From Perna viridis (lineage: Eukaryota): a stretch of DNA of 64,000 nucleotides. The notes under the pieces are model-generated. The model saw only the letters and a program-made list of their open reading frames with translations. It did no database searches and was not told where the DNA came from. A program made the translations under genes and the position numbers. The stretch lies in NCBI GenBank assembly GCA_037379345.1, contig CM074524.1, forward strand, positions 13,322,885 through 13,386,884. The letters are read 5' to 3'. Every line of letters begins with the position of its first letter. Position 1 is the stretch's first letter. Below, piece by piece: positions 1 through 64,000 of the stretch.

Positions 1-110
1 GAATATTAATTTTTGAACACAACTTAGATCTATGTCATCTAATTATAGTTGAATATCACATTATTTAACTGTTGTATTAGTGGATAATTGATGGATATTT
101 AAGTGAGGAC

Positions 111-304
111 CAGGCGCAGATTCGGAAAAGGGGGTTCGACCCAGACGCGGACTCAGAAAATGGGGTTCGGTCTGGAAGTAAATAAAATGAGATTCCAGGA
201 TATAATATGCTCCTTTACCCTTTGACCAAGATTGAAAAAAATCGTATAGAAAGGGGAGGCTTCCAATTACTGGAGGCCCCCGCTCCTTGATGGATCCACC
301 ACTG
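111..304. mobile_element. Short GC-rich non-autonomous DNA element (CAGG..GGATCC termini)
   Basis: CAGGCGCAGATTC ... GGATCCACCACTG imperfect inverted ends; same type as 7775-7976. Confidence 0.5.
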
Positions 305-1011
305 TTAATTAATGTGCTTAGGAATGTGGCTGTGATTGAAACATGTCACAGAGAAAAAGTATTATGGAGTTTAGATCAAATTTGTCATGCAGGAATTATT
401 ATTATGAGCCAATGAGCAATTTACAGATACATTGCTCTGTCAAACGGCTTTGTTGTCACGTAATGCTTTCGTTTGACATTGTTTTTTTTTTTTTTTTTTT
501 TTTTTGTTTTCTCGTCCTCTTTTATGTTTTTTTTTTAAACTTTGGGGAACAGTTGGGAATTTTTATTGTTGATTGTTAATGTTTTGTTTTGTTGATGTTG
601 TTTTGTATTTTCTTGTCTTTGCTTTAATTATTAACTCCTATTTAATTCAGATTTGGTAGTAATGATTTACCATTAAGGATCCTAATATCTAATTTTGTTT
701 AATGCAAGAAGCAGACAATGCGTAATATTTCCTTCATTAATGTTTCATTAAATACAAATAATTACATTTGGAATTCTATTGATTCGATATGGGAATAGCA
801 AAATATTGCATGTTTTTAATCAATATTCGCTCAAAGCATAGACCTACCAAAAAATGATGGAACATCTTAGAAAAGGTTTTAATATTTCATAACATCACTC
901 TTCTGAAGTCATTGTTTCAAGCGTAAAATTTGTTTGTCGGGAGTTACCATATTTTTTTAATTCATGGATATCATTGTTCGAGAAAATGCAAGTATTTAGA
1001 TTAGATTGGTT

Positions 1012-1429
1012 TTAAGTAGCACTCCAGCTAAGAATCATTCAAAATGTGATTCATGGGTAAAAAGCCTACGTATGTTTATATTTGATATTTTGTTTGAAAT
1101 GTCATAGTAAACAAAAATTAACACGTGGTTTTTCATATAACCCGTGCTCTTAGGAGATAAAAACTATAAAAATTATATAGAATGCACTGTAGATTTCAAA
1201 ATTAAGGGAGATAACTCTATAAATGCCGCTCAAATACAATAGAATCTACTGGATTTTCAATATGGATTGTCTCCTAAGAGCAGACAGATTTGAATGAATA
1301 GAATAATTACACATTTCATAGTATAGACCCATAAAACAACCTAATTGCAAAAATAAAAATATGTAGCCTTTTTGAGGGTGTATCACATTTTTCAGATTTT
1401 GCATGATTCTTACAAAAAGAGCTACTTAA
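1012..1429 (+). mobile_element. MITE family A (about 400 bp, TTAA-flanked)
   Basis: TTAA-GTAGC...GCTAC-TTAA with subterminal TAAGAATCAT/ATGATTCTTA. Related copies at 9520-9909, 31542-31792, 52460-52548, 63574-63976. Confidence 0.85.
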
Positions 1430-1548
1430 GTTTTTGTTCAGATCTACAACTATTTTTAGCGCTTACATCTTCCGTATTGGTGATTGTAAATAGATACATA
1501 CATTAGCAAAAAACATCTAAGAGGTTGGCGAATTTATTCAAGGAATGT

Positions 1549-1676
1549 CTGTTATATTTTTTCGGTCTATGAAGAAATAACTTCAATCACGTTGTGGCAT
1601 ACTAAATAACCTGCTTAGCAGGTTATTTTTCAAGTGGGCATCGTGATTATCTCAAATAGACCGGAAAAATATCACA
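1549..1676. mobile_element. Small palindromic MITE
   Basis: TGTTATATTTTTTCGGTCTAT ... ATAGACCGGAAAAATATCACA inverted arms. Confidence 0.55.
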
Positions 1677-3659
1677 GTCATTCCTTATAACTTAATTTCA
1701 GTATCAAAGTTAGAAAGAGTAAATCATCAAAAAATGTTGATGACGTTACCGTCACATAACAAAATTGGTCTATGTGATGATGGACAACTTTTTTCCTATC
1801 AGAAAGCGTGTTTACATCTGAAATTAAATTATTTATATATTTTAGCAAAAAAACAAACAAACAAACAAGCAAAACAAACAAAAAACAAAAACAAAAAGAA
1901 TTGAAGATGGAATACGGAATGAAAGGAGATATACTTTAGTTTTCTGGTCGGTCGAGTCTAAAGAATATTTTGCTTATTTTAATATTCTTTGTTTATGCTG
2001 AATAATTTCGAGTGGAAAGGGCCACAGCAGATCTGTATGCAAAAGGGACTATAGTTTTATAAAGCTATAACATATGTAGACCAAATGGCATCGTTTGTAT
2101 TGTGGATTTTTCTGCACTGTGCAATTACCTCTACAATTAGTAGTGCCCGAATCTTAGATAGACTGGTACTAATGTAATGTACTTATGAATGAATCGATTG
2201 GAAGCATATATTTAGAATACACGGAACCTTTGATGTTCAAAATGTACTTAGTTTTCGTAGACTTCAAAACCATCAATTTATAATATGCATTCATCTTACT
2301 TAAATTCTTTTCACCAGTCAGTTCCTATTTATAAAACCAACAATGATTTACTTGTGGCGCGTGTCCCTACACGCCTCGCTAGCTCTCAATAATGTCTAGA
2401 ACTTGCTTTTATCAGATTTTAATCTTGTTTATGGATTTGAATATTTAAAAATTAATTCGAAAGCAAAAATATAATGCATCTTTCTTTTTTGTTATCGAGA
2501 TTTCCACGAATAAGATTATACTTGCACATTACCGTTATAGAAAAGTTTGTTCTAATTAAAATGCAAAGTTCACACGACTTCTTCATTTGATGTTTTTGAA
2601 TAATAAATAGAGTATTAATCTCATAGTCTGAATAAACTCATTTGTTAACAACATGTCAGTTTTAGTGTCAAGATGCAGATAGATGCGCTAGAATTTCATA
2701 ATATTGTAAATAGGAAGTACAAACTTGAATCTACTATTTTATAACTGTTTTGTTTTGTATATTTGTTTTTGCTCTGTATTCTTACTATTTTATCATAGTA
2801 ACCCCCCCCCCATTTTCTTTAGTATTATAACAGATGCGAAACGGAATCTGCTGGCAAAATCATCTGTAACACGTGACAGTACTTCGTATTCCCTTAAGTG
2901 TTTGTTTTAGTGGGTTTTGAATCCTCTCCGTCGTGTGAGTCTGGTTATCCTATCAACGCTTGCATGCTGTTTTCTCCCTTGACTACGTTCAGGAACATTT
3001 ATCCTAAGATTTATTTCTTTAAAGAATTGTGTATCATCAGATTGTATGCTTAAATATTTTACAATAATATAACATTTCTTTCAAGTAGTATCCCCGAAGC
3101 TTAATCACTTCAATTTAACTCCCTGAAATCAATGCTTTCTAAATGGAAATTCTGATTCCTTTCTCTTTACTTATCAAACGATTTCAAATTGCTTGATTGA
3201 AATTCGGTGGAAGAACTCCCCTTGTTAATAAAGTTCCAAGATTAATGGAAGAAAGTTTTTATTGAGATCTTAAGGATCTATAAAAGAGATTTTTGCCCAA
3301 GGAGGTTCGGTGCTTGAATAATAGAAATAAATTGCATAATTCAAAGAGATGAAAGAAAATACTATAAAGGGGGCTCTTTATTTTAATGATATGATTTGTT
3401 TCCATATAAAGCGTTCAATAAGGTATAGATTTAGCTTTCGTTGCACCACATATACTTTACTTAAGTATAGCGTAATATTTAACTAGAGACTTTAATATAT
3501 GACTCAAGTATGTAAAGTTTTTTTTTTAAACCAGTAAAAAAGCCATGAAGGCAACACAGAGGGTATACCTTTAAAAGTACAGTAAAACAATTTATAGAAC
3601 ACAAGTTTTACGGTGATTATTTTAACTAACCAAGTTTTTAATAAACTTGATAAAAACCG

Positions 3660-3830
3660 GTATACTAGGACTGATCAGGAGATTTTAAAAGGGGGGGCCA
3701 AAGTGTTCCATATACTGGGGCTGATCCAGAGATTTTGGAAAGGGCCGGGGGTCAAAAGTGTTCCGTATACTAGGGCTAATCCAGGGGTTTTGGAAAAGGG
3801 GTGGGGTTCCAGAGTGTTCCAGGATGTATT
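3660..3830. repeat. Tandem repeat, about 50-55 bp x 3-4
   Basis: TATACTAGG.CTGATCCAG.GATTTTGGAAAGGGG...AGTGTTCC repeated. Confidence 0.7.
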
Positions 3831-4393
3831 TTATTCATTTTTGCCCTAATGTTCCCCCCCCCACACACACACACACACTTTTACATTATTTGCTGGTACA
3901 ACACACGTTTTTGCCAATATATTACCGGTATAATCTTATCAAATTCTTCTATTTAATGTTACTGATGATTTTACCGTCTGGCACAAAACATGTATTATAA
4001 AACGGAAGATGACACTTTTTATCAAATTATCCGTATGTTTCACTTTTTAAAGCCTGGATTAATTTGTAACACCTGGTGACCCGTTATTTTTTCCGGATAT
4101 TATAATGTTTAAAAGTCACGCGCTTCGATCACAGGTCCAAATTAACTTTCATTTTTTGATGCGTTGATAAAAGCAAACACCCTTTGATATTAATGCATTA
4201 TTGATCGCAGCGAACTAAATTTGAAAGCTGTTGCTTCTTTTTAGCAAGAACAAAAGATCTTCTTTTTGTCCTCGTTTTTCACTGAACCATGAATATGCTT
4301 CAAGTGTTATGGTAACGGATTGCGAGTTACATTTTTATTATTTCACCCGAAACGTTCAATTTGTTTTACTAAATTTTGTGGCGATGAGTGGAC

Positions 4394-6419
4394 ATGGAGG
4401 ACAAAGAATTTTTTATTGTGGTATGAATTTTTAAGTTTTTTTCTGAATATTAACTGCTACTAAGTAAAAATAATTATACTTATAACAAAGAAAAAAGCAT
4501 TTCTGTTTTCTTAAAATGAAACGCAGTTCGTAGATTATGAGATAGAAATGAACTGACAACGGGAAAGAAAAATGGGGGCGGGGTACTTTCAACTATTATG
4601 CGAATTAATTGTATGATATTCCAGACTCTTGCGAAAACAGCGCATTTATTATTTATTATCATTATGCATTTACGACTTTTTTTAATTTCAAATCCGACGT
4701 TGAGAAGGAAATTCCGATTTTTTTTTGTCCTACTTGTCTTGTCGAAACGCATTTTCCATCGCTGTGGTTTGGTACATTATTTCCAAATAAGCAGCATGAC
4801 TGGGGTAAAAGACTGATATCATAGTTTTTTTTCGTCTTCTTTTAGTCATCACAAGAGTTCATTAATCCTGCCTTTGAGCCAGACGACAACGTTCCAAAAG
4901 ACTTCAAATTCCGTGATTTAGTAGCACAAGTTCTCCGGCAGCAAACTGATGATGCACATCACCCATATGGACGGACAGATCTTTATACGACAGTATTCAT
5001 AGGCCATAATTCAAAGACCACGGAAGACACAGACAGTTCTAAACTAGCATTCTGGGGGATTCTGCTATTTATAATTCTGGGAATCACCTGCGGCATAATC
5101 GTGATGGCGGGTAAGTTATATTTGATGGAAAGGTATAAAAATATTAGTGTCACTTGGTACTATATATTATTGCCTTCGAGGCCAAAGGGATACTTAACAG
5201 GTATTAGGGAAATAATGTGCGTTCCAGATAATTATTACCATACTAAACCCATTCATATACTAGTATATTACATGCACATATGTACTTTAACACATAATTA
5301 TGCCATTTTAAAAGAAAAGTTGCACTCTAGAATACAATAGTCCGTTCCGCAATAACTTAAACATGCCTCCTCCTATAGCTAGTTTTTGTTTTAATTCCGG
5401 AAGTTGCGTAGACTCCATAGCGATTTTCTTTGTTTTGTTCTAAAAGACGACAATGGTGCTGAAAAGGTACTCATAAAACCTCATAATTTCCTTTAAAACG
5501 TGCTGAGAACAATGTATGCAAATAAACTATCCTGAAAATTGCATTCATCGCGTTTCCTTTGTCAATAATTCTGCTTTAGATTTCTGAAATCCCATAGGGA
5601 AAACTTAAATCAAAGGTTTAAACGCATAAAGACTGAGTGCATCATCGCCATTTAAAGATATTTCTAAGTTCACTATTCAGTTGTGTAGTTGTACTAATTG
5701 TACGATGAACTAAGAGCGTAGGAACTCTGGTCCAAAAGAAAGCAAACTTCTAGCACATAGCACTTAACTATAGTTGTGGCAAATACCGAATTGTCATAAA
5801 AAATGTGAGGGTAAGCGACCAAATGCGATCAAAAATAGCGCAAATATCCAACAGTGATCGATCGTAAAGGTAGCAAATACCAATCAGTGATCGAAAAAAG
5901 GTGCAAATGTTAGTGATGGATACATGTACAAAGGGCAAATGCCAAACAGTGATCGATAAAAGGGACCAACGTCCAACAGTGATCGGGAGGTGGGAGCAAA
6001 CAACCAAATGCGATTATCCAACAGTGATCGGGAGGTGGGGGGGGGGGCAAACAATCAAATGCGATTATCCAACAGTGATCGATTAGAAAATGGAGTTAAT
6101 ACAACTGATGTTAATCCAAAAAAAAAATATTTAATCCACAATAAATTATTTTGACCCGTCCGGTGAATTAGGGAAATCGGATGCATAATGTTTTATTATT
6201 GATTTTATAAAATTATTTTGTTTTGTTGTTTTAGCTTTTTATCATGTTCTGTTGTTTATTTTTGTTTGTTTGTTTTTGTTTGGGTTTTTTTTCGTTTTTG
6301 TTTGTGTTTTTTTTTTTTCAAGTAGTGTTAATAGTACCGGTAATTGTATTGTTTCTTTCTTTACAGAGATGCACAAGTTGGAAAACGCAAGTCAAATCAA
6401 CTCCACAACAACAGGATAG
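4394..6419 (+). CDS. Small single-pass membrane protein, 114 aa, 3 coding exons, unknown family
   Basis: Exons 4394-4420 (GGACATGG start, MEDKEFFIV, donor GTATGA), 4846-5110 (acceptor TTCTTTTAG, donor GTAAGT) and 6367-6419 (acceptor TTCTTTACAG, stop TAG) join in frame (phases 0,1). Protein has FINPAFEPD, a hydrophobic segment LAFWGILLFIILGITCGIIVMA and a short tail EMHKLENASQINSTTTG. Exon 1 is the least certain part. Confidence 0.65.
5810..6085. repeat. Degenerate minisatellite (about 30-50 bp units) in intron 2 of the membrane-protein gene
   Basis: Recurrent CCAACAGTGATCG core. Confidence 0.75.
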
Positions 6420-7540
6420 CATAATATTTTATGTACGTTCAGTACCAAATATGACATCCTGTTCGCAAAGTTTCACGTTAAATTATCATGTGGAAAGGAT
6501 ATAATTATTTCCATCTAATATACCATTTTGAGTTAAGCATAAATGCTCAACGACTTCTTTGAGTGAAATCTGCCATTATAGAACATTTGCAATTGTCAGG
6601 TGATTGATGTTTCTGTAATGTTGAAAGAGAACGTGCAATTTGACACGCGCATGGTTAGTGTAAAAGAAACGTACAATGTATTTGTGTTTGGTGTGAACGT
6701 GTCGCCCTAATAACGCAAAAGGATAAGATAATGACCTCCGCGGATGCAAATCTTGACTGTTCAAAAGCATCACTTTATACGTTAAATTAAAGTCAAAGAC
6801 ATCGCTTGATGTTATGTTCAGTGGTATCGTTTCGATCAGACAACTAAATAAACGATACAATGTACTCGGGAAACCATCAAATCCGTCCATGATTACTTTA
6901 TCAAATTTCTGTGATGTTTGAATAGAGACAAATTTGTGCATGATGTGCAACATCTAATTGTAATTTCATTATTCATATGATTGATTCTACTGCACTTGAA
7001 ATAATTACTTCATACACATCAACAATAATTAAGTTGTGCTTTAAAGTAAATAGTGCATACGGCGCATCGCATCGCTTCCCTCCGCCGGTCACTATAGTTT
7101 GAAAGCGGATCTTATCGTTTCGCACATGCAATTCTGTATGTGAACATTTTGGAAGTATTGTATTCGTGAGTTGACATTTTTTTTATATATAATGCTCAAA
7201 CATGTCGTTTCAAATTGTAGATAGTTTCATAAAATAATGTTGAGATGGACAACTTCTTAAACTTATCTTGGTATATTTATTTGAAAATTGAATATTAAAC
7301 AAAAGTTACTCCTACTCCATTTAACCTAAGCTTGATGCACCAGTACGTTTAAAGCGTTTTCTGTTTGTCTTCCAACACCCGACAGGTTAAATATTCAAAG
7401 TCCATTTATTGGGTATGAAATCATTTCCTTAGGCACCATCCGCCTAACCGTCTAAGTCCAGAACGCTTACTATTACGCCACCAGTCATTCCCCAATAAAA
7501 GGATGATGAGTTAAAAGTAGTGAATCAGTTGCTGTGCGGC

Positions 7541-7602
7541 CATCCTCCCAAGTCAGAGTTTTGAGTCCACCTTTGCTCCTAAAACCCTGACTTGGGAGGA
7601 TG
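7541..7602. repeat. 62-bp hairpin / mini-MITE
   Basis: CATCCTCCCAAGTCAG ... CTGACTTGGGAGGATG, perfect 16-bp stem that extends inward with mismatches. Confidence 0.75.
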
Positions 7603-7774
7603 CTGTACGGTATTATTATTCATAAAATATCTTTTTTCAATATAAAAACAAATTCAAAACTTGCAAAATCTGTTAAAAATGTCATCATTGCAAACTTTGT
7701 CAATACAATAAGTCCTTTTTAAGTTTGATTTACCTTAATTTCGTCCTAATAGAAACGCGGTTGGTCAATCTAAT

Positions 7775-7976
7775 CAGGCGCGGATCCAAGGACTGGCGTT
7801 CCGGGCGTACGCCACCCCCCCCCCCACACACACACACACTAAATCGGTAAGAACACAATTTTAAACCACAAGTTTCATCCAATAATATTTTTGCCAAGCT
7901 TTGCACGGCATTTAATTCATTTACCCCCTCCCCCCCCCACGGGCCCCCGTAAAATCTAATACTGGATCCGCCCCTG
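7775..7976. mobile_element. Non-autonomous DNA transposon with 5-bp TSD
   Basis: CAGGCGCGGATCCA...TGGATCCGCCCCTG inverted ends, flanked by CTAAT on both sides. Confidence 0.75.
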
Positions 7977-9519
7977 CTAATGCAGAGAAATATTACATCA
8001 TATAATACTACTTTTTCCCTACAAAGAAGATAAAAAATTTTCAAGTGTACAATTTATGGAGAGGTTAGAGACCTTGCTCTTATTAAAATATAAGTCGACG
8101 TAAATACAGTTATACGTTCTATTACTATATTCTACTCTCATTTAGATGTCTCACGCTGGGATGCACTTCCGGTAGAATGATATTGCCATTCTAAAAAAAA
8201 ATTATGAAGGTTATGTAAACGTTTTCATCCCGTTGAAGTGTTTCCGCGTCAGCAGGTAGCATTGTAGCCAGTTAAATTGAACAAAAATCGGGCAGTATGC
8301 TCGCATCACCTTAACCGGAAGTAACTTTAAATTAAGTGTCATTGATACGTCTCCTTAATATTCAAGCGCGCTTTCTGTAAAACGGTTTGATTTCTAACTT
8401 CTTTGAAATTATCTAATCATCTATGACAGGACATAAAAAATCAATCACGTTTTCTTGCTATATTTGACTTTACTTCTTGTAAATCTCAAGTTAACAAGAG
8501 ATTTTACTTAAGCCACACGCAATTCGCTTTTATGTTGCGAAAATAGAATTAAAATGTCTCCGCGAAGTTCTAATTCAGGAGGCACTTTAAATTTTTTTAC
8601 ATGTTTTTTTTCCAAACTTACATGTGCAATATGGAATCTCTACAAACCGTCAACTTGACCCAAGTACATCGTGGATCAAAGGAGATATACTTAGGACAGA
8701 ATTTTCTCCCCGGCCTTTTGTTGAAAATTTTGGCAAAACTGAAAAGCCTGCAACAGCCTCCCGTATTAAAATTTACGGATCGGACCTACCCTACCACGAT
8801 TTTAAAATTTTATTTGAATAAGATCTTGTAGGAAGTAACGCTTTCATTGGATAAACATTTATTGCACCAACTTGAGATTCAAAAACAAATATACAATGAA
8901 TAAACAACGTAAATGTTTTTACTGTCACCAACTGAAAAAAGAACGGATATGGTGACACGCAATATATAGTCAATGCCTTCAGAGGTAATAAAAAAGGCGC
9001 CAACAGGTGTAAACACACTCCTTTAAGCAAGCTCTGGAAGGCCCCTAGAAGGAGGTATTATATGATGTTTTAAATATCGTGAATGAGCATATGGGGTATG
9101 GGGGATTAACATTCTTTACTTCTCTTTCTGGTCTCGCACGGACGTTAAGTAATCTCATGTAATTTTTATGGTCATGACTACTATTTTCCTTGTAAATATT
9201 GCACGGCCGTCCTATACGGGTATTCTGTTCGTGAGTTCTCTTAGTAGACTGTGGTAAACAAACGGATCTCGGTGGCGGGGCCCTGCACCCTTCCGAAGAA
9301 CCCGGGCAGAGTGTGTCCTACTAGCGGCTGGTCTGCTGTGTTGAAGCTCTGGTCAATCCCCAGACCCCACGTGGGTCCGAGAACGTTTCCCCACTCTAAC
9401 CCTGTTTCGGAGAACATCAACCGAAGAGTGGTTAATCTCATGACTGACTGAGGAGGTTTAACGTCCTTGTCTACCCTGTCGGGTCTCAAAGGGACGGTAA
9501 TCAACGGAGTAATACATAG

Positions 9520-9909
9520 TTAAGTAGCGCTCCACATAAGAATCATCCAAAGTGTGATTCGTGGTTGGAAAGCCTACATATTTTTATTTTTGATATTTTG
9601 TTTAAAATGTCATAGTAAACAGAAAGTAACATGTGGCTTTTGATATAACCCGTGTTATAGGAGATAAAAATTATTTAGAATGTACTGTAGAATTCAAAAT
9701 TAAGGGAGATAACTCTGTAAATGACCCTAAACTACAATAGAAATTGTGTGGATTATCTCCTAAGAGTAGACAGATTGGAATAGATAATTATACATTTCAT
9801 CTATAGATCTGTAAAGCAATTTAGTAACAAAAATAAATTTATGTAGCCTTTTAAGAGGTGTATGGCATTTTACAGAATTTGCATGATTCTTACAAAGACT
9901 GCTACTTAA
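9520..9909 (+). mobile_element. MITE family A
   Basis: Full-length homologue of 1012-1429 with TTAA ends. Confidence 0.85.
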
Positions 9910-10295
9910 TAGGTCTGCAGAGGAGAAAAATAAAACAATGCAAAAACATTTGAATGGGTCTTTAAATATGATGTAAAAAACGGATGGAAGTCACGGTTGC
10001 CATTGTAACATCAAATCCAGATGTTTCATGCTGACATCTTATACAGGCATACGTATTTCTAAGGTATTAGGTGCAATCTACCATAGGTGAAATCATGACC
10101 TATTTTTATTTAAACTTCGATGTTATTGATATTAAAAAAGTTTAGATCTATCAAAGTGACATTATATCAAATTAGCTTTTAATCCACGTACATTAAACTT
10201 CTATTTTGCACATCGATCACAGCTTGATGTTGTTATACAAATAATTTGGAACACAACCTAACCGAGTTATGTATGGACAAAATATATATACTTAG

Positions 10296-10510
10296 AAAGC
10301 AAGGGAACAAAAAGTTGAGCAGAAATTAAAAGAAAATTTTCAAAGGATAAAGACAGACACATGAACACAACAAAGAACATGGAATAACCAAAATAATACG
10401 TACGAAGAGATAAAAGTAAATGAGCAACCTCGATTCCACTAAAAACTGGGAGCATTGACCAGGTGCGCCGGTAAGGAAGGCGTAGTCTGCTTTTTTAATA
10501 CTACAACTTA
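10296..10510 (-). repeat. Interspersed repeat family E (probable retroelement 3' fragment)
   Basis: CAAGGGAAC..GAAAT.AAAAGAA..AAATAACCAAAAT..GGAGCAT.GACC; homologues at 19321-19527, 42992-43240 and, inverted, 57836-58010. Confidence 0.7.
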
Positions 10511-12529
10511 TTTGTAACATGCATGAACTAAGGACATACCATTTATGTAGCAGTTTTTATATATTAGACTGGAGACTATTTATGCACATCAAAAAGACAC
10601 AAAATTCACTATTTTTTTTTATTCAGAAACATTTTAAGCACATTAACAGCCTTAGTTTGTCATTAGGTTTTTAGTTGTATCATGTTGCAAGAGTTTGTTC
10701 CATTGTCTGTATGGTTTTCGCCAAAATACAGATCTGTATGCAGAAAGGATATGGCGTATAATGTATATCGTTGGGTTTTTCTGCACTTTGAATCACATTT
10801 ACCATTGTCAGTGTCTGGATATATATGAATTAGTAATTAAATTGACATAGACCTAACAATGAGATTCAGTCTAGTATTGCGCTAAAATGTATGAATGATT
10901 TGTATCGAAAGTCAGTACGTCATCTGCAGCTACTGTTAAGAAATATTGACGATGATCTTGGTAAAAAAAAGCACAGAAAGCGAATCATTGAATGCTACAA
11001 ATTACGTAGCTGATCTATCTGCTAAAGAGCTAAGATTAAGAATAAACACGATTATTCTTTAAGTACACCCATGGATAGTATGTAGCTGCGAACTACCAGG
11101 TTGAAAAGTCGAGTTGACGACCTGACTCTTGGGTCAGGCCATGCCATAGGAACTCCGCATCATCAACTGTTCACATTAATGACCTCTTTGAATGAAACTA
11201 TATTGTCAGATCGTGGAGTTTTTTTACTTTTATGTTTCAAACTTTTTCCCTGTCGTCTGACTTTTTCAAAGACTTATTCTTCATTATATGCATATTTTAA
11301 CTTATTATTTTTGTTAGGTATTTATTTGCGGATGAGTGTATTGTGCCCTTTTCATATGAAAATATCGTAGTACATGTATTACGATATAAGTGTGATCGGC
11401 CGGTTGTTCGTCCATTAACAGCGATTCGAGAGATTTTATGGAAATAGTATACACAAAGTCTAGAAGTAGTCCTGATAAAGGGAAACTACCATTCTTGCTT
11501 CCCCCCTCTTTTTTTTTTTTTGCCATGGCAGTTGGATTTTAAAAAGCAAAAGTGGGACACAGATAGTTCAGGCATTTTCGTAGCAGTTTTTTTTTTTCGT
11601 ATTTAAAAAAAATATTATCGTTTCTCTCGAAAAAGTCATTGTTTACCCTTTTTATGATTAAGTCAACTATAAAATGATAAACTGTATTCTTCTCTTTTTT
11701 TAATTTCAGTCTAGCACGCTGGTCGCTAGAAAAATGCCTCGGGCACATGCAATAGATGCCCAAGTAACAAAAAAATCCTATCTAAACGGTTCTCTTCCGC
11801 AACCAATAGCTGCAACGCACATACATGTACCATGTATGGTCTTAATGAAATCGCAAGTCATCACTACGAAGCAAGCGAAGTGTAAAAGCAAATTCGTAAT
11901 AAATAAACTGATGAAAGGACTAGCGGAAACCCAACTTAGATTCGCGGATATACATTTTGTACATTCAGAAGTTAACGTTAATAAAATGACTGAACTTTTT
12001 CGTTAGTTCTTTTTGGACTAATGCTAATTAGTGGCGTACTGATAAATCGAACAACTACTCACTGAGTTGTTTTTGGAAAGTGTTGTCTATGATTCGTGAA
12101 AAAGAATCCACTGTTAGAACAATAGGTTGAAGTCACAACAATGGTTTAAATTATTTTAATTTCCGCTAGAATCTCTGTTCTCTTTATTATTCTTTCCAAA
12201 GTAGAACCCTGATTTTTGTTCATAAGATTGTCATCATCGTCTTTTGTAAAGTCGAGCTTCCGTGAAGCTTGCTATTAAGTATCGCTTGTCCTAAACATGG
12301 TCGGTAAATCATAATCATCGTCTGTTTAAAGAATCGTTTACGCAACACATCGATTTGCGTTAAGTCATTTGGTATAGATACAAAAGTGTTTTTATACGAA
12401 ATATAGATACATTTCGTATATATACATCATTGCTATTTTGTTTTACATTATACCTGCAAAATTCATTGCTTTTCCACCACAGTTCAAAATAAGAGCGTCG
12501 CCTCTATATATCATGTCGATATTTAGATG

Positions 12530-13041
12530 ATTGATTGATTGATTGATTGTTGGGGTTTAACGCTTGAGCAGCTACATTTCAGCTATATTCAGGCGATGAA
12601 CATGAAATGGACGATAAAATTAACATGAAATGATGATGAAATGAAAAATGGGATGGGACACAAGGATAATAGGGTCGACAAATTTTGATTGCCATTAGAA
12701 AAGGGGAGGGATGGGTAGGGTCGGGCAATTTAGCCTCCTGTGGTCCTACTCTTATCGAATACCTCAACAGGGTTCTTTAACGTGCGAGGAACTTGGCATC
12801 TTTCCCAGCACGGTGCACCACTATGGTTTGCGGTCAGGTTATCCGTATAATAGCCTGAGAACCCCAGCATGTAACACGCCAGGGGTACCCCTTTCCACCA
12901 CCTAGGGCACACAACCCAGTTGCTCTGTGGAGAGAGCGCCCTAGCCCCCGGCTAAGGGTTCTGAGCACTATTTAGTCGCCTTTTACGACAAGCTTAGCGC
13001 TGCTGCAGGTCTATTCTTTTGATACCCGGACCTGCACGGGG
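12530..13041 (-). mobile_element. Full-length short non-LTR retroposon (SINE-like, non-tRNA head) with TSD
   Basis: Minus strand starts CCCCGTGCAGGTCC and ends CGTTAAACCCCAA(CAAT)5. Flanked by CGATATTTAGATG / CAATATTTTGATG (13 bp, 2 mismatches). The same 3' tail recurs at about 55150-55212. Confidence 0.8.
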
Positions 13042-13679
13042 CAATATTTTGATGAATTAATAACTTTCTTTGTAAAATGCATTTTATTTTGATTAGACCA
13101 ACAATGTGACTCGTTTCCATTGCTGAAATCGCGCTTTTCAAGCTGGAGGTCTATATTGATCATACTGTCCGTCCTTCCGTGCACCCGTCCACTATTTTAA
13201 TCCGTAGCTCCTCTAAAGCCGCTGAATGGAATTGATGAAGCTTTCACCCATTTTTTATTTACCGGGTGGGGGTTCCAATCCTCATCTCCTCTTAAATTTT
13301 TGAATTTAATTTGATGAAACGTTAAAAAAATTTTCACATGATGTCATTGTGCCCTCCAATTTCATTTTTCCATCTGAATGACTTGTATGGCTACCTATGT
13401 GGTTTCTGGTGAGATCAGCAAGGGGTATCACCAAGTAAACTTTGCCCATAGTTATTCTAGTTGAAACATGGAATGTCTGTCGATCTCAGTTGTTATAACT
13501 AGACTTTTTGTATGTGTAAGTTTTTTCTCAATAGGAATCCAGGATTTCAGGTTAAGGGGGTGTAAATAGAATTAAAATTTTGGGTACAATTTGTGAAAAA
13601 TCAAGATTTTATGCACAAGAAAAATCTTCTCCAAATTTATGGGGCGTGGGCACGGCACACCCGTGCGTGTTTGCATCAG

Positions 13680-13809
13680 NNNNNNNNNNNNNNNNNNNNN
13701 NNNNNNNNNNNNNNNNNNNNNNNNNNNNNNNNNNNNNNNNNNNNNNNNNNNNNNNNNNNNNNNNNNNNNNNNNNNNNNNNNNNNNNNNNNNNNNNNNNNN
13801 NNNNNNNNN
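13680..13809. other. Assembly gap
   Basis: Run of 130 N. Confidence 1.
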
Positions 13810-14051
13810 AGAAATCGATGCAAGTTTTACGTGACATGTTTTTACTTTCTTCCAGGGATGACGTGTACACGATTATAGACTGGGAAAAGAGATACAACTC
13901 TTCATCTAAATATACAGACCAGCATTTTTATATGACTTAGTGATAATTTATTTACATTACGTATACATAACAAGAACAAAAAATCAACAACAAAAACGGA
14001 AACAAATAAATACCGCCAGGAGTTAGGACTTTGCTATCATTATGCAGTAGT

Positions 14052-14741
14052 TTAATACGGAGATACTGGTTGAATTGTCATATTGTCACTGTAGAGCTGT
14101 GGAACGAATATTGAGCCTGGGTAATCAATAACTGGGTAAGCGCCGTATGTCGTGGGTAAACCGAATCCTAGCAGGAATGGGTTGAACATTGGTTGTCCTA
14201 GAAACTGATGGTAAGTGCTGAAACCTGGTTCCTGTTCTGAGTTGATATTAAGAGCTGGTCGCTTCCCGACACCGACGAACTGTGACAAGTTTTTAACACC
14301 GCAACTTTTCAGTTTACGCTTTTCTTTCATTCTTCTGTTCTGGAACCACCATTTGATTTGAGTCTCTGTAAGTTTGAGTTTCTTAGCGAGAACTGGTCGA
14401 TCTTCAATCTGGAGATACTTGTTAATAGCATAGTAACCCTCGAGTTCTATCAGTTGTGAATTAGTGTAGTTTGTTCGATTTTTCTTCGAAGCATGGTCCA
14501 AGTCGTCGTCGGAGTTGCCCGGACTTGCCGAATCTCTGTGCTGTGTATCGCCTGATGTAGCATTGCTGTCATCGGATTCGTTAGTTCGCTTTCTCTTTTG
14601 CTGGCCATTTGTAATATCTAAGCTAAAAGTAGGTGTCACATACCCCGGGAAACTCACTGGTGGATATTCTGGAACATCACGTATGCTGCTTTTCGCGAGT
14701 TCTTCGATTGAGAAGGACATTCTAGATTTTGTATGCGCCAT
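14052..14741 (-). CDS. Intronless divergent ANTP-class (NKL, Vent-like) homeobox protein, copy A, 229 aa
   Basis: Homeodomain at 14310-14489 (SKKNRTNYTNSQLIELEGYYAINKYLQIEDRPVLAKKLKLTETQIKWWFQNRRMKEKRKL); N-terminal MSFSIEELAKSS motif; basic QKRKR; TATA box at 14817-14825; minus-strand AATAAA at 13947-13952. Confidence 0.93.
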   Translation of the reverse strand: MAHTKSRMSFSIEELAKSSIRDVPEYPPVSFPGYVTPTFSLDITNGQQKRKRTNESDDSNATSGDTQHRDSASPGNSDDDLDHASKKNRTNYTNSQLIELEGYYAINKYLQIEDRPVLAKKLKLTETQIKWWFQNRRMKEKRKLKSCGVKNLSQFVGVGKRPALNINSEQEPGFSTYHQFLGQPMFNPFLLGFGLPTTYGAYPVIDYPGSIFVPQLYSDNMTIQPVSPY

Positions 14742-14744
14742 TGT

Positions 14745-15000
14745 TCTCTTCCTGTTGTATTTATTGTTAAGACTTGAGTACTCAAACTGACAATGAGTAA
14801 CTTGAGCGGAGTCAAACTTTTTATACCAAACTTACTGATTATTGTTAACGAGAGGCGATCATGGTCGTAAAAACATTTCAACTTCCAGCTTGGTCATAAT
14901 CAGTAGTAATCATTACCTATCACTGCCACGGGCTTGGGTACTCACAGAATCTTTGCCACACTTCATTGGGCAATTATGACCAATGATAAGTGATTATTAC
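14745..15000 (-). promoter_or_regulatory. Proximal promoter/5'UTR of homeobox copy A
   Basis: TATAAAAAG at 14817-14825 (minus strand). The flanking sequence aligns block by block with 21100-21341 upstream of copy B. Confidence 0.8.
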
Positions 15001-16275
15001 CTGACTGGTAGTCTAATGATTAACTTAATTCTAAAAGGCCAAGCTAAGGAATGTCATACTAGATTAAAATATATTTTACTAAATAATTTGTTCATAATAT
15101 GTTTATTGTATACTTCGAGTTACATCGAAGGTGTATATTATATAATGACAAATTACAAATGATAATAAAAAAGATAATTATTGTTTTAAATGGAATATTT
15201 TAACCGATCCAGTTTCATTTATTTTTTTCTCCTGGTAACAACCCCTCATCATTGTGTATTACACAAACAACGGGGAAAAAAAATGCTTTAAGAATAAACA
15301 CCGAATAACCTAGAATCTGTAAAGGAAATAAATGTAAAGTCATGATAAATTGGATAGCCACACGACAACGCCACTGCGACGTGTAATTTATTATAACATA
15401 TAATACATAAAATATATATTCCAACCACATACAGTAAAACACATATAAAATTTAACCGAACCGATCAGTAGGACGACGTCGTCGTGCCGAATGAATAATA
15501 TAAACGAAAGCCCGCCAAAAATCTAAAATATTTTGAGCGGGAAAATATAAGAACGGGTAAAACGTAACAACCAACCCTACACAAATGATGCAAATACCCA
15601 GGAGAAATTAATCTCATTCTAATTCAATACTTCAACCGAATGAAATTATAATTATATTATTATCGAACGCTTGGCGTTACTTTAAAAAAAAAAAAAACAA
15701 TTGATATCAAAGTAAGCTCCTGTGTTTGTGGGTCCTTATTTCTCGGAAAACCCAATTTTTACATTGTGTTAAATAATATATGGGTTGAGATCGGGTTTTG
15801 GGTTTTGTAGGTTATAAGCATTAGTTCAATCAACTGTACAACAAAAGCCCTCTCGATTATAACAATTTATTGGTCACGTACAACATGGAAAGAGTGCAAT
15901 GTTAATTTTTCATAGTATGAGGGTTTCGTTTTGTTTTGTTTTTGCTGTTTTGTGTTGTCTTTGTCGCAGTTTGCTTGTTTGTTTTGTTGCTGTTTTGGTA
16001 TTCGAATAAGGAATGATAATTAACTTATGGAAACGGCCTATCCAAGTTGTATTGCCTTGGGGTATAACAAGAAAACAGATGATGATTATTGGGTAATATA
16101 TATTTTATTCAAATAAACAACAACAATAAACAATAAGATGATATCATCAATGCCAGTAGGCAAATTAAATGAAACCAATATCCGTATCATTGTACAAAGC
16201 ATTGAATGACTACATTGTATATTGAACAAATAAATAAAAAAGAAGACCCTCTTATATCTCAATAACAGTTAATCT

Positions 16276-19200
16276 TTAGTTGGGTATTTCTTTGTCTACT
16301 TTAACACATCTAAATAGCTGTCCAATTCTACCCATGAATCCAGACTTTTGGTTGCCGATACAACCATTTGAGGCAACAAGTTTTCGGGCGTTATCATCTC
16401 CGTCGTTGATATGTTCCATGTCTAAGCTTTCACCTCTATTCACTACAAAGATGAATTCAGTCAATTAATGTTATATATTTTCATCTAAGAGTGAGTACAT
16501 GATTGTACACGTGTGGATCCAAAACAGTTTAGTGTCAGCAGTTGGAATCACCCTTTGTTTTAAAATTTCGTTTATTTGGGGGGGGGGGCAATAATATTCC
16601 AAAAAAACAAAATTAATTTTTTATAGGACACCTTACAAAATTCTTGAATCGGTTTTAGCTATTGGATATTCAACTGGGTCTACGACGCCCAAAATTGCAA
16701 CAGAGATTAAATCGGTCAGATTGTTTTGAAACGTAATATGCTATCAAGTTTTTATCCCACCTTTTCCACGTTTGACCATTTTCTTCTTTTGCATGTTTCT
16801 CTCTTTCATCTTCTGTTCTTTCTTTTCTTTTTTGAGTACTTTCTGCAGTTCTTTCTTTTCCCTTCTTTCTTCCTTTTCTGCGTCTTTCATCTGTTGTGTC
16901 CATGCTTTTCCGTTTATTTTATTCCTTTCTCTATATTTCTCTTCTACCATCTTTATATATGCTTTTACCGTTTTCTCTTGATATTTTCTCAATTGCGTTT
17001 CTTCTTTTCTTCTTGCCTTTCTCAGTATCTTTAATTCATTTTTTTTTCTTTTGCTAACTCCCTGAAAATGTGAAAACATGCTTAAAAGACGGTCGTTCAA
17101 GTTTTCGGTACAAAGCATTTTTAAAAGAAGACATTTCAATAATTTTGCATTTTTTGCTGAGAGAAGATGTACAAATACAGGAGGGAGGAATGGAGGGAAA
17201 TCTGTTTTAAAACACAAAAATCCTCGCTAAATAATTACAGTGAATCTTTTCTAAACTGAACCCTTAACAAAGCGAAAACCTTTTTTAAACTAGACACTTA
17301 ATAAGTACTTTTATATCAATTTAAATGTATTTTGCATCTGGATAAATCGAACACTTAATAAAACCGGACAAATATGCCAGTCCAAAAATGGTTCGGTGTA
17401 CGGAGGTTTCACTGTACCGGTACTTATAATAAATCTTCCGAGTCGAGGTATAATTAGGCAGGAATTGTCTCGCATGTTATTGGTTCAATGTAGGCACATG
17501 GCAATGATGTTTATGTTTTGGGACCAACCTTTTGCGATAGGGAGGCGGACTCAAGCACCACATTGCTGTTGAGTTCGGTCTTAGTTGTGTCTAAGATTGA
17601 AGACCTTGCTGCAATTTGTACTAGCTCGAGATTTACTTTCGACACTCTGTATACCGCTTTTCCTATAGCGTCCAAACAAATCAGTTTCGCTCTTTGGTGC
17701 AATATCTCCTCGGAATCGTAACAGTCAATCTGAGGGAGTAGGATAATTTAAAAATATGAACGATAAGAATGTAATTTCAAGATAAAACAAATATAAACAA
17801 GCAACCGGTATCAGAAAATCGACAGTAAATTTAGGTATAAAGCAAAGAAAGCCAGGACCGAAACAAGAAACCGACAAGAAACAAATAAGATTAGCAGTTC
17901 GAACTACATTAAAATTGAATAGATGGGTGGATAAGGGGGATATATCATCATTCTCTGTACCTACTGGGAATTGTTCATGACAAAAGACTTCACGATGTTA
18001 TTGATGTAAGTGTAAAATTATTTGACAAAAAAAATGAACAATAGAAACAAAAACAAAAAAACAAACAAACAAACAAACACACAAGTCAACATTTCATAAC
18101 TTCATTATCATTCTTTAAATTCAGTAAACATAAAGCAAAAGTAAAGAAACGGGTATCAATAAATTCCAAAACGAAATTGGAATGTTATAGAATGGAACGA
18201 AACAAATAGAAACAATGAGTTTTACCAACCTGTGTGGTTTGGTCGTCATATGTTACTTTGGCTTTCGGAGGCGTGTCATGTATTACGACATCACCATCCC
18301 TTCTTCCTTTGTATTGAATTTGGTCTGAAAAAAAAATAATTTAGATATTCCACGATGAAGTATTTAACACCAAAACTGAAACATTAAAACTGTCTTTAGA
18401 ATAGGTAGTGAATGTACATTATCATATCAAGTTTGTTATTTATTCAAAATAATGCATAAGTGAAATAAACCGTTGCAGTAAACACAAAAAAAAATAATTA
18501 AAATGTGTGTATATAAAAGTATATCCTAAATAGTAATTAATGTGAGGATAAAGAGACGTTTTCATACCCAATTTGTAGTCTGTGTTATTGTTCGTTGGTC
18601 TCTGCACAGTAGCCTTCTCATCCTCTAATTCCACTTTGTGGGTAGCGACAATGATAATATCCTGGCACAATTGTTTAACTGCGTCATTGATCGTTTCATC
18701 ACTTTCCAATCCGAGAACCTAAAATGCATGGAAGAGCACGAATTAAGTCCTAAGAAACCCATGTAAAGACTTCCTAACATGTTTGTTGTTTTAGATTCGA
18801 CAATATTCCTAGATTTCGGATATATTCTGAGTTTGGCTTAGGCGGATATAATACTTATTCCGGTATTCTGAAAGTCAGTCGTTACAAAAGGGCACCCGTA
18901 TATGCATGTAATGTATGTGTTAAATTTTAATTCAACATTAGTAAAATTTCTAATCATAAGAATTCAAAATTCGTACAAACCTTGTGCGTTAACTGTGTGC
19001 TTGGTAATTCAACTTTTGTTTCTCTTCCTTTCTCTGCAAGACAGAAATAAGAAATTAAAATAAAAATTAATAATAAATGTAAAAAATAAACCAAGAAGAA
19101 AAAAACCTGAATTTTTATCGAAATTTAAAAAAATGGATTTTGCAAAGTTTATTTGTTTGCAATTATAACCTATCTTTCCGGGATAAGAAATGCATGCAGT

Positions 19201-20202
19201 AAAATGTGAAAAATTGTCATTTAACGTTTTCTACTTACATGTCTATTACGATTCTTGAATAATGGGCTTAAAAGTGCGAAAGTCAATAAGCTAGTCAGTC
19301 TTGAATTCTCAAATTTACCCAGAGTAATCAAGGGAACCAAGATTCTAGCGGAAATCAAAAGAACGTAATCCAGGGACAGAGACCAGACATATAACAGACA
19401 CACGCACAACAAAGAACACAAAATAACCAAAATGATATATACAAAATAAAAAAAGAAAATGATCAACTCGTGGTCCACTATAAACTTGGAGCATGGACCG
19501 GGTGCACCGATAGGGTAAGTGGAGCAAAAAGACGGACGATAGTGCTCATTCAGATCTTCGGTCCTGATGACCTGATTTAGAATATGACTATTTACACCGA
19601 TTTCCCCAATCGGTTTGGTTGAACATGCTATATATAGACAGTATTAATTCAAACTTTAACCACTGGTGTAGGGCAGGGAATGAACAAAAGAGTTCATCTG
19701 AATAGGCCAATATCGCAATCTAAACAATAACAAATTCTTATATTCCAAAACAATATATTGAAGCTTAGAAATTAGTTCAAAGTTTGGCTTGCTGTCTGTC
19801 ATCGTTCTGTAACCATGGATTTATTACTCTAGTTTCTTCAGGCTTCCAGAGCTGGGGAAGACCTTATGGTGAACTCCGTTTCACCATATCCACTATTTTT
19901 TTGTTGTTATTTTTTGTTTTTTGTTTGTTTTTGTCTTTTTTTCACTGGAATAATATTCAAGTAAAGGCCGATGTACATGTGCATAAGAATTGTACTATGA
20001 ATACATGCATCAAATGACATGGTTTTAACTTGTTACACTTCGTACCCTTTCTGTCAACCTTTCCTTGCTTTTCAAATCTGGCTTCCAACATGGCTTCTCT
20101 GGATAGCTGCCATGCATCTAATGAGCAGTTGAACTCATCGGCAAATAGAGGACCTCTTCTTATGACCATGAAACTCTTTGTTTGTCGTCCTTTTCGCGCC
20201 AT
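16276..20202 (-). CDS. Orphan 374-aa protein, 7 coding exons, with two AKAP-like amphipathic helices and a Lys/Glu-rich coiled coil
   Basis: Coding exons 20202-20046, 19033-18981, 18718-18568, 18324-18230, 17729-17529, 17061-16761, 16442-16276. All introns are GT-AG with matching phases (1,0,1,0,0,1) and there is no internal stop. This joins five separate ORF-track fragments. 5'UTR intron 20430-20211 (GTAAGT..TAG); AATAAA at 16104-16109. Read-through of exon 6 to the stop at 16744 is a possible alternative end. Confidence 0.8.
19321..19527 (-). repeat. Interspersed repeat family E
   Basis: Homologous to 10296-10510; lies in an intron of the orphan gene. Confidence 0.7.
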
Positions 20203-20562
20203 ACTTTAATCTATTTAAAAAAGGTTTTAGAAACGCATCATATTTTATATTTTGAATAAAAATTGCTATTAGCTTCCTTTAGGTGATATATTATCATGCT
20301 TAAAAGTTCTGTTCATATAATATGTTTTATAAATTTATAGAAGTTTTGTTTTTAGGCAACGCTAATAAATACCAAGGTTTCTTGGAGAAAATGGCACTTA
20401 ACAATAAACTTTTTTTTTTATTAAACTTACGATTTCCGATTTCTTTCCAAATCAAAATCCAAACTTAGAAAGGCTTGTTATCTGTAGTGTTGAAAATCGA
20501 TGAAAGTTTTTCCCGAAGAAAAACACGTCTGTCTGCTCCGTCCGAAAGCAAAAGACAGTAAC

Positions 20563-20626
20563 GTTGCCCGTAGTAACTCTGTGACGTTAAAATGTGTACT
20601 ACGTCTGACGGTCCGAATTTACGTAG
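20563..20626 (-). promoter_or_regulatory. RFX X-box plus CRE-like sites upstream of the orphan gene
   Basis: GTTGCCCGTAGTAAC (20563-20577) fits GTNRCC-N0-3-RGYAAC. GTGACGTT (20581-20588), TGACG and TTACGTAG lie next to it in a CpG-rich patch just upstream of the non-coding first exon. Confidence 0.55.
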
Positions 20627-21099
20627 CATAGATACACAAAGTTTACCCTGTCGTAAAAAGCATGATAAATAATTTTTTTTTCTTTTACACTATCTAAATA
20701 ATCTTCCAAAAAATTGTCAGATTCAAAAATATACAAAATCAAGCTGCATAACTATAGTTTTTGTGGGTTTAATATGAAACAATTACTAAATTTTCTGCAA
20801 AATTAACGAACATTCTCACATATGCAGTTTTATCCTCTTTTATTTAAACAAAGTTTATCATAAATACAATAAAAGTACTATTTAAAGATACGAACAATTT
20901 ATATTTGATTTTTATTTTATTTTATTGTCAGAGGGAAAAGTCCGATTCCTATAGTCACCAAATCGAAAAAAATATAAGTTTGTTTTTTCTTTTTGTTCTC
21001 CAATTACCCATGTCAAACAGCAATCATGACAGAATAAATCACTAATAATAATAATAATCATTCATATAGAGTACCCAAGCCAATAAATAAGACCAGTAA

Positions 21100-21341
21100 T
21101 AATTGGTCATAATTGTTTAAAAGTGAGTGACAAGGGTCAACAGAGAACCCAAGCTGGTGGCAGTGATGGGTAATGATTACTATTGATTAATTGCAAGCTT
21201 TGAGTTGAAGTGTTTTGATAATGGTGATTGTCTCTTGTTAACATTAATCAAAAGGTTTCATATAAAAAGTGCGACTTAACTCAAGTTACTCATTGTCAAA
21301 TTCACTACTCAAGTTACAACAATAAATACGAAAAGAAAACA
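21100..21341 (+). promoter_or_regulatory. Proximal promoter/5'UTR of homeobox copy B
   Basis: TATAAAAAG at 21261-21269. Blocks ATTGGTCATAATTG, ACCCAAGC..GTGGCAGTGAT.GGTAATGATTACTA.TGATTA and CTCAAGTTACTCATTGTCA are shared with copy A. Confidence 0.8.
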
Positions 21342-22040
21342 ATGGCGAATACAAAACCAGTATCGAGAATGTCCTTCTCCATCGAAGAGCTTGCAAAAAG
21401 CAGCAGATGTGATACAACAGAATACTCACTGCAAAGTTTCCAAAATGATGTACTTATCAAACCTAATGTTTACCCCTTCGAAATCAACAACGACCAGCGT
21501 AAAAGAAAGCGATCATACGAATCCGACGACAGTGGTGCGGCATCAATTGACACACATCACAGAGATTCAGCAAGTCCAGGAAACTCCGATGATGATTCTG
21601 ACCATGCGGCAAAGAAAAGTCGAACAAACTTTACCAACTCACAACTGATAGAACTAGAAAGTTACTACAGAATCAACAAATATCTCCAGATTGAAGATCG
21701 ACCAGTTCTCGCTAAAAAACTGAAACTCACTGAAACTCAGATCAAATGGTGGTTCCAGAACAGAAGAATGAAAGAAAAACGAAAACTGAAAAGCTGCGGA
21801 GTTGAAGACTTGTCACAGTTCGTCGGTGTCGGGAAGCGACCAGCTCTCAATATCAACACTGACTCAGAGCTTAGCTGCAACAGTTACCAGCAGTTTCCAG
21901 GACAACCAATGTTCAACCCATTCCTGCTAGGATATGGTTCACCCGCTCTGTACAGTGCTTATTCAGGTTCAGACTATTTCAGTTCATTCCCTCGGTTCGG
22001 TAGTGACAATTTTACGACTAAACCTGTGTCTCCATATTAA
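21342..22040 (+). CDS. Intronless divergent ANTP-class (NKL, Vent-like) homeobox protein, copy B, 232 aa
   Basis: ATG at 21342 (ACAATGG) aligns with the copy A start. Homeodomain at 21609-21788 (AKKSRTNFTNSQLIELESYYRINKYLQIEDRPVLAKKLKLTETQIKWWFQNRRMKEKRKL). Same MSFSIEELAKSS motif and PVSPY C-terminus as copy A; AATAAA near 22136. Confidence 0.93.
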   Translation: MANTKPVSRMSFSIEELAKSSRCDTTEYSLQSFQNDVLIKPNVYPFEINNDQRKRKRSYESDDSGAASIDTHHRDSASPGNSDDDSDHAAKKSRTNFTNSQLIELESYYRINKYLQIEDRPVLAKKLKLTETQIKWWFQNRRMKEKRKLKSCGVEDLSQFVGVGKRPALNINTDSELSCNSYQQFPGQPMFNPFLLGYGSPALYSAYSGSDYFSSFPRFGSDNFTTKPVSPY

Positions 22041-22758
22041 AACTTATGTGCCTAAAAAGACAGTAGAGTTCTATAACATACTATGGTATTTATTTGTTAC
22101 GTTTGTTTATGTTATTGTTAATTGTAAATAATGCAAATAAAATGCTGAAAACTTAATCTTTCTCTGATATAGGAGGTAAAGTTCTGTTTACTGGACAATC
22201 CTGCATGGTAACTTGATGCGCGCATGTAATTATGTTATTTTTCAAAATCACTTTATGAGTTAATGAAGGTAGACGTTCATGGTGCTTAAGCCGAAATGAC
22301 CATAAAATGTTTAGGGTAGGCACACACAAATCTAGATTAGGTAGGGTAGCAGGAAAACAGACATTTTTTTTGCCTTATTTTAGTTTATTCAAAAAATGCC
22401 ATTGTTAAACAAAACGTGCTTAGTGTCAATAGAGCTAGGGTATAATATAAAGTCTCCTGTGACAACAAAGAGGAAAAATATATAAGAGTTCCCAACACAT
22501 CTGTTAACATGTAAAAAGTTTTATGATATTACTCGGGTGATTGGCTATTTTAGTCTAGTTCTACTAAATAAATGTTCCTGGCCATAATAAAAGACATTCG
22601 ATAACAAACCTCAACAACAACATATCAATTATAAATTTGATATAAAAAAAACAAAACAAAACAAACAATAAAAAAAAACAAAAACAAAAAAACAAAAAAA
22701 AAACTTACTGATAATTCATTGAAGGTCGGGATCAACTGTCTTAATTTAATACTACCCA

Positions 22759-22767
22759 ACCGGAAGT
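22759..22767 (+). promoter_or_regulatory. ETS-family site in PRPF6 promoter
   Basis: ACCGGAAGT about 30 bp upstream of the ATG, typical of TATA-less housekeeping promoters. Confidence 0.55.
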
Positions 22768-22794
22768 AGAAAGGGAAACGACCAAAACACGAAG

Positions 22795-50590
<27,796 letters not shown>

Positions 50591-51124
50591 TGGACTTTTT
50601 ACATTCATCATTTTTTACAAAATCATGTCATACATGTTATAATGTGTTAAATTAAACAGGGGTACAAGTTAAAGAAAATCTTAATTGTAGGACTGGAACT
50701 TGTTTCACCACTTATCTATTTTGCAGGTGTAAAATAATTCAAAGTGGAACTTGAAATTTCAACAAAATTTTAACCCATTGAAATCTAGTGCTGTAGTAGG
50801 GTCATTTATAACTTGCTAACTGATGTTTTATTGTTTTTTTTATTGTTTTTTTTGTTTTGGCCATTTTAATTGCAGTGCTGCAGTAGAACTTGAAGTGACG
50901 AAGGAATTACTTTTAACTTGGGATAAATTTCATCCTATGTAAATGACGAAGGACTTTTTTGTTCTACCATTGCCATACTTCTATAAATCTAAAAACTTTT
51001 ATAGAACTTATTTTCTGTCATACTGTTTTTGTATATTAGCAGTATCATCTCATTATTTTTATGATATAGAGTGAGTGAAAGTAGAAAATATGTTCTTGTG
51101 AGGAAATTGTTTTATGAATGATAA

Positions 51125-51241
51125 TACACAAGTAAAATGGTACCTGTCTGTACCAAAGTGGACTTTAAAACTTGTTCTGATTACACAAGTAAAGTGATAC
51201 CTGTCTGTACCAAAGTGGACTTTAAAACTTGTTCTGATTAC
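51125..51241. repeat. About 57-bp tandem duplication
   Basis: TACACAAGTAAA.TG.TACCTGTCTGTACCAAAGTGGACTTTAAAACTTGTTCTGAT x 2. Confidence 0.85.
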
Positions 51242-51894
51242 CAAGGTATGAAATACGTTTAAATTGATTTGTTAAGGGACTTAAGTACTATTCTGTGTAA
51301 GAATCAGACAATAAGTGACACATCATTTTTTCTCAATTTGGTCTTTTTTGCCTCAAATATATTCAAATACATCTTGAAAACAAATGAAAAGCTATTTAAA
51401 AATTTACCCTGAAGCATTGGTGACATAGATATTCTTTGACTGCTTTTATAAGGAAAAAGTTCAGGAAAATTTTCCAGCCTTTTTTCTATAGTGTATTTCA
51501 ACTAAATTTGAACTATCAAAATCTTAAAAAGGCAAACTTTACAAACACTTCGACAGTCATTTCTTGAGGTTATAAGGTATAAGCATTTGGATAATGCAAT
51601 AAAATCTCTGTGTCTTTTTACTTAATGTGCCACACCTTATATACATTTTGCCCGATTCATAGATGGAGAAGTACTTAAAAAAGTGTCTGGGAAGGACAGG
51701 TTACCAAATTATTCAGGGTTCAGCTTCGACAGGATTCACTGTAAAATTATTAGTGCTGTCTATTAAATGTGTAGAAATAATTGTTATTAGTTTAATTTTA
51801 CATATGTACCTTTAATTAGTGTACTGCAGTTGTCCTGAATTTTATTTTATATATTGGTGAAATGCATGGCCTGATAGGACAATGTTACTCTTCA

Positions 51895-52245
51895 TTTTTA
51901 TGCCCCCGCGACAGTGGAAGGCATATTAATTTACCCCTGTCCGCCTGTCCGGATTACACATGATCATGGCTTGTGTGACTATCTCCTCATACAGTTTTTG
52001 AACTACATCTAAAATATTTTACAGGATATTACTACACATGACAGTGTGCAGGGCTAAAGGATTTTGATTTACGTGAAATATTACGGAAATTGGTGATAGT
52101 TACACTTAGTCATTGTCATCAAAAATAGGGCTATATGGCTTGTCCTGCTATATCCTTTGTCTTCATACAAAAATAAACATGTTCTTAATTTAACAAATCT
52201 AGCGAGCGGGGGCATCATTAGTGTCTTACAGACACATTTGATTTA
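51895..52245 (+). mobile_element. HINE/Helentron-like element
   Basis: ATGCCCCCGC / GCGGGGGCAT subterminal IR, TGTCCG tract, 3' hairpin GTGTCT-TAC-AGACAC. Confidence 0.75.
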
Positions 52246-52344
52246 CTAAAAAATCACTACTAACAAATTACACAGGGGCTCTTGTGACAAACAGGGCTTC
52301 TAGTTTTAGATGGGAATTTAAAGGTCAATATTTGGGACAGGTGT

Positions 52345-52750
52345 ATCACATGTTTAGTGGACTTGAGTGTGGGAGGTTGTAGATAAGATTCTTGTCAGAG
52401 TCACACCAAAGACTTAAAAATAGGTAGTCACTGCTTCTCCTCTAAGCACTCAGTATAGCATTTCAAACAAAATATCCAAAATAAAAATTTGTAGGCTTTT
52501 CACCCATGAATCACATTTTGCAGGATTCTTAAGCTGGAGTACTACTTATGGAGATAGAGTGATGACTTGTTGGCTCGGAGTCGGAATAATGTTAATGAGT
52601 AGGGTGGCATGCTTGCCTGCAGGCTGGCATACTAAAATATCAGACTCATAGTGTCTGACTAGAACAAAGCATTGTGGCATTGGTCAGTCAGTCTTGTCCT
52701 GAAATACACTAATTATCTGCCTTAGGACATTAAACAATAATCAATCATTC
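52345..52750 (+). mobile_element. MetaSINE-like copy interrupted by a family A fragment (52460-52548)
   Basis: CACACCAAAGACTTAAAAATAGGTAGTCACTGCTTCTCCTCTAAGCAC core; GGACATTAAACAATAATCAATC tail. Confidence 0.7.
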
Positions 52751-53178
52751 TAATGGGTCTTATTATGGTTTACTGCTGCAAATTTGTTGGACAGCAAATT
52801 GCATGATGATCTTTTTTTTTTTTGTATTTGTACAATTATTGTCTGCATATAAAGAAGCTAATTGTTTGAGAATTGTGGGATTTGAACAACGAAAAATGGG
52901 GAGATGCAGGTAGCATGTTTATCAGGGTAGCTGTTATAATAGTTTTGGTTTTGACTTGGCTTGGGGTAAAGGTCTTGACTGGCACTTAGAAAAACTATAT
53001 ATCTACTTGAATAACCGATTGGAGTTTCATAAAAACTAGAAGAATGATGTTCCACTACCATTTACTTTATTTTCTGTATACAACCCAATCTCTTGTTATT
53101 TATGAAATATAAACAAAACAGAATACATGAAGAAAAATGACAGAATAATGAAATGGAATGCTTGGTAAGAAAACTATA

Positions 53179-53732
53179 TTAAGGAGGTAGATCTACGGTA
53201 AGGGACACAACTCTTGAAAATCATTGGAACTTTTGTATTCAGCATTTTACATCAATTTCATGTAAGCATTAAAGTAATTGAATCGATTTCACTCTGTTTC
53301 AAATGAAAGATTGACAGGCTTTGGTGAAATTGAATATGAAACATATCACTGATTTCAAGAGCTCAGACCATTACCTTGGGTCTACCTCCTTAAATAATTA
53401 CTGTATGTTCAATTATTGCTTTTATATAACCTAGCTATAATGACAATATAATTCAAAGAGGAAGACCTAGGGTAAGGGACACAACTCTTAAAAATCGTTG
53501 GAACATTTGTATTCAGCATTTTACATCCATTTCATGTAAGCATCAGAGTAACTTGGATTGATTCACTCTGTTTCAAATGAAACCCTGAAAGGCTTTGGTG
53601 CAATTGAATATGATACAAACATATCACTGATTTCAAGAATTCTGTCCCTTACCCTAGGTCTACCTCCTTAAATAATAACTGTAAGTTCAATTATTGCCTT
53701 TATATAACCTAGCTATAATGACAATATAATTT
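53179..53732. mobile_element. Tandem duplication of MITE family B plus about 60 bp of flank
   Basis: Copies at 53179-53393 and 53453-53671, each followed by ACTGTA.GTTCAATTATTGC.TTTATATAACCTAGCTATAATGACAATATAATT. Confidence 0.85.
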
Positions 53733-54304
53733 CAAATCACACAATTTATCATCATTGAACAAAAAAAGTATTGTAAAAGTAAAGTGTGTATTTTAAGTTA
53801 AAATAGAAATGCCCTCCTACATTTATTTACCCATACATGTATATACAAAAAAACTATGATAAACAATGGAAAGATTTGTTAACTTACACAAATAGATTGT
53901 CATTAAAGTACAGCTCTGCCTTAAAACCAGGCAGAAGCTTTTGTTAAGTGATTCATGCATTTCTTAATCACAAATATTTTTTTGATTGGAAATCCTTCAG
54001 TAGGTCTCATAAAAACTATTCAAAAATAAAAGTGCAAACGAAAGTTGCCCACTGGAGATATCAACACTAAAAATTAAATTATGTTTACTACAGAAAAGTA
54101 CTGGAAAATTTCCAACCAAAATTTTTACAATATAACCAGTCAAAAAATATTTCACAACATATAGCAGATACAAGGAAATGAACATTGGAAATATTGTTTT
54201 GAGGATGTAACAGATGTATTTGAACACACTGATTATCTAGAGATATGATGAATCACCCCTGCCTGTTTGTTAGACAGAACAATGCTTAAATTGATTGATT
54301 GTCA

Positions 54305-54632
54305 AAAATTGCCTTGGTGGTCTTGTGGCAGTGTGTTCACCTTAAGTTGGTGATCATAGATTGGATGATTCGGATCCACACCTAAGCCATAACTAAGTCT
54401 TAAAATTACGCATCTTTATCGAGCATTAATGTTATATAAGAGAAACTAAGGACTGGTTTGCTTTGGATACAGAATTATGTATTCAAAAGAGGTGACCTGC
54501 CTTCCTGGAGATCAATAACATTTGAAACATCTGGCTTTACAAATTAGTCAAAGACTGACCAAACATTCCCATCATGCAATGCAGAATACTTGTATATTTG
54601 ACAATGGATGTTAAACCGCAATAAATCAATCA
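54305..54632 (+). mobile_element. Degenerate MetaSINE-like copy
   Basis: GGTGGTCTTGTGG head, GACTGGTTTGCT body, GATGTTAAACCGCAATAAATCAATC tail. Confidence 0.55.
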
Positions 54633-56216
54633 ATATTTAAAACAATATTTGTATGCTAGAGAAAACCATATAAGATACTTTATACTGACCGAAGAATGGA
54701 GAAATACCAGAAATCAGTGGAGACTAAAAAGTAACAGGCTGTCCAGGACCCCTAATGCTTAAAAGTTTGGTTGATTATATAGAAAAAGGAAATAATGAGC
54801 TGGCCCCCTTAAACCAGTTGGTACCCCCTTTCTGAATTTTTGGATCTGCCACCAAAAATAAAGCCATCCTATCAAACAGAAAGTTGGATAATGTAAACAG
54901 CAGAAATACAATACTGAAAGTAGTTTTAACAAAAAAGTGCATACATAAATAGTTATACAAAAAGGCTTCGGAGAATGAATGTTAATTACTTGGTACTTAG
55001 GCCCTCTCCTGCCTCTTTTGAGGGTCCCTCATTGCCCATTTTTAATGCCATATCAATAAAAGAAGACAAAAAAGACCTCCGTCAGTTTTTAGTTATGAAT
55101 GCTGTTACAATTAGCCTCCTCAATAAAAGTGTAAAAGATTCCCCATTACTCTTGCCTGAATATAGCTGAAATATTGCAGCACGGGCGTTAAGCCCCAACA
55201 ATCAATCATTCAACCGTTACTCGTGTAAACTTTCATGAAAAATGACGTACGAACCAAGTAATTAACTTTAAAGAGTCTAATCACAACCTCGATCTTGATT
55301 CCTTTAGCTCAGGAGAAAAGGTTTGAGGGAATTATATACATCTGTCAGCATCTGACAGAATTGTACATATGTAGCCATAAAACTTCTTTTTGATTACACA
55401 TATTCTGGGTCCTTCAACAGCTTGCTGGTCATTAGTGTCTGAATAATTTTAGTTAGAATATCTTATCCACTAAGAGATCAGTGTTGACAAAGATTTTCAA
55501 GTGGTCTATTACCATTCTCTACACAAATAAGTGTAAATTAAGTTTAAAATGTTAAGTTATTTCTTTATTTCTTTCTCTCTGAAAAATTTTAACTCATTCC
55601 CACCCCCCACCCCCCCAAAAAAAAAAAAAAAAATTCTTGTTATATTTAATTCCAAGCCAGGGTGCATACAAAAATATTGCAATCTTGAATACGAGGTAAA
55701 TTCTGCATTAGTATTAAAGTATATAAATTCAAGAAATACAGAGAAACCTGCGTAAATCCTGAACATTGTTCTGTTTATTCTACTTGATCCTGAACATTGA
55801 TTTGTTTATACTACTTAATTACAATCCATATTTTTCACAGTATTCTATGGAAATGATCCGTAAAATCCTGAACTTTCTAATATTTTAACAAAGGTACTAT
55901 GAAGATATTTAAAATCCGTAGAGCGTAATTTGCACTCAAAATCCACAGAAAATTTGGATAATCCGTACAAGTAAACACCTCTGTGAACAACCTAAAAACC
56001 TGTCTAAACCAGACACTTTTAAAATCCATTTATATCAGTTTTAAACCTTGGTAAACTGAACACCTGTCAAGACTGTACCAATTTCAGTCAAAAAGGGGTT
56101 TGGTTTAGAGAAGTTTCACTGTAAAATGTATTCACAAATCTCAATTCTAAAATAAAAGCACTTTGGTATAAAATGATACATTTTGATGATTTAGCTCATG
56201 GTTCTCAACATGCTAT

Positions 56217-59200
56217 TCACAACTTAACACAAACAGTTTTCTGTTCCATGAAAAATTCCATAGAGTCGGCTGTTCCTTCACGTCCTACTCCAGAATCCTT
56301 CATTCCACCAAATGGCATGTTTAAATCTCGCACCAACCAACAGTTTGTCCATACAGTCCCAACCTTCAAATAAAAATATGTCCATATAGATCATTTATTA
56401 TATAAATGTATACCGGTAAATATTAATAAACAATAATATAGGATTATTGCATTTATTTTGGTAAATATTGTCTCAAGCAGATTGCAGTATTATACTCTGT
56501 AAGGGATAATAATAATAATCCTTTTATAATACTGTGAAAGAATTATTGTGGGGTACCAATTTTTTGTGGGTTTGGTAAACCATGAAATTAATTTCCCAAT
56601 GAAAAGAAAATTTCCCAATGTTTTGTATAATAGAGTTGACAAATCAGCAAATTCATGAACCTACGAAATGATAAATTTTCCTTAATCCATGAAAATTAGT
56701 ACCCACTAATAAAAGTACATTCACAGTATAGTAATAAGTATTTCATACATCCATATGTGCCTGTACAGATTCATTCATTTACAAAATTATTAAACATTGA
56801 ACTAATTCTAATATGGGCCAAAATTTCACATCTGAATCAATTCAATATACGTCTCGTTTTCAACATCTATTCTGAAATTACTATTAATTGGTATTAATCT
56901 CATCTACTTAACATTCATCTGGATCTACTTAATATTCATCTGGATTTTTTAACAAGAAATAAAATGCATTGTGGAATGATTAACATCCACCGTTTTGTGT
57001 TGACAATGCAATATTACCAGAGTCAATTTCATAAAATATGGTTCTTCTATGGCATGGTTGTTTTCTCTGTCTTTTCTATTTAAACTAGAAATACTGTGGG
57101 CAAGATCACACAGAGAATACACCACACCATACTTCAAATGTATTTAAATGTAAAATCCTTGATGGATTATCTCCCTTTGGATTAATGTGCCAGGACTTAT
57201 ATTCCTTCATGCATATATACATATGATGCCCAACCTAGCAATATAATTTCATTTAAATCCCTTGAGCAATCTCTATGGAGTTGCATTTAAGAGGTTTTAA
57301 TATGTTGAAATTCGATATCTTTTGGAGACCTCTGACAGTAATTATGTTTCTTTTTGCAAATTGACATATGATACCCAGCCTTCTTCATATCAAAATCCCT
57401 TTTTTTTAGTTTATGAGGAGTTGCGCTTAGAGGTTTTAACACGTTAAACCCTTAACTTGGATTTTCTCCCTTTAAAGTCTTCTGACAGAAAGTATATTCT
57501 TTCATGCACATCTGCACATGATACCCAGCCTTTCCATAAAATAACATCAAAAAGCCTTGAGCAGTTCAGGAGAAGTTGCACTTAGAGGTTTTAACATGTA
57601 AAACCCTTAATTTGGATTATCTCCCAATGTAGTCTTTCAACAGTAACTATATTCCTTCATGCACATCTACATATGATATCCAACCTTCCATCAAAGTCCC
57701 TTGAATGGTTTATGAGGAGTTGCGCTTACAAGAAATATGGACAGACGGATGGACGGACGGCACGACTGAGGGACAGACAGGTGATTCCTATATTCCACCC
57801 AAACTTTGTTACTGGAGGCAAGGGGGGAGTATAATTAACTTGGTCCATGCTCCCAGGTTTTGGTTGAGTCTGATTTACTTTTGTTGCTTTGTATTATTAT
57901 TTTGGTTATTTTATGTGCTTTGTTATGTATGTCTGTTTCACATGTCTGGTCGTTGTCCCTGGATTGCATTCTTTTGATTTCCGCTAAAATCTTGGTTTCC
58001 ATGATTACTTTTCCATCAACTCATTGCAATTCAGTTATCATTGATGTAAATATTGTATTTTATTTGATTTTCTCAATGTTTTGAATACTGTACTCTACTA
58101 GATCTGTATTCCCAATTCTATAATACCTGCAACTCTCTTGCCACACGATGCACTGTGGAGACATTTGATGTCCACAATGTAGCACATAGTCCATACTGCA
58201 CACCATTGGCCCTTCTAATAACTTCCTCCTCGGTATCAAACGGCATAACACACGTCACTGGTCCAAAAATCTCTTCCTGGATCACGCGAGAGTTGTCTGC
58301 TACGTTGGTGATAATTGTAGGTCTCATGAAATAACCCTTGAAAGAAGGAGCATAACAAATAAATATATACATATTTTCCAAACTATAAATCGATGTGGAG
58401 TATAAGTTGAATTGCCTAATTTTGACCAAAATCGATAAAAAAACATAGATAAGTCGAATTTGCCAGATAAGTCGAGGGTCAGAAGTGTGCATTTATATTG
58501 AAGGTGTCATTGCAGATCCCATTGAGCGGTTTATTTTTAAAGCATATTACTCCAGCGATGTTTCTTAATACTTCCCTACCTATAACATGGGTTAAGAGGA
58601 GATGAGGATACAAAAATAGACCAAAATGGGACATTCAATGAGACAACTCCATGTTGCAAAATATTTTTGGATGTACAAGCAATTTATAATGACCAATATT
58701 CAAACTTGATTTGCATTTTATGATACTCACAATTTAACTAAAAGTTTGAAAAAGATCCTTCAACATCTACAAAAATTATCATCTGGAAATCGGGGATGGA
58801 TGGATGAATGACTGACATGCAACTTTTCGGGGGTATCACATAATACCTTGCCAAATCATCTGACGGGGTAAAAATGTAGTTAAACAGAGAGACAGTATGA
58901 TAGGACAGTATGTGTGTATATATACAATGTCTCAGAGTGTGACGACTCTATTCCCCAAAAATTTGCGAANNNNNNNNNNNNNNNNNNNNNNNNNNNNNNN
59001 NNNNNNNNNNNNNNNNNNNNNNNNNNNNNNNNNNNNNNNNNNNNNNNNNNNNNNNNNNNNNNNNNNNNNNNNNNNNNNNNNNNNNNNNNNNNNNNNNNNN
59101 NNNNNNNNNNNNNNNNNNNNNNNNTGACGACTCTATTCGCTATATTGGGGTATAACCAAAAAAGTCCTCTAAAAATAACAGTATCTATTAATAAAAAAAT

Positions 59201-62200
59201 CCTTAATAAACAAAGTGTCTACAAATATTGAGAATAACTCATATGACAATGGTCTATAATTTTCAAAATGGTCAGCTTTCTACAGGAGAGTTTTGAATGA
59301 AAAAATAACTTTCTAACCAGAGAAAATAAGAAACAAAACTTCCAAATCATAATAGGATAACTAACTGGAAGGAGTGAATAATCAAAATATGATCACGAGT
59401 TAAATCTTACTGACACAAGTGATCATATTTTAGTTATTCACGATAACCAATTGATTATCCTATTTATTATATAAGTTTCCTTGATTATTCGTTGCTATTG
59501 ATATCAAGGTTGTGACATAAAATATTATTTCACAGAGTGATCATGAATTATCAAAATTTATTACACTGGGAACATTTGATCATTTCCATGGGGAGACAAG
59601 TACCTGTCTGAGTTTACAAGGAGAATCATTGTCACTATTTTGCCCAATACGGCTGACAAATCTTGGATGTGACTGAAAGATTTGTAGATTGGCATTTTCT
59701 ATAACATGGGAAAAAATATAAGGATATCTGAGGTAAGGTGATCAAAATTCTGTACAAGGGGGTGATATATTCCATATTTTCTGAGTTATTCATTTTCATT
59801 ATAAATTGTTTTGGAACCAAATTCATAAATGTAATTACATTTTTATTTCTTTCTGGTAAATTCAGAACCTCTTTGCCACAGACTATAGTAGCACCCTCTT
59901 TTTCTGCAATCTCAACATAGCCTTTGACCTTAGCTAGGTGTTCTTTACTAATCAAAGCACCAATAAATGACTTGTCATCCTTTGGATCACCAACAACCAG
60001 ATTTCTATAATGTAAGTAAATTTTTTTTTAAGTGATAAAAAAACATACCGGTACATTCTTAATCAGCGATCAAGGAAATGTTATCTTTTATCGGTGTGAG
60101 GAATCTTTTGAGACAAGATTACTTCAATTTTTAGCGATGAGAAATTTCCTTATCTCCCCTATTGAAGAAATAAAGCATAAAATTTTTGTGACGTCAGAGT
60201 TAAACATTTGATCTCAGACACCCTAAAGTAAAATTTGGATATTCTATAACTCAGCAATGCCTCACTAGGGAACTACTAAACACACCCGAGAGTGTCTGAA
60301 ATTACAGTCTTGCACTTTCAGCTGTATAACATTCTTGACATCTTTTTCAAAATGAAGCACAGGACCTGTTTTCAAAATCTATGCATTCGTATAACAAAAA
60401 AGTTCCCTTTCCCTTGAAAGTGAATAAACCAACCATTCTTATTTTGTTGCAAAATTTGTTGTAAGGGGAAATTTCATGGGATAACACAGTAAAAATCTGG
60501 GTCAATTCCACAAATTACTGCCTCACTTTTTAACACATGTGCATGCAGTATTATTTACACCTCATATACATGTATCTTCAAATACAATAAGTTATCTCCT
60601 AAATCTAAGATCTTTTCAAAGTTCATGTATTTCTATATAGAAATACTTACTTGGCAGCTTCAGTGAATTTTTCCAGGAACGTTGGATACAGATTTCTCTG
60701 CACATAAATCCTACTGGTACACAGACAAATCTCTCCTTGGTTTATAAAGCTAGATCTATAATATATTATCAAGACATGAATAATATATATAAAAAGGTGA
60801 GTTCTGAGTTATATCAATGGTAACTAAAGCTTTTGAATGGTAATCTTCTGATTTACCCCATACACAGCCAAATTAGCCACATAAGAAAATCATATGTTTC
60901 TTAAGGAGGTAGACCTAGGGTAAGGGACATAACTTTTGAAATCAGTGATATGTTTGTATCATTTTCAATTTCACCAAAGCCTATCAAGCTTTCATTTGAA
61001 ACAGAATGAAATCAGTCCAAGTTGCTTTGAAGCTTACATCAGAATGATGTAAAATGTTGAATACAAACATTCCATTGATTTGTAAGAGTTGTGTCCCTTA
61101 CCCTAGGACTACCTCCTTAATTCATATGATAATAAGCACCTGAGAGTCATATAATTAGCATATGACCTTAATATGTAAATATTTGCCTGCTAATATATGA
61201 TAATTGTGTGATTAATCAAATGATTATCATATGTAAATTAAAAAAAATATGTTAATCATATGCTTGATTCATTTGATAAATATAATGATTCTCATATGTA
61301 ACACTTTTTTCCTGTGTACAACATCCTCTCATTATCAATTCTCAATAATTGAAACATCCCTATTCCCCATAGAATCTTCATTGCAGGTTTCATGACTCCA
61401 TAATATTTAAAATGACAAAAATCAATTTACCTAATGGTTGTTGCAATGCATTTCTCCAGATCAGCATCATTAAATATCACAGCTGGATTCTTTCCCCCTA
61501 ACTGCAAAATATTAAAATGTCAAAACTATAATACTGCTGGAAATTTAAAAAATTGATTTGATGAGATTTATATGTTATAATATGGATCTCAGTGTTCTAG
61601 GATTCCTATTTCCTGTTACCTGGGGCAAGTGAAATTTGGGTCAGGGAAAGTTAGGTACTTAGTTACACTTTCCTGTGGCAAGTTGAAAACTTCATATGCT
61701 GTAAGGATTTATTTTGTTAGGAAAGCAGTCATTGACTGTGGGAAAGTTGATTTTATATGGATTTTTCCTCAGGAAACCTCAATTTCTGAAAAATCCAAGA
61801 ACACTGGATCTAAGTCTTAGGCGGAGTAGTTTGAAATAGTTTTATTTTGGTAATTTGCTGATTCAACTTAACATCATTAAAAAATAAAACAAGAAAATTT
61901 TTAAGTAGGGGTATTTCACAGATATTTTATAACCAGAATAATATGAAAATGACTGTAAATTTATTTATTTTAGAGGTGTACTAATTTTCTCTATTTTCAC
62001 AGTGGACAGATAAGTGTGAAAAAAAGTACCCCTGAAATGGATTTTTCACACTATATTACACTTATCATTTTTTTAAACATTAGTGAATATGATTGTGTGA
62101 CAAAATCCACGAAAAATTAGCAACCGTGAAAATTAATACGTTTATAGTATTCAAATGCAAAAAGTCCATAACATGTATATATTTTCACAAATGGTTAAAA

Positions 62201-63022
62201 ATATGAAGAGTCACTGCAAAAGTCATTTCTCATTCAAGAAAATATTTCAATATTTCTAAAACCACAAACATTACTTCCTGGAACTGAACCTGTTAAAACA
62301 AGCAGTGTTTACATTAACATCTAATGGAAGTGTATTTAGAGAATTTATAGCCAATTGAAACAGTGAAATAGACCAGTCAACTAAACACCTTTGTGATCTT
62401 TTGAACACTGTATTTAAAGTTTGAATGCTGTCAATAATGATGGCCTTAACCTTTAAAAAATACCATTCACCAGTGTGTTTGGGTAAATTATACTCTACAA
62501 AAATAATAAATTACAATGGCTTGGTTGGAAGTTCAAATAAAATAAAATAAACAATGTTATCCAATCAGAAACAAGTAAAATCCCTTGAATGTAGACTCTA
62601 AATACAAGGGATTTCACTTGTTTCTGATTGGATAGCATTGTTCATTTTATTTTATTTCTACCTAGAGAGCTATTTAAATTTTCAGTAGCCTACTCCAATT
62701 TGTATTGAAATTAGAACTGGTCTATTTCAACTTGCTGTAATGCTACATTCTCAGTGATACTTGAAGCAGTCTATACAGAGATCATTCAAATGCATTGAAA
62801 ATAGACAGTGAGAGCTCTTTTCACCCCCTTCCCCTCCCTTAATCCACGAACAAACCTCCAAAGAAAGTTTTTTACAGTAAGGGGCAGCTGATGCTCTTAG
62901 TCTTCTGGCTGTGGCAGTCCCTCCTGTGAAAGATACTAGGGGTACATCTGGATGTGTAACAATGGCTTCTCCTGCCTTAGGTCCGACGCCAAATACAAAA
63001 TTAATGACACCAGGAGGTAAAC
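56217..63022 (-). CDS. ALDH8A1: 2-aminomuconic semialdehyde dehydrogenase (ALDH8A1), last six exons; 5' part lies beyond the window
   Basis: Exons 63022-62856, 61501-61431, 60755-60651, 60004-59839, 58336-58127, 56363-56217. Motifs SFTGGT, LSLELGGKNP (catalytic Glu), SSFINQGEICLCTSRI (catalytic Cys; GEICLC is typical of ALDH8), EEIFGPV, VWTNCWLVRDLNMPFGGMKDSGVGREG. Confidence 0.92.
56950..57835 (-). mobile_element. HINE-like element with about 150-bp internal tandem repeats
   Basis: Repeat cores ATGATACCCAGCC near 57222, 57368, 57518, 57673; (GGAC)n tract at 57740-57780. Confidence 0.65.
58970..59124. other. Assembly gap
   Basis: Run of 155 N; TGACGACTCTATTC occurs on both sides. Confidence 1.
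59349..59472. repeat. Palindromic mini-element
   Basis: AATAGGATAA..GTGAATAA..AAAATATGATCAC / GTGATCATATTTT..TTATTCAC..TTATCCTATT. Confidence 0.65.
60901..61120. mobile_element. MITE family B, intact
   Basis: TTAA-GGAGGTAGACCTAGGGTAAGGGACA ... TGTCCCTTACCCTAGGACTACCTCC-TTAA. Confidence 0.92.
62365..62728. mobile_element. MITE with long internal palindrome
   Basis: Outer IR GAAATAGACCAGT / ACTGGTCTATTTC; inner 53-bp arms at 62535-62587 and 62605-62657. Confidence 0.7.
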
Positions 63023-63097
63023 CTGAAAATATCCAATTACATGTATCATAAAGTAAAGGTTCCAATCATTTACTTTTGCAGAACAATTTAAGTGAAT

Positions 63098-63308
63098 TAC
63101 TATGAAAGTATTATTGTTCATGGGGTACCAACTTTTGTGGTTTCTGTGGGTTCAGAAAACCACAAAATTTGGTTCCAAACAAAAAGGAAATTTCCTATTT
63201 ATTTGTACAATGGAGTTGTCAAATCCACAAATTTAGGAATCTACGATCTGCTGTTTTTTCCCTAAACCATGAATTTGGTACCCACAAATAAAAGGACTTT
63301 CACAGTAT
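63098..63308. mobile_element. TA-flanked MITE (TACTGT..ACAGTA type); homologue at 56529-56730
   Basis: GGGGTACCAA.TTTTGTGG..GGTACCCAC.AATAAAAG.AC.TTCACAGTA shared between the two copies. Confidence 0.7.
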
Positions 63309-63335
63309 TGTCTGCAAACCAATTCATTTTCTTGT

Positions 63336-63555
63336 TTAAGGAGATAGACATAAGGTAAGGGATATAATTCTTGAATTCAGTGATATGTTTACATCATATT
63401 CAATTTCACCAAATCCTATCAAGCTTTTAATTGAAACAGAATGAAATCAACCCCAGTTACTTTGATACTTACATGAGATTGATTTAAAATGTTGAATACA
63501 AATGTTCCAATGATTTGTAAGAGTTGTGTCTCTTACCATAGGTCTACCTCCTTAA
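63336..63555. mobile_element. MITE family B
   Basis: TTAA ends; homologous to 60901-61120. Confidence 0.88.
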
Positions 63556-63573
63556 GTAAATGAATTCAACCAT

Positions 63574-63976
63574 TTAAGTGGCTGTCTTTGTTAGAATCAT
63601 GCAATATCTGAAAAATGTGATACACCCCAAAAAAGCTACATATTTTTATTTTTGTAATTAAGTTGTTTTATGGGTCTGTACTATGAAATGTGTAATAATT
63701 CATTCAAATCTGTCTGCTCTTAGGAGATAATCAACACTGAAAATCCAATAGATCCTATTGTATTTGAGTGTAATTTACAGAGTTATCTCCCTTAATTTTG
63801 AAATCTACAGTGCATTCTATATAATTTTTATCTCCTAAGAACACGAGGTATATGGAAAACTGAATGTAAATTTCTGTTTACTATGGCAATTCAAACAAAA
63901 TATCAAAAATAAAAATATGTAGACTTTTCACCCATGAATCACATTTTGCATGATTCTTAGCTGGAGTGCTACTTAA
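63574..63976 (-). mobile_element. MITE family A
   Basis: Reverse complement of 1012-1429, with TTAA ends. Confidence 0.88.
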
Positions 63977-64000
63977 GTCCTCAACTATCACTCTCTCTCT

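Follow-up and report, generated by a model that had tools for sequence, protein, structure and literature searches.

Two divergently oriented homeobox genes without introns

The window, the entire 64,000-nucleotide stretch of Perna viridis DNA that was analysed (GCA_037379345.1 CM074524.1:13322885-13386884), carries two single-exon homeobox genes, A and B (Table 1). They are oriented divergently with 6,600 bp between their ATG codons, and the ORFs and coordinates bear out the first-pass annotation, which had described two intact paralogues lying 6.6 kb apart and facing outward. The two proteins are identical at 165 of 234 residues in BLASTP (71%, E = 4e-115). Their homeodomains differ at 5 of 60 positions, matching the 55 identical residues reported earlier, and the sequence likewise confirms that the N-terminal MSFSIEELAKSS and the C-terminal PVSPY are the same in both. 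Pfam found one homeodomain in each protein (profile positions 1-57) and nothing else notable. For gene B, whose ATG is at 21342, a longer ORF of 270 aa begins at an upstream TTG (21228). The nearest named relatives of the pair are all Mytilus proteins. A genome-wide Pfam homeodomain scan listed no match in the window besides A and B, in agreement with the earlier remark that the pair sits apart from other NK or Hox genes there.

The two genes form an inverted duplication with 82% identity in the coding part. The duplication also includes about 250 bp upstream (14744-14992 versus 21094-21342), where the identity of 74% exceeds the expectation from a dS of ~0.8. In the A/B alignment these upstream blocks contain stretches rich in TAAT/TGATTA, plus TATAAAAAG. 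Downstream of gene A, a run of N occupies 13680-13809.

Table 1. Positions of genes A and B and of their features, counted from the first letter of the window
Feature	Position	Strand	Remarks
Gene A, single-exon CDS, 229 aa + stop	14052-14741	minus	Intact ORF; Pfam homeodomain 1.1e-20
Gene A N-terminal eh1-like / Vent-type motif MSFSIEELAKSS, aa 8-19	14685-14720	minus	
Gene A homeodomain, aa 85-144	14310-14489	minus	KEKR = positions 55-58
Gene A Trp47, first W of KWWF	14343-14354 (KWWF)	minus	
Gene A 5'UTR and promoter block, conserved with gene B block	14744-14992	minus	Inverted repeat
Gene B, single-exon CDS, 232 aa + stop	21342-22040	plus	Intact ORF; Pfam homeodomain 8e-21
Gene B N-terminal motif MSFSIEELAKSS, aa 10-21	21369-21404	plus	
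Gene B homeodomain, aa 90-149	21609-21788	plus	
Gene B Trp47, first W of KWWF	21744-21755 (KWWF)	plus	
Gene B 5'UTR and promoter block, counterpart of 14744-14992	21094-21341	plus	Inverted repeat, alignment

The pair belongs to a mytilid branch of ANTP NKL Clade I

Genes A and B are members of a mytilid-only branch inside the molluscan ANTP NKL Clade I and do not constitute an orphan family. Both homeodomains have 60 residues without a TALE insert, as in the ANTP-class NKL group, and are preceded by an eh1-type motif, FSIEELA (aa 10-16 in A, aa 12-18 in B). In the homeodomain tree the HOXL and NKL groups are split by 99/93 branches with the family on the NKL side. Genes with Trp at homeodomain position 47 form a clade (99/93) that lies within a larger mytilid group of genes without introns (100/99). 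This group in turn falls inside molluscan Clade I, which also has members from oyster, scallop, clam, chiton and gastropods (98/80; 60 rows including oyster genes and the window genes). The homeodomain trees have ~60 columns and weak deep nodes; the intron-bearing parent gene described below enters the first tree as its first homeobox exon only (45 residues) and is absent from the second.

The Clade I signature is a C-terminal KEKR in the homeodomain (Paps 2015; PMC5322547), and genes A and B both read RRMKEKRKL. The Cgi_NKL homeodomain from the Paps 2015 supplement matches the clade that holds the pair, and the P0217 cluster contains the Crassostrea gigas protein. With Clade I as described for oyster (Cgi_NKL, CGI_10028802; Paps et al.; 2018, PMC6118893) the window genes share the homeodomain backbone with KEKR at 55-58, the N-terminal FSIExLAKSS motif and a post-homeodomain motif, which reads GGVD.AQL...G.PCPPP in the parent and CGVKNLSQFVGVGKRP in the window genes. 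They differ in being intron-free where the parent has two introns, in belonging to a multi-copy mytilid expansion that is not described in the literature found, and in having Tyr19-Tyr20 in helix 1. Cgi_NKL has Thr47 (KTWFQNRRMKEKR) whereas both window genes have Trp47, a derived state within Clade I that gives no ground for exclusion. The first-pass annotation had left a choice between a spiralian Vent-like orthologue and a lineage-specific NKL family, and each was partly right. As to the second, the mytilid-only intron-free Trp47 branch is indeed lineage-specific, but it belongs to an already named clade with the KEKR signature. Clade I itself is a spiralian family that had been named, though little studied.

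Intron loss, dispersal and a changed recognition helix

The parent gene lies in the same genome (C3:4976395-4978067). Two introns divide it into three exons, and one of them interrupts the homeodomain at 44/45, a position set by the acceptor ...CAG/GTC AAG ACT TGG. Seven intron-free copies in this genome, each a single ORF from the N-terminal motif to the C-terminus, are dispersed over five chromosomes (C14, C7, C1, C8 and C10). Mytilus coruscus has at least a dozen Trp47-type genes, and the Mytilus genes P0021 and P0197 are single-exon, P0197 being nested within an intron of another gene. The Mytilus parent (P0211) retains its introns, as do the scallop paralogues P0230 and P0210; the loss is confined to the mytilid clade. 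Because the copies lack introns that their parent, in the same genome, retains, they are most likely retrogenes that arose via an mRNA-derived copy. Neither a poly(A) relic nor a target-site duplication was demonstrated beyond an A-rich tract (22644-22703) ~600 nt downstream of gene B, so that other routes of intron loss are conceivable. The neighbours of the Mytilus trossulus Trp47 gene P0021 are a transposase and ATP-synt_C, and those of the window are not found there.

Of the 330 distinct homeodomains collected, 46 have Trp47, and every one of the 46 belongs to the mussel family; among the 62 homeodomains of this genome readable at position 47, only 5 have it. The parent (L072/L058) and the paralogues L006 and L007 have Thr47. 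Trp is encoded by TGG and Thr by ACA or ACT, codons that differ at all three positions. The usual residue at this position is Ile, Val or Thr, in contact with the binding-site core, and Trp in its place makes an altered DNA specificity probable.

Relationship to the Vent genes

An N-terminal motif, FS(I/V)ExLA(Q/K)SSR, is common to Clade I, vertebrate Vents and an amphioxus protein that carries the automatic NCBI name vent1-like. It reads RMSFSIEELAKSS in the window genes, NHIFSIERLAQSSR in amphioxus, KGMFSIAWLAQSSR in skate and AFSSVEWLAQSSR in Xenopus. Xenopus tropicalis P0262, whose source names are uninformative but which groups with the vertebrate Vents, reads AFSSVEWLAQSS; this protein and the alignment establish as real the Ventx motif that the first-pass annotation had given as roughly FSSVEWLAQSS and judged close to FSIEELAKSS. 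The strict pattern was present in 27 of 31 chordate proteins, 2 of 2 from amphioxus, 48 of 64 from Clade I and 32 of 44 with Trp47, and in none of 64 other single-homeodomain proteins, 17 of which have an ordinary eh1. The use of the motif as a mark of Ventx is our own reading of the alignment, for which we cite no published criterion. QNRRMK, also put forward earlier as typical of Ventx, proved too narrow a marker since Met54 is found in Barx-type and Hox-type homeodomains of the same genome as well.

In the homeodomain tree, Clade I and the Vent, BarH, Barx, Bsx, Dbx and Lbx types form a polytomy. Monophyly of Clade I plus Vent is not rejected (delta lnL 4.2, AU p = 0.35). Inclusion of the 16-residue N-terminal motif with the homeodomain again gave no resolution of Vent plus Clade I, in a tree where the Bsx-, Barx-, BarH-, Dbx- and Lbx-type genes of this genome are homeobox exons only and could float.

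That Clade I is the true Ventx orthologue, with Ventx as old as the bilaterian ancestor or older and the pair being derived co-orthologues acting as BMP-linked early repressors, appears to us a serious possibility that falls somewhat short of even odds. K-x-x-F-S-(I/V)-E-x-L-A-(Q/K/R)-S-S-R occupies the same position in the vertebrate Vent group (shark, coelacanth, caecilian and Xenopus proteins, some uninformatively named), amphioxus and Clade I, and Thr47 and Met54-Lys55 are common to Clade I and Vent. With bowfin VENT1 as the query, the best match in this genome is L007 (73.2 bits versus 66.7 for the next gene). The amphioxus protein scores 85.9 bits to the Mytilus parent and 85.9 bits to skate Vent; NCBI automatic names for many mollusc members are vent1-like, vex1-like or pv.1; and the parent shares a chromosome with Hhex and Tlx, compared with VENTX on 10q with TLX1, VAX1 and NKX6-2. 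The AU result is consistent with this orthology. On the other hand, the amphioxus proteins adjoin an Lbx-type gene in the tree and the vertebrate Vents fall with cnidarian genes, not with molluscs. A motif of 10 residues may have arisen by convergence or may go back to the NKL ancestor, and Thr47 is also found in Bar-type families, being common to Vent and Bar (PMC8911082), whereas Trp47 stands in both genes of the window. With the VENT1 query these two come no higher than 5th and 6th; the best non-family matches of gene A are Hox-type homeodomains, and by raw score it lies nearer the Hox1-type than Vent. The literature holds Ventx to be chordate- or vertebrate-specific. The earlier Vent-like option thus gains from the N-terminal motif and from L007 as the best match of bowfin VENT1, and loses by the polytomy and by the absence of Thr47 from the pair.

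We consider it slightly less plausible that the family is a spiralian or molluscan novelty derived from a BarH/Barx/Bsx-type NKL gene, its motif having converged on a Groucho-binding peptide. Paps et al. 2015 class Clade I as lophotrochozoan-specific, without counterpart elsewhere. Clade I also falls in a supported group (98/81) with BarH, Barx, Bsx, Dbx and Lbx, unresolved with Vent, and UniProt names some members BARHL or Brain-specific homeobox. Such a derivation is countered by the separate Bsx-type (L056), Barx-type (L055) and BarH-type (L023-L026) genes, which group apart from Clade I, and by the LA(Q/K)SSR tail, which is unneeded for eh1 and is seen in Vent and Clade I proteins only. 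A Bsx identity for the family itself was rejected: the first homeobox exon of L056, which we take to be Bsx by its sequence, groups with Barx/Dbx/BarH-type genes and not with the family.

Members of Ventx (Xenopus Ventx1/2, zebrafish vox/vent/ved, human VENTX and amphioxus Vent1/2) resemble the mussel genes in the N-terminal FS(V/I)E(W/x)LA(Q/K)SS(R) at residues ~5-20, as in the window genes, in helix 3 (Gln44-(I/V)-Lys-x-Trp-Phe-Gln-Asn-Arg-Arg-Met-Lys), in Thr47, present in the parent and sister paralogues, in small protein size (about 220-340 aa) and in being prone to duplication and retrocopying, as seen in the seven processed pseudogenes of human VENTX (PMC2211742). They differ in that the homeodomain trees give no supported clade and that the window genes have Trp47 and KEKR versus K(L/M/Y)KR. 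Functionally, Ventx is marked by BMP dependence with BMP-responsive ventral expression, by Goosecoid and Chordin repression and by Groucho binding (PMC3033397), whereas the mussel pair is known from its sequence and from gene A transcripts.

Purifying selection and transcription

Purifying selection acts on the pair. A and B differ by dS = 0.82, and dN/dS between them amounts to 0.20 overall, dropping to 0.058 in the homeodomain against 0.26 outside it. Contigs of runs X1 and X6, from two separate studies, span 14029-14412 and 14678-14864 with zero mismatches and zero splice joints, and cover the gene A transcript only. The X1 contig extends to 14864, giving gene A a 5'UTR of at least 123 nt. 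X1 is RNA because it holds a nearby spliced contig with a GT-AG joint; it alone is proven RNA, the kind of run of X6 not being on record. Depth on gene A is low (3-5). Two sister runs of X1 contain next to none of the sampled gene A words. No reads fall on the gene A coding sequence in the raw RNA runs X9 and X10, an absence that shows restricted expression, not silence. Gene A is transcribed, in some samples only, and open frame, dN/dS and gene A transcription together mark the probable retrogenes as functional.

These data bear directly on the idea that both ORFs are decaying or functionless retrocopies, processed pseudogenes that are by chance still open. The pair is intron-free, belongs to a dispersed multi-copy family and has low or absent expression in most runs, as such copies might. 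Yet both ORFs are intact despite a dS of 0.82, the homeodomain dN/dS is 0.06, the upstream 250 bp are conserved, gene A is transcribed in two studies, and the Trp47 clade has open frames in this genome, in four named Mytilus species and in further sources. We therefore reject the pseudogene explanation as highly improbable on the strength of dN/dS and transcription.

Conflicting automatic names

Automatic names of Mytilus relatives, and best PDB matches that mix Nkx3.1, HoxB1, Gbx1, Pdx1 and Barhl2, might suggest that the pair diverged from within a canonical family (Hox3, Nkx3-1, Gbx, Msx, Rx, zampogna, koza or ceh-30), but this has almost nothing to recommend it given that the source names contradict each other, no PDB family stands out, a 99/93 branch parts the family from HOXL genes and the Nk2/3/4-type, Msx-type and Gbx-type genes that this genome also has lie elsewhere in the tree. 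The homeodomain tree rules out the identities that the source names imply (Hox3, Nk3, Gbx and the like). PDB sequence searches returned Nkx3.1, HoxB1, Gbx1, Barhl2 and Tlx-type structures with no Vent chain among the matches listed, and therefore do not classify the family. A homeodomain-only word-index search returned the Mytilus family alone and so gave no outgroup information. Placement in Clade I resolves the contradictory names in Mytilus genomes (Hox3, Nkx3-1, Gbx, Rx, Msx and others).

Discussion

Our preferred reading, to which we assign a probability of roughly 0.7, is that genes A and B are functional paralogues of a mytilid-specific processed homeobox subfamily derived from an intron-bearing Clade I gene. 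The ancestor would have been an ANTP-class NKL Clade I gene with introns, orthologous to oyster Cgi_NKL. An mRNA-derived copy made in the mussel lineage would have lost both introns, then multiplied and dispersed, and in one branch the recognition-helix Thr47 would have been replaced by Trp. The window pair would have arisen later by local inverted duplication that included ~250 bp of promoter and 5'UTR (dS about 0.8).

Each protein is probably a sequence-specific transcriptional repressor that binds DNA through its homeodomain. Its FSIEELAKSS motif, an eh1 variant also present in chordate Vent, would probably serve to recruit a Groucho/TLE corepressor. The analogy is with AmphiVent1, whose N-terminus represses transcription and binds Grg4, and every Vent protein tested represses (PMC3033397); counter to repression, the N-terminus of Xenopus Ventx2 has been described as a transactivation domain (PMC8911082). 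The pair may have a role in the early embryo or the germline. We advance more tentatively, at clearly less than even confidence, the broader proposal that Clade I is the protostome counterpart of Ventx and that its mussel retrocopies acquired through Trp47 a new specificity as Groucho-dependent repressors of restricted stage or tissue. If true, Ventx would date at least to the bilaterian ancestor and would be no chordate or vertebrate novelty; cnidarian 'vent1-like' genes grouping with vertebrate Vent hint at a still earlier origin.

Eutherian ETCHbox, Obox and Dux and lepidopteran Shx are young, lineage-specific homeobox expansions of early development. Spiralian SPILE/TALE genes are another such case, likewise fast-duplicating, divergent and confined to one lineage (PMC5322547, PMC8524836). 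Some of the young expansions have altered recognition-helix residues and some are intron-poor, like the mussel genes. They derive from TALE, PRD and Hox3, whereas the mussel genes come from NKL and their early-embryo expression is putative.

In vertebrates, dorsoventral patterning and pluripotency depend centrally on Ventx/Nanog-type genes, and a spiralian family with the Vent-type N-terminal motif makes the origin of Ventx testable outside chordates. The mussel genes also provide a natural experiment in which a probably retrocopied regulator was kept functional, multiplied and changed at a DNA-contacting residue, and they could show how new transcription-factor specificities arise.

A divergent pair of intact intron-free homeobox genes

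Genes A and B are transcribed divergently from start codons 6.6 kb apart, and Pfam identifies a single homeodomain in each (E ~1e-20). The 270-aa ORF listed for gene B opens at an upstream TTG, not at the ATG. The two proteins are 71% identical, their homeodomains differ at 5 of 60 positions, and both carry the same MSFSIEELAKSS close to the N-terminus and the same PVSPY at the C-terminus. The gene pair described in the first-pass annotation, two intact outward-facing paralogues 6.6 kb apart that share 55/60 homeodomain residues, an N-terminal stretch and a terminal PVSPY, is thereby confirmed. The inverted duplication comprises the coding sequence (82% identity) and ~250 bp upstream of it (74%). 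A genome-wide Pfam homeodomain scan lists no other homeodomain within the window, which occupies C14:13322885-13386884 of the 723-Mb assembly. Elsewhere in the window, a single-exon ORF resembles the TRIM/NHL-like genes that are expanded in bivalves: its N-terminus is B-box-like, and a coiled-coil and a C-terminal repeat region follow.

Coordinates of features in the window (unprefixed positions) and of related loci
Feature	Position	Strand	Description
Gene A	14052-14741	minus	Intact ORF, 229 aa
Gene B	ATG 21342 to 22040	plus	Intact ORF, 232 aa
Upstream block, gene A	14744-14992		Conserved
Upstream block, gene B	21094-21341		Conserved
X1 contigs on gene A	14029-14412, 14678-14864		No mismatches, no joints
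X6 contigs on gene A	14208-14376, 14649-14811		No mismatches, no joints
Orphan gene	16229-18325	minus	One 1178-nt spliced contig in X1
Orphan gene exons	16229-16441, 16761-17063, 17537-17729, 18230-18325	minus	From the X1 contig
Repeat	12500-13099		Just 3' of gene A
A-rich tract	22644-22703		60 nt, ~600 nt past gene B stop codon
Single-exon ORF	43785-45335	minus	516 aa, TRIM/NHL-like in appearance
Parent gene (L072)	C3:4976395-4978067		Three exons, intron-bearing
Parent exon 1			Encodes MLVLESNKPKKMAFTIENLAKSSRDD...
Parent exon 2			Homeodomain residues 1-44 (...YLPANERSHLAEKLKLSDQQ)
Parent exon 3			After acceptor CAG: GTC AAG ACT TGG = Val45-Lys-Thr47-Trp48
Hhex (L059)	C3:5.43 Mb		~450 kb from the parent
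L007 orthologue (L079), Mytilus edulis	5001-5828	opposite	Inside an AIF-like oxidoreductase gene intron

A mussel-specific Trp47 group within ANTP NKL Clade I

A full-length search returned ~40 proteins of 40-50% identity, whose named source organisms are all Mytilus and every one of which has tryptophan at homeodomain position 47 (Trp47; IKWWFQNRRMKEKR). Their automatic names conflict (HOX_3, NKX3-1, GBX, Rx-B-like, zampogna-like, koza-like, MSH-B-like and ceh-30-like). The P. viridis genome itself holds five Trp47 genes, namely A, B, L003 on chromosome C7 and L004 and L005 on C1, and two close Thr47 relatives, L006 (C8) and L007 (C10); in 7/7 copies a single ORF spans the N-terminal motif, the homeodomain and the C-terminus. 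Searching 1.8 billion representative proteins, together with a profile search, recovered Thr47 relatives from other bivalves (scallops, oysters, clams, unionids and Pinctada), gastropods (Patella, Haliotis and Gigantopelta) and a chiton. Oyster is represented by Cgi_NKL (CGI_10028802), the only gene it contributes to 'ANTP NKL Clade I'; the Cgi_NKL homeodomain, printed in the supplement of Paps et al. 2015 (PMC5322547), fits the mussel/mollusc group. KEKR at the homeodomain end, the Clade I signature (Paps et al. 2015, PMC5322547), is present in both gene A and gene B.

We built a maximum-likelihood tree of 153 homeodomains, including all unsplit ANTP-type ones of the P. viridis genome and partial sequences for split homeoboxes. 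All Trp47 genes fall into a single clade (99/93), nested in a clade of intron-free mytilid genes (100/99), which in turn lies within molluscan Clade I, with 60 rows (98/80). A 99/93 branch separates off the HOXL genes, and the P. viridis genes of Nk2/3/4, Msx, Gbx, Hmx and Tlx type fall outside Clade I; the names Hox3, Nk3 and Gbx are therefore wrong for this family. The proposal of a lineage-specific NKL family holds for the Trp47 clade, which is mussel-specific, but the genes are not orphans, since they nest in molluscan Clade I. The window genes are a mussel-specific, most likely retrocopied Trp47 variant within the known ANTP NKL Clade I.

Probable origin by retroposition

The intron-bearing Clade I gene of the same genome, the parent, has a phase-0 homeobox intron at homeodomain position 44/45. 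In the first tree it was represented by its first homeobox exon alone, and there it groups with P0211 of Mytilus coruscus and with the oyster genes, which identifies it as the Cgi_NKL orthologue. According to gene spans, introns are present in P0211 and in two scallop paralogues, whereas P0021, a Trp47 gene of Mytilus, and the L007 orthologue of that genus each consist of one exon. In Mytilus edulis, the orthologue of the intron-free L007 sits in another gene's intron, a nested arrangement typical of retrogenes. That both introns are missing from one monophyletic mytilid clade, whose members are spread over five chromosomes, is best explained by one retroposition and then more duplication. Under this account, a single retroposition of a Clade I gene in mytilids would have removed both introns, and further duplication of the retrocopy would have dispersed it over five chromosomes. 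No clear poly(A) relic was found; the one candidate, the A-rich tract 3' of gene B, may be what is left of the tail of the retrocopy.

Relationship to the Vent genes

Is Clade I as a whole the molluscan counterpart of Vent? The first-pass annotation had raised a Vent-like orthologue, and for the family this is a well-founded but unproven hypothesis: the N-terminal motif is indeed common to Clade I and Vent, but the tree does not unite them. The motif matches in detail and in position between the window genes (RMSFSIEELAKSS), the Mytilus parent (RMAFTIENLAKSSRDE), oyster (FSIEFLARSSHDE), amphioxus (NHIFSIERLAQSSRVQ), skate (KGMFSIAWLAQSSRD), coelacanth (KGSFSVEWLAQSSRS) and Xenopus tropicalis (AFSSVEWLAQSSRRS), where vertebrate rows were assigned by falling in the tree's vertebrate Vent group, several source names being uninformative. 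A strict form of the pattern occurs in 27/31 chordate Vent, 2/2 amphioxus, 48/64 Thr47 Clade I and 32/44 Trp47 proteins, and in 0/64 other single-homeodomain proteins, 17 of which have an ordinary eh1 (FSI..IL). Moreover, the best match of bowfin VENT1 in the P. viridis genome is L007, the amphioxus protein is equally similar to the Mytilus parent and to skate Vent, and NCBI automatic names for many mollusc members are vent1-like, vex1-like or pv.1. Linkage points the same way. Besides Hhex and two Tlx genes, the parent's chromosome C3 carries genes whose signatures are of Msx, Lbx, Nk1, Hmx and Emx type, which marks it as an NKL linkage chromosome and likens it to human 10q, where the literature places VENTX with TLX1, VAX1 and NKX6-2.

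In contrast, the homeodomain tree leaves a polytomy above Clade I, its branches being Clade I, vertebrate Vent with two coral genes (90/84), and a third group of amphioxus vent1-like proteins with Lbx-, Bsx-, Barx-, Dbx- and BarH-type genes. Forcing Clade I and Vent together costs 4.2 log-likelihood units (AU p = 0.35), so that monophyly is neither rejected nor proved. Adding motif columns gave no better resolution because the competing own-genome genes had no motif data. Thr47 also occurs in Bar families (PMC8911082) and is absent from the window genes. In the literature searched, Ventx is described as known from chordates or vertebrates only, and no paper ties a spiralian gene to it. The coral homeodomains, P0244 (Acropora) and P0150 (Montipora), are named 'vent1-like'/'koza-like', and their proteins do not contain the N-terminal motif.

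Selection, upstream sequence and transcription

Comparison of A with B gives a dS of 0.82 and a dN/dS of 0.20 overall, the ratio being 0.058 for the homeodomain and 0.26 for the rest. Conservation of the 250-bp upstream block far exceeds what this dS predicts. The block contains GGTAATGATTACTA.TGATTA, further TAAT/TGATTA-type sites and a TATAAAAAG element; the TAAT-type sites and TATAAAAAG are candidate homeodomain (auto)regulatory sites.

For gene A, the copy that the read mapping covered, two runs from different studies, X1 and X6 (the latter of a kind not on record), contain contigs restricted to its transcript. X1 is RNA, as it also contains a spliced contig with a GT-AG joint (CT..AC on the forward strand at the last joint) from the orphan gene between A and B, which is thus truly transcribed. 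In two sister runs of X1 the words sampled from gene A are almost absent, and two raw RNA-seq runs (X9 and X10) have no reads on its coding sequence. Gene A is therefore transcribed at a low level and in some samples only. The X1 contig begins upstream of the TATA-like element, which may consequently not be the promoter really used. Immediately 3' of gene A lies a repeat that is either high-copy or highly expressed, with contig depth of 10^4-10^5 in X1 and X6, many variants and loose ends, and raw RNA reads in the tens.

Predicted DNA binding and repression

By homology, the proteins would bind DNA via the homeodomain. Position 47 is on the recognition helix and contacts the binding-site core in established homeodomain structures. 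Trp47 occurs in 46/330 distinct homeodomains collected, all in the Clade I-derived mussel family, and in 5/62 own-genome homeodomains readable at this position; the Thr and Trp codons differ at 3/3 positions. The change would probably alter DNA specificity.

The N-terminal motif is a variant of eh1. In AmphiVent1, the N-terminus represses transcription and binds Grg4, a Groucho corepressor, and every Vent protein tested represses (PMC3033397); as a counterpoint, the N-terminus of Xenopus Ventx2 has been given an activation function (PMC8911082). From the motif and the AmphiVent1 and Vent repression data, we infer by analogy that the window proteins would act through Groucho-dependent repression.

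Follow-up and report, generated by a model that had tools for sequence, protein, structure and literature searches.

Residue 47 is one of the three main determinants of 3′ specificity in homeodomains. When Engrailed was put through selections, covariation of residues 47 and 54 was seen with base 4 and, to a moderate degree, with base 5, and tryptophan at position 47 (W47) is not mentioned in the available main text of that study (PMC3460184). Like the domains described below, plant WOX proteins carry an aromatic residue 47 together with Q50 and N51. In WUSCHEL (WUS), Y86 touches the methyl group of the +1 thymine by van der Waals contact and also binds phosphates of the backbone (PMC7203112), and F142 and Y143 of STENOFOLIA (STF) embrace bases and form a docking pocket too (PMC8329861); Y86 and Y143 represent position 47 because N90 of WUS and N147 of STF represent N51. 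WOX proteins serve here as a working analogy only: the family is unrelated, the residue is Tyr rather than Trp, and F46 and R55 (TGA reader) are found instead of K46 and K55. Aromatic residues 47 are also known in animals, in spiralian TALE Clade I (Y47) and the second homeodomain of beetle Dve (F47), but these belong to other classes and Trp occurs in none of them (PMC5322547). Position 47 is not always decisive, because the I47T substitution barely altered LEUTX activity (PMC6258689).

The described family of relevance is ANTP NKL Clade I, of which a KEKR sequence at the homeodomain end is a mark and whose published tree support is 27% (Paps et al. 2015, PMC5322547). KEKR and T47/Y20 are found in all or most of its published rows, T47 in five of five, although T47 is not stated there as a definition of the clade. 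A 'Vent-like' gene listed on the oyster NK chromosome (PMC7566022) is presumably the same gene as oyster Cgi_NKL. The chordate Vent/Ventx genes are similar in their Q50 NK-like homeodomain and lineage-specific duplication, but they are defined by Q50 with T47 (PMC3033397), and the genes reported here have Q50 without T47.

Results

W47 in two intact paralogous genes

Two intronless W47 genes, copies A and B, were identified in the window, i.e. the whole stretch of 64,000 nucleotides analysed (Table 1). They are oriented divergently, 6.6 kb apart, and no third copy was found within the window. The copy B homeodomain was translated into 60 residues with R5, Y20, P32, W47, W48, F49, Q50, N51, R53, M54 and K55. 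An earlier note on this DNA had reported W47, Y20 and P32 in both copies, and R5, W48, F49, Q50, N51 and R53 as intact; translation confirmed the former, with TGG as codon 47 in each copy, and the latter was verified in copy B. Both proteins scored above the Pfam cut-off for PF00046 (74 bits; cut-off, 22.9). The AlphaFold2 model showed pLDDT >90 over three helices and an rmsd of 1.2 Å to the BARHL2 and Msx1 DNA complexes (Foldseek), and a canonical three-helix homeodomain fold with L16, W48, F49, N51 and R53 is predicted. Elsewhere in the window, a long single-ORF B-box (TRIM-like) gene (43788-45338, minus strand) and aldehyde dehydrogenase exons (58121-60027, minus strand) were noted.

Table 1. 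Positions of the features of copies A and B in the window.
Feature	Position	Strand	Basis or remark
CDS of copy B without introns (232 aa), W47 member of NKL Clade I (Vent-like)	21342..22040	+	Reading frame open from Met to the stop codon
Copy A, intronless CDS, 229 aa, W47 paralogue of copy B	14052..14741	-	
Homeodomain, copy B (Q50, N51, M54, K55, KEKR end)	21609..21788	+	Translation, Pfam, fold model
Homeodomain, copy A	14310..14489	-	
W47 codon TGG, copy B	21747..21749	+	Same letters in run X2 contig
W47 codon TGG, copy A	14349-14351	-	Same letters in run X1 contig
eh1-like motif FSIEELA, predicted to bind Groucho, copy B	21375..21395	+	Kept across family alignment; function predicted from PMC4901127
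Post-homeodomain motif DLSQFVGVGK, copy B	21807..21836	+	W47-clade version of the parent's GGVD..QL.A.G.PCPPP
Putative poly(A) signal, copy B	22136..22141	+	Sequence only
Proximal promoter, copy B	21055..21267	+	TAATCA/TGATTA at 21055, 21174, 21184 and 21245; TATA box at 21261
Proximal promoter, copy A	14819..15022	-	TATA box at 14819; five TAATCA/TGATTA

A sequencing or assembly error was ruled out by contigs from public runs and by genome matches. The contig of run X1 record 1 (14029-14412) spans the W47 codon of copy A and that of run X2 record 11 (21681-21847) the W47 codon of copy B, each with 0 differing letters, and the W47 helix pattern gave exactly five matches in the host genome (control, 0). 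A pseudogene was ruled out by the intact ORFs and a homeodomain dN/dS of 0.058 between copies A and B.

Selection and conservation

The homeodomain is under purifying selection (copy A versus B: dS, 0.78; dN, 0.045), and dN/dS was 0.26 outside it; most other paralogue pairs were saturated at synonymous sites. The earlier note had taken the sharing of W47 by two copies as a sign of selection. This argument is weak alone, because copies A and B inherited W47 from one ancestor and a neutral TGG would have stayed unchanged between them with a probability of about 0.10 (at dS 0.78); selection on W47 is nevertheless supported by the five paralogues and by the conservation of the residue in a wider set of domains. 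These 43 distinct homeodomains were chosen by Y19-Y20 and the motif at 48-54, with residue 47 unused, and all 43 carried W47, so that the variation among orthologues that would have spoken against the earlier note was not seen in this set. Residues 46-56 were invariant, position 43 varied, R5 was kept in 41 of the 43 and KEKR stood at positions 55-58 in nearly all. Fifteen further members of the W47 clusters were collected (14 of cluster 1 and one of cluster 5), and W47 was present in all 12 that cover the helix (11 of the 14 and the single cluster 5 member).

Y20 and P32, which the earlier note had listed beside W47, were ruled out as co-novelties. Oyster Cgi_NKL also has Y20, which is thus inherited and the ancestral state of NKL Clade I. 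P32 is older than W47 and variable: T47 sister copies have it, and just 34 of the 43 W47 domains retain it.

Family placement

The gene is a member of NKL Clade I (Vent-like), a spiralian ANTP group in which T47 is the rule, and this assignment ruled out an orphan gene. In their helix signature, the T47 relatives agree with the ANTP NKL Clade I rows of Paps et al. (PMC5322547), and a comparison by eye showed the Mytilus parent P0051 and oyster Cgi_NKL to be identical at 50 of 57 homeodomain positions. As in the published NKL Clade I gene, the KEKR end, Y20, Q50, M54 and an N-terminal eh1-like motif are present; unlike it, copies A and B lack the T47 of the clade, W47 being the derived state, and the mussel copies are intronless and lie off the NK chromosome. 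The subfamily further differs from the clade in an altered C-terminal motif and in its numbers, with five copies here and at most 12 distinct proteins per Mytilus species.

With copy B as the query, 44 proteins were retrieved, the query among them, and every one had W47; all 31 of the W47 proteins with a named organism came from Mytilus (M. coruscus, 12; M. trossulus, 7; M. edulis, 6; M. galloprovincialis, 6), which points to a mytilid mussel as the host. A search with the protein of the T47 copy on C10 returned 35 T47 members of the clade and three W47 proteins. All 18 named NKL Clade I matches outside Mytilus (scallops, gastropods, chiton and freshwater mussels) were T47, and no further named taxon with W47 was added by a search with a W47 profile. 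Restriction of the W47 subfamily to mussels is the best reading of these word-seeded searches of unevenly annotated public data.

Two trees, both without Cgi_NKL and with P0051 and scallop, limpet, abalone and chiton proteins as stand-ins, show that W47 arose once, from T47. In the homeodomain tree (102 rows, 60 columns, quick method, residue 47 included), the W47 and NKL Clade I rows fell together in one group of 78, separate from the canonical families (SH-aLRT, 90), and a single change sufficed for the 43 W47 rows. In the whole-protein tree (29 selected proteins, careful method, residue 47 removed), 13 W47 rows formed one clade (94/96) nested in a derived group (100/99). The frog sequence P0087, which we take to be Vent, was placed on a long branch outside the clade in the 60-column homeodomain tree with its one Vent sequence; many T47 relatives are labelled 'vent1-like' by NCBI.

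Y54 is a feature of Nk3. The Nk3 label attached automatically to several Mytilus matches was rejected, as residue 54 is M here and the Y54 gene of the host genome (L010) groups elsewhere. Lopx/Spiro-Nk was also ruled out, the helix signature being found solely in Cg_NKL in the PMC6118893 supplement. Labels in the databases were inconsistent for the mussel W47 proteins (NKX3-1, HOX3, GBX and Rx). Scallops were also seen to have an NKL Clade I expansion of their own: each species of Argopecten, Pecten and Mizuhopecten has three to four T47 proteins (P0062-P0079). The post-homeodomain motif GGVD..QL.A.G.PCPPP is kept across molluscs in the clade of the intron-bearing parent, and no mention of it was found in the available portions of the literature on the clade.

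Copies in the host genome and their origin

Five W47 loci, all intronless, were found in the host genome (two on C14, one on C7 and two on C1), along with two intronless T47 relatives (C8 and C10). An intron-bearing T47 parent (L034, G000:C3:4976386-4978076) lies on a contig with several NK-type homeoboxes and is the orthologue of the canonical NKL Clade I gene. Two GT-AG introns were recognized in its genomic sequence, one of them between homeodomain residues 44 and 45. The seven derived copies have uninterrupted ORFs without CDS introns on contigs other than that of the parent; the copies have lost introns and dispersed to other chromosomes. Two hallmarks of a retrogene, absence of the parental introns and a new location, were observed, and retroposition is a plausible origin. 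A retrogene would also be expected to leave the parental core promoter behind, but a TATA box followed at similar spacing by a CTCAT-like element is common to the parent and most copies, so DNA duplication with intron loss may be the origin instead. No flanking DNA of relatives was found in metagenome scans.

The helix-2 changes (IEDRP and P32) predate W47, as they are found in the T47 sister copies. The likely order of steps would be from the intron-bearing T47 parent to an intronless T47 copy, then to P32 and the IEDRP helix 2, then to replacement of T47 by W, and finally to further duplication.

Promoters and expression

The promoters of copies A and B are 74% identical over 276 bp. In the 350 bases before ATG, TAATCA on either strand occurred four times in copy B, five in A, four in the C7 copy, and three and two in the C1 copies (C1a and C1b), against three and one in the T47 copies and 0 in the parent; the two more distant 350-base bins held at most one. 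The motif was noticed before its enrichment was tested. In the four promoters without mutual alignment (copy A omitted as a homologue of B), 13 TAATCA were observed versus 1.4 expected, and TAATCC, TAATCG and TAATCT were absent from the same four. The C7 sites sit in a short tandem repeat; with that copy left out, 9 were observed versus 1.05 expected (P value, about 0.003 after correction for all 6-mers). At least four TAATCA sites were present in only 1 of 383 control tiles, which are not promoter-matched. TGACA was also enriched (16 versus 4.3 expected). Clusters of TAATCA/TGATTA and TGACA mark the proximal 350 bp of the derived copies, upstream of L003, L004, L005 and L006 as well as in the window, and are missing from the parent.

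Sites of the TALE type include TGAT and TGACA. In a mussel, expression of the spiralian TALE genes is maternal or early zygotic (PMC8524836). An upstream activator would be at least as likely as autoregulation at the TAATCA sites, because a T47 copy has such sites too.

In the portions read of two raw RNA runs, depth was zero over the copy B CDS, and copy A had only stray reads. Short contigs of run X1 with a depth of 2-5 lay on both copies, and DNA carry-over is possible in this run because one contig extends upstream of the TATA box. Any expression of the W47 copies may be narrow and perhaps embryonic. In an annelid, a gene named vent, which might belong to NKL Clade I, is responsive to inhibition of BMP (10.1101/2025.05.29.656861).

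Between copies A and B, a spliced five-exon RNA contig of run X1 (16229-20198, minus strand) starts about 1.1 kb upstream of copy B and runs away from it. It holds no reading frame of more than 107 codons, and a K/E-rich ORF overlapping it had no Pfam match. A very high-copy short repeat at 19321-19510, SINE- or MITE-like, was also seen in RNA reads.

Discussion

W47 is rare. The trio WWF was counted 0 times in the searched files of the supplement of PMC5322547 (an alignment of 1,940 homeodomains and the figure alignments), versus IWF 713, VWF 694, TWF 135, YWF 28 and FWF 8. A set of 377 homeodomain stretches, taken from 136 newly retrieved representatives and biased toward multi-homeodomain proteins, contained W47 three times, F47 nine times and Y47 seven times. 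One W47 stretch belonged to the family and the other two to unrelated multi-homeodomain proteins with an independent W47 (P0205 and P0211), which ruled out that W47 is unique in nature. A full-text literature search for WWFQN returned 0 papers, and no description of the mussel subfamily was found in the literature on Mytilus and bivalve homeobox expansions, subscription papers being largely outside the coverage; the subfamily is apparently undescribed so far.

On balance, and by analogy with the plant domains, W47 domains probably keep binding the TAA(T) core with a shifted preference at bases 4-5. R5, N51 and K55 would go on reading the TAA(T) core, the W47 indole would pack against the backbone and the methyl group of the base-4 thymine like Y47 in WUSCHEL, and W47 with Q50 and M54 would make the preference at bases 4-5 differ from the one of the T47 parent. 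Groucho would be recruited by the N-terminal FSIEELA, so that the copies would act as DNA-binding repressors. The eh1 consensus is N-terminal and of the FS-I-x-x-L type. F12 and L17 of the eh1-like motif are nearly invariant in the family alignment, and eh1 recruits Groucho in NK-like proteins (PMC4901127); repression by the W47 copies through this motif would be expected.

The earlier note had proposed altered DNA-binding specificity or a new interaction surface, and Y47 of the WOX proteins offers a structural precedent for each. Conservation alone cannot single out base reading, because the whole recognition helix is invariant. It may be, although we consider it unlikely, that W47 mainly serves protein contacts, forming a surface where helix 3 begins for homo- or heterodimers assisted by DNA, with a monomer motif near the ordinary TAAT. 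The STF residues F142 and Y143 (positions 46 and 47) line the docking pocket with helix-2 residues (PMC8329861), WUS dimerises through I66, F85 and Y86 (PMC7203112, PMC8329861), and the W47 clade has a distinctive helix 2 (IEDRP), Y19 and a remodelled post-homeodomain motif. However, position 46 is Lys, not aromatic, in all 43 domains, the helix-2 changes arose before W47 in the T47 sister copies, and the TAATCA sites of the promoters have no common spacing.

Slightly more doubtful still is the proposal that W47 was fixed under relaxed selection after duplication, tolerated and then entrenched, in which case the sites would be parent-like and the novelty would lie in expression and dosage. A single origin of W47 offers no convergent evidence of adaptation, fast-evolving branches lead to the copies, the I47T change has little effect in LEUTX (PMC6258689) and the unrelated, divergent multi-homeodomain proteins tolerate W47 as well. 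This proposal has to face the lack of any reversion or change in the 43 domains or in the 11 of 11 helix-covering members of cluster 1, the two or three base changes needed to turn T into W (ACA in the sister copies, TGG here) and the absence of W47 from the 1,940-domain set. That W47 weakens or blocks DNA binding, the copies being decoys that titrate Groucho or partners, is very improbable: the side chain is bulky at the DNA interface and the eh1-like motif is kept, but K46, Q50, N51, R52, R53, M54 and K55 are invariant, R5 is retained as given above and Y47 domains bind DNA in crystal structures (PMC7203112, PMC8329861).

A wider proposal goes beyond the shifted base 4-5 preference favoured here, and as a whole it is improbable: W47, Q50 and M54 would form a new code by which 5-12 intronless repressors read TAATCA, including in their own promoters, giving a self-limiting circuit in the early embryo of Mytilidae.

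Within a known clade, W47 is a real, conserved and rare substitution that marks a mussel subfamily. The substitution is conserved in an otherwise ordinary Q50 ANTP domain, and the T47 parent and T47 intermediates are found with it in one genome. The W47/T47 series may offer a clean case for the evolution of a new DNA-binding preference in duplicated genes, within a mussel homeobox expansion whose database labels are inconsistent.
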